Shown: one piece after another, positions 1-30,707 of the stretch
Position numbering within the stretch: position 1 is the first letter of the stretch
Layout: each line of letters begins with the position of its first letter
DNA from: a virus
Virus record (IMG/VR): IMGVR_UViG_3300045988_168250
Span: 1 to 30,707 of that record
Strand: one strand, 5' to 3'
Length of the DNA: 30,707 nucleotides
Notes under the pieces: generated by a model
The model's database searches: none
Seen by the model: only the letters and a program-made list of their open reading frames with translations
Told to the model about the DNA's origin: nothing
Translations under genes and position numbers: made by a program

Positions 1-2102
1 AGGAAAGACACAATCTGCGCGGCAATCTCCACAATGGTCGTGACCATCGGCACCAACGCGCCGACCACAGTAGACACCATGCCGATGAAAGCTTCACCAA
101 TCTGGACGAGCACGGGGATGACCGCGGCGACAATCGGCTGGACCATCGTCACGAGGCCCTGGAAAATCTGGGCCAGCGAATTGCGGAAAGGCTCACTAGA
201 TGCGAGCGCGGTCACAAACGCGGCCACGAGCAGACCGATACCGGCGACCACCGCGAGCACCGGGGCCGATAGGCCCGCGAGGACGCCAGCGACAGCGCCG
301 ATGACCGGGATAATCGCGCCCACCACGGAGGCAATTGTGCCGATGATTGACACGACGGTGCCGATGACCGGGGCGAGCTGTGCCATTGCGCCGACCACCG
401 CGATGATAGTCGCCGTCAGCTGGGGGTTATTGCGCATGAATTCGGCAATTTGCTTCACGACGTCCGCGATGACGGGGAGGATGACCTTCAGCGCCTCGGA
501 CAGTCCCTTGGCGAGCTCATCGACCACCGGGGCGAGCGATTGCTTAAAATCTGCGAAAGCGGGGGACAGGCCCTGCGCGATTTGGGTGACGAGCGGCGCA
601 ATTGCCTTCACAATGTCGCCGACGGCTCCGAGCAGTGCGCCGACCGAGGGGGCGACCGCCGCGAACGCGGGCGCGAGGGAGATAGCCGCCTGGACAATGC
701 CGTCGAGCAGCTTGCCTACGCCGTCCGCGATAGCGGGGTTGCGCAGGGCGTTAGCCAGACCATCCATGAGGATGGAGATAGCCGTACCGGCCTTCTCCAT
801 CGACCGTGCGATGACCGGGGCGAGCGCCTCGAACGTCTTAGTGAGGGCGCCCACACCAGGCTCGAGAGCCTTGATTGCGTTAAATGCGCCCGTGAATACG
901 GTGGTGAGTGCCCCCTGGAACGCGGGGCCATTCACGATGCCGTTTAGTGCGCCGAGCGCGGTCGCCAGGCCGGCGAGACCACCACCACCGGCGGCCTCCG
1001 CCGCCTTCGCGACACCGTTGATGATGCCGGCCACAGACCCGAGAGCAGAGGCGAAGAGCTTGGCGTTTGTGATGCCCCTCTCAATGAGCTCATAGATTTT
1101 TCCGGAGGCCTCAGCCTGTTCCACCCAGTCACGGAAAGACGTCGCAATCTGCGCGAAGGCCGCGGCCATGCGCGGCAGATAGGTGCCGCCGACAGCGCCG
1201 ATACGGACGATAGCCTCAGCGAGTGGGGCCGCCGCCGTGGACGCAATTTGAAAAGATTCACGGAGCGGCTCGAAGAGCTTTGCCATGCCGCCGACCGCGA
1301 TCATGCCATTTGAAATGCCCTGGAAAAATTCGCCCCAAAATTTACCGGCGATAGGGCCAAAAGCCACATATTGCTTGAGGAACGGGTCGAACGCATTTTC
1401 TACGAACGCGGCGAGGCCGCCGCGCGCTTCATCCCAGAAAGCGCGGCCAAATGCCAAGCGCACATCACGGATGGTGTCCATGATTTTGCCCTCGCCGCCG
1501 TAGAATTTGCCGAGCTCCAGGTGGATATTCTGGAGGCCGTCAGCAGACGCGGCCAGGCCCACGACGAAACCGGACAGGATGCCGGGCAGGGCGAGGCCCG
1601 CGCCCGCGACCTGAGTTAGCGAGACTGCGAGCATCGCGGCATTGCCTGCCGTGGCAGACATCACAGCGCCCATAGCGGCGACACGAGTAGCCGCGAGAGA
1701 CGCCGACACCGCAATCTTATCGAAATTGCCGGCCAGATTCTTGGCGTGCTCGACCGCACCGGCGGCAATATTGCCGCCCGAGAGAGAGGCCAGACCCGCA
1801 CGCGCCGCATCGAGGCCCTTGAGGAGGACGCGGACCTCGGCGGTACGCGGGCGAGTCAGCACGCCCAGTGCCGCCGAGGCCGCGCGGGTTTTAGCGTCCA
1901 CCGTCACATGGGTTTTCAGGTCGCGGCCAATCGTCGCGAGACGCGAGCGCGTCGCCGCGAGCGATGCCTGGTCCACCTGCGCGTGGACCGCTGCCTTTAC
2001 GTCCAGGCCCTTCTCAATCGAGGCGAGCTTGGAGCGCAGCTCGGACTTGAACCGCGACGTGTCGGGGTAGACACGAATCGACAGCTTGCCGATATTCGCC
2101 AT
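1..2102 (-). CDS. Tape measure protein, N-terminal part. The gene runs off the window start and continues at 30707-29752 because the contig is circular, giving about 1005 aa in total. ATG at 2102-2100, RBS GAGAGGAAC upstream.
   Basis: Minus frame (codon top position = 2 mod 3) is open from 2102 to position 1 and in phase with ORF 29752..30699. Translation is Ala/Gly/Ile/Val-rich with repeated hydrophobic segments, typical of tape measure proteins. It lies between the tail chaperones and Dit. The plus ORF 34..1095 is its antisense shadow. Confidence 0.85.
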   Translation of the reverse strand, partial: MANIGKLSIRVYPDTSRFKSELRSKLASIEKGLDVKAAVHAQVDQASLAATRSRLATIGRDLKTHVTVDAKTRAASAALGVLTRPRTAEVRVLLKGLDAARAGLASLSGGNIAAGAVEHAKNLAGNFDKIAVSASLAATRVAAMGAVMSATAGNAAMLAVSLTQVAGAGLALPGILSGFVVGLAASADGLQNIHLELGKFYGGEGKIMDTIRDVRLAFGRAFWDEARGGLAAFVENAFDPFLKQYVAFGPIAGKFWGEFFQGISNGMIAVGGMAKLFEPLRESFQIASTAAAPLAEAIVRIGAVGGTYLPRMAAAFAQIATSFRDWVEQAEASGKIYELIERGITNAKLFASALGSVAGIINGVAKAAEAAGGGGLAGLATALGALNGIVNGPAFQGALTTVFTGAFNAIKALEPGVGALTKTFEALAPVIARSMEKAGTAISILMDGLANALRNPAIADGVGKLLDGIVQAAISLAPAFAAVAPSVGALLGAVGDIVKAIAPLVTQIAQGLSPAFADFKQSLAPVVDELAKGLSEALKVILPVIADVVKQIAEFMRNNPQLTATIIAVVGAMAQLAPVIGTVVSIIGTIASVVGAIIPVIGAVAGVLAGLSAPVLAVVAGIGLLVAAFVTALASSEPFRNSLAQIFQGLVTMVQPIVAAVIPVLVQIGEAFIGMVSTVVGALVPMVTTIVEIAAQIVSF

Positions 2103-2124
2103 GTGACGTTCCTCTCTACTGTAA

Positions 2125-2514
2125 TTACAGGCCGGGCGGGAATAGCTTAGACAAGTCCATCTGCGCGACCGGGGTGCCGGCACGGGGCCGGCGGCCCTTC
2201 CGCACGACCCTGGGAGCCTCGATACGCTCCGACGCCCGCAACTTCTTGCCCTTCACCTGGGTATTCGTGGCGTTAGCGATAGCGGCGAGAATCATCCTAT
2301 CTAGCCCCCATCCGAAATGGTCATCTCCGCCCAGGTTATCGGCGCGCCATAGGCTCCGCTCCTCATGCGGGATGCGGTCCAGCAGCGCCTCCAAGGGGCG
2401 GATATCTGAGACCCAAATCATAGTGAGCGGGTTCACATGGTAGAGCGCAATGAAATCTCCGATGAGGGACGGAGACTCATCGAACAGGCGTTCTAGTTCG
2501 CTCCTTTTCCCAGT
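2125..2514 (-). CDS. T-frame extension of the tail assembly chaperone. It would be expressed as a G-T fusion of about 235 aa through a -1 programmed frameshift at G GGA AAA (2511-2505). Stop at 2127-2125.
   Basis: The minus frame (0 mod 3) is open from 2514 to 2125 and overlaps the last 7 codons of G. The heptamer GGGAAAA sits in the X XXY YYZ register of the G frame, like the lambda G-T site GGGAAAG. Confidence 0.6.
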   Translation of the reverse strand, partial: TGKRSELERLFDESPSLIGDFIALYHVNPLTMIWVSDIRPLEALLDRIPHEERSLWRADNLGGDDHFGWGLDRMILAAIANATNTQVKGKKLRASERIEAPRVVRKGRRPRAGTPVAQMDLSKLFPPGL

Positions 2515-2837
2515 TCACCAGCAAAAGCGACGCAGGCCTCCAGCGCATCGGTCATGTGTGCCGCGTTCCACAGCTCGCGGCGCCACACGTCCATGTCCAC
2601 GATGAAACGCTCATCAGACACGACGCGGGCGACAGCCTTCACTGATGCGATGTTGGCCTCTTCACCCTCGACGTCCATGCCATCCAGCGCTTCGACCACA
2701 TCGAGCGCGTCCAGGGGGTCGATTTCCTCCAGAGGCTTGAAATACTTAGCCGCCGGCAAGTCCTTCAGACGCTTAATTTCCTGCTTCTTCAGGCGGTCAG
2801 TCGGGGTCTTGCGGGCAGCGGGAGCCTTGGTAGCCAT
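2493..2837 (-). CDS. Tail assembly chaperone, G-like, 114 aa. ATG 2837, RBS AAGGAGAC, stop TAG 2495-2493.
   Basis: Small acidic protein sited between the major tail protein and the tape measure gene. A strong SD is present. The N-terminal Met of track ORF 2493..2888 is internal at 2837. Confidence 0.7.
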   Translation of the reverse strand: MATKAPAARKTPTDRLKKQEIKRLKDLPAAKYFKPLEEIDPLDALDVVEALDGMDVEGEEANIASVKAVARVVSDERFIVDMDVWRRELWNAAHMTDALEACVAFAGELGKGAN

Positions 2838-2850
2838 TGGGTGTCTCCTT

Positions 2851-2894
2851 AAAAAATAATGGGTGCCAGTGACAAAAATCACTAGCACCCATTA
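2851..2894 (-). terminator. Rho-independent terminator after the major tail protein gene. A 10-bp stem (taatgggtgc/gcacccatta) with an inner 5-bp stem is followed on the minus strand by TTTTTT, directly before the chaperone RBS.
   Basis: Perfect inverted repeat 2857-2866 / 2885-2894. Plus-strand A6 at 2851-2856 gives a U6 on the minus transcript. Confidence 0.7.
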
Positions 2895-2910
2895 TAGCGC
2901 GACACGACGA

Positions 2911-3501
2911 CTAGGCGTGCTCGCCAACCACGCCCGCAGCTACAGCGCCACCAGAGCGCGGACGCGGGTACAAAATCTTGTGCAGACGGCCCTGACTATC
3001 ACGCTCAGCCGTGACCTTAATCGCAATCGAATTGTAATTCTCCAGGTCCCACTTCGGCAGGCCAGAAATAGCCATCTCACCCGCGTAGATAATCAGGCCG
3101 GTCAGCATAGCGCCGTCCTCCACAATGATAATGATTGCCCACTGAGTCGTGGTAGTGGAGGAAGTGGTCACATAGCCGTCAGCCTCGCGGATACCGCCGG
3201 CGGTCAGCATCTCAAAAAGTGCCTTCGACGGGGCCACACTGGTAATGGTGCCGGTGACCTTAGCACCCGACCGGGCGTTCTTGCGGTCCCAAGTGCGCTT
3301 CGCCGAGTCCTTGTCGCTATCCTCCTCGAATTCGGGGAGGCTATCGGCCGAGGTGTCGCCAATCCACTTCCAAGCGCCCAGGTCCTCGCCGTCGAACTTG
3401 TAATTGTCGAAGTTCGGCTGCGCGGTACCGACCGGCGCGATGTAGATGTGGCCCAGCGCGCCGATAGTCATGTTGTCGAGAGATTCCGTGAGCTTGCTCA
3501 T
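2911..3501 (-). CDS. Major tail protein, 196 aa.
   Basis: ORF 2911..3501. Ser/Thr-rich C-terminal region. Lies upstream of chaperone-TMP. RBS GGAAGGGTG. A terminator follows immediately, consistent with high expression. Confidence 0.7.
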   Translation of the reverse strand: MSKLTESLDNMTIGALGHIYIAPVGTAQPNFDNYKFDGEDLGAWKWIGDTSADSLPEFEEDSDKDSAKRTWDRKNARSGAKVTGTITSVAPSKALFEMLTAGGIREADGYVTTSSTTTTQWAIIIIVEDGAMLTGLIIYAGEMAISGLPKWDLENYNSIAIKVTAERDSQGRLHKILYPRPRSGGAVAAGVVGEHA

Positions 3502-3513
3502 AGAACACCCTTC

Positions 3514-3933
3514 CTACTCATTGGCCGGGGATTTAGCCCGGCACACAATTTCAACCGCCGTCGAGTACTGAAAAATCGACGACTTCTCATATTTGTGCGC
3601 GGCAAGGTGGGGGACGGTGCTGACGGTGACGCGCGAAATCCACCCGGTATCGGTCACCCTGTGCACCGAATCCTCTAGCATCCTAAGCGCCTCCTGACAG
3701 AGGGCCGCCGCCGCCGCGCGCTCACCCGCAATAGCGTTCAGAGTGAGCACCGACACAACCCCATACCGGGCGTGCGGGGAGTTCCCACTGAAAACCTGCG
3801 GCGGGGCCTGCTCCACGATGAGAGCCGGTAGACGGCGCAGAAAATCAGACGGAGCCTGAAAATACAGCCGCCCAGGCAGCCCAGCGAGACGCTCCTCCAC
3901 CAGAGCGAGCGGGTCGATAGTGTCCAAAATCAC
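3514..3933 (-). CDS. Tail completion / tail terminator-like protein, about 139 aa. GTG start at 3933 overlaps the upstream TGA as GTGA.
   Basis: Part of track ORF 3514..4020. The start is placed at the GTG overlapping the upstream stop, following the coupling pattern used through this block. Position is immediately 5' of the major tail gene. Confidence 0.5.
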   Translation of the reverse strand: MILDTIDPLALVEERLAGLPGRLYFQAPSDFLRRLPALIVEQAPPQVFSGNSPHARYGVVSVLTLNAIAGERAAAAALCQEALRMLEDSVHRVTDTGWISRVTVSTVPHLAAHKYEKSSIFQYSTAVEIVCRAKSPANE

Positions 3934-4277
3934 GCACCCCCAAATCGTCCACGCAAAAGTGCGCGCGTAAAAACGTACTTCCCGGGCTCCCACCGACCGG
4001 ACGGGGTGATGAACCCCCATTCGATGATGTGAGCTTGCGGGTCTGTGGTGTACACCACATAGTCAGTCACACCGCGCGTGGTGCGCGTCGGCTGCATCCT
4101 GATGCTCGACGCATAATGACCGGTCGGCACGTGCTCCACCTCGGAGTACATGCGCGCCACCTCAGACTCCACGAGCGCGAGCGCTTTACCCGCCTGCGCA
4201 CGATACGCAGGATGCGCACTAGCCGCGCGAGCGGCTAGGAGCTCAACATTATTCTTCAGGTACAGGCGGCTACTCAT
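3930..4277 (-). CDS. Head-tail connector protein, HK97 gp10-like, 115 aa.
   Basis: ORF 3930..4277. The C-terminal HIIEWGF...P motif resembles HK97 gp10 family ends. ATGA overlap with the upstream gene. Confidence 0.45.
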   Translation of the reverse strand: MSSRLYLKNNVELLAARAASAHPAYRAQAGKALALVESEVARMYSEVEHVPTGHYASSIRMQPTRTTRGVTDYVVYTTDPQAHIIEWGFITPSGRWEPGKYVFTRALLRGRFGGA

Positions 4278-4627
4278 CGGACCTCACTAGACGGGTCCAC
4301 GATAATGATTTTCACGTGTGCGGTGCGTGGTGACATGGACGACACGAGGGCGTCGCCGCGCTGCTCAAAGACCCGGCCCATCCAGGTCACGCGGCTGTAC
4401 GGCCCCCCGGGCCAGCCTATGCCACCATGCTCGCCGGGGAAATATTTCACCCGGTACGCGGTGACGGTGCTCACTCCCATGTCCTGAGCCTCCTCAGCTG
4501 AGACAGGCTGGACATTGCACCTCACCGTGACCGGATCCCCGTGCCCCTCCGGCCCATACGGGCCCTCAGAAGCCACAATAGGTGTGACGGTCACCTCATG
4601 GACACCGCGGCGCAGACGACTCATCAT
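4274..4627 (-). CDS. Head-tail joining (head closure) protein, about 117 aa. Starts at the tandem ATG ATG 4627/4624, overlapping the upstream TGA.
   Basis: Track ORF 4274..4696 trimmed to the ATG overlapping the stop of 4624..5124. Position in the head-tail module. Confidence 0.5.
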   Translation of the reverse strand: MMSRLRRGVHEVTVTPIVASEGPYGPEGHGDPVTVRCNVQPVSAEEAQDMGVSTVTAYRVKYFPGEHGGIGWPGGPYSRVTWMGRVFEQRGDALVSSMSPRTAHVKIIIVDPSSEVR

Positions 4628-5124
4628 GCACCGCCATTCCACGTGGTGGACTCCGACCACGAGCCGCGGCCCGGCCACCCATATTGGAACGCCCACGGGG
4701 GCGGAACCTCACGGGCACCGGGGCCGCCGTACCGCTGAGCGGCATAGCCGTCAGTCACCGGGCCGACAGACCGATAGCGGCCACCATCGAGCACGCGGGC
4801 GAGCTCGTCCATATCCGAGCGGAGCACGTCCAGGCGGGCAGACGCGGCCAAAAAATTCAGCTCGTACCGGTACCCGTCCTCCGTCTCGGACTTGTACAGG
4901 CCTCCGGACTCGTCACGCAGGACGCGGGCCACGGACTCCGCCTCCACCTGGGAGACGATGCCGCGAGCCACACTATCCAGCGCTACCAGCTCCGACAGAT
5001 TACGCCACCGCGCCTTGATGCGGAGCTCCACACGGTCCAAAAGCTTCTCGACGACGCGTGCGTCACCCTCCGCAATTGGACGACGCAGAGCCACCTCAAC
5101 ATCATTCACTGTGGCGATAGCCAT
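4624..5124 (-). CDS. Head-tail adaptor protein, 166 aa.
   Basis: ORF 4624..5124, immediately downstream of the major capsid gene on the same strand. Confidence 0.5.
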   Translation of the reverse strand: MAIATVNDVEVALRRPIAEGDARVVEKLLDRVELRIKARWRNLSELVALDSVARGIVSQVEAESVARVLRDESGGLYKSETEDGYRYELNFLAASARLDVLRSDMDELARVLDGGRYRSVGPVTDGYAAQRYGGPGAREVPPPWAFQYGWPGRGSWSESTTWNGGA

Positions 5125-5125
5125 G

Positions 5126-6055
5126 CTACTTTACCTTGTCCTCGAGCGCGAAGAACGCGTTAGTGTCCGCAATTGCCCAGCCGAAGGACGCCTCACACAG
5201 CAGGGCCTCCTGGTTGGTCTGGAAAAGCGAGGTAGTGGTAGCGCCGTCAGTGATGGACGCCTCACTCGAGTAGCGGAAAGTAATTTCATTCGCAAAGCCG
5301 TAGACCAGCTGAGACCAGTCACCACCAATCGCGCGGACCTTAGTGTCCGCGTTGGTGCCTACCTGGCCGGAGACCACGTCGCCGTATGCGGTGGGCAGAC
5401 CGAAGACCTTGCCCATGTCGTCGGTCAGGTCAAGGCTGGACTGGTAAATCGGGCGGCCGTTAGTGTCGGTCGCGCCCATGAGCTCAAGACGCAGGGAATC
5501 ATCCGCGGCCAAGCCGTTCACGCGGTAGCCCAGGCGCGCATCCTGGACGGCCTTAATACCGGCGATGATATCGCCGGAAATGCCGCCCTTAGCCTGCGCG
5601 GTGGTGCCCAGCTCGACGCGCTTAGTGGTCTGGTTCACAAACTCAACGCCGGGGATAGCCTGGCCGTTGGTGGACTTGCCGTGGAGCACTGCGAGGTCGA
5701 AAGCGCGGGTAATTGCGCCGGCGAGCTGCTGCTGAATGATGCCCTCCAGGCCGAGCTTGTCGGCCTTGGCCAGCTCTTCGGACCAGGTGATGATTGCCGC
5801 GACCTTGATGGGGCGCAGAATCTTCGAGGACAGGCCGAATGAGGTGACGGGCTTCATGCCAGCTTCGCCCACGACGCCAGCCTCCGGGCGGGAGGTCTGG
5901 ACAGCGACGGACGAGCCGGTGAGCGGGAGTGCCAGCTGGTCACCGGCGAGCTTCTTCACGACCGAATCCTGCACGGCCTTGGTAATGACCTTGCTAGAGA
6001 ATTCGGGCGGGAAAATGTTAGTGTTCTTGAGCGAATCAAGGGTCAGAGAAGCCAT
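5126..6055 (-). CDS. Major capsid protein (HK97 fold), 309 aa.
   Basis: ORF 5126..6055. Very strong RBS AAGGAAGGAG. Composition is typical of HK97-like MCPs (Gly/Ala/Thr-rich with a conserved central segment). Flanked by scaffold and head-tail genes. Confidence 0.8.
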   Translation of the reverse strand: MASLTLDSLKNTNIFPPEFSSKVITKAVQDSVVKKLAGDQLALPLTGSSVAVQTSRPEAGVVGEAGMKPVTSFGLSSKILRPIKVAAIITWSEELAKADKLGLEGIIQQQLAGAITRAFDLAVLHGKSTNGQAIPGVEFVNQTTKRVELGTTAQAKGGISGDIIAGIKAVQDARLGYRVNGLAADDSLRLELMGATDTNGRPIYQSSLDLTDDMGKVFGLPTAYGDVVSGQVGTNADTKVRAIGGDWSQLVYGFANEITFRYSSEASITDGATTTSLFQTNQEALLCEASFGWAIADTNAFFALEDKVK

Positions 6056-6072
6056 TTTTTAGCTCCTTCCTT

Positions 6073-6609
6073 CTAGTGTCGGTTGCCGCGCACGGCGTCG
6101 AGCCATGACAGGGCAGTGTTTGCGGGCGTGGGCTCGGACGCCTGCGCCGGGTTAGGGGGAACCTCACGAGAAACCGGAGCCGCCCCGATAGACTCGCGGA
6201 GCTTAACCACGTTAGCCTCCACCTCATCAGCAGTGGAGCCGGCCACCACAGATGCGAGGTCCAGCGACAGGCCGGCGGCGGCGAGCGCGCGGAGCTTAGC
6301 GTTCTCAACCTGCGCGGCGGCTAGTTTTGCCGCGTAGTCGTGCTCCGGTTCAGCGGGCTGGGCCGGTTCGGGCTCCGGTTCGGGCTCCGGTTCAGGTTCA
6401 GGGGCCTGGGCGGCAGCGAGGTCCTCGCTCAGCTTTGCCTTGTCCGCACGCAGTGCCGAGTTGTCGGCACGCAGATTCTGAATCAGGTTCCACGCAATCT
6501 CGGGGTTGAATTCCTCCCCGTCGCGTTCCCACGGGGGGATAGCGGCGGGGGTGGTTTCGGTGGTTTCGGGTGCCGCCTCCTGGGCGGCCTGGGTAGTGGT
6601 ATCAGCCAC
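6073..6609 (-). CDS. Scaffolding protein, 178 aa, with coiled coil and a (Pro-Glu)7 repeat. GTG start, RBS AGGAGG.
   Basis: ORF 6073..6609. Low-complexity helical acidic protein between the MuF and MCP genes. DNA tandem 12-mer at 6343-6404. Confidence 0.7.
   Translation of the reverse strand: MADTTTQAAQEAAPETTETTPAAIPPWERDGEEFNPEIAWNLIQNLRADNSALRADKAKLSEDLAAAQAPEPEPEPEPEPEPAQPAEPEHDYAAKLAAAQVENAKLRALAAAGLSLDLASVVAGSTADEVEANVVKLRESIGAAPVSREVPPNPAQASEPTPANTALSWLDAVRGNRH
6343..6404. repeat. Tandem 12-bp repeat (ccggttcgggct x ~3.5) encoding the PEPEPE tract of the scaffold protein.
   Basis: Visible direct repetition in the sequence. Confidence 0.8.
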
Positions 6610-6625
6610 TTGGTCCTCCTATTTT

Positions 6626-7465
6626 CTAGAGGGGCACGCCGACCGGCGCGCCGCGCTCTTTGAGTGCTTGTTCTAGCCATGCCTGGGCGTTTTTCCCCGG
6701 GTACTTGTCGGGGTGAGCTCTCACATCGTCTATTGTAGCGTGATAGAAATCACGAAGCTGTTCGTATTCGCGGCGGCCGGCCCAGCCCGTCGATTTGTAG
6801 ACCGGCACCACCATGCAGTCGCAGTTATTGTGAAACTTGTCACGCCCTCCCGCGCCGCCCTTGCCGGCGTGATGCGCCGACGAGTAGACAGGCCCACGCG
6901 AGGCGAGCATCACGCAGAAACCGCACGACGTGCGGCCAGTCAGGACGCGCGCCCAGCCGACAGGGTACACGCGGGCTTTGCCGTCCTCTCCCACCGTGCG
7001 GTTGAACGCTTCCGCGGACTGGTGCGGCTCCAATGCTACTGGCTTCACCCCGGTGGGGAATATTTTCTCGGGCGGCATGAAATTTGGGATCACCGGGTCT
7101 GGCACCGCGCGCATCACCTGACGGCGCGCGGCCATGCGGACGTGCCGCGCCAAAATCCCGGCCAGGTATTTGTCGCTCTTGCCGGTGGACTCACGGAAAG
7201 CCTGGACGACCGAGCCCGCACGGTACGGCTCTGGCTCGGGGATGAACGGCTCGACGCTCAGCCCGCGCGCCGCATCACGGAGCATCTGGTCCCCAATCTT
7301 CGCCGCCTCCAGCCGAGCCGACCGGGTAAGCTTCAAAATCTCAGACTCAGCGAGCGCACGCTGAGCCGCATCCGACCTATCCACCGTCGAGAGAATCGTT
7401 AGCACCTGTGGGGTGAACAGCGCCACAATCGACCGGATAGCCGCGGCGTATGCGCTGATTATCAT
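6626..7465 (-). CDS. Minor head / head morphogenesis protein of the MuF and SPP1 gp7 family, 279 aa.
   Basis: Sits directly after portal with an ATGA overlap. The C-terminal motifs TSCGFCVML...G and HNNCDC match the Cys-x2-Cys and HPNCRC signatures of the Phage_Mu_F domain. Confidence 0.7.
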   Translation of the reverse strand: MIISAYAAAIRSIVALFTPQVLTILSTVDRSDAAQRALAESEILKLTRSARLEAAKIGDQMLRDAARGLSVEPFIPEPEPYRAGSVVQAFRESTGKSDKYLAGILARHVRMAARRQVMRAVPDPVIPNFMPPEKIFPTGVKPVALEPHQSAEAFNRTVGEDGKARVYPVGWARVLTGRTSCGFCVMLASRGPVYSSAHHAGKGGAGGRDKFHNNCDCMVVPVYKSTGWAGRREYEQLRDFYHATIDDVRAHPDKYPGKNAQAWLEQALKERGAPVGVPL

Positions 7466-8709
7466 TCGACGCCCTCACCGAGTGCCGCGCGCACCTCAGA
7501 ATCGTGCGAGTCCTCGCGCTTCGCCTGCTCAGGCGACAGGCCCAGGAATTCGCGTGCCGTCTGCGAGGTGATGACACCCTGCGCCTGCGCCTGCAGCATC
7601 AGCGCATTGCGGGAGCTGATAGACGCCACGGCGGGGTCACGCCAACGCGCCTCCAAAGTCTCCAACCCCTCAACCTTCACGCCTGCCATCTGCAACACCA
7701 TGCGCGCAATCTCCTCAACCGCGTCACCGAAAAGATGCTGCTTCAGCTCGGCGCGGGAAATCAGGCCGTCCTTAGCGGCACGCATAGCCTCCGCACTCGT
7801 AGGATTCGAGTCCGAGCTAACACCCATCATGGACGCGGGGATGCCCGTCATCGCCGAGACCTGCGCGGCGTACAGCTTGAAGCTGCTGATAATTTGCTGG
7901 AGGTCAGCGCCGGGGATAGACCCAGCCTGCGACCCAGACGGGCCAACCAGCAGGTGACCGAAATGAGCCTCCAACCGCGCCAGGCCGGGGTGCAGACCGT
8001 CGCCGGTGAATTGGTCGGCAACGCCGTCACCGAAAAGATAGCGCGTGGGCATGGCGAGGAGCTCCTGCGCAATCTGGAGGTTGGTCAGCGAGCGCGAGGC
8101 GGCATCGCACAGCTCGATGATGTCCTCAACCTCGGAGGTGCCGCCGCCACCGATGCGGGTGCGGTTTACCACCTCCACGATAGGCACACCGGGGTAGGTG
8201 GACGAGTAGTCGTGCTCCTCGATGAGGGTCTCTTCCCCCCCGTCCACCGCATACACCTTCAGGTGGCCGGGGGTGTAGACTGCCTTCTGCTCCACGCCGC
8301 CGCGCGTATAGGTCTGCACCGCCTCGATAATCGTCCCGAAAATATCGCGCTTCACCACGATATCGCGGCCACGATGCGCAGACAGGCGCGGGATGTTCGA
8401 GCCGGGCATAACCGAGCCGCCGGCCACTACCCAGGCGTGGCCGGTCACCAGCGCCTCAGTCAGCGTCAGCGTCAGCAGTGAATCGAAATTATTCGCCTGG
8501 AGGATGCGGTGGAGCTCGTGGGGGACCTCACCACCAGCCATAGTGAACCCCTCTAGCACGAGCGAGCGCACCAGCACATCCACGGTCAGCTTGGGCCAGC
8601 GCACTGGCATCTCCAGAACACGCACATTTGGCGGCAGGGACACGCCGATAGCGTCTAGCCGGCGCCGGCCCTCGTAGTACGCCTCGTAATCCTCTACAGT
8701 ACGAGCCAC
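7462..8709 (-). CDS. Portal protein, 415 aa. GTG start, RBS AAGGAG.
   Basis: Size, position after the large terminase and composition are consistent with SPP1 gp6-type portals. Confidence 0.8.
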   Translation of the reverse strand: MARTVEDYEAYYEGRRRLDAIGVSLPPNVRVLEMPVRWPKLTVDVLVRSLVLEGFTMAGGEVPHELHRILQANNFDSLLTLTLTEALVTGHAWVVAGGSVMPGSNIPRLSAHRGRDIVVKRDIFGTIIEAVQTYTRGGVEQKAVYTPGHLKVYAVDGGEETLIEEHDYSSTYPGVPIVEVVNRTRIGGGGTSEVEDIIELCDAASRSLTNLQIAQELLAMPTRYLFGDGVADQFTGDGLHPGLARLEAHFGHLLVGPSGSQAGSIPGADLQQIISSFKLYAAQVSAMTGIPASMMGVSSDSNPTSAEAMRAAKDGLISRAELKQHLFGDAVEEIARMVLQMAGVKVEGLETLEARWRDPAVASISSRNALMLQAQAQGVITSQTAREFLGLSPEQAKREDSHDSEVRAALGEGVE

Positions 8710-10157
8710 TTCTGCTCCTTTTTCTTTGCGGTCTTCTCTGTCAGACCATAGTACGCCAAAGATGCGGCCACGAGCGGGCTAATATCTGCGCCGGTGTCGG
8801 CACGCGCCCAGTGCCACAGGTCACTCATGCCCTTTGACCGGCGGCACGCCTGCACCGCCTCATCCAGGATAGGGTCGCCCAGGTGACGTACCTTCCCAGA
8901 GGCGATAGCGTCATAAAACGCACCACACGCACGGTCATACTCGCGGCCCGTGAGCCCCCACATCTGCCTTTGCAGAGCCGGGGACCCGCCGACGACACGC
9001 CCAGCCTGGCCAGCCAGCGTGTAGACCATCGCCGCCGGTGACCACGCCTTTTTTAGATCATCCATGCGGCCCGGCACCCACCCGGTACCGCCCTTATGGT
9101 CGATAATCTCGATGTGCACGGTGCCGTCATCACGCCAGGACGCGGCAGCCACCGACGCGATGTCAGACAGCGGGGTGACGTCCACGCCGAACGCAACATC
9201 CAAGCCAGCCTCGGAGTCCTCGTCGCGGCACTGCTCCCAGAAATCGGCGGGGATAGCAGACTCGCCGCCGACTTTCGACCAGATACCCAGGCGCTCGCGA
9301 TTGAATTCCTCCGCGCCCATAGTGCGCCGCTCATCCGCAACCCACTCGGGAGAAATTCGGAGGCCCAGGGCGGGATTTGCCATAGCCCACATTGCAGGGT
9401 CCGCCGGGTCGGCCCCATCAGGCGCAGACCACTCATAAAAAGCCAAATCGCCCGGGTCTCCACTCATAGCGCGGTCACGCACACGGGCCAGAACGTCGCT
9501 ATCGGGAAATCCAGCAGATGATGTATACCACACTTGCGGGTTGCCCTTCATGGTCTTCGCGGACAGCGCCGGGCGAGCCGCCGCCTCCACCTCAACAGGC
9601 AGGTTATACGCCTCATCAAATGCCAGCAGGTCGAACGTGTAGCCGCGAATCGAATCCTTCGAGCGCGCCTTAAACAACATGCGCGTTTTAGAGCGGCCAG
9701 ACGCTTTATCTGCCGCGACCGTGAAACTCATCTCTGAATTTCCGGTCTTGATTCCGGACATTTTGCCGCGCGGGTCGCCACGGTACCCCTCCATCATCTC
9801 GACCAGATAATCACAGCCGCGAATCAGAGACTCCATGCGCCGTTGATGCTCCGCCGCCGTACCGAAAAGGTGTGCAGTGTGAACAATGTTCTCGCTGAAA
9901 AGAAACAGCCCCGCGAGCTCGCGCGCCTCCAGCACCGAGCCCTTGCCATTCTGACGCGGGACGATAAGGCCAACATTTTTAGCGGCCCATTTCCCATCAT
10001 CATTGGTCGCGCACGCGCCACGCAGTACGTGCTCCTGCCACGGGTCCAGCATCAGACCAGCCACAGCGGCCAGGTCCACAGCATCATCACCCCGAGTAGT
10101 CACGTGCAGGGGAGTCACGTCAATGCGCGGGAGCTGAGAACCAACAACCGCGCCCAC
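8694..10157 (-). CDS. Terminase large subunit, 487 aa.
   Basis: Walker A-like VPRQNGKGS, Walker B-like LLAFDEA, and a nuclease-domain acidic residue pattern. Canonical position. Confidence 0.85.
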   Translation of the reverse strand: MGAVVGSQLPRIDVTPLHVTTRGDDAVDLAAVAGLMLDPWQEHVLRGACATNDDGKWAAKNVGLIVPRQNGKGSVLEARELAGLFLFSENIVHTAHLFGTAAEHQRRMESLIRGCDYLVEMMEGYRGDPRGKMSGIKTGNSEMSFTVAADKASGRSKTRMLFKARSKDSIRGYTFDLLAFDEAYNLPVEVEAAARPALSAKTMKGNPQVWYTSSAGFPDSDVLARVRDRAMSGDPGDLAFYEWSAPDGADPADPAMWAMANPALGLRISPEWVADERRTMGAEEFNRERLGIWSKVGGESAIPADFWEQCRDEDSEAGLDVAFGVDVTPLSDIASVAAASWRDDGTVHIEIIDHKGGTGWVPGRMDDLKKAWSPAAMVYTLAGQAGRVVGGSPALQRQMWGLTGREYDRACGAFYDAIASGKVRHLGDPILDEAVQACRRSKGMSDLWHWARADTGADISPLVAASLAYYGLTEKTAKKKEQKWLVL

Positions 10158-10669
10158 TATGCGCCACCAGCCGCGGCACGAGCCTCACGGGCCGCCCGCA
10201 CACGCGCCAACTCATCCACCAAAGACGGGCGCGAATTCGCAGGCTGGCCATCCGCCAGCTTCGCCTTCTCCGTCACCACATTCACCGCGGCAGAAATGAG
10301 ACCGGGCACGTCACGAGCAACCGCAACCTGCAACGAGGCGCGGGCGCGCAGCAGAAGCTCGTCGTAAATCTCGCTAGGTTCCGACAGCGCCGGAACCTCA
10401 ACCTCAATCGACTGGCCATAGGCCACAGTCTGACGGACACGCACCGTCTCACCGCCGGTATGTTTAACCGGCTCGACGGTTAAACGCGCCTCCTGCTCCT
10501 TCTTCACATTCCGACGAGTCTTCTTCTCGTCCTCCGCGCGCTTACGCTCACGATACACCGCCGCGTTCTTCCGCGACGCCTCGCGGCACGCAGGGCACGG
10601 CTCCTCACCAGCACGCTTGTGACGCATGAAAGCGGCGTAGGTGCCGTGCGGCTTCAGGTTGCGAGCCAT
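10157..10669 (-). CDS. Putative terminase small subunit, about 170 aa. ATG 10669, RBS GGAGGTG.
   Basis: Located immediately 5' of the large terminase. Basic N-terminus with the motif HGTYAAF..H...G...CPACREA, which recurs in actinophage small terminase and DNA-binding proteins. Assignment rests on position and motif only. Confidence 0.45.
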   Translation of the reverse strand: MARNLKPHGTYAAFMRHKRAGEEPCPACREASRKNAAVYRERKRAEDEKKTRRNVKKEQEARLTVEPVKHTGGETVRVRQTVAYGQSIEVEVPALSEPSEIYDELLLRARASLQVAVARDVPGLISAAVNVVTEKAKLADGQPANSRPSLVDELARVRAAREARAAAGGA

Positions 10670-10750
10670 TGCTGGCACCTCCAAACGTACAATTTCGGGC
10701 TGGGAGCGCCCGGGGGGAGAAACGACTATGACCGTAGGGGCTCAAATGGG

Positions 10751-10774
10751 GTGTAGGGGGGGTATGCCCCCCCC
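10751..10774 (-). terminator. GC hairpin (G7-tatg-C8 with gtgta/tacac outer arms) just downstream of the HNH gene and upstream of the small terminase gene.
   Basis: Inverted repeat visible at 10756-10762 / 10767-10774. Confidence 0.4.
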
Positions 10775-10788
10775 TCGCGTTACACAGT

Positions 10789-11079
10789 TTACCAGGCGCG
10801 TGTGGTTTTTGGTTTTTTGATTTGGCCTGGCAGGCGGCGTTTGCCGCGGCGTGAGTTGCAGCGCCTGTGTGCTGGGGCGAGTTGGCCGTAGAGGTTTCCG
10901 CCGTTTGCGATGGCGTCGAGGTGGTCGGCGGTGAATGACATGGGGTGTGTGGGCGGGAGCGTGAGGTCGATAGGCTGACCGCACAGGTGACAGGGCAGGC
11001 CCTGGGTTTCGACGGCGCGGCGGAGCGCCTTGGTGCGCTTGATATATTCGTGGGCGTTGTATTTTGTCTTTGTGCTCAT
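10789..11079 (-). CDS. HNH endonuclease, 96 aa.
   Basis: Motifs CHLCGQPID, FTADHLDAIANGGN and APAHRRCNSRRG fit the HNH nuclease signature. Sits next to terminase, as in cos-packaging phages. Confidence 0.8.
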   Translation of the reverse strand: MSTKTKYNAHEYIKRTKALRRAVETQGLPCHLCGQPIDLTLPPTHPMSFTADHLDAIANGGNLYGQLAPAHRRCNSRRGKRRLPGQIKKPKTTRAW

Positions 11080-11136
11080 GGTGCAAGTGTAGCCCCCCGC
11101 GCCTGTTGTGGTGCGGGGGCTATGTTTGGGGGGGGG

Positions 11137-11409
11137 TTACGCTTCGTAGGTTGCGGTTGCCCAGTCGTGCAGGGCTATGACAAGGCTCTGCGTTTTTTCT
11201 TTTCGGGTGCCGCCGGGGGTGGTGACGGCGACCTGCAGGATTGCCGTGATTACCTCCGAGATACGGCGCAGGTGTAGCGGATGTGTGTCTGGGACGGGCG
11301 CGTAGTTCTCTAGGTGCCAGGTGAGCACGGCGCGACTGTATTCGCTGATTGCCCAGTAGCCGGCTACTCGGCTGCTGTCGTCTAGGGTGAGGTGGATTTT
11401 AGCGCTCAT
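11137..11409 (-). CDS. Hypothetical protein, 90 aa.
   Basis: ORF with an 11-nt overlap to the upstream gene (translational coupling). Confidence 0.4.
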   Translation of the reverse strand: MSAKIHLTLDDSSRVAGYWAISEYSRAVLTWHLENYAPVPDTHPLHLRRISEVITAILQVAVTTPGGTRKEKTQSLVIALHDWATATYEA

Positions 11410-12097
11410 GGGTGGGGGCCTCCTCGATGTGCTCTAGGATGAAGCCGCCGTGCGGGGCTTGCTTGGTTGGCTTCAGTGCGCGGATGATGCGCCAGCCGCC
11501 GCCGAGTACGTGGCCTTCCAGGGCCTCGATGCAGATTGGGGATTGCTCGGAGGCGACGGTGACGAGCGTGGGCTCTGCGTCGCTGGGCTTGCCGGGGATT
11601 TTGAAGTCTATGTGTGAGAGGCATTTGCCGAGGTGTGAGAGGCGCTCGTGCTCGCTATCGTACCGGCTGGCGATGCGGACGACGGCGAATTTTTGGGTTT
11701 CCGTTCCTAGGTGGACGTCCAGCTCTAGGATGGCCGTGGTCGCGGCTTCGCTGAGGTACCCGATGGCGATGTTCTCTAGCGTGGGGCCCAAGCCGTTGTC
11801 GTGGAGGAAATATTCGATGTCTTCAATATCACATTCGGTCGCGTTGCTGTATAGGCGCAGGGGCACGACCGCCTTAAGCGGATCGCCGTTCACGGGGGCA
11901 GCGTTGAGAATCTGGCACAGGCGCGCCATAGTCGCTCCGCTTGCTCGGGCTATGAATTTCAGGTCACCCGACGGGTTCGTCTCAAGTGTGACGTCGAGGT
12001 TTGCGAGCGCGGGGTGTCGCTTGATGGCGGCTTCGGGGTCGAAGATTTCCCCATCGGGGTTCTTGAACATGGTCTTTTGGCGGTTGGTGGTGCTCAT
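11399..12097 (-). CDS. Hypothetical protein, about 232 aa. ATG at 12097 overlaps the upstream stop as ATGA.
   Basis: Long ORF 11399..12145 trimmed to the internal Met that overlaps the stop of 12094..12318. Confidence 0.5.
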   Translation of the reverse strand: MSTTNRQKTMFKNPDGEIFDPEAAIKRHPALANLDVTLETNPSGDLKFIARASGATMARLCQILNAAPVNGDPLKAVVPLRLYSNATECDIEDIEYFLHDNGLGPTLENIAIGYLSEAATTAILELDVHLGTETQKFAVVRIASRYDSEHERLSHLGKCLSHIDFKIPGKPSDAEPTLVTVASEQSPICIEALEGHVLGGGWRIIRALKPTKQAPHGGFILEHIEEAPTHER

Positions 12098-12318
12098 TTG
12101 GGGGCCTTTCGGTTGTAGGGGGCTCGGTGGGTCTTTTGGAGCCATGCGTCGTAGCGGCGCATTTCGGTCTCGGTGTAGAGGCGCACGGTCTGTGTTGGGG
12201 TTTGGGCGTATTCGATTTCGGGTGTGAGGTGGCCGGCGGCTCGGTCTAGGGCGACGAGGTATCGGTGGCGCCCGATGCGGGCGGCAACCTTGGCCTCGGT
12301 TAGCAGGTTTGTGGTCAT
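12094..12318 (-). CDS. Small HTH DNA-binding protein, excisionase/AlpA-like, 74 aa.
   Basis: The N-terminal LTEAKVAARIGRHRYLVALDRAAG region resembles HTH_17 excisionase-family helices. Confidence 0.4.
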   Translation of the reverse strand: MTTNLLTEAKVAARIGRHRYLVALDRAAGHLTPEIEYAQTPTQTVRLYTETEMRRYDAWLQKTHRAPYNRKAPK

Positions 12319-12326
12319 CGTGTCTT

Positions 12327-12704
12327 TCAGTGGTGGTTATTTTCTGGGTTTAGGCGGGCGCGGCGGGCTTGGAGCCACGCGTCGAGAGCGCGGCGGTTGT
12401 GTTCGGTTGTGGCGCGTATCTCTTCCTCGGTTTTTCTGGGTTTGGGGCGGGTGCGGGGCGGGACGTTCGCGATTTTCCCGGCCTTTTTGGCTCGGGAGTA
12501 TGCGCGTTTGCGGCATGTGTCGCAGTCGGGGTTTGTGTCGTCGAGGTCCCATCCGCATTTTACGCAGCTGGTTTTATCGGGGATTGTGTCTTTTGCGTCG
12601 GGGTGCCCTTGGGCGCGCCATCTGGAGTGCCGGGCGGAACAGCGGTGGCACCCGGGGGTGTATTCCTCGCGGGGGCCACCGCATCCCGGGCATGTGGTAG
12701 TCAT
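12327..12704 (-). CDS. Cys-rich zinc-ribbon protein with four CxxC pairs, 125 aa.
   Basis: CPGC...CHRC and CVKC...CDTC motifs. Basic C-terminus. Confidence 0.5.
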   Translation of the reverse strand: MTTTCPGCGGPREEYTPGCHRCSARHSRWRAQGHPDAKDTIPDKTSCVKCGWDLDDTNPDCDTCRKRAYSRAKKAGKIANVPPRTRPKPRKTEEEIRATTEHNRRALDAWLQARRARLNPENNHH

Positions 12705-12838
12705 GATGTTTTTCCCTTTCGGTGTGGTTATTCGTCTAGCCAGCTATGCAGGGGCTCATCCCCGCTCGCGCGGGGAACACCGGCGGTGTGCGGTACGGTT
12801 TCGGTCGCGGCGTTTAGTCATTGGGGTGTGCCCCGTCG

Positions 12839-13399
12839 CTAGAGATTCTTAATAGCGTCGTCGATGCGTTGCCGGGTGAGCCTAAACGTGGCGTCCTGAG
12901 AGTTCGCCTCCATCTGCCAGGCGATTTCTCGCTCGCGCTCATTGTCCAGCCATTCCGTAAGGCGGTTAGCTATATTCTCCGGGCGGTTGCACTCGATAAT
13001 CACCTTGTCGATGGTGTTGCTGTATACCGGTACCCAGCACCCATAATAAATGGGGGTGCCCTTCCTATCCCAGCCAAAAAGGTTATTATGACCGCCTACG
13101 AAGCGGCGCGCGTGCTCTTTGATGTCGTAATCCTTGCTGAGCACGAAGCTACGTGAGTTAGCGCCGTACATGTTGCTTGTCGGAAAGTTTGCGCGTTCGG
13201 GGTGGTAAATCTCCACGAAGTTGTGACCTTTACCGCAATCGTAGCTATGGGTCGGGAGGTTGCCGTGCTTAAACCAGTCTGCCAGCCACTTGTCATAGAG
13301 CGTGACCTGAAAGTCGATAAGGTTTTCATTTTTCGGGGTTACGGGCGGTTCTGCGGGTGTGGTGGTTTTTCCTTGGAAAAGGTCGAGTATGCCGGGCAT
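12839..13399 (-). CDS. Hypothetical protein, 186 aa, with lower GC than its surroundings (moron-like).
   Basis: ORF 12839..13399. The region is visibly more AT-rich than the rest of the genome. No recognisable motif. Confidence 0.5.
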   Translation of the reverse strand: MPGILDLFQGKTTTPAEPPVTPKNENLIDFQVTLYDKWLADWFKHGNLPTHSYDCGKGHNFVEIYHPERANFPTSNMYGANSRSFVLSKDYDIKEHARRFVGGHNNLFGWDRKGTPIYYGCWVPVYSNTIDKVIIECNRPENIANRLTEWLDNEREREIAWQMEANSQDATFRLTRQRIDDAIKNL

Positions 13400-13459
13400 G
13401 GTGTTTGTTCCTTTCGGGTTTGGGGTGCCCCGCCCGGTGAGGGGCGGGGCGTTGGTTGT

Positions 13460-13633
13460 GTGGGTTGGGTTAGCAGATGGTCTCGTCGCCGCCGACCATC
13501 ACGACGGTATCGGGGTCGATACCGCAGGCGGCCATCTTCTTGCACCTGGTCTCGAAGAATTCTTCTATGTCCGCTTCGGTTACCGGGCGGTGGTAGCCCT
13601 TGGTGGCGATTTCCTTGTTGAATTCCTTGATAG
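13460..13633 (-). CDS. Small Cys-containing protein, 57 aa (MTRSIKEFNKEIATKGYHRPVTEADIEEFFETRCKKMAACGIDPDTVVMVGGDETIC). It falls below the ORF-track length cutoff.
   Basis: Hand translation. Perfect RBS AAGGAGAAAC 6 nt upstream of the ATG at 13633. Stop TAA at 13462-13460. Lies immediately downstream of promoter P1. Confidence 0.55.
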
Positions 13634-13683
13634 AGCGGGTCATTTGGGTTTCTCCTTGGTTTGGTGTAGGGGGTTTGTTCCCC

Positions 13684-13713
13684 CTACACCTATATTATGG
13701 CACATGTGCCAAC
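13684..13713 (-). promoter_or_regulatory. Promoter P1 on the minus strand: TTGATA-N18-CATAAT, with the perfect palindrome TGGCACATGTGCCA (13688-13701) in the spacer and overlapping the -10. A perfect 11-bp hairpin (13653-13680) lies at the predicted 5' end of the transcript.
   Basis: Read directly. The same architecture is seen at 17656-17685 and 20143-20171. Confidence 0.55.
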
Positions 13714-13739
13714 CTGTTATCAAGGCGGCTGGCTGTGAA

Positions 13740-14234
13740 TTACGCCACAATAAGCTCCAAATCCTGAATATCGAAGACCCCGCCGGCGGACATGACCAGC
13801 TCGGCATAGGCGGCGACCGTCTCGACTGTCAGCGGCATCGGGTGGACGCGCAGCAGCTCGCCGTACTCCGGGAACCACCGGCGGGTGTCAAAATCACCGG
13901 CCAGGAATTCGTCTACCGCGACGCCGCGGATGCCCTTCCAGTCTCGTGCGTCGATGCTGGTGATGCGGTCGACTACCAGGTGGTATGAGCTGATGGTTCC
14001 GCCGTGTGGGTGCGGGCAGTCGATAAACCAGCGGTGAGCGCGGGTGTAGGCTCGGGTGGTGTTCGCGTCGATGCGGGCCGTGGTCTCTTCGCTGAAGGCC
14101 GGCAGGCTGAGAAGCTTCGCGGCGGCCTCGAGTACGGCGACGTGCTCGCGCAGGGTGCGGGCCTCGCTCTTGATGGCCTTGTCGTTGATGACGCCCTGGA
14201 TGGTGAAGTGGGTGAGGGGTGTGATGGTGATCAT
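13740..14234 (-). CDS. Hypothetical protein, 164 aa. RBS AAAGGAGAAA.
   Basis: ORF with a strong SD. Confidence 0.5.
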   Translation of the reverse strand: MITITPLTHFTIQGVINDKAIKSEARTLREHVAVLEAAAKLLSLPAFSEETTARIDANTTRAYTRAHRWFIDCPHPHGGTISSYHLVVDRITSIDARDWKGIRGVAVDEFLAGDFDTRRWFPEYGELLRVHPMPLTVETVAAYAELVMSAGGVFDIQDLELIVA

Positions 14235-14330
14235 GGGGGTTTCTCCTTTTGTGGTTCGGAAGGTGCCGGGCGGCGGCGCGTGGTTCGGAAGGTGCCGCCG
14301 CCTGGCGGTTATCGGTGGTTTGTGCGGTGC

Positions 14331-14609
14331 TTAGTGCTTGCGGGCGTATGCGTCGCCGTAATTCTCGTCTACCCAGCGGTAGAACGCTTCGCGAGCGCTC
14401 ATCTTGCCGTAGCTTTCGCCTTCGCCCCTTGCGCTCAGCTTTGCGTAGGTGTCCCAGTCGCCGGTGTTGTAGACGGTGACGGTGCTGTTCTTGCCGCGGG
14501 GCGGGCGCTCGAGGTATGCGTAGGTGTCGTCGAGGCGGTCGATGCTGTAGACGGCGGGGCAAGCGATGTAGAGCTTGAATCCCTTGTAGGTGTAGGTGGG
14601 GCGTGCCAT
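14331..14609 (-). CDS. Hypothetical protein, 92 aa. ATG 14609, RBS AAGGAGAAC.
   Basis: Track ORF 14331..14672 trimmed to the Met with a strong SD. Confidence 0.5.
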   Translation of the reverse strand: MARPTYTYKGFKLYIACPAVYSIDRLDDTYAYLERPPRGKNSTVTVYNTGDWDTYAKLSARGEGESYGKMSAREAFYRWVDENYGDAYARKH

Positions 14610-14643
14610 TTTTGTTCTCCTTTGTTCCTTGGTTGATACTTCT

Positions 14644-14672
14644 ACTATACACGCCGTTGTCAGGTGTGGCAA
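14644..14672 (-). promoter_or_regulatory. Near-consensus sigma70-type promoter P3 on the minus strand: TTGCCA-N17-TATAGT, upstream of the 92-aa gene.
   Basis: Read directly. -35 at 14672-14667, -10 at 14649-14644. Confidence 0.5.
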
Positions 14673-14700
14673 CTTATTTTTGTGTGAAGTGCATCACATT

Positions 14701-15108
14701 TCAGACAGGCCGCACCTCCACCCAAACGCCCGGCACCGCGCCCTCGTCATCCTCGTACCTTTTGGTGACCTCCATGCTCACCACGCGCGAATCGTCACGC
14801 CATACGCCCGCATCAGTCAGCGCGTCAAAAACCGCGCGGGTGAGCTTGTCCAGGTCTGGCTTGACCGCCGGCAGGCCCCACCGCGGGCGCTTAGGCCGCG
14901 GCATCGTGAATCCAAGGTAGACGCGGCACGGCTCATCCAGCGTCTCCCAGCCCGCTTCTGCTATCGCCGCCTCGGCAGCCGAACGCACCGCCGCCCTCCA
15001 CGGCTTCAGACGCGCGTTCGCATCCACCAGCACGGCCCGGACGCCGCGCACATATGCATTTTTCGACCCTTGGGGCACCGGGGCGCCCTCGACAAAAAAA
15101 TCTAGCAT
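14701..15108 (-). CDS. rusA: RusA-family Holliday junction resolvase, about 135 aa. ATG 15108, RBS GAGAGG.
   Basis: The motifs FFVEGAPVPQGSKNAY and KPDLDKLTRAVFDALTDAGVWRDDSRVV match RusA catalytic and dimer-interface signatures. Confidence 0.75.
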   Translation of the reverse strand: MLDFFVEGAPVPQGSKNAYVRGVRAVLVDANARLKPWRAAVRSAAEAAIAEAGWETLDEPCRVYLGFTMPRPKRPRWGLPAVKPDLDKLTRAVFDALTDAGVWRDDSRVVSMEVTKRYEDDEGAVPGVWVEVRPV

Positions 15109-15124
15109 GGACACCTCTCGGAGG

Positions 15125-15162
15125 CTAAAAGAATACCCCCACCCATACCAGGGTGGGGGTAT
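15125..15162 (-). terminator. Intrinsic terminator: a perfect 12-bp stem (atacccccaccc/gggtgggggtat) followed by UCUUUU on the minus transcript. It lies between the SSB and rusA genes.
   Basis: Inverted repeat 15133-15144 / 15151-15162 with a T-rich tract downstream on the minus strand. Confidence 0.6.
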
Positions 15163-15307
15163 CCATAACTATGTAAGGAGAAAGCATGTCCGCGCTCGCG
15201 CGGGCCTACTCTGCGAGACCAGTATAGCACAAGTCCCCCAGGCCGTGATTAGCCGAGGGGACTTGCGTATACCATTCCGCACACTCTACAGGAGTACGTC
15301 TAGCATA

Positions 15308-15841
15308 TCACAGGCGCTCGCCCATAATCACGCGGCGCGGCGCGTCATCCGCGCCCTGCTGTGCCCACGGGTCCGCCTGCTGGGCGAAACCGCCCGCCTG
15401 TACGGTGGGCCAGGCGCTCACCTGCTGCTGAACCTGAACCTGAGCCGGGGCCGGGGCGCCCTGTGCGGGCTGGGCCTGCGCGGGTGCGGCGCTCGCATCA
15501 CGCGGCGGGTAAAGCGGCAACGCGACCAGAGACGCGGACAGCTCCAGGGTCTTGCCCCTCTGGCCGTCCTTGCCCTCCCACTCGCGCAGACGCTCCGACC
15601 CCTGCACGGTCACGGCCATGCCCTTGGCGAGCACGGTCTGCAAATATTCTGGCTTCATGAGGCCACGCTCCCACACGGACACGGAGCGCCAGGTGGTGCC
15701 GGCGGTCTCCCACTCGCCCGTCTGAGGATTTTTTGCGCGGTGGTCCTCGGCCAGCTGGAAATTCAGCACCGGCAGGCCGGTCCCGGTGTAGCGGAGCTTC
15801 GGGTCGGACCCGATACGTCCAGTAATTGTGATATTGGTCAC
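15308..15841 (-). CDS. ssb: Single-stranded DNA-binding protein (OB fold), 177 aa, with a Gln/Ala/Pro-rich linker. GTG start overlaps the upstream TGA as GTGA.
   Basis: The N-terminal MTNITITGRIGSDPKLRYTGTGLPVLNFQLA...TWRSVSVWERG...KGMAVTVQGSERLREWE region matches the bacterial SSB OB fold. Confidence 0.8.
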   Translation of the reverse strand: MTNITITGRIGSDPKLRYTGTGLPVLNFQLAEDHRAKNPQTGEWETAGTTWRSVSVWERGLMKPEYLQTVLAKGMAVTVQGSERLREWEGKDGQRGKTLELSASLVALPLYPPRDASAAPAQAQPAQGAPAPAQVQVQQQVSAWPTVQAGGFAQQADPWAQQGADDAPRRVIMGERL

Positions 15842-16317
15842 TTTTTCGCCCCTTCGGTCAGAAATTTCAGATTTGCGGGGGGCTCGGCGCGCTCTAGCGG
15901 CGGCACTTCCCGGTACTCCACCGGGGTGATGTCGGCGGCGCGGCGCACATAGGCCGGCAGCTCGCCCGCGGCGGCAGTGTAGGCGAACACGAGCTCATTC
16001 CAGTCCTCCACCTCATCGCATGTGGCGGGGGTGAGCTCGGAGAGCTTGCGTTGGATGGCGCGAGCGCGGCGGAGCTTGCCGCCGATTTTCTTGTCCAGCT
16101 CATCCCACGCCTTGGTAATATGCCCGGGCTGGAGCTTCAGCATTTGGGGAACGTGGTAGATGTGCGCGACGATGAGCGCGGCGTGCTGGTCTGGCACATC
16201 CTGGAGCCATACCTCGGACCAGGATTTCGCGCGGGCCGGCGTCATTGGCTCATCCTGGAGGCGGGTATCTGCGCTCGCGGCGAGCGAGTACAGCTGGATG
16301 ATGGTCTCTGGCTTCAT
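15838..16317 (-). CDS. Hypothetical protein, 159 aa, translationally coupled between the initiator-like gene and SSB.
   Basis: ATGA and GTGA overlaps on both sides. Confidence 0.5.
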   Translation of the reverse strand: MKPETIIQLYSLAASADTRLQDEPMTPARAKSWSEVWLQDVPDQHAALIVAHIYHVPQMLKLQPGHITKAWDELDKKIGGKLRRARAIQRKLSELTPATCDEVEDWNELVFAYTAAAGELPAYVRRAADITPVEYREVPPLERAEPPANLKFLTEGAKK

Positions 16318-17087
16318 GCTCGGTCCTCCGTCCAGGGGTCGGTCGTCTCGATTGCGAGGGGCTGGTCCGTGAAGGCGGCCGCGCCGGCTTGGAGCATCTG
16401 GGCGGCGGCTTCATCCCATGTCTGTCGGCGGCGGTTAGCGCGCACCTGCTGGTCTGCCGGGATGGTCCACCGGTCACGCTCTAGCCACCGCTGCGGGTAG
16501 ATTACCCACCGGATATCGTCGGCGGTGAGGTTTTGCTTGGCCCAGGCTCCGAACTCTTGTGCGGCGCGCACGATGGTCTCGGGGGTCTCGCGCTTGACGG
16601 CGGCCTTCCACGCGGTGTGTGCTTTGCAGCGGTCGATGGGGCGCGGGTATGCGGCCCAGAAAGCTTCAAAAGCGAGGTCGCCCTTGCCGGCGGGTGCGCG
16701 GCGGGGCTTGGGGGTTGCCGGCGCGGGGCCGGCGGGCTCTGCAGGGGCGGGCGCGCTCGCAGGCTCGGGGGCCGGTTCACTGGTGACGCTGGCCTGCTGG
16801 GAGGCGCGGATTGCGTCGGGATGGAGGCGGTAGCGGGGGGTGGTGCCGAGCCGCTCGATGCGGGTTGCCCAGCCGTAGGATTCCAGGGCGCGGATTGCGG
16901 CGCGAATCGTATTACGGCTGAGACCGGTATGGGTCTCCAGCGTGGCGAATGACGGCCAGCACTCATGTGTTTGTTCGCTGGTGAAGGTGGCGAGGGCGTG
17001 GAGCGTAATCATCTTTGACGTGCTCAGCTGTGCGCCGGTGGGGGTTCGTGTTGCCCGGAGGGCTGCCGCGATGGCTGTGATGCTCAT
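16314..17087 (-). CDS. Winged-HTH DNA-binding protein, a putative replication initiator or replisome organiser, 257 aa.
   Basis: The N-terminal HTH (LHALATFTSEQTHECWPSFATLETHTGLSRNTIRAAIRALESYGW) is followed by a Pro/Ala linker. It is the first gene of the SSB/RusA operon and sits next to the iteron-like repeats. Confidence 0.5.
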   Translation of the reverse strand: MSITAIAAALRATRTPTGAQLSTSKMITLHALATFTSEQTHECWPSFATLETHTGLSRNTIRAAIRALESYGWATRIERLGTTPRYRLHPDAIRASQQASVTSEPAPEPASAPAPAEPAGPAPATPKPRRAPAGKGDLAFEAFWAAYPRPIDRCKAHTAWKAAVKRETPETIVRAAQEFGAWAKQNLTADDIRWVIYPQRWLERDRWTIPADQQVRANRRRQTWDEAAAQMLQAGAAAFTDQPLAIETTDPWTEDRA

Positions 17088-17183
17088 CTGATTTTCCTTT
17101 CTCGCTTCTCGGTACCTCCAGCCTACCGGTTTTGTCCCGCTCGGCGCAAGTTTGCGGCATGTGAGTTAAGTCTCTTAGTTCAG

Positions 17184-17285
17184 TAAATAGTTAGTTAAAT
17201 AGTTCGGGGGTAATGGCTGGTACCCCCCCATACCAGCCATTGCCTCCCCCCATACCAGCCATTGCCTCCCCCCATACCAGCCATT
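17184..17285. repeat. Iteron-like array. It holds two copies of taaatagtt (17184-17204) and three direct 22-bp copies of cccccc-ataccagccatt-gcct (17223-17285). One inverted copy, aatggctggta (17212-17222), forms a palindrome with the first direct copy.
   Basis: Read directly. Candidate origin of replication or regulator-binding array in the divergent intergenic region. Confidence 0.6.
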
Positions 17286-17655
17286 GGTAAGGGTGGTTTT
17301 TGGTAGGGGGGGGCATTTTGGGCAAAAAAATACCCCGCATAGGCCAAACCATGAAAGCCAATGCGGGGTATTTCAACCAAGAAACCCAAAAGGTCACTAC
17401 TAGTTTACCACAGCATAAGGGCCCCGGAAAACCATGCCGGGGCCCTTATCGACTTCATCACACCTCACAAAAGGAGATGAAGTCATTATACCGCATCTTC
17501 GCAATGCCGAGTGAGTGACATACCAAGTATAGCACGAGAGCCCCCAAATAATTGGGGGCTCTCATGATGACTATTCCGTGTCCACAGCAGCAGTGACTCA
17601 ACTCCCTACCAGTGTACCACACTAGCCGGTGTGTCCAGTATCACGCCGCCGCGCC

Positions 17656-17685
17656 TTGATAATCATCTGGCAGGCGTGCCACAAT
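17656..17685 (+). promoter_or_regulatory. Promoter P2 on the plus strand: TTGATA-N18-CACAAT, with the palindrome TGGCAGGCGTGCCA (17668-17681) overlapping the -10. It drives the plus-strand operon.
   Basis: Read directly. Same architecture as P1 and P6. Confidence 0.55.
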
Positions 17686-17712
17686 GGAATTACCGACCGA
17701 AAGGAACCCCAA

Positions 17713-17892
17713 ATGACCACCCGCGAATTCACCAACGCCTTCGCAATCTTCTTCGCACTCATCACCACCGGCATGTGCGCAATCTTCGCGCTGAGTTTCT
17801 GGACATGGCGCGCCCCCCTCGCAATCACCATCACCGCCTGGGCCGGCGCCGCCCTCATGCCAACCTTCACCGAAAACTGGAAGGACAACTAA
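17713..17892 (+). CDS. Small membrane protein with two predicted TM helices, 59 aa. First gene of the plus-strand operon.
   Basis: ATG 17713 with RBS GAAAGGAA. The hydrophobic segments are AFAIFFALITTGMCAIFALSF and LAITITAWAGAALMP. Confidence 0.5.
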   Translation: MTTREFTNAFAIFFALITTGMCAIFALSFWTWRAPLAITITAWAGAALMPTFTENWKDN

Positions 17893-17893
17893 A

Positions 17894-18295
17894 ATGACCA
17901 CCGCAACTTGGCACGACCTCTACGAGCCCGCCCGCACCTCCGAGGATTTCCCCACCGCCTCCATCTTCAGGAACTGGGCCCGCCGCCCCGACGACAACCG
18001 CCGCCTAGCCACCATCGCCGGCGTACACGACTCATGGATTATCCGCCTCGCACATCGCATCCGCCACACTCTCGACTCGCGCATCCCCAAGAGCGAGCGC
18101 GTATGGCTGGTACGCACCCCCGTGCACGGCCCCGAGACCTGGGCCGGCGAACCCCTATACGAGGTTGCCCTCCAGGCCTCGCAGGAGACCGGCAGCCTCC
18201 ACGGATACGCCGTCTCGGCTCTCCGTCGAGTCGAAGCCGAGGAAATCGTCACCGCCCTCCGCGCCCTCGACGAGCATATCATCCGCCTCATCTAG
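17894..18295 (+). CDS. Hypothetical protein, 133 aa.
   Basis: ORF in the same operon. The competing ORF 17908..18312 is a Pro/Arg-rich frame shadow. Confidence 0.5.
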   Translation: MTTATWHDLYEPARTSEDFPTASIFRNWARRPDDNRRLATIAGVHDSWIIRLAHRIRHTLDSRIPKSERVWLVRTPVHGPETWAGEPLYEVALQASQETGSLHGYAVSALRRVEAEEIVTALRALDEHIIRLI

Positions 18296-18308
18296 ACAGG
18301 ACCCAATC

Positions 18309-19223
18309 ATGAAAATTCAGACTCTCCTCCGACACGGCCGCCGTAACGCCCCGGCCCCGGGCACACCCGCATGGCGCCGCTATTTGACCGCCTCCAAAAT
18401 CAGCGCGGTCATGCGCACCAGCCCGTGGCAGACCAGGTTCCAGCTCTGGCACGAGATGGCCGGCAACATCCAGCCCGACCCGCCCCACCCGGCAGTCCTA
18501 GAGCGCGGCCACATCCTCGAGCCCGCCGTAGCCGCCTGGGTACAGGCGCACCACCCCGAATGGCGGGTGCGCGACTGTGGGGGCCGCTGGTGGCAGGTCG
18601 CAGGCCACTACGCGGCCACTCCTGACCGTATCCTCGTCGATGCCGAGACCCGCGACGTCGTAGGCCTCCTCGAAATCAAGACAGCCTCCCACTCTGATGG
18701 GTGGGGCGCCCCCGGGACGGATGAAATCCCCCCCAGCTACCGCGACCAAGTGCAATGGCAGCTCCATTGCACCGGCCTGGATTACGCAGTCGTGGCCGTC
18801 CTCACCGCCCGCCTAGAATTCGCCGAGTACCACCTCCGCCGCGATGACGAGCGCATCGCCCAGATGCTCATCGAGGCAGACAAATTCATGGCAGACCTGG
18901 AATCTGGCCTAGAGCCCGACTGGTCCACCGAAGCGGGCGATTTCCAGGTCTACGAGACCCTCCGTGAGCTCCATCCGGAGATTGACGACTACACCGTGGA
19001 GGCCTCGGGGGTGACTGCGCTCGCAATCCGCCGCGCCGTGAAGGCAAAGCGTCTCGCGCAGGTGACCGAGGCCCGCGCCAAGGCCTCGGCAGCCTGGGAG
19101 CTGGAGCGTGGCCGCGCACTCACCCGCGACGGCGCAGTCATCGCCCGCCGTACCGCACGCAAGACCAAGACCGGCGAGCCCGGTGTACCCTACATCACAT
19201 TCACCAAGGAAGCAGGCAAATAA
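18309..19223 (+). CDS. YqaJ-like viral recombinase-domain exonuclease (lambda Exo / PD-(D/E)XK family), 304 aa.
   Basis: ATG 18309. N-terminal YqaJ signature: RRYLTASKISAVMRTSPWQTRFQLWHEMAG. Downstream acidic residues fit the active site. Confidence 0.8.
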   Translation: MKIQTLLRHGRRNAPAPGTPAWRRYLTASKISAVMRTSPWQTRFQLWHEMAGNIQPDPPHPAVLERGHILEPAVAAWVQAHHPEWRVRDCGGRWWQVAGHYAATPDRILVDAETRDVVGLLEIKTASHSDGWGAPGTDEIPPSYRDQVQWQLHCTGLDYAVVAVLTARLEFAEYHLRRDDERIAQMLIEADKFMADLESGLEPDWSTEAGDFQVYETLRELHPEIDDYTVEASGVTALAIRRAVKAKRLAQVTEARAKASAAWELERGRALTRDGAVIARRTARKTKTGEPGVPYITFTKEAGK

Positions 19224-20054
19224 GTGACCAAGAACACCCCCGAAACTGTAGATGTGGCCACCGGCGAGGTCGTCATGTCCCCCGTGGCCAAGTCAATCCA
19301 GACCCACGTCATCGCACCCTCCCGGGCGCAGGTCATCGCCGCGCTCCCCTCGCACATGCGTGAGGACGGCGACGCATTTTTGACCGCCTTCATTACTCAG
19401 GTGGCGCAGAATCAGGCTCTGACAAGGGCCGCGATGCAGAACGCGGCGGGGCTCATGGCGACCGTGCAGGAGGCGGCACGCCTCGGGCTGGTACCCGGTT
19501 CACCGGACTATTACCTCGTGCCGCGTGGTAATCAGGTGACCGGCATGGTCTCCTACCGGGGTGAGATGGAGCTCATGCGCCGCACCGGCCGCGTCCGCGA
19601 TTTTGGGCACATGCTCGTGCGCGATAATGACCGATTCGAGTGGCGCGGCGTGACCGAGCTCCCACTACTCCAGGAGGCCCCCGAAGGCGAGCGCGGCGAG
19701 CTCCGCTGCGCTATCGCCTGGGCCGAATACCGCGACGGGACGCGCTCTAGCATCGTGCGTGTGGACCGCGACCGCATCGCCGCGGCTAAAAAGGCCTCCG
19801 GCAGTGCGCGGTCTGCGTCTAGCCCGTGGGTACAGCATGAGGCGGCCATGTGGCGCAAAACCGCCTTTCATGAGCTGTCGCTCATCGTGGGTACGTCGGT
19901 CGAGGAGCGTCGCCCTGAGGCGCTCGCGGCGGCGGCAGAGCGTGAGGCCCTGCATATGGAGCGTGACCGCCTGGAGGTGGAGCGTATGCAGGCTGAGAAC
20001 GAGCGACTACGTCTTCAGGTGGAGCTCGCGCGTCTGAAGGCCTCGGAGAACTAA
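19224..20054 (+). CDS. recT: RecT-family single-strand annealing protein, 276 aa. GTG start abuts the exo stop.
   Basis: Matches to Rac RecT: IAALPSHM, LGLVPGS...YLVPRG...VSYRGEMELMRRTG and PWVQHEAAMWRKTAFHEL. Confidence 0.8.
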   Translation: MTKNTPETVDVATGEVVMSPVAKSIQTHVIAPSRAQVIAALPSHMREDGDAFLTAFITQVAQNQALTRAAMQNAAGLMATVQEAARLGLVPGSPDYYLVPRGNQVTGMVSYRGEMELMRRTGRVRDFGHMLVRDNDRFEWRGVTELPLLQEAPEGERGELRCAIAWAEYRDGTRSSIVRVDRDRIAAAKKASGSARSASSPWVQHEAAMWRKTAFHELSLIVGTSVEERRPEALAAAAEREALHMERDRLEVERMQAENERLRLQVELARLKASEN

Positions 20055-20069
20055 CCCCGCCCCCCCCTG

Positions 20070-20107
20070 CGCGGCCACGCCCCCGCAACCTTGGGGGTGT
20101 GGCCGCG
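20070..20107 (+). terminator. Terminator-like hairpin after recT: a 15-bp stem with one G-U pair (cgcggccacgccccc / gggggtgtggccgcg).
   Basis: Inverted repeat read directly. A weak U tract (gttgtgtg) follows. Confidence 0.5.
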
Positions 20108-20142
20108 TCCCCGTTGTGTGATGAGGTTCACACGCTCAAAAC

Positions 20143-20171
20143 TTGCGACAGGCTGGCAGGCCTGCCATACT
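20143..20171 (+). promoter_or_regulatory. Promoter P6 on the plus strand: TTGCGA-N17-CATACT, with the palindrome TGGCAGGCCTGCCA (20154-20167) overlapping the -10. Upstream of the acidic protein gene.
   Basis: Read directly. Third copy of the TGGCA-N4-TGCCA operator. Confidence 0.5.
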
Positions 20172-20220
20172 ATAGATGTGAGGCAAACAGCCAAACAAAC
20201 CAACAACAAAGGAGAACACC

Positions 20221-20511
20221 ATGAAGGCAACCATCACCGCAACCCTCAACAACCGCGGCGGCATGGAAGGCATCGCAGCCAAAACCACCGACGGCACCAT
20301 CTACATCGACCTCAACGAAACCTACCCGGACTGCTCCGACATCTACGACTACGACATGCTTGAAGCGCATCTCGCAGACCTCAAGGTATTCGCCAAGGAC
20401 CTCGCGGGAACCTACCCTTGGGATGACGAGGAATTCAAGGTTGAGTTCGGTGCCATCAAGTCCGAGGATGACGAAGAAATCGTCTGGGACGCCACCATCA
20501 CCAAGCTCTAA
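20221..20511 (+). CDS. Small, highly acidic protein, 96 aa, with about 22 Asp/Glu against 8 Lys/Arg. Candidate DNA-mimic or anti-restriction-like early protein.
   Basis: Strong RBS AAGGAGAAC. Composition was counted from the translation. Confidence 0.55.
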   Translation: MKATITATLNNRGGMEGIAAKTTDGTIYIDLNETYPDCSDIYDYDMLEAHLADLKVFAKDLAGTYPWDDEEFKVEFGAIKSEDDEEIVWDATITKL

Positions 20512-20526
20512 ACCACAACCACCATA

Positions 20527-20548
20527 CCCCCCCATTTCGGGGGGGGGG
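20527..20548 (+). other. C7-atttc-G10 hairpin between the acidic protein gene and the next gene.
   Basis: Read directly. It may attenuate or stabilise the transcript. Confidence 0.4.
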
Positions 20549-20565
20549 TGGAGAGGAACCCCAAA

Positions 20566-21150
20566 ATGGAAATTCTCAACGTGAGGCAGCACACCAAGAC
20601 CTATTTCACGGCAATGGTCACGGACGACTACGGCCTGGACCACCCCATCCGTGTACGCCTCGACAGCGACGGGGCCGTGCTCTTCCAGCTGACCACCACC
20701 CTACGAGCTGGCGGATACTCGGACACCCCCATCTCGACCATCCGTAACTTCCGCAACCTCGGCATCCTCAGCGGAGACAAGGCGACTTTTTTCGATGTCG
20801 GCCCGGCCTGCCACGCCGCGACCGAGCAGGAGATGCTAGACATCATCCGCAAGTCCAGGAAAACCCCGGCCGGGTTCGCGGGCATTATCCGCGAGATCGC
20901 GCAGCGGGTCCGCAACGCAGCCTCCGCCCTGCTGACGGCACCTGAGCCGGCCCCTAAGCCGACACTCAAGGCCAGCCCCCGTGTCCGTCGTACCCCGTCG
21001 CAGGCCAGCCTCGCAGACCAGGCCGCCGGCATCGCCTGGCTCACCACAATTCTGTCAGACACCACGCTCCCCTACAGCCTGCACGAGCAGGCACTCCGCA
21101 CCCGCGCAGGCCTCCTCACCATCCGAGACACCCTCCAGGAGACAAAATGA
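20566..21150 (+). CDS. Hypothetical protein, 194 aa. ATG 20566, RBS GGAGAGGA.
   Basis: Track ORF 20548..21150 trimmed to the ATG. Confidence 0.5.
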   Translation: MEILNVRQHTKTYFTAMVTDDYGLDHPIRVRLDSDGAVLFQLTTTLRAGGYSDTPISTIRNFRNLGILSGDKATFFDVGPACHAATEQEMLDIIRKSRKTPAGFAGIIREIAQRVRNAASALLTAPEPAPKPTLKASPRVRRTPSQASLADQAAGIAWLTTILSDTTLPYSLHEQALRTRAGLLTIRDTLQETK

Positions 21151-21452
21151 CCACCACACCCCGCCCCCTACCCTCCGTCCGAAGCTACACCGATGTGAAA
21201 AACCTGGCCGGGACGTTCAAGCCCGCAACCGCCCCGCGGAGGCGCATCCCCACCGTCACCCGGCACGAGCAGGCCCTCACACGGCATGAACGCGCCATCG
21301 TGAACCTGCGCGCCGTGCTCGCGTTCGAGCGTCGCCGCCGACAGACCATCGAGGAGGCACTGGACATGGTGAAAAAGCTGGCCTACGGGTCGGTCACCGC
21401 CTGCATCGTCCTCAGCGTCGGATTCCTCCTCCAGCTGGCCGGGGCCCGGTAG
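21147..21452 (+). CDS. Hypothetical protein with a C-terminal TM helix, 101 aa. ATGA-coupled.
   Basis: ORF 21147..21452. Hydrophobic tail AYGSVTACIVLSVGFLLQLAG. Confidence 0.45.
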   Translation: MTTTPRPLPSVRSYTDVKNLAGTFKPATAPRRRIPTVTRHEQALTRHERAIVNLRAVLAFERRRRQTIEEALDMVKKLAYGSVTACIVLSVGFLLQLAGAR

Positions 21453-21464
21453 AAGACACGAAAA

Positions 21465-21491
21465 GGCCCCCACCCTGTATGGGTGGGGGCC
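21465..21491. terminator. Bidirectional terminator at the convergence point of the plus block and the minus lysis genes. A perfect 11-bp stem (ggcccccaccc/gggtgggggcc) is flanked by AAAA on one side.
   Basis: Read directly. Confidence 0.65.
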
Positions 21492-21508
21492 TCCCCTATA
21501 CCTGCCGC

Positions 21509-21865
21509 CTAACCGGCGAGAGGAGTGTCACGATTCACACCCTGCACCTCAGTGCCGTGGTCACTGCGCAGGTCGCGGGTAGCGGGCTGTGCGGCGGGCG
21601 CGGGCATCACAGAGATGCCCGACACCACAGCCGCCGCGATATCCTCGGCGGACGGCACCTCGACAGGCTCCGGGGCCGGCGGGGTCGGCGGCACGGTCTT
21701 GACATTCGCCGCGGCCATGACGAGCGCAAAAACCGCCGGCACAAGCGGCAGAATGACATTCAGACGCTCACTGGTGATGAGCCCGTAGGCTACGGCGATT
21801 GCGCCGATAGCGGCGCACAGCTGGTAGGTTGCCGCGCGGAGGCGTGCAGCCTTCTCATAATCCAT
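21509..21865 (-). CDS. Holin, two TM helices, about 118 aa.
   Basis: Immediately downstream of the endolysin. Two hydrophobic helices and a charged C-terminus. ATG 21865 with RBS GAGGAA. Confidence 0.6.
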   Translation of the reverse strand: MDYEKAARLRAATYQLCAAIGAIAVAYGLITSERLNVILPLVPAVFALVMAAANVKTVPPTPPAPEPVEVPSAEDIAAAVVSGISVMPAPAAQPATRDLRSDHGTEVQGVNRDTPLAG

Positions 21866-21887
21866 TGTGATATTCCTCACTCTCTAG

Positions 21888-22784
21888 TTAAAATCCGGTG
21901 CCCCAAGTGGTATCAGACCGGCCGTCATTGGGGCCGACGGCGACATATCGACGCAGGCCTGCCCACGAGACATAGCTCAGCCAGACGTACCCATTAGCGG
22001 CAATGAAGCCGTCGTAATTGAATCCACGGCCGGCGGCGTAGTAGCCCGCCGCCGGGGAGTCCACCTCAGTGTCGGCGGAGACCTCCAGCCGGCGGTCGGT
22101 AGTGAACCATCCGGTCGCGTCGTGCCACACGCCCTCGCGGAGCGGCGTAGGGCCTGCCGGCGGGGTCGGGGCGCTAGGCTGGACAGCCGGCACCGCCGGC
22201 GCCTCTACGCTACCGCCGCCGCTCACGTGCGCCTGCACGCGCTCCATGAAATAATCCCACGGGAAATTGGGGCCGGGGTCGGTGTGATTAGTCTCACGGA
22301 ACACGCGGGCGAGCGCCGCGTGAGTGGTAATGCCAGGCTCACCGGCGGCGACCTGCTCATCAGTCAGCACACGCACAGGGATTTCCTGGCGAGTGCAAAT
22401 ATCCGCGGTCAGAGCGGCGACACGCTCCAGCATCGCGCGCGAGTAGTCATCGAGCCATTCAGCGCGAGACTGAGACGCGCGGCCGGCCATCTCAATCTGG
22501 ATGCCGAGGTAATTGCCGGTCGGGCCACTAGCCCAGGCGTAATCACCTTCATTCACACCCTGGACAATCGAATCATTGTCCACACAATAGTGCGCGGACG
22601 CCTGCGCGTTCGGGTTAGTGAACCAATTTCCGCCGATGCTTTCGGCGATGGAATTGCCCTCGGCGGTCTCCATGGTGTGCAGGACAACCCACTTCGAGCG
22701 GCGGTCGTAGTCGCCGGAATCCTCAAAATTGGGTGACCGCGCGATGCTGCCCACGAGCGCGGAATCAGGCTTAGCGAGATACAT
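21888..22784 (-). CDS. Endolysin: N-acetylmuramoyl-L-alanine amidase (Amidase_2 / PGRP domain) with a C-terminal cell-wall-binding region, 298 aa.
   Basis: Amidase_2 signatures VVLHTMETAEG, HYCVDNDSIV and NHTDPGPNFPWDYF. A Pro-rich linker is followed by a W/Y-rich C-terminal domain. Confidence 0.8.
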   Translation of the reverse strand: MYLAKPDSALVGSIARSPNFEDSGDYDRRSKWVVLHTMETAEGNSIAESIGGNWFTNPNAQASAHYCVDNDSIVQGVNEGDYAWASGPTGNYLGIQIEMAGRASQSRAEWLDDYSRAMLERVAALTADICTRQEIPVRVLTDEQVAAGEPGITTHAALARVFRETNHTDPGPNFPWDYFMERVQAHVSGGGSVEAPAVPAVQPSAPTPPAGPTPLREGVWHDATGWFTTDRRLEVSADTEVDSPAAGYYAAGRGFNYDGFIAANGYVWLSYVSWAGLRRYVAVGPNDGRSDTTWGTGF

Positions 22785-23296
22785 TATTTCTCCTCCTTCT
22801 TTTTGGTTTTTTCAATGTTCTTATTCGGGGTGGTGACCAACCCAAACAGGGTGTTGATGCGGCGGCGGTCGTCAAGAATCTCGTGCCGCACCTCGACGAC
22901 GTCGCGGCCGATGCTATCGACGCGCGGCACAATATCGCTGACACGATTACCGACGCCCTCGATGGTCTGCGCGACATGCTCGACTTGACGGGTGAGCGCG
23001 GCCACCTGGTCAGAGACCTGCTTGACCATAGTCACCGCGTCGGTAGCGGTAGCCTGTACCGCGTCCAAATCATCGCGCAGGATGGTGCCATGCGAATTGA
23101 CCACCTGCGCCTTAATCGCCTCTACGGCTTCCTTTTTCTCCTGGGCGTCAGCCTCCACACGCCCGAGCCGGCGTAGGATTTTCGCACCAAATTTGGCGAT
23201 GTATCCTACCGCGCCCGCTCCGACTAGGACGACTGCCGCGCCCGCCGCCTCGCCCAGAGCGGTGAGGTTCTGGGCGAGGCTGGGGTCTAGAGCCAT
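22784..23296 (-). CDS. Membrane-anchored coiled-coil protein with an N-terminal TM helix, 170 aa. Function unknown; it lies between the tail genes and the endolysin.
   Basis: RBS GAGGAGAAA. Hydrophobic segment AAGAAVVLVGAGAVGYIA, then a long helical region. Confidence 0.5.
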   Translation of the reverse strand: MALDPSLAQNLTALGEAAGAAVVLVGAGAVGYIAKFGAKILRRLGRVEADAQEKKEAVEAIKAQVVNSHGTILRDDLDAVQATATDAVTMVKQVSDQVAALTRQVEHVAQTIEGVGNRVSDIVPRVDSIGRDVVEVRHEILDDRRRINTLFGLVTTPNKNIEKTKKKEEK

Positions 23297-23322
23297 CGGT
23301 GTTTCTCCTCTAGATTATGGGT

Positions 23323-24708
23323 CTATGCGGTGCGTGCCGTGGGGGCGAGGATTACCGGCATAGCCTTTTCGAGGTAGCCGGCCATGACCTCGTGAATCCC
23401 GTCGCCGGGGTGAAGACCGTCTCCATAATCGGCAGGCCGTAGGCCCAAATCCATGCGCCAGATACGGCGGGAGCCGCCGGGCGTAGCGCCAGCCTGTGAC
23501 ACGCACGGATTCCAGTCTACGACGCCACCGCTACCGAAAATGTGGGCAGGGTCACCCTTACGGATTAGCTTACCGCCGCCGTCCACGACCGCGCAGCGCA
23601 CAATGTCATCGCCGGTAGCGCCAGCTTCGACCACAGCCGACCAGTCGCGCTTCATGGGCGCGCCGTCGAGTAACCAGGCGTCCCATTTCAGGAAGCCGGG
23701 CACGTCAGATGCCGCGGTCTGTCCCTCCACGGTGCGCCAGCCGTCGCGGCTCGTGGTCTGCGGGGTGAGCGTTGATTTGACGATGCCCTGGATGCCGTCG
23801 CCGCGGAGCTTGCGCCAGTGCTCCATGCCGAGGCGCTGGTCTGCGCCATTGATGCCGAGCTCGTCAAAGCACATGGTCGCGGACTGCACGCTAGGACGGT
23901 ACAGCGTCTCGTAATCGCGGGTCGCGTGGACGTAATTACGGCCGCCGGTCGCATTTTTAGCCCAGGCGACACCAGCGGCGATAGCCCACCGCTGGACGTG
24001 CGAGCGGCTGAAATGCATAATCGAGTCACCCGTGAGCACCCACGCTGGCTTATCGGTCGGAGCCAGGATACGCGCCGGGCGAGCACCAGGAATCAAAGGC
24101 GTTTCGGCATTGTTGCCGCCGTTCATGTGGACGGCACCCCACGCCGCTTCGAAGGTATCACCGACGGCGTACCAGGAATCGACGCCTGGCAGGTAGCCGA
24201 CCTGGTCGCCCATAGGGCGGCCACCCTCCGGTGCGCCGGTGAAGCCGTACCAGGTGAGCACCTCGCCCGCATTTGCCGAGATAGGCAGCGGGTCGGTTTT
24301 CACGTGGACGATGCCGCCGCCCGGGGTGCCGGGCCGCTCCACACGCGCCGCCGGCTTGCCACCGCTGAACGTGACCGGGACGGGTGCATCATCACCGACC
24401 GCGACGGCGACGCGAATCTCCACGACACGCGCCACCTTGTCATTCATGAGCACGTCAAACTCGGCGACGGGGTTCGCGGTGTCCACCACCACAGGGATGT
24501 GTGCCGCGACCAGTGAGCCAGTCTCAGCGATCGAGGTGACCGGCAGATTCATGAACGCTCCGCCGCCGGCAATGTTCTTCACGGGGCCAGTAGGCGGGGT
24601 GACGGTGCGCTCCTTCTGCTCACCAAATCCCTTCACCGGCGACCACTTTGCCCCGTCCCAGAGCTTGGGCGTAATTTTACGCCCGGTCTGAACATCAATA
24701 ATCCGCAC
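23323..24708 (-). CDS. Minor tail protein with a C-terminal SGNH/GDSL hydrolase (esterase) domain, 461 aa. GTG start.
   Basis: GDS block VLTGDSIMHFS and block V DGLHPGDGIHEVMAGYL (DxxH). Large tail-region gene. Confidence 0.6.
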   Translation of the reverse strand: MRIIDVQTGRKITPKLWDGAKWSPVKGFGEQKERTVTPPTGPVKNIAGGGAFMNLPVTSIAETGSLVAAHIPVVVDTANPVAEFDVLMNDKVARVVEIRVAVAVGDDAPVPVTFSGGKPAARVERPGTPGGGIVHVKTDPLPISANAGEVLTWYGFTGAPEGGRPMGDQVGYLPGVDSWYAVGDTFEAAWGAVHMNGGNNAETPLIPGARPARILAPTDKPAWVLTGDSIMHFSRSHVQRWAIAAGVAWAKNATGGRNYVHATRDYETLYRPSVQSATMCFDELGINGADQRLGMEHWRKLRGDGIQGIVKSTLTPQTTSRDGWRTVEGQTAASDVPGFLKWDAWLLDGAPMKRDWSAVVEAGATGDDIVRCAVVDGGGKLIRKGDPAHIFGSGGVVDWNPCVSQAGATPGGSRRIWRMDLGLRPADYGDGLHPGDGIHEVMAGYLEKAMPVILAPTARTA

Positions 24709-24711
24709 TGG

Positions 24712-25881
24712 CTACGCTCCCGGTCCGCGCTTCAGAGCCGCCACAGCCGCCTTCATCCACTCAACGCTCTTAACCTCGTCCTTCGCGAAACCGAAGCCCG
24801 CGAGGCTCAGCGTCTCATTATCCAAGATGGACCACTCGATAAACTTGATGTGGTCGTTGCCAGAGTCCAGGCCAGCCCAGGGCACGGACGCGACCTCGAT
24901 ACCGTTGATGTAGCCGCGCATGGTGGTGCCGTCCCAGGTCACGGCCATCAGCATGGTCTCACCGTCAGCGACAGCAGGCGCAGCGGCGGCGTTCTTGGTC
25001 ACGCGGCCGCCGTTCGGACGCTCAAAATCGACACTGAAACCGGTGCCGGCACCGGCGGCAGTAGTGATAGCGAACCGCGGCATCTTTTCAGACCAGAGAC
25101 CGCCGAGGCGGACAATGTTCGCGGCCTTGCGGTTCACCTTGACTGCGAGAATCAGAGTGAAAGAGCGCATGGAATTGGGTGCGAAATTAGCGAAATGGTA
25201 CGATGCGCCGCTTGCCTTCGCGGCGGTAGTGCCAACACCAATACCCGGGACGCCCGGCACCAGGCGGTCGTTGTACCTGGAGACGAGGACCAACGGCGAG
25301 GTGCCGCGGTCCTTCGGCTTCTCAGCACCGGCCGCGTCATCAAAACGAATATAGCTGGTCAGGGGCAGCACCGCGTCATCAAACGGGATAACCTGCGACT
25401 CGAAAGTGAAAGCCCACGAGGCGACCGCGCCCACGGCGAACTTAGCGCCGCCCGCCGGCTCAGCAGTCACGGACACAGTCTTCGGGTAAGGCTCATCCAC
25501 GCGGCGCACACCGGCGGCGACCGGAGCGCCGTCCAGCTTGTAGGTCGCAAGCTTAGTGCTAGGAATTTCGACGGTCTTATCCTTCTGTGAGAAAACCGGC
25601 GCGGGCGGGGTGAAAGCGCCGGGGTTCGAGGTATCAAACCAAATGGTCTTTACCCCGAAGGTGGTCGGCGCCGGCTCATTCTCACCCACAACCAGGGCGT
25701 ACCCGAGAGCCTTAGCCACAGCCTCAGCGGTAGGGGTGACAGCCTTCAGCTCCTCCTTCGTGGCGAGCTTGGTCAAGTCAGCGGCGGGAGCCTCGCTCTT
25801 GATAAGATCCTTAATTTCCTGCTTCAGCACAGACGGGGCGTGCCCGTCAGGCAGCAGGCCCTTAATAATGTTCGCGGCCAT
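24712..25881 (-). CDS. Minor tail protein, possibly a receptor-binding or fibre protein, 389 aa.
   Basis: Position in the tail module. Gly/Ala/Thr-rich beta-type composition. Confidence 0.5.
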   Translation of the reverse strand: MAANIIKGLLPDGHAPSVLKQEIKDLIKSEAPAADLTKLATKEELKAVTPTAEAVAKALGYALVVGENEPAPTTFGVKTIWFDTSNPGAFTPPAPVFSQKDKTVEIPSTKLATYKLDGAPVAAGVRRVDEPYPKTVSVTAEPAGGAKFAVGAVASWAFTFESQVIPFDDAVLPLTSYIRFDDAAGAEKPKDRGTSPLVLVSRYNDRLVPGVPGIGVGTTAAKASGASYHFANFAPNSMRSFTLILAVKVNRKAANIVRLGGLWSEKMPRFAITTAAGAGTGFSVDFERPNGGRVTKNAAAAPAVADGETMLMAVTWDGTTMRGYINGIEVASVPWAGLDSGNDHIKFIEWSILDNETLSLAGFGFAKDEVKSVEWMKAAVAALKRGPGA

Positions 25882-25883
25882 GT

Positions 25884-26504
25884 CTAACCTTCTTTCGCTT
25901 CGTAGTTGCCGTCGCCCGTGTGAGCGATGGCGTAGCGTGCGCCCTCAAATTCGACCGCGTATCCACCATCCGAGACAGTGCGGACGGTAGCGGCAGGGAC
26001 GGCGTACCCACCGTCAGCGAGCGCCTGTACCTCCGGCTGTGCAGGTGCCGGGGTAGGCGGCACAGGCTCAGGCGTGGGGGTCGGTACCGGGGGTACCGGC
26101 ACGGGTTCAGGCTCAGGGACAGGGGGCTGAGGAACAGGAACCGGCTCCGGCACAGGCGCCGGCGGCGTGGGTTCAGGTTCCGGTGAGGGCGGTACCGGAG
26201 ACGGCTCAGGCTCAGGCGTAGGCACCGGCGAGGGGGCAGGCGCATCTGAGCCATCGACAATAATCACCGGCAAATCATAGCGTCGGTCGTCCACCACCAG
26301 CACGGGAGCCCAGCGGCCCGGCGAGAGGTGGACGCCTTCGATGACACCATCTATGATACGCGCTACCGCGACGCCGGGCACGATGATGACGGAGCCGCGG
26401 TCATGCACACCGCCAAGCCACACGTAGCGGATATGCCCGCACACGGGGGTGGTCTCAGCGTTCGCGCCGTAGGGGAGGACGGCGCGGCCAGTCACGAGGC
26501 TCAC
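25884..26504 (-). CDS. Minor tail protein with a long Pro-rich (PEP/PVP) linker, 206 aa.
   Basis: ORF 25884..26504. A central tract of about 75 aa of P-E/V/T repeats is encoded by repetitive DNA at 26040-26240. Confidence 0.5.
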   Translation of the reverse strand: MSLVTGRAVLPYGANAETTPVCGHIRYVWLGGVHDRGSVIIVPGVAVARIIDGVIEGVHLSPGRWAPVLVVDDRRYDLPVIIVDGSDAPAPSPVPTPEPEPSPVPPSPEPEPTPPAPVPEPVPVPQPPVPEPEPVPVPPVPTPTPEPVPPTPAPAQPEVQALADGGYAVPAATVRTVSDGGYAVEFEGARYAIAHTGDGNYEAKEG

Positions 26505-26752
26505 GCGACCACCTGCCAGTCACCATCAGCGCCCGCGTTCACAGCCACAGGCTCACCGAGGCCGGTCTGGACCCCCCACGAGCCATCGCTCTCATGGGTG
26601 GTGAAAATCCTTTCGCGCGCGTTGATGCGCGTCTGGAGCTCCACCAGCTTGGCGTCAATCACGCGGTATGCCGACTCATTGTCCTGCGCGACGCGTGCAG
26701 GGTCGCCCGGCTCCCTGTAGGGAATCCCCATGCCGGGGGTGGTATTAGCCAT
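26501..26752 (-). CDS. Small tail-module protein, about 83 aa. ATG 26752.
   Basis: Track ORF 26501..26794 trimmed to the Met just after the Tal stop. Confidence 0.4.
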   Translation of the reverse strand: MANTTPGMGIPYREPGDPARVAQDNESAYRVIDAKLVELQTRINARERIFTTHESDGSWGVQTGLGEPVAVNAGADGDWQVVA

Positions 26753-26756
26753 TATC

Positions 26757-28976
26757 CTAATCCGCCTTTCCAGGTAGTTTGTTGTACACATCACTGTAGG
26801 TCTTGCCGGCGGGGATAGCGCCGTAGGAGCCGTAGGCCTTCGCTAGGTCGCCGTAGGTCTTGCCGGCGCGGACATCCCGGAGCTGCTTCACGTGCATGTC
26901 GTAGCTCACAGAGGGGACCTTGCCAGCCCACGATTCGCGGTAGCCGGTGATGACGCAGTCCGCCTCCCACGTGGTGCCGTCCGAATCCTGCGCCTGCAGG
27001 GTGATAGAGTCGCCGATTTGCTTGCGGGGGTCCCACAGCATATCCAGGCCGTCAAAAGTGACCTTCTCGACGCCAATTTCAGCCGCGAGCGCCTTAGCGA
27101 CGCGCGACGCGTCCTCGGGGTGCAGCCACCAGCCAGAATCCAGCCGATACACCGGCCCCGTATGCGAGCCACTCGCGTGTTTGCGTTGGAACTTCGTCCA
27201 CGTGACCAGGGTTTTACAGCGGAGAATCGGCATGGGGATACCCCGGTTGCCGAAGCGCAATTCACCGACCGCAATAGACGGGGACGCCAGATAATATTTT
27301 TCGGGGCCTTTCGAGGTCTTTTTCTGCACGCGGAAAGTCATTTTGACCGTGCGCTGACCAAGCGTCTCAAGCTTCGCGCTGAGGTCCTCATGATTCGCCG
27401 CGTCACCAGTCCAGCGGTACCCCTCCGGCTCCTCCTGATTCTCAAAAACCATGCTCCACCAGGAACCTACACCGCGGTTGAAATCAGCCCAGGCGAAGAT
27501 TTTTCGCTTCGAGTTCACGAGCGGGCGCATGTCCGTGTCCAGCCCGTGGACATCCACCTCATCAGCCCATGAGTGGAAAATCTCAATGTATTTGTTGGGC
27601 TCCACCTCCTGAATGTTGTCAGGCTGGTAGGCGACCGTGGCCGGCCAATCAGAGCCGCCGCGGAAATTAGGTTCCACACCCTCCACGATGACACCGGAGC
27701 GTACACCGTCGCGTGCGGTTTTCCAGGCGCCGCCGAAAACGCGTTCACTGATTTTGTCCACGATAACCGGGGTCTGCGTGGCTAGGCGGTCACGCGCAGA
27801 CATGTTCAGGCGGCCCTCCTCGTCAATCCAGACAGTGCTCAGGGTTGCCGCCGCCCACTCGTCCACAATGTGCTCACAGGTCACATTCTCGAAGCCACGC
27901 GTCGCGGGGACACGCACCTGCTCCAGCGCGGACGGCTGTAGACGCGGCAGGGGGCGCGCCATCATCTCGACGCGGCGGCCGCCATCCTCCCAATCCGTGA
28001 GATAGTCCACCTTCACGCCGAGGGTAAGGTGCGCAGTGACGGACACCACCTCAATATTTGCGGGCACGGTGGTGTTGCGGAGCAGGGTAGACTCGCGTTC
28101 GCTCGTCCAGACACGGATACCCTGGCTATTGATTTTCACACACATTAGCGGGTAGGCGCCGTAAACCTTCAGCCCCGGCAGCAGACCGTGACGCGACGAC
28201 CAGCCGCCCACCGTCCCATCGGCGGAGTTGTAGGCCACCTTCAGCACTGAGCTGTCAGAGAAGGCCACCTCCACGGATGAATCCACATTCGGCGCGAAAG
28301 CGCGCGCGTAAATCATGATGTCGCGGCCATTGCGCGGCACGGCCGCGGCGTTGGTTTTCTGATCGCGGCGAGCCGTGGCGCCTAGCGGGGTGCCGTACTC
28401 TGCACCGGGGGTGACCATTTTGCCGATAGCCGCGAACGCCCCGTACTGGTGCGAGTTGTGCAGGCATGTGTCGTCCGTCACCTGAGGCAAAATGCCATAG
28501 CCGGCCTGCTCGACCGCGCGGTAGGCGACCCATGCGGAGCGGCCATATGCGGTGCCCTCAGCCATGGGCGGCACGCTAATCTGCTCCTGCAGGCCGCCCT
28601 GTAGCCCGTCGGTAATTTGGGTGGTCACAGTATCGTCGCGCAGGTGGTAGGTGGACGCGCCGAGGTACCCCCAAAATCGGGGGAATTCCACGCCATCCAC
28701 GACGGCGACGATGCGCACGTGCGCACCCTGGGTAGGCATCCACCGGGACTCACCGATAGGGGCAAGTGGGTGCCGAGTCACCGCGGACTCGGGCGCCCAC
28801 GTAATCGAGCCCGTGCGCGAGTACACGCCATCACCGGCAGCGACCAGAGACTCAGGCAACCCACCGGAGGTATTGCCATCCCACGACGCGGATGCATGGG
28901 GGCGCTCTACACCATCCACGAAAATGCGGAGGCCCGCATCAATGACCGGGCCGGGCTCGTATTGGCCCTTCAGCAT
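26757..28976 (-). CDS. Tal-like minor tail protein (tail-associated lysin / tail tip), 739 aa.
   Basis: Largest tail gene after the TMP and immediately downstream of Dit. Its size and position are those of the siphovirus Tal/gp21 class. Confidence 0.6.
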   Translation of the reverse strand: MLKGQYEPGPVIDAGLRIFVDGVERPHASASWDGNTSGGLPESLVAAGDGVYSRTGSITWAPESAVTRHPLAPIGESRWMPTQGAHVRIVAVVDGVEFPRFWGYLGASTYHLRDDTVTTQITDGLQGGLQEQISVPPMAEGTAYGRSAWVAYRAVEQAGYGILPQVTDDTCLHNSHQYGAFAAIGKMVTPGAEYGTPLGATARRDQKTNAAAVPRNGRDIMIYARAFAPNVDSSVEVAFSDSSVLKVAYNSADGTVGGWSSRHGLLPGLKVYGAYPLMCVKINSQGIRVWTSERESTLLRNTTVPANIEVVSVTAHLTLGVKVDYLTDWEDGGRRVEMMARPLPRLQPSALEQVRVPATRGFENVTCEHIVDEWAAATLSTVWIDEEGRLNMSARDRLATQTPVIVDKISERVFGGAWKTARDGVRSGVIVEGVEPNFRGGSDWPATVAYQPDNIQEVEPNKYIEIFHSWADEVDVHGLDTDMRPLVNSKRKIFAWADFNRGVGSWWSMVFENQEEPEGYRWTGDAANHEDLSAKLETLGQRTVKMTFRVQKKTSKGPEKYYLASPSIAVGELRFGNRGIPMPILRCKTLVTWTKFQRKHASGSHTGPVYRLDSGWWLHPEDASRVAKALAAEIGVEKVTFDGLDMLWDPRKQIGDSITLQAQDSDGTTWEADCVITGYRESWAGKVPSVSYDMHVKQLRDVRAGKTYGDLAKAYGSYGAIPAGKTYSDVYNKLPGKAD

Positions 28977-29758
28977 TAGCCTACCTCCCTAATTGTCAGC
29001 GAGAGTGTGCGCCACATCTCCCTCAGGTGAAATTCATAGCTCGTGTACGTGGTCTGCGCCTCCTCGATGATGACCGAGGCGGCACCAGCCCCCATGTCCC
29101 AGGGTACCGGCCCGGCAGTCCACGTGACTTGGGGGCGCGTCACAGTGGTGGAGCCGCGCGTCTGAATTTTCACCGCGCACGCCCCGAGCGGGAGCGCCGG
29201 CATGGTCACCGAGACACGCTCCATGAGCTCACCGGACGGCCGCGCAGTCACAGCCGGCCCGACCGGCTGGCCCGCCGCGTTCACCGGCTGGACCACCAGG
29301 ACACCGGCCGCGCCGGCCATGTCCACGGTCACCGTGACCGGCTCGCCCGGGATGCACGGGCACGCCTCCGCAATCGTGATAGGGCCACCACCAGTGCGGG
29401 AGCGTGCACCGGCACCGCCGGCGCCATCCGCTGCGCCTGCGTTAGCCACGCCCGAGAGCATCGACTCCGCCGGTGTCAGCACGTTAGTGACCGCCGCCTC
29501 ATCCGAGATGAATACCCAGGGGCCATCACCGAACGCGCCGGCCACCAGCTGAGCCAGCTCCGCGGTCTCCGCATTGGTGCCGGTCACTTCCAGAGACCAT
29601 TCGCGGCGGCGCGCAGAAGCTGGGGACGACACGAAAGCCCACCGGCGGGCCGGTGCAGACTGCACATCATATCGTGTGGGGTTCGTCACCTTCACAGGGG
29701 TCGGCCACAAGATTTTATACATCCTGCCCAGCTCACCAATGTATCCAGCCACTAGCAA
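28976..29758 (-). CDS. Dit-like distal tail protein, 260 aa. Start uncertain: TTG 29758, GTG 29752 or ATG 29722.
   Basis: First gene after the TMP stop on the same strand. Coupled to the Tal gene (TAATG overlap). Confidence 0.55.
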   Translation of the reverse strand: MLVAGYIGELGRMYKILWPTPVKVTNPTRYDVQSAPARRWAFVSSPASARRREWSLEVTGTNAETAELAQLVAGAFGDGPWVFISDEAAVTNVLTPAESMLSGVANAGAADGAGGAGARSRTGGGPITIAEACPCIPGEPVTVTVDMAGAAGVLVVQPVNAAGQPVGPAVTARPSGELMERVSVTMPALPLGACAVKIQTRGSTTVTRPQVTWTAGPVPWDMGAGAASVIIEEAQTTYTSYEFHLREMWRTLSLTIREVG

Positions 29759-30707
29759 ATCCTCTCTGCGCGGCGGGCCATCTGGAGGAAAGCCCGCTCG
29801 TCTACGGCTCCCAGGCGGGACAGCACGTCCACCAGCTGGGAGATAACCTCAGCGTCCAGGCCGCCGGCCTGCTGTGCGGGGGATGCCGCGGGGGCCGCCG
29901 GGACGGGGGTCGCCGGGACGACAGCCGACAGGTCCGCCGCCGGGGACAGATTGAAATCCATGCCGCCGAGCGCGAAGCTCGCAGCAGAAGCCAGCTGCCC
30001 GCGACCCTCCTCAATGCTGTTAGCAAAATCACCAATCAGCGCACGACCCGAGTAAGTCGTGTAGCCCCGGCCACTGAAGCGGCCGCGCTTAGCCGGCGAG
30101 TGCGGGAAGAAATCGCCAATCGCCTTCATGACTCCGCCGACCGCATCCGTCACGCCGCTGAGCATACTCTTGATTCCGTCGATGAATCCTCCGATGAGGG
30201 CCTTACCGGAGTCCACGAGCATGCCGCCAAGGTTGCCTAGGCCGTCCTTGATTTTCTGCGGCATGGACTTCACAAATTCGACCGCGGACCCGACGCCATC
30301 GCTAATCGCCTTGGTGATGCCGTTCCACGCGCCCACCACGAAATCGCCGATGCCATTCCAGAGGTTGTTCCAGATGTCCACCAGCATTTTCGCAAGGTTC
30401 TCGAAAATGTGCATGACAACATCGAAAGCGCCCGTGATGGTGTTCACAATGAAATCGAGAATCCCCTTCAGTACGTCGAGGATGCCATTCCAGGCGCCTT
30501 CCCAATCACCACGCAGAGCCGACAGGAAAACGTTCAGGATGCCTGTGATAATGTTCACAGCGTCCGAGATGACTTTGCCGATGAAACCGAAAATGTCCGA
30601 GACCGTTTTGCCGATAAATTCGAAAGCGGGAGAAAAAGTCTGGATGAGGAAAGCCACAATCGGGGCGAGGAAAGACACAATCTGCGCGGCAATCTCCACA
30701 ATGGTCG
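29752..30707 (-). CDS. Tape measure protein, C-terminal part. This is the same gene as 1..2102, wrapped. Stop TAG at 29754-29752.
   Basis: ORF 29752..30699 (MEIAAQIVSFLAP...) carries on the reading frame of the minus-strand ORF that leaves the window at position 1. The 40-bp terminal duplication proves the junction. Confidence 0.85.
   Translation of the reverse strand, partial: TIVEIAAQIVSFLAPIVAFLIQTFSPAFEFIGKTVSDIFGFIGKVISDAVNIITGILNVFLSALRGDWEGAWNGILDVLKGILDFIVNTITGAFDVVMHIFENLAKMLVDIWNNLWNGIGDFVVGAWNGITKAISDGVGSAVEFVKSMPQKIKDGLGNLGGMLVDSGKALIGGFIDGIKSMLSGVTDAVGGVMKAIGDFFPHSPAKRGRFSGRGYTTYSGRALIGDFANSIEEGRGQLASAASFALGGMDFNLSPAADLSAVVPATPVPAAPAASPAQQAGGLDAEVISQLVDVLSRLGAVDERAFLQMARRAERIC
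30668..30707. repeat. Exact 40-bp duplicate of window positions 1-40. This is the assembly overlap of a circular contig; the unit genome is 30,667 bp.
   Basis: Direct comparison shows aggaaagacacaatctgcgcggcaatctccacaatggtcg at both ends. Confidence 0.95.

Follow-up and report, generated by a model that had tools for sequence, protein, structure and literature searches.

The inverted repeat TGGCA-N4-TGCCA, hereafter dyad A, occurs exactly three times in the window, which is the whole 30,707-bp stretch of viral DNA analysed here. Each copy lies between the -35 and the TG-extended -10 of a host-type promoter (P1, P2 and P3), and each promoter faces an open reading frame (ORF) preceded by a Shine-Dalgarno sequence (ATG at 13643, 17714 and 20221). 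With moderate confidence, we favour the view that dyad A is the site of one two-fold-symmetric regulator, probably phage-encoded, which would repress the three operons together. An operator common to several promoters of one phage would be an ordinary phage control element, here in a phage group which is itself undescribed.

Dyad A, its promoters and its conservation

Three exact copies of dyad A compare with a chance level of 0.02 in dinucleotide-preserving shuffles, none of the 100 of which reached three. When up to two mismatches are allowed, 14 sites are found against 17.7 expected, nothing above chance. At the first site, the minus strand from 13723 to 13692 reads TTGATA-acaggt-TGGCACATGTGCCA-TAATAT, exactly as the sequence-only reading had written it; the range that it attached to this element, 13684-13713, is displaced by about 10 bp, omits the -35 and takes in part of a downstream hairpin. 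Its distance of 18 bp between the -35 and CATAAT is also the one returned by a promoter scan, which adds a TG ahead of CATAAT. The same arrangement had been said to recur at the two other sites, and this is so at site 2, on the plus strand, whose -35 is again TTGATA, with a linker of 6 bp and an 18-bp spacing to CACAAT. It is only partly so at site 3, where TTGCGA is followed by a 5-bp linker and CATACT stands at 17 bp. The perfect 14-bp palindrome is found at site 1 only, sites 2 and 3 and the relatives being symmetric in their 5-bp arms alone.

All three promoters have the hexamers, the 16-18-bp spacing and the orientation toward a gene that define the sigma-70/SigA type. The threshold of the scan was 9/12 against the consensus hexamers, and P3 (8/12) falls under it. 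Their -10 hexamers all begin with C, contrary to those of two further promoters without dyad A (P4, TATAGT; P5, TAGGCT), and this non-consensus base at -12 is present because the arm of dyad A requires a C there. The coordinates of these features, together with those of the second motif and the candidate regulators discussed below, are collected in the table.

Table. Promoters, repeated motifs and candidate regulator genes in the window
Feature	Position	Strand	Sequence and remarks
Dyad A copy 1	13698-13711	-	TGGCA-CATG-TGCCA; in P1; about -24 to -11
Dyad A copy 2	17668-17681	+	TGGCA-GGCG-TGCCA; in P2
Dyad A copy 3	20154-20167	+	TGGCA-GGCC-TGCCA; in P3
Site 1, pieces	13723-13718; 13717-13712; 13711-13698; 13697-13692	-	-35 TTGATA; linker; palindrome; TAATAT
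P1 core	13694-13723	-	TTGATA (13723-13718), 18-bp spacer, TG (13702-13701), -10 CATAAT (13699-13694); promoter scan 10/12 + TG
P2 core	17656-17685	+	TTGATA, 18-bp spacer, TG extension, CACAAT; promoter scan 9/12
P3 core	20143-20171	+	TTGCGA (20143-20148), 17-bp spacer, TG extension, CATACT; 8/12, read from sequence
P4, without dyad A	14644-14698	-	box B TGTGATGCACTTCACA, 10 nt, TTGCCA, 17-bp spacer, TATAGT; conserved in relatives
P5, candidate, without dyad A	17120-17175	-	half box B AGAGACTTAACTCACA, 10 nt, TTGCGC, 18-bp spacer, TAGGCT
P1 leader hairpin	13663-13690	-	GGTGTAGGGGG-AACAAA-CCCCCTACACC; begins 3 nt past the P1 -10
Box B at P1	13734-13749	-	TGTGGCGTAATTCACA; overlaps stop codon of gene 13740-14234; conserved in relatives
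Box B at P2	17630-17645	+	TGTGTCCAGTATCACG; 10 nt from -35
Box B at P3	20117-20132	+	TGTGATGAGGTTCACA; perfect consensus; 10 nt from -35
Box B, all starts (16 bp each)	840, 2422, 3742, 6829, 7412, 13734, 14683, 15827, 17630, 20117, 21866, 22283, 23541, 28467, 29675, 30433, 30544
g74	12094-12318	-	74-aa candidate regulator; P1 operon; predicted MerR/BldC/excisionase-type winged helix-turn-helix
g125	12327-12704	-	125 aa, second candidate; two CxxC-N9-10-CxxC zinc-ribbon modules, a basic stretch after each

The comparison set consists of the window and nine relatives, i.e., 10 genomes or contigs with 24 promoter instances. The relatives are an IMG/VR contig of 30,741 bp (about 89% DNA identity), L178, L179, L181 and L182, L183, L184 and L185, and finally L272 and L273, which form the most divergent branch. 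L183, L184 and L185 were collected via homologues of a 133-aa protein (g133), and the g133 protein of L185 is shared by L186 and L187. A search for dyad A in related phages, proposed along with the motif itself, showed that each relative spanning the full region carries exactly three copies, in the same three promoters and nowhere else.

Across the 24 instances, the arms deviate from the majority base at only 2 of 240 positions, against 65 of 240 for the 4-bp centre taken together with the -35 linker (Fisher p ~3e-19, the orthologous sites being non-independent samples), and the centre takes 14 different forms. At the 10 orthologous P1 sites, the arms are invariant, as are the -35 and the -10, while the centre occurs in six forms. 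One of the seven P2 orthologues has a CGCCA arm and one of the seven P3 orthologues a TGGCG arm. These two variants affect positions 5 and 10, the innermost of the arms and related by symmetry, which reduces the core of dyad A to TGGC-N6-GCCA. Constrained arms around a drifting centre fit contact by a dyad-symmetric protein. Dyad A has two of the features looked for in an operator: inverted-repeat arms that are conserved while centre and flanks drift, and, in all three promoters, an overlap with core promoter elements (the TG and bases 1 and 2 of the -10). The signal is tempered by the fact that intergenic regions are generally well conserved among the relatives, and conservation of the right-arm part (the TG and the -11 A) would be expected from promoter function alone.

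Outside this clade, a 66-kb contig with matching geometry (L044) was set aside as a chance match, as it has no proteins in common with the window and no other sites. Scans of IMG/VR for the -35 plus the dyad, or for the dyad plus TAATAT, returned two true relatives; their other hits were coding sequences or due to chance.

Box B, the promoters without dyad A, and the operons

The second motif, box B, is a CRP-box-like repeat (TGTGN-N6-TCACN) present in 17 copies in the window against 0.8 expected, an enrichment of about 20-fold. The CRP/GlxR box is TGTGA-N6-TCACA, and box B matches it: with at most one mismatch, there are 12 sites (three perfect and nine with a single mismatch) against 0.55 expected. 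Box B stands exactly 10 nt 5′ of the -35 at P1 to P4, and the half box of P5 keeps this register; most copies are intragenic, without a nearby promoter. The relatives are all enriched likewise, for example L181, with 12 copies in 13 kb against 0.4 expected. In 1.55 Mb of Rothia/Micrococcaceae DNA, on the contrary, box B is rarer than expected (11 copies against about 45), and no CRP-family gene was found in the phage.

P4 and P5 are candidate promoter-like sites, recognised from their sequence, which would head replication genes. P4 precedes genes 14331-14609 and 13740-14234, and P5, almost invariant in five genomes, the replication initiator gene (ATG 17087). Since both are built on the same plan but without dyad A, the latter appears as a regulatory add-on to three of the five promoters.

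Downstream of P1, the leader begins with a hairpin having an 11-bp stem (-22.1 kcal/mol, or -17.1 kcal/mol if the transcript begins at 13687), followed on the minus strand by the ribosome-binding site AAGGAG (13657-13652) and the ATG at 13643. The hairpin could serve in mRNA stabilisation or in termination of upstream read-through. In L184 (about 5829-5856), the stem of this 28-bp element is kept and its 6-nt loop is inverted (TTTGTT vs. AACAAA in the window), which suggests selection on the stem-loop structure and not on the loop sequence. A mosaic junction is located directly past P1, where the first genes of the operon (57 aa, 13470-13643; 186 aa, 12839-13399) are swapped for unrelated ORFs in relatives (L178, 1790-3203). 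In L078/L178, an unrelated ORF takes the place of the gene after P1, and promoter, dyad A, hairpin and ribosome-binding site are all retained.

The P1 operon probably contains small genes, an HNH gene and the cos region, and continues into the terminase and structural genes. No other sigma-70-like promoter was found on the coding strand from P1 to the end of the structural genes, so P1 is probably the gateway to the late genes too. P2 is followed by a 59-aa membrane ORF (ATG 17714), the g133 ORF, a YqaJ exonuclease and RecT. In one relative (L177, IMGVR_UViG_3300011982_000063), the start codon of the membrane ORF is ATA instead of ATG, which may leave the first P2-operon gene unexpressed in that relative. 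The P3 operon is made up of three genes with no assigned function, namely an acidic 96-aa ORF (ATG 20221) and ORFs of 200 and 101 aa, and it ends at a bidirectional terminator (21460-21496).

Candidate regulators and mode of action

The protein that would bind dyad A is most likely phage-encoded, as far as can be judged from the genomes. The sequence-only reading had also called for a search of host DNA, where dyad A was expected about three times in 1.55 Mb of Rothia/Micrococcaceae sequence and was not found once; its absence there and the scarcity of box B argue, weakly, for phage-encoded binders of both motifs. Pieces of unrelated phages that have related endolysins show no enrichment of either motif, and nor do host segments.

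On the basis of its predicted structure, the 74-aa protein g74 is the best candidate binder. Its model (pLDDT 89) has a beta-alpha-alpha-beta-beta-alpha fold, and its best Foldseek matches are the DNA-binding domains of the MerR family (NmlR, SoxR, MtaN, BmrR and CueR) together with BldC (structures 5d90, 2zhh, 1r8d, 1exi and 6ama), with probabilities near 0.99 but weak E-values (≥0.04) and TM-scores of 0.5-0.66. The 74 residues hold the winged-helix part only, without the long MerR dimerisation helix or an effector domain. An exhaustive profile search restricted the g74 family to this clade, with a single remote 76-aa match, whose own matches to helix-turn-helix models stay below threshold. 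Immediately upstream lies the gene of the second candidate, g125. Both are present in every relative where their region was fetched, and downstream of P1 the window and the mosaic relative L178 have in common only g125, g74, HNH, TerS and TerL. Pfam, PHROG and NCBIfam models gave no match for g74 or g125 and nothing significant for the conserved unknowns as a whole, and sequence searches of the PDB with g164, g125, g159 and the g74 profile were likewise negative. The g133 protein was rejected as a regulator: the one hint, a CII-like match, has an E-value of 0.3, its AF2 model a pLDDT of 64, and Foldseek returned noise. The TerS-like protein (10157-10684), which has weak PHROG matches to “WhiB-like regulators,” shares with g125 a zinc-ribbon-plus-basic-helix motif (H/C...CxxC, then R/K-rich) that may be a recurrent DNA-binding module of actinophages.

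In the mechanism that we propose, P1, P2 and P3 would be read by the host RNA polymerase (SigA/sigma-70-type), and the regulator would sit on dyad A as a dimer or as two monomers head to head. If transcription starts about 7 nt past the -10, the dyad would cover the TG, the base at -12 and the -11 A that flips out in opening; a protein bound there would keep the DNA duplex, and RNA polymerase would be either excluded or trapped. The three operons (the small and late genes behind P1, RecET recombination behind P2, and the P3 genes) would be repressed together, with the replication operons of P5 and P4 outside the control of dyad A. If g74 is the binder, P1 would be autoregulated. The earlier claim that the palindrome has the geometry of repression holds as to geometry, since dyad A lies over the extended -10 and reaches two bases into the -10 itself, as would suit repression; repression itself is proposed from the DNA sequence. 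From the position over -24 to -11 and the forced C at -12, we infer that repression by occlusion is most likely.

Two points count against a repressor. As far as promoters can be recognised, the late genes are entered from P1 only, and a repressor made from P1 would throttle their expression. In addition, searches with Pfam, PHROG and NCBIfam models revealed neither an integrase nor a cI/Cro pair nor any other lysogeny module, so that a classical phage repressor operator is not the sole reading of dyad A. Lambda cI/Cro at OR/OL and the 12-bp palindromic operators of gp33 in mycobacteriophage BPs are dyads placed in several promoters and bound by one protein. Dyad A is like these lambdoid and actinophage operators in being a short dyad over core elements of several promoters, with one protein proposed for several operons. 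It differs in that each promoter has a single copy instead of a cooperative array, with a 5-4-5 layout and a free centre, and in that the divergent repressor/cro pair, tandem operators, integrase and recognisable repressor gene of a lambdoid immunity region were not found here.

Could a transcription factor of the host, Rothia, bind dyad A instead, and tie the three operons to a physiological signal of the cell? No phage protein can be assigned to the dyad. Its 5-4-5 geometry is that of an FNR-type box (TTGAT-N4-ATCAA), and each of these promoters also carries a CRP-consensus-like box in fixed register. The arms are unrelated in sequence to those of the FNR box, and box B is centred near -54, not at the classical CRP positions of -41.5 or -61.5. 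We know of no actinobacterial regulator motif that matches the arms, and the motif strings gave no paper in the literature searched. Dyad A is absent both from the Rothia/Micrococcaceae DNA mentioned above, a sample of one chromosomal region, and from fragments of unrelated phages with, probably, the same host. A host factor seems to us rather improbable.

It is somewhat less probable still that dyad A is the site of a MerR-type activator, with g74 reshaping the DNA in the spacer and turning on P1 to P3 as a middle/late class after the replication operons. The predicted fold of g74 best matches MerR-family DNA-binding domains, dyad A lies within the -35/-10 spacer as in merT, soxS, copA and bmr, the 18 bp of P1 and P2 exceed the optimum by one base, and an activated promoter would suit the apparent sole entry to the late genes. 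However, MerR-type promoters have spacers of 19-20 bp with the dyad in the spacer centre. Here, the spacers are 18, 18 and 17 bp, and the dyad, centred at about -17.5, is displaced some 4 bp downstream from the middle of the spacer and reaches into the -10. Taking TAATAT as the -10 of P1 would give a 20-bp spacer, but this alternative breaks down at P2, where the corresponding bases are CAATGG. All three promoters already have good -35 hexamers and a TG-extended -10, and g74, having neither the coiled-coil dimerisation helix nor an effector site, is not a full MerR regulator. It is as small as BldC of Streptomyces, which binds direct repeats head to tail and not a 14-bp inverted repeat.

Least of all would dyad A be a part of the promoter itself, read either by an alternative sigma factor or by the polymerase holoenzyme, for instance as an unusual extended -10 combined with an upstream spacer element, which we hold to be very improbable. 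The right arm does overlap the TG and the -11 A, both read by RNA polymerase, but the left arm (about -24 to -20) corresponds to no sigma-70 element that is known, and the right arm is matched by it exactly in reverse complement. The C at -12 and at -13 is non-consensus and yet invariant, P4 and P5 share the plan (box B, 10 nt, -35, 17-18-bp spacer, -10) without the dyad, and the phage showed no gene for a sigma factor. A sigma-54 promoter is rejected, the GG and GC being 9 bp apart and not 12, and Actinobacteria to our knowledge lacking sigma-54; so is a LexA site, the actinobacterial SOS box being different in sequence.

Returning to repression, the fuller picture is that of an integrase-less, lytic-looking actinophage that would depend on the host RNA polymerase and two clade-specific dyads, with box B marking all the promoters and about a dozen intragenic places, and with a BldC-sized MerR-fold protein repressing from the spacer and -10; that all these parts hold together is doubtful. 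Should it be true, such a use of the MerR fold and such a circuit layout, in which the gateway to the late genes would be autoregulated, would be of a kind not described for phages, and g74 as the binder would widen the known roles of minimal MerR-fold proteins. A comparable arrangement of repeats is known from Cluster O mycobacteriophages, whose 17-bp dyads TGTTCGG-N3-CCGAACA are present in more than 30 copies (PMC4351075). Like dyad A, these are actinophage-specific inverted repeats with invariant arms and a variable centre, accompanied by SigA-like promoters; unlike it, with its three copies all in promoter cores, they occupy intergenic and 5′-proximal coding positions (PMC4351075). They are nearer to box B with its 17 copies.

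The phage group, its probable host and other features of the genome

The window (30.7 kb, 63% GC) is the genome of a small phage of the siphovirus type. Its minus strand encodes a WhiB-like/TerS-like protein, TerL, portal, capsid and tail proteins, an Amidase_2+SH3_5 endolysin, a replication initiator (HTH_36), SSB and RusA, and its plus strand the YqaJ exonuclease and RecT. The tape-measure gene (3-2102, minus strand) runs off the left end of the window; as this gene presumably resumes at the right end, the window probably represents the whole genome of the phage, about 30.7 kb long and circularly permuted. From its gene content, the phage looks lytic, or at most episomal.

Megablast of the region gave no match among cultured phages. 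For TerL, identity to any record does not exceed 57%, and the endolysin is less than 60% identical to any record in the cultured-phage comparison. The latter is 68% identical to the endolysin of a prophage (L189) adjoining a CorC/CNNM gene that is itself 96-99% identical to those of Rothia mucilaginosa and other Rothia. A related endolysin in a Rothia-flanked prophage suggests that the clade probably infects Rothia; a genome scan with the endolysin alignment gave no match to a host. Rothia phages are essentially undescribed, with a single passing mention in the literature searched. In public assemblies, the clade is a common one, represented by dozens of contigs some 28-32 kb long. For such a group, there is now a regulatory map of five host-type promoters, three of them with a common operator, a second motif in fixed register and two small candidate regulators, and the operator-promoter cassettes could serve as compact regulated promoters in high-GC Gram-positive hosts.

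Just upstream of the replication-initiator gene are three 19-bp repeats CAATGGCTGGTATGGGGGG (minus strand, 17224-17286) and an inverted copy (about 17205-17222). They are iteron-like, adjoin an AT-rich stretch and differ in number among relatives; from its sequence, this region is probably the origin of replication. The 630-bp intergenic region also contains an intrinsic terminator on the minus strand, ATACCCCGC...GCGGGGTAT followed by seven T (17324-17371). Upstream of it, as far as about 17577, are extended -10-like sequences (GTGCTATACT at 17535-17526, GGTATAAT at 17492-17485 and TGGTAAACT at 17410-17402) and two conserved hairpins, with no Rfam match. Judging by these signals, one or more small RNAs may be produced from it. 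Rfam and tRNA scans gave no match.

G/C-rich hairpins, G8-CATA-C7 and GCCCCCGC...GCGGGGGC (10685-10788 and 11080-11136), lie on either side of the HNH gene, a short way upstream of the TerS-like gene, and the G/C-rich gap between the two genes is probably, from its layout, the cos region of an HNH-dependent packaging system. Lastly, several relatives have, between their SSB and RusA genes, one for an N6/N4 DNA methyltransferase (L184, 7098-7355; L185, 4025-4738; L273, 6640-7188), where the window has only a 193-bp gap (15115-15307) holding another GTGCTATACT (15230-15221, minus strand).

Follow-up and report, generated by a model that had tools for sequence, protein, structure and literature searches.

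We propose that an array of 22-bp repeats in the intergenic region upstream of a phage initiator gene is an iteron-type origin of theta-type replication, a reading to which we assign a probability of roughly 65%. The array lies in a stretch of 30.7 kb of viral DNA (IMG/VR record IMGVR_UViG_3300045988_168250), analysed here in full and referred to as the window. Several lines of evidence lead to this reading. The core of the array is unique to the site, and its phase and a TGGTAT motif are kept while spacers, number and orientation of the units vary; a lineage with a 45-50% identical initiator keeps the same order of elements upstream of the gene. The encoded protein matches replication-initiator families and heads a conserved initiator/159-aa/SSB/RusA module, in a genome with no other DNA-binding protein, repressor, integrase, ParAB or replisome gene. 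Furthermore, the least stable duplex of the genome adjoins the array, and the initiator family is linked to tandem arrays in 20 of 35 lineages. Finally, unit length, number and helical phasing of the repeats, together with the adjoining unwinding element, fit the definition of an iteron origin (PMC4980987). The original prediction of an iteron-type ori is thus supported, as every expectation that could be tested at the sequence level (initiator families, conserved phase and core, unstable AT tract, arrays in the family) was borne out; the link between protein and repeats is a correlative one.

The first 40 nt of the window are identical to its last 40 nt, indicating a closed circular assembly and a complete phage genome; the tape-measure gene crosses the junction. 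The window, with a base composition of 63% G+C, is therefore a complete siphophage genome, which terminase similarity places among the actinobacteriophages. We found no close relative among 50,697 deposited phages, only short gene-level matches, and a host and prophage search of 185,579 reference genomes returned no relative of the initiator, the best endolysin match being one of 44% to Streptomyces. A long run of minus-strand genes starts at 17087 with a 257-aa HTH protein, the putative initiator, and closes with the endolysin; in between follow a 159-aa protein, SSB, RusA, small genes of unknown function, HNH, terminase, portal, protease, scaffold, capsid and tail genes. On the plus strand, a short operon for RecE, RecT and, ahead of these, a 59-aa membrane protein and a 133-aa protein begins at about 17713, leaving the 540-bp gap at 17088-17628 as the only divergent control region. 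As the genome is closed and all its large open reading frames are assigned, to virion, lysis or recombination functions, the claim that an initiator-like HTH protein, SSB and RusA are encoded without polymerase, helicase or primase holds for the complete genome. Nor does this genome contain integrase, repressor or partition genes (ParA, ParB, TubZ), and no tRNA or tmRNA was found in the window.

Within the control region (Table 1), the three direct 22-bp repeats of the original prediction were confirmed as the top tandem repeat of the window: for 17224-17286, TRF reports a period of 22 nt, 2.9 copies, 100% matches and a score of 126, and the copies together span 17224-17289. Read in the direction of the initiator, a direct unit consists of AATGGCTGGTAT and a 10-nt G-rich spacer. 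The 12-mer ATACCAGCCATT occurs three times exactly and once more, inverted and with one mismatch, at 17212-17223; outside the array it is absent from the entire 30.7 kb at up to one mismatch. The predicted inverted copy in front of the direct units is likewise present, with 17-nt arms (17206-17222) that are 88% complementary to units 1 and 2. Unit 1 carries the full dyad TACCA-N5-TGGTA; units 2 and 3 have one good half-site only. A G-rich tract, also as predicted, follows the array at 17290-17319 and includes an inverted half-unit, TGGTAGGGGGGGG on the plus strand, at 17301-17313, so that the array extends about 30 bp beyond the end originally given for it. The direct units are thereby bracketed by inverted copies at both ends. 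A near-match to the 12-mer, TGGTATGGGTGG at 15139-15150, was rejected as an iteron; it makes up loop and stem of a hairpin that resembles a terminator and is located between the genes for SSB and RusA.

Table 1. Features of the control region and adjoining genes (window coordinates)
Feature	Position	Strand	Description
SSB	15308-15841	-	After the 159-aa protein
159-aa protein, unknown function	15838-16317	-	Directly 3' of the initiator, translationally coupled to it
Initiator gene, 257 aa	16314..17087	-	N-terminal winged HTH (~residues 18-95), Pro/Ala-rich linker, helical C-terminal domain with FEAFWAAYP
Initiator 5' UTR and Shine-Dalgarno region	17096..17113	-	ACCGAGAAGCGAGAAAGG; predicted target of 17375-17394; inverted repeat seen in L001
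Initiator-operon promoter, predicted, proximal	17120..17149	-	-35 TTGCGC (17144-17149), 18-nt spacer, -10 TAGGCT (17120-17125)
AT-rich tract, candidate DNA unwinding element	17164-17204		76% AT; both TAAATAGTT repeats and an AACT motif of 12-nt period
Promoter-proximal inverted unit	17206-17223		TACCAGCCATT in the direction of the initiator
Three direct 22-bp units, candidate iterons	17224-17245, 17246-17267, 17268-17289		From repeat search; last bases of the third unit differ
Distal conserved block	17290-17314		CCCCTACCAAAAACCACCCT in the direction of the initiator; nearly invariant in all 8 close genomes
Intrinsic terminator of leftward transcription	17324..17373	-	Inverted-repeat hairpin and U7; ends ~10 nt before the array
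Segment ACCTTTTGGGTTTCTTGGTT	17375..17394	-	Hardly varies among close relatives; complementarity to the initiator's ribosome-binding region
Structured leader/small-RNA region	17402..17621	-	Extended -10-like boxes alternating with GC hairpins
Rightward promoter, predicted	17656..17685	+	TTGATA-18-CACAAT after TG; for the 59-aa membrane protein/RecE/RecT operon; conserved in relatives

Between the array and the initiator, whose ATG is at 17087 on the minus strand, lie the two 9-bp AT-rich repeats that had been placed about 100 bp upstream of the start codon. They begin 97 nt upstream of it, while the 22-bp units span 137-202 nt upstream. The repeated sequence TAAATAGTT has exactly two occurrences, 17184-17192 and 17196-17204, where 0.01 would be expected by chance. 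The tract that contains them is the least stable duplex of the window, both at 30 and at 40 bp, as judged by nearest-neighbour free energy (z = 4.2-4.4). Two open reading frames in this region, 17191..17397 and 17195..17389, had been dismissed as spurious, and rightly so, since they cross both the terminator hairpin and the repeats, and the change in 22-bp copy number in one close relative (L015) would break their frame.

The 257-aa protein is the only recognisable sequence-specific DNA-binding protein of the complete genome. It matches HTH_36 in Pfam (9.3e-13) and, over both of its domains (residues 20-224), the PHROG family phrog_270 'replication initiation protein' (2.6e-28); its N-terminal region also matches phrog_391 'O-like' (3.9e-14). 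This last match is the sole link to lambda O, to which hhalign detected no homology (profile A3, probability 0.2, E = 0.36), and the protein has no Pfam match of the Rep_3 or RepA type (RP-C reaches 16.8 bits, with a cut-off of 24.4). The C-terminal domain is 31-38% identical to proteins of Arthrobacter, Oenococcus and Bacillus phages that carry the annotation 'replication initiation protein / DnaD-like helicase loader'. An AlphaFold model predicts two folded domains (pLDDT ~75-83) joined by a disordered Pro/Ala linker, with one winged helix. Family matches, model and domain-wise conservation are all consistent with a phage-encoded initiator that has an N-terminal DNA-binding domain and a separate C-terminal domain. 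Identification through structure was tried and discarded, as the fold search gave generic winged-helix matches only. The order initiator, 159-aa protein, SSB is kept in every relative, including the distant lineage described below; the 159-aa neighbour matched neither a family nor a PDB entry, and its single-sequence model (pLDDT 45) was unusable.

In a metagenome protein collection we found 44 close homologues of the initiator (76-91% identity) and three at 45-47%. For close comparison we used seven distinct genomes of about 30-31 kb, which together with the window make a set of eight. All seven relatives have the array at the same distance from the start codon, with an invariant TGGTAT and a period of exactly 22 bp. 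By contrast, the spacers differ (G6AGGC, G9C or G9T), position 6 of the core is C or T, and the number of direct units is two or three, with two in L015. In two relatives (L017 and L021) one unit is flipped, giving the perfect palindrome ATACCAGCCATTGGTAT, which contains the full dyad TACCA-N5-TGGTA. A core and phase that stay fixed while the spacers are free and number and orientation vary are the behaviour of protein-binding iterons, unlike that of coding sequence or of a single RNA helix. L017, L018, L021 and L022 have an intact proximal inverted unit; in three of the eight close genomes (L001, L013 and L015) this unit is degenerate, indicating that not all elements of the array are essential.

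The more distant lineage was read from the full contig QWCF01000140.1 (locus L024), whose initiator is 45-50% identical to that of the window; its short-k-mer assemblies all end 160-186 bp upstream of the initiator gene, within a related repeat. Going towards the initiator gene, L024 has first a terminator and the block CCCCTACCA, then a pair of 23-bp units and one proximal unit, and finally the AT-rich repeat of TAACTAAT and a promoter. Its 23-bp units are composed of TACCTACCATTGGTA and G8, with TGGTA/TACCA half-sites as in the lineage of the window, and both hold the dyad TACCA-N5-TGGTA with one mismatch. The proximal unit is present as TACCAATGATTGA, the distal block is recognisable as CCCCTACCAAAACATACCCC, and the AT-rich repeat, of 12-nt period, sits at the position that matches the AT-rich tract of the window; the remaining intergenic sequence cannot be aligned between the two lineages. 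Between them, the winged-helix domain of the initiator is 69-71% identical and the C-domain 31-36%, so that the conservation of the former matches the near-conservation of the half-sites.

Direct and inverted repeat arrays also mark terminase-binding sites, ParB- and TubR-binding sites and integrase arm sites, and TubR and the pNOB8 centromere-binding protein are among the weak winged-helix fold matches of the initiator. We nevertheless regard it as very improbable that the array is such a cis site, be it for packaging (pac or cos), for partition as a centromere, or for integration as the arm sites of attP. The genes that mark the cos region, those for terminase and the neighbouring HNH, are at 8694-11079, 6 kb from the array, and the genes for partition or integration that would go with the other two functions are the ones missing from the complete genome (ParA, TubZ, ParB, integrase). 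In addition, the contigs of the relatives are circularly permuted and end at arbitrary points rather than at the array, with the exception of the short-k-mer assemblies, which break on the exact repeat.

To place the array in the context of its protein family, we scanned IMG/VR with an alignment of diverse initiator homologues and obtained 80 loci, which grouped into 35 lineages at about 60% identity. At 43 of the 80 loci the gene itself contains a tandem array in the stretch coding for the linker, no more than 300 nt 5' of FEAFW, and this single 300-nt bin accounts for 50 of the 64 arrays found anywhere in the surveyed loci. Counted by lineage, 20 of 35 have a linker array, only the lineage of the window has one upstream, and 14 have none detectable, a class that is probably over-counted, since TRF at the survey settings also misses the lambda iterons; in three homologues without a TRF array (L038, L051 and L056), nothing convincing was found among nearby repeats. 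Periods of the linker arrays range from 10 to 24 bp, and some 20 distinct unit sequences occur among them, many being palindromic units of 22-23 bp. L003, for example, has six or seven palindromic 23-bp units inside the gene, followed by an AT-richer 12-nt repeat, and L006 has four or five intragenic units of 21 bp, behind which the sequence is AT-rich; intragenic arrays of 11 bp are found in Arthrobacter phage Marchesin and in Oenococcus phage Krappator149. The linker of the window's own lineage holds no conserved repeat, its array, of like period, being upstream of the gene. A 19-bp low-complexity repeat at 16725-16769 was considered as an intragenic origin and rejected, since it is GC-rich, lacks conservation in relatives and has no AT tract after it. 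The simplest reading of these patterns is that the initiator family consists of origin-binding proteins with cognate iterons, and that in the lineage of the window the origin lies outside the gene.

It seemed conceivable that the array is a transcriptional control site only, at which the winged-helix protein, or another phage or host factor, activates or autoregulates the initiator promoter, with replication starting elsewhere or being driven by RecET. Speaking against an origin, the array lies 50-150 bp upstream of the predicted initiator promoter, where an activator could equally bind; measured from the predicted -35 (17144-17149), the distance of about 55-165 bp is typical of activator sites. 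Of this predicted promoter, A2 and T6 of the -10 are kept in relatives (TAGACT, CATACT); its layout recurs in a promoter-like intergenic sequence downstream of recT (TTGCGA, 17-18 nt, CATACT), and L024 has TTGCAC-18-TACGAT in the same place. The array is also situated where the genome has its sole divergent promoter region, the best structural and PDB-sequence matches of the initiator are regulators of the MarR/GntR/IclR type, and plasmid Rep proteins often autoregulate through inverted repeats (PMC4980987). Yet the units overlap neither of the predicted promoters, the full-length protein matches replication-initiator families with both domains, and the arrays that 20 of 35 homologous lineages hold in coding sequence cannot be promoter operators. 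Moreover, the adjoining least stable duplex and the strict two-turn phasing are features of origins. We therefore consider a purely transcriptional role unlikely, noting that such a role and that of an origin are not mutually exclusive.

The original prediction had pointed to cumulative GC skew as a check, and this gave no support: there is no origin signal at the array, the cumulative maximum at about 17100 having the polarity of a bacterial terminus, which accords with a site for transcription alone. However, the peak coincides with the point where transcription changes direction, and the skew flips a second time, at about 10.1-11.1 kb, among genes that share one strand, indicating that the skew follows gene class rather than replication and is uninformative here. 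DnaA boxes are not enriched over shuffles; a single 8/9 match at 17578 is unconserved, and the consensus used may not be that of the host.

On the far side of the array, all relatives retain the hairpin and T-run of the intrinsic terminator; its stem shows compensatory changes as well as changes to G.U that pair on the minus strand only. L024 has a terminator with a different stem, followed by T5, at the matching place. Beyond it, extended -10-like boxes on the minus strand (17402-17412, 17485-17490, 17526-17534 and 17611-17621) alternate with GC hairpins (17415-17449, 17451-17484 and 17533-17566). In an RNAalifold analysis of the hairpin region, 12 pairs were kept through two-sided changes, and many one-sided changes gave G.U pairs on the minus strand only, suggesting that 17322-17650 is most likely transcribed leftward into structured RNA. 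The stems in L024 occupy the same positions with entirely different sequence. Rfam had nothing above threshold, either across the whole window at the gathering threshold or in an E-value scan of 17050-17750; weak matches on the terminator hairpin (c4-2, NsiR1) scored about 20 bits, where the gathering score of c4-2 is 41 bits.

Such predicted transcripts raise the possibility of a transcript-primed origin of the T4 oriF/oriG or ColE1 type, in which a leftward RNA would form a persistent R-loop at the G-rich array and AT tract, its G-rich sequence paired to the C-rich template, and prime the leading strand. The repeats would then count chiefly through their G runs, the initiator being accessory. 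Several of the extended -10-like boxes aim at the array, and the hairpins in between are conserved as RNA on that strand; in both lineages the spacers are kept as runs of G6-G9 on the non-template strand, and the AT-rich unwinding element is directly downstream. T4 origins consist of a promoter and a downstream unwinding element and act via R-loops (PMC3016281), and RNA-based replication is documented in actinobacteriophage prophages (PMC7157519). However, the conserved terminator with its U7 tail halts leftward RNA about 10 nt before the array, and the best-conserved part of the unit is the non-G part, AATGGYTGGTAT, which argues for recognition by a protein. A dedicated initiator protein is encoded, too, and an RNase H or polymerase I-type function is not, making this kind of origin quite improbable in our view.

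Directly upstream of the terminator, the almost invariant segment at 17375-17394 can pair with the 5' UTR of the initiator at 17096-17113, forming a predicted duplex of -21.8 kcal/mol, a value reached by at most 1% of shuffles. In L024, a different segment is complementary to that locus' own 5' UTR (dG -24.5, 0.6% of shuffles), and cross-lineage pairs of segment and 5' UTR are no better than shuffles, so the complementarity covaries between the two lineages. In the close lineage, GC-rich duplexes arising by chance overwhelmed a genome-wide energy scan for segments pairing with the ribosome-binding site, and the pairing claim accordingly rests on the position-matched test with its shuffles and cross-lineage controls. 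This suggests, as a lead, RNA control of initiator translation. A tentative extension, to which we give modest weight, is a composite origin, in which a protein-binding array between terminator and initiator promoter would be combined with one or more structured RNAs in two roles. First, the RNA would pair with the ribosome-binding site of the initiator and control its translation, as a sense-strand analogue of the copy-control RNAs of plasmids; second, read-through RNA might seed R-loops on the G-run spacers and so tie early transcription to origin firing. The departure of the family's ancestral intragenic origin from the gene could have made such control possible.

For the iteron-type origin that we favour, the following course of initiation can be envisaged. 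Early leftward transcription would supply the 257-aa initiator, whose N-terminal winged helix would bind the 12-mers containing TGGTAT; spaced 22 bp apart, or two helical turns, these would all lie on one face of the DNA. The inverted copies at the ends of the array may aid wrapping or looping into an O-some-like complex, the strain of which would open the adjoining 40-bp AT tract at 17164-17204. The C-terminal domain of the initiator, probably together with the conserved 159-aa partner, would then recruit the host helicase and primosome, and phage SSB would cover the opened strands. Synthesis would fall to the host polymerase, since the phage encodes none. Later, RecE/RecT and RusA could aid the formation of recombination-dependent concatemers for cos packaging by TerL and HNH.

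To our knowledge, actinobacteriophage origins have seldom been mapped. The present analysis yields a precise candidate origin of 150 bp, with its putative cognate initiator, for a lineage of uncultured phages found repeatedly in public metagenome assemblies (IMG/VR, ENA, Logan). For annotation it offers a simple rule: where the initiator has a C-terminal domain of the FEAFW type, the origin is usually a tandem array within the part of the gene that codes for the linker, and, as the lineage of the window suggests, the array can move upstream of the gene. The RNA next to the array, with its complementarity to the ribosome-binding site, would offer an opportunity to test whether RNA controls a phage initiator. 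If the origin is confirmed, array, AT tract, initiator and 159-aa partner may make up a small replicon for high-GC Gram-positive hosts.

Among known systems, T4 oriF/oriG and origins of the ColE1 type share with the window an AT-rich unwinding element towards which promoters point, and a G-rich non-template strand that would favour RNA-DNA hybrids (PMC3016281), but here a conserved terminator separates upstream transcripts from the array, and a dedicated initiator and protein-type sites are present. The extrachromosomal prophage replicons of mycobacteriophages, which are RepA-type or RNA-based (Wetzel et al. 2020), likewise have an HTH initiator tightly linked to the presumed origin, and some of them use a non-coding RNA (PMC7157519). 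They are, however, linked to parABS, serve maintenance, and yielded no repeated motifs to their authors (PMC7157519), whereas the window has a clear iteron array and is free of par system, repressor and integrase. The RNA element next to the array shares its logic, and no more than that, with the c4 RNA of P1/P7: in each case RNA encoded upstream on the same strand is complementary to the ribosome-binding region of a gene that follows. The one c4-2 match in Rfam, at 20 bits, falls on the terminator hairpin.

In design, the proposed origin resembles those of iteron plasmids and phage lambda. Like pPS10, R6K, P1 oriR, F and RK2 oriV, the window has direct repeats of 22-bp period upstream of a rep gene, one inverted copy close to the promoter of that gene, an adjoining unwinding element with short repeats of its own, and a variable number of iterons (PMC4980987); its repeats fall within the 17-22 bp that, in helical phase and near a rep gene, characterize these origins (PMC4980987). 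It differs from them in that its protein is not of the Rep_3, RepA_N or TrfA type with two winged-helix domains (WH1-WH2), in that the array lacks DnaA boxes, and in that the inverted copy at 17206-17223 lies about 55 bp upstream of the predicted -35 and so does not overlap the predicted promoter. Ori-lambda lies inside gene O (PMC7466680), while the array of the window is upstream of its gene; most units here are half-dyads with G-run spacers, the initiator has no detectable sequence homology to O, and the gene that follows it encodes the 159-aa protein rather than a recognisable P or DnaC-type loader. The two share a two-domain initiator that is encoded by the phage and has its DNA-binding domain at the N-terminus, three to four sites about 20-23 bp apart, some with dyad symmetry, an adjoining AT-rich tract, strong transcription nearby and reliance on the host replisome (PMC7466680). 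Homologues of the window's initiator even hold their arrays at the intragenic linker position of ori-lambda. The kind of element described here is thus already known; what is moderately interesting about it is its upstream placement in a family whose origins are normally intragenic, and the RNA element that abuts it.

The region that abuts the repeat array carries conserved hairpins (see table), the last of which is a U7 intrinsic terminator that stops just short of the repeats. Among relatives, these hairpins show compensatory changes, together with changes to G.U whose pairing holds on the minus strand only, which indicates that the region would be transcribed leftward into one or more structured RNAs, either as a leader or as small RNAs. 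Just upstream of the terminator lies a segment complementary to the initiator ribosome-binding region, and a counterpart pair is found in the distant lineage L024. In both lineages the cognate duplexes are better than at least 99% of shuffles; the cross-lineage segment pairs, unlike the cognate ones, do not beat at least 99% of shuffles. Translation of the initiator is a candidate for RNA control through this complementary segment.

Features of the divergent control region, its flanking operons and the L024 counterpart (window coordinates unless stated)
Feature	Position	Strand	Remark
Segment complementary to initiator ribosome-binding region	17375-17394 vs 17096-17113	-	just upstream of terminator
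Counterpart pair in L024	L024 726-750 vs 1034-1060		same positions as window pair, different sequences
Three conserved GC hairpins interspersed with extended -10-like boxes	17322-17650	-	
190-bp gap between SSB and RusA genes	15115-15307	-	
59-aa protein gene	17713-17892	+	first gene of rightward early operon
Terminator-like hairpin, then promoter-like TTGCGA, 17-18 nt, CATACT	20055-20175	+	downstream of recT

A module of the structured region, the one at 17526-17566, recurs within the leftward operon: in the stretch that separates the SSB gene from RusA, a hairpin precedes TGCTATACT, and a terminator-like hairpin, ATACCCCCACCC/GGGTGGGGGTAT, comes next. At this position a gene for an N6/N4 DNA methyltransferase is present in several relatives but absent from the window. 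In the rightward operon, the 59-aa protein, with two hydrophobic segments and kept in all close relatives, is a small membrane protein for which a family match was not found. The promoter-like site after recT is laid out like the predicted initiator promoter.

A direct terminal overlap of 40 nt (1-40 and 30668-30707) identifies the window as a circular assembly that is closed at about 30,667 bp, and the tape-measure gene runs across the junction. The GC skew changes sign at 10100-11100, among consecutive genes on one strand, where the early genes border on the HNH-terminase region (presumed cos). Coding strands are C-rich in the early genes on either side of the divergent region and G-rich in the late genes.

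In many relatives, Logan contigs built from short k-mers (L009, L010, L011, L012, L016, L020 and L023) end within the repeat array, where the ENA scaffold L019 has a gap (a run of N). These ends and the gap are an artefact of exact 22-23-bp repeats, which break such assemblies, so that the array is systematically absent from them. In the distant lineage, the promoter-proximal units of L009 (25-37) and L012 (18-30) differ by inversion of the central 7 bp, TACCAATGGTTGA versus TACCAACCATTGA, which suggests conversion between units of opposite orientation.

In 20 of 35 homologous lineages, a tandem array lies within the initiator gene itself, just 5' of the domain with the FEAFW motif (IMG/VR homologues L029-L107; L003 1820-2055; L006 4198-4360; L025 1454-1484; L026 1398-1462). 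The periods are 10-24 bp, many arrays have palindromic units of 22-23 bp, and about 20 distinct unit sequences occur among them. These intragenic arrays occupy a position matching that of ori-lambda in gene O.

Follow-up and report, generated by a model that had tools for sequence, protein, structure and literature searches.

What is a 14-bp interrupted palindrome, TGGCA-N4-TGCCA, doing across the downstream end of a promoter that faces the recombination genes of an uncultured phage, and what does its recurrence at two further promoters of the same genome signify? The original prediction was that the three sites are operators of a single dimeric regulator, encoded by the phage or by its host, that controls three operons coordinately. 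That question has several parts, which call for separate treatment: how exceptional the dyads are, how they sit on their promoters, what becomes of them in related phages, and which protein, if any, would read them.

The phage, its probable host and its operons

The window (the entire 30,707 bp of DNA that was analysed) is a complete, circularly permuted phage genome, with the tape-measure gene spanning the window ends. The head, tail and lysis genes occupy the minus strand and include TerL, an SPP1-type portal, capsid, tail tube, holin and an Amidase_2+SH3_5 endolysin; no integrase is detected in the phage genome. TerL has distant actinophage relatives only, being 35-39% identical to the TerLs of Gordonia, Arthrobacter, Corynebacterium and Mycobacterium phages, and queries of a deposited phage collection with DNA and protein (the 12-21 kb region and the 739-aa tail protein) return no matches. 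Prophage lysins in the genomes of Rothia mucilaginosa and other Rothia share 66-68% identity with the endolysin, and it is this identity that makes Rothia the probable host of what its sequence indicates to be an actinobacterial phage.

The three dyad-bearing promoters, designated P1, P2 and P6, are of the early type and all face non-structural operons. The P1 operon runs on the minus strand from 13643 down to 11137 and consists of small genes, among them those for a double Zn-ribbon protein and a 74-aa basic protein. The P2 operon encodes a 59-aa membrane protein, a 133-aa orphan protein, a YqaJ exonuclease and RecT. The P6 operon encodes a 96-aa acidic protein (pI 4.1), a 194-aa protein and a 101-aa basic membrane-anchored protein, and is followed by a bidirectional terminator.

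Three promoters with one dyad

An exact scan of the 30,707-bp window yields three matches to TGGCA-N4-TGCCA and no more, just as had been predicted, against an expectation of 0.02; none of 100 dinucleotide-preserving shuffles reaches three. The P1 dyad is TGGCACATGTGCCA (TGGCA-CATG-TGCCA, 13698-13711), the P2 dyad TGGCAGGCGTGCCA (TGGCA-GGCG-TGCCA, 17668-17681) and the P6 dyad TGGCAGGCCTGCCA (TGGCA-GGCC-TGCCA, 20154-20167); those of P1 and P6 are perfect 14-bp palindromes. Every copy lies between genes and none of the three lies inside one, so that the intergenic placement at non-structural operons, also part of the original prediction, holds at each site. A mismatch scan of the window finds no copy with a single mismatch, and each promoter has one dyad with no adjacent operator array. 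At up to two mismatches there are 14 matches in the window where 17.7 are expected, which is the chance rate and means that the three exact sites are not surrounded by a halo of degenerate copies.

The predicted arrangement of a -35 element, 5-6 bp, and a dyad whose last two bases, CA, open the -10 element is likewise borne out at all three promoters. P2, on the plus strand, reads TTGATA-atcatc-TGGCAGGCGTGCCA: the promoter scan places its -35 hexamer at 17656-17661 (TTGATA or TTGATG in relatives) and its -10 hexamer, CACAAT, at 17680-17685 after an 18-bp spacer, with an extended -10 TG at 17677-17678, and the predicted transcription start lies near 17692. P1, on the minus strand (13694-13723), reads TTGATA-acaggt-TGGCACATGTGCCA, with the -35 hexamer TTGATA at 13723-13718, an 18-bp spacer, an extended -10 TG and the -10 hexamer CATAAT at 13699-13694, also from the promoter scan. 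P6, on the plus strand (20143-20171), reads TTGCGA-caggc-TGGCAGGCCTGCCA, with the -35 hexamer TTGCGA, a 17-bp spacer, and the -10 hexamer CATACT; it is absent from the promoter-scan list, and its hexamers and extended -10 TG are taken from the sequence and from alignment with relatives, including those of the second lineage described below. The distance from -35 to dyad is 6 bp at P1 and P2 and 5 bp at P6, and the register between dyad and -10 is the same in all three. A hairpin, GGTGTAGGGGG-AACAAA-CCCCCTACACC (13663-13690, minus strand), lies where the P1 transcript is predicted to begin; it folds at -24.5 kcal/mol (z = -4.6) and is kept in the P1 leaders of close relatives. The window has no Rfam matches.

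In each promoter the TG stands one base before the -10 hexamer, and with -35 hexamers 17-18 bp away P1, P2 and P6 are, by sequence, promoters of the sigma-70/SigA extended -10 type. Extended -10 (TGn) promoters are reported to be common in Actinobacteria. This classification has a direct bearing on the dyad, for its right half, TGCCA, coincides with the TGn of the extended -10 element followed by the CA that opens the -10 hexamer. Likeness to extended -10 promoters thus accounts for the initial TG of the right half at P1, P2 and P6; it explains neither the left half, TGGCA, nor the palindromy.

With the transcription start taken 7 nt past the -10 hexamer, which predicts starts near 13688 (minus strand) for P1 and near 20177 (plus strand) for P6, the dyad spans -24 to -11 in all three promoters, is centered at about -17.5 and overlaps the -10 element. 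A 5-N4-5 format, with 9 bp between half-site centers, in that position fits a dimeric DNA-binding protein, one that would compete with RNA polymerase.

An upstream box and a fourth promoter

The dyad is not the only element that these promoters have in common. At P1, P2 and P6, as their alignment makes evident, and also at a fourth promoter, P4, a GTG-N8-CAC box ends exactly 11 bp before the -35 hexamer. The boxes are TGTGGCGTAATTCACA at P1 (13734-13749, minus strand, by alignment and pattern scan), TGTGTCCAGTATCACG at P2 (17630-17645, plus strand, CRP/GlxR-like and conserved in both lineages of related phages) and TGTGATGAGGTTCACA at P6 (20117-20132, plus strand, a perfect TGTGA-N6-TCACA). 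P4 occupies 14698-14644 on the minus strand, with the box TGTGATGCACTTCACA at 14698-14683, the -35 hexamer TTGCCA at 14672-14667 and the -10 hexamer TATAGT at 14649-14644, its predicted start lying near 14637; it has the box and no dyad. The composite pattern GTG-N8-CAC-N11-TTG matches six times in the window, where 0.28 matches are expected, and P1, P2, P4 and P6 account for four of the six. The three promoters singled out by the original prediction are thus the dyad-bearing members of a family of four, whose common upstream box had been missed. The CAC-N11-TTG spacing does not vary among the P1, P2, P4 and P6 instances recovered with a fixed-spacing pattern in the two lineages; in a more distant relative (L070) CAT replaces CAC at the same N11 spacing.

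The box resembles the CRP/GlxR consensus, TGTGA-N6-TCACA (PMC7999487), matching it at 10 of 10 positions at P6, 9 at P4, 8 at P1 and 7 at P2. The likeness extends to a fixed distance from the -35 element, as for an activator that contacts RNA polymerase, and concerns the upstream box only, not the dyad; the box has its center at about -54, which matches neither the class I nor the class II positions canonical for E. coli CRP. The strictly phased upstream box probably recruits an activator, which could be the host's CRP/GlxR-type protein or a protein of the phage. Caution with regard to host CRP is suggested by the proximal half-site, which is TCACA in one lineage of related phages and GCACC or ACACC in the other; a common host CRP would not require such a difference. 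CRP-like boxes also occur inside genes, for example a TGTG-N6-TTCACA box at 30544-30559. The only intragenic box that could be compared, at 21524, is kept in one relative (L075) and not in three others (L080, L088 and L100); the two contigs fetched for this comparison stop short of the head genes.

The dyad in related phages

Relatives found through RecT homologs are many metagenomic contigs of 29-33 kb, among which two lineages can be told apart. The window belongs to lineage A together with 21 other loci (22 in all, about 12 distinct genomes); lineage B comprises L072, L073/74, L091, L092, L093 and the more distant L070. Every P1, P2 and P6 in lineage A carries the dyad, and each of the 22 loci has as many exact dyads as it has P1, P2 and P6 promoters, with none elsewhere; the P2 dyad is identical or conserved in its half-sites in all lineage-A relatives. 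Two pattern scans of IMG/VR add no information: the first returns 66 single, apparently random matches, and the second, for the full cassette, returns the one close relative only.

The pattern of conservation within the dyad is informative. Among 16 distinct promoter sequences TGG is retained in 16 of 16 and TGCCA in 16 of 16, with the fourth (C) and fifth (A) positions of the left half in 14 and 15, while positions in the N4 and in the 5 bp preceding the dyad hold only 0.3-1.0 bit each, those of the N4 0.4-1.0 bit. Conserved half-sites with a free center and free flanks are the footprint expected of a site for a symmetric dimer. At P6 the stretch between -35 and dyad has turned over fully and varies in length (caggc, agggc, ccctat, gcggt, ccccat), with the dyad kept in register with the -10 element; in L001 and L088 the P6 spacer has regained a length of 18 bp through an indel, with no shift of the dyad against the -10. 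In three genomes (L080, L088 and L104) the P1 and P6 14-mers, TGGCATGTATGCCA and TGGCATACATGCCA, are mutual reverse complements, which suggests that the element works in either orientation, as it would for a symmetric dimer. The N4 tends to be alike across the promoters of one genome, a similarity that could stem from gene conversion rather than from protein contacts.

Lineage B sets a limit on how much of the dyad speaks for an operator. Its homologous promoters have the box, the N11 spacing, the -35 (TTGCAC) and the -10; the left half TGGCA is absent. The sequence TGCCATACT is also present, lacking the left half, at the P2-type promoter of L092 and the P6-type promoter of L093, both of which read ...GTGCCATACT. 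The occurrence of TGCCA in these surroundings indicates that the right half is ancestral core-promoter sequence, and the absence of TGGCA from the lineage-B promoters that the left half is an add-on outside the core promoter, an innovation of lineage A. By this comparison only TGGCA is operator-specific; the right half does not count as independent evidence. The shared operator of the original prediction consequently stands as a dyad under selection at three promoters, across 16 sequences, with the qualification that one of its halves belongs to the promoter in lineage B as well; the three-promoter regulon stands as a property confined to one lineage of the phage group.

The two lineages are not isolated from each other. 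They recombine, as the mosaics L098 and L091 attest; the tail modules of L079 and L073 are ~80% identical in nucleotide sequence, and lysis modules are also common to both. Recombination of this kind implies that phages of both lineages meet in the same hosts, which favors a specificity factor carried by the phage.

Candidate regulators

Searches of the phage genome with Pfam and PHROGs, relaxed E-values included, find no classical repressor of the HTH_3/XRE, TetR, MarR or similar families. The possible DNA-binding proteins of the phage are Rep (HTH_36), weak HTH_17-like domains, a Bro-N fold and an orphan with an HTH-like stretch. The last three kinds are encoded in the operons behind the dyads, a point in favor of a phage regulator, and they enter the discussion with different strength: the Bro-N assignment (20566-21150) is a fold match, the HTH_17-like one (12094-12318) is sub-threshold, and the HTH-like stretch of the orphan (17894-18295) was seen by eye.

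The original prediction had offered the 74-aa basic protein encoded at 12094-12318 on the minus strand as a candidate regulator. Some likeness of the expected kind is found: the protein is HTH_17/Xis-like in an hhalign comparison (E = 2.8e-4, probability 41%, a weak match) whose target is the HTH_17-like C-terminal domain of longer Zn-ribbon homologs, a domain that itself has HTH_17 and Phage_Cox matches in Pfam, both below threshold. The gene lies in a highly mosaic operon, however, and L076 lacks it while having all three dyads. The 194-aa protein of the P6 operon (20566-21150, plus strand) combines an N-terminal Bro-N/KilA-N/APSES fold with a C-terminal helical hairpin, and its fold matches include Mbp1 (1bm8), in which the fold is DNA-binding; it fails to track the dyad in the mosaic L098.

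Rep, the replication initiator (16314-17087, minus strand; HTH_36/winged helix, from Pfam and PHROG matches), does track the dyad lineage, being 79-90% identical among lineage-A phages and 42-44% identical in lineage B. Its gene adjoins three 22-bp iterons at 17224-17289; these (CCCCCCATACCAGCCATTGCCT) are unlike the dyad, and Rep is kept as a low-probability candidate only. Four proteins, Rep, the 59-aa membrane protein, g17894 and g13740, have an A-type form in all dyad-bearing genomes and are less than 50% identical, or absent, in lineage B; the exonuclease tracks lineage too, yet is 66-68% identical there. The AF2 model of g13740, a 164-aa lineage-A-specific protein (13740-14234), has a pLDDT of 51 and is not interpretable.

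This leaves g17894, the 133-aa orphan encoded by the second gene of the P2 operon (17894-18295, plus strand), as the best, though unproven, candidate for binding the dyad. Its HTH-like stretch is RRLATIAGVHDSWIIRLAHRIRH; lineage A conserves the putative recognition (second) helix, and lineage B has another sequence there (HDPLIITISNRLRS). The A-type protein is present in every dyad-bearing genome, the mosaic L098 included, and the lineage-B version is 39-45% identical. An exhaustive HMMER search of 1.8 billion representative proteins finds no homologs beyond the phage group, Pfam and a profile search against PDB sequences give no match (the latter only noise), and PHROG offers a weak 'CII-like' hint (E = 0.3). 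The co-variation of g17894 and of Rep with the dyad is confounded by their physical linkage to P2.

How the dyad might act, and what else it might be

The reading that we favor, with some confidence, is that the dyad is the operator of one homodimeric protein that blocks RNA polymerase at P1, P2 and P6 together. One homodimer, bound to one face of the helix, would recognize both 5-bp half-sites; it would lie over the TG of the extended -10 element and the opening CA of the -10 hexamer, blocking access of sigma-A/RNA polymerase, and P1, P2 and P6 would be switched off together, with P4 and the replication and late promoters, which have no dyad, escaping repression. In all four promoters of the family the upstream box, centered ~54 bp before the predicted start, would be read by a CRP/GlxR-type activator or a phage equivalent. 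Since g17894 is encoded in the P2 operon, the circuit would be autoregulatory if that protein is the regulator. The sites themselves, their position on the promoters, their conservation throughout the lineage and their exclusivity are observed; from these we infer that a protein binds them, that the sign of the regulation is negative and what the regulator may be; that the dyad is a binding site for one putative regulator is very likely, and its presence at all three promoters would put their operons under coordinate control.

Must that regulator be a protein of the phage? The dyad could instead be the site of a Rothia factor, a TetR-, GntR- or FNR-like dimer with which lineage-A phages tie their early transcription to host physiology, no phage regulator being needed. 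The lack of an annotated repressor in the phage by Pfam and PHROGs agrees with that idea, as does the failure of candidate phage proteins to show strict co-occurrence with the dyad, and the original prediction had also left room for a host regulator. The 5-N4-5 format is moreover that of FNR boxes (TTGAT-N4-ATCAA), which have the same 14-bp geometry with a different half-site sequence; activating FNR boxes are centered at -41.5, and a center near -17.5 is a repressing position. What speaks for the phage instead is that the operator is lineage-specific even though the two lineages recombine, have tail and lysis modules in common and see the same hosts; the motif, besides, has no literature record that we could find. 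The Rothia prophage loci related to the phage have neither the exact dyad nor the cassette in the 52 kb around their lysins, a stretch too small to inform. A host factor is on balance an unlikely reader of the dyad, if one to be taken seriously, and a phage-encoded binding protein the more likely one. A more radical possibility requires no regulator at all: a strong-promoter cassette of extended -10 element and spacer could have spread by duplication or gene conversion, with palindromy as an incidental feature. The four promoters are clearly paralogous modules, TGCCA has its own promoter function and persists in lineage B where the left half does not exist, and the N4 sequences of one genome tend to match, all as such spreading would have it. 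It is nevertheless hard to see why the left half, at -24 to -20, should then be as conserved as the -10 element while the N4 and the adjacent spacer diverge; we know of no role for TGGCA at that position in SigA promoters, and it is apparently not needed, being missing from P4 and from every lineage-B promoter, whose hexamers are consensus-like all the same. Retention of the dyad through the indels and full turnover of the P6 spacer, and the occurrence of the same 14-mer in both orientations, also run against a mere cassette, which we regard as quite improbable.

A dyad between -35 and -10 also calls to mind the MerR-type activators, dimers that bind the spacer and realign the two hexamers, and the HTH_17-like (MerR-superfamily-like) domains encoded in the P1 operons of both lineages might supply such a protein. 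Here the geometry disagrees, with spacers of 17-18 bp that are already near optimal, against the 19-20 bp of MerR-type promoters, and a dyad centered at about -17.5 that overlaps the -10 element rather than lying in mid-spacer; the HTH_17 proteins, in addition, are missing from L076. Activation of this kind is therefore very improbable. Least credible of all, to the point of being negligible, is a sigma-54-type -24/-12 promoter (TGGCAC-N5-TTGCW), whose superficial likeness consists of TGGCA at -24 and TGC at about -14. The sigma-54 consensus spacing is GG-N10-GC and that in the dyad is GG-N7-GC, a disparity on which this reading was rejected; the promoter scan finds good sigma-70-type -35 and -10 hexamers, and Actinobacteria are not known to carry rpoN.

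Relation to known phage operators

The operator reading places the phage in familiar company, operators that overlap phage early promoters being a standard theme (lambda/434, L5, phiC31); what would be new is an instance in an uncharacterized phage group. The lambda and 434 operators are 14-17 bp dyads bound by the Cro and CI HTH dimers at PR and PL: likewise short dyads with half-sites about one helical turn apart, overlapping the core promoter so as to exclude RNA polymerase, with one site reused at several phage promoters for coordinated control. The dyad over the core promoter and, in relatives, conserved half-sites around a free center are also found here. A cognate XRE/Cro/CI-like repressor gene and multiple adjacent operators are not, the single operator of each promoter contrasting with the tripartite OR/OL array. 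With neither a divergent cI/cro pair nor an HTH_3/XRE gene nor an integrase detected in the phage genome, the dyads probably serve a temporal switch of the lytic cycle rather than an immunity region.

Actinobacterial phages provide the other precedents. The 'stoperators' bound by gp71 of mycobacteriophage L5 are asymmetric 13-bp sites, ~30 per genome, oriented and mostly inside transcription units, and phiC31 has conserved inverted repeats at a set of near-identical early promoters. Common to both and to the present phage is a short conserved motif repeated at early promoters, which in phiC31 is also an inverted repeat; unlike the L5 sites, the dyads are symmetric, three in number and strictly at promoters. 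For neither L5 gp71 nor the phiC31 c repressor was a homolog found in the phage.

Implications

If the dyad is a true operator, an uncultured phage group that appears in many public metagenome assemblies acquires a regulatory map that is compact and open to experiment, with four promoters, one operator and one activator box. A bolder construction, which we consider doubtful, would make g17894 the founder of a new, homolog-less regulator family and join it with the CRP-like box in a two-input module, host cAMP/CRP activation and phage autorepression, for the early genes of widespread Rothia phages of the human mouth and gut. The coexistence of dyad-bearing and dyad-less lineages, together with their mosaics, provides a natural contrast for assigning an orphan regulator to its site. 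Were the operator confirmed, the promoter/operator pair might also become a switchable expression part for high-GC Actinobacteria.

Promoters, boxes and leader transcripts

A fourth promoter, P4 (14644-14698, minus strand), carries the same CRP/GlxR-like upstream box, GTG-N8-CAC, at the same N11 spacing from its -35 element as P1, P2 and P6. Although box and spacing match those of the dyad promoters, the dyad itself, TGGCA-N4-TGCCA, is missing from P4, which serves genes for 92-aa and 164-aa proteins (14609-13740). In relatives, the P4 spacer holds half-sites in the everted arrangement, TGCCA/TGGCG-like (e.g., GCCATGCCAATGGCG in the related locus L080). Boxes of the related form TGTG-N6-TTCACA are also over-represented in the window, where 14 matches with at most one mismatch are observed versus 1.1 expected. 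The copies at 30544-30559, 30433-30448, 2422-2437, 5624-5639, 6829-6844, 7412-7427 and 21524-21539 are intragenic, with no promoter adjoining; one match, TGTGATAATGTTCACA, within the tape-measure gene, is perfect. The only copy that can be compared in relatives, at 21524, is kept in L075 and not in L080, L088 or L100.

At its predicted 5' end, the P1 mRNA has a perfect 11-bp hairpin (13663-13690, in the minus-strand transcript; -24.5 kcal/mol, z = -4.6) that is kept in every P1 leader of lineage A, the dyad-bearing relatives that include the window; possible roles are stabilisation of the transcript or regulation. Between P2 and the origin region, two strong hairpins lie downstream of a minus-strand TATAAT at 17490-17485 (region 17320-17490), and the second of them (ATACCCCGCAT...ATGCGGGGTAT) is followed by seven T residues. 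The interval, for which Rfam returned no match, may encode a small non-coding RNA or may act as a terminator.

Replication origin and lineage mosaics

Three tandem 22-bp iterons (CCCCCCATACCAGCCATTGCCT) lie within 17186-17289, adjoining the gene for the HTH_36 replication initiator Rep, together with an inverted partial iteron copy and an AT-rich repeat; this region is probably the replication origin. In lineage B, the sister lineage without the left half-site TGGCA, iterons of another sequence accompany a Rep of 42% identity. Natural mosaics of the two lineages exist. L098 (contig ERR11554217_241) has all three dyads on A-type promoters and B-type genes downstream of P6, with the breakpoint directly after the P6 promoter. 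L091 has B-type promoters and an A-like endolysin (91% identity); it also has a homolog, 62% identical, of the window's 14331 gene.

Gene content

The tape-measure gene (minus strand; protein of about 1005-1024 aa in relatives) is cut in two by the window ends (1-2070 and 29752-30707); the window is therefore a complete, circularly permuted genome assembly. In several relatives the SSB and RusA genes flank one for an N6/N4 DNA methyltransferase (5413-6096 in L075/L076, 9068-9265 in L098, 5409-5957 in L100), which the window lacks.

The double Zn-ribbon protein of the P1 operon, 125 aa in the window (12327-12704), is longer in relatives: 196-198 aa in L001 (1752-2342), L080 (3265-3861) and L088, and 160 aa in L072 (3756-4238). 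In these four it has a C-terminal HTH_17/Cox-like domain, to which a separate 74-aa protein of the window (12094-12318), the candidate regulator of the original prediction, is similar. The pattern suggests that a domain was split off, fused or duplicated within the P1 operon.

The P6 operon begins with a gene (20221-20511) for a very acidic 96-aa protein (pI 4.1) that is restricted to lineage A; at the same position lineage B has a gene paralogous to 14331-14609 of the window. The acidic protein is a candidate that might act as a DNA mimic or in anti-defence.
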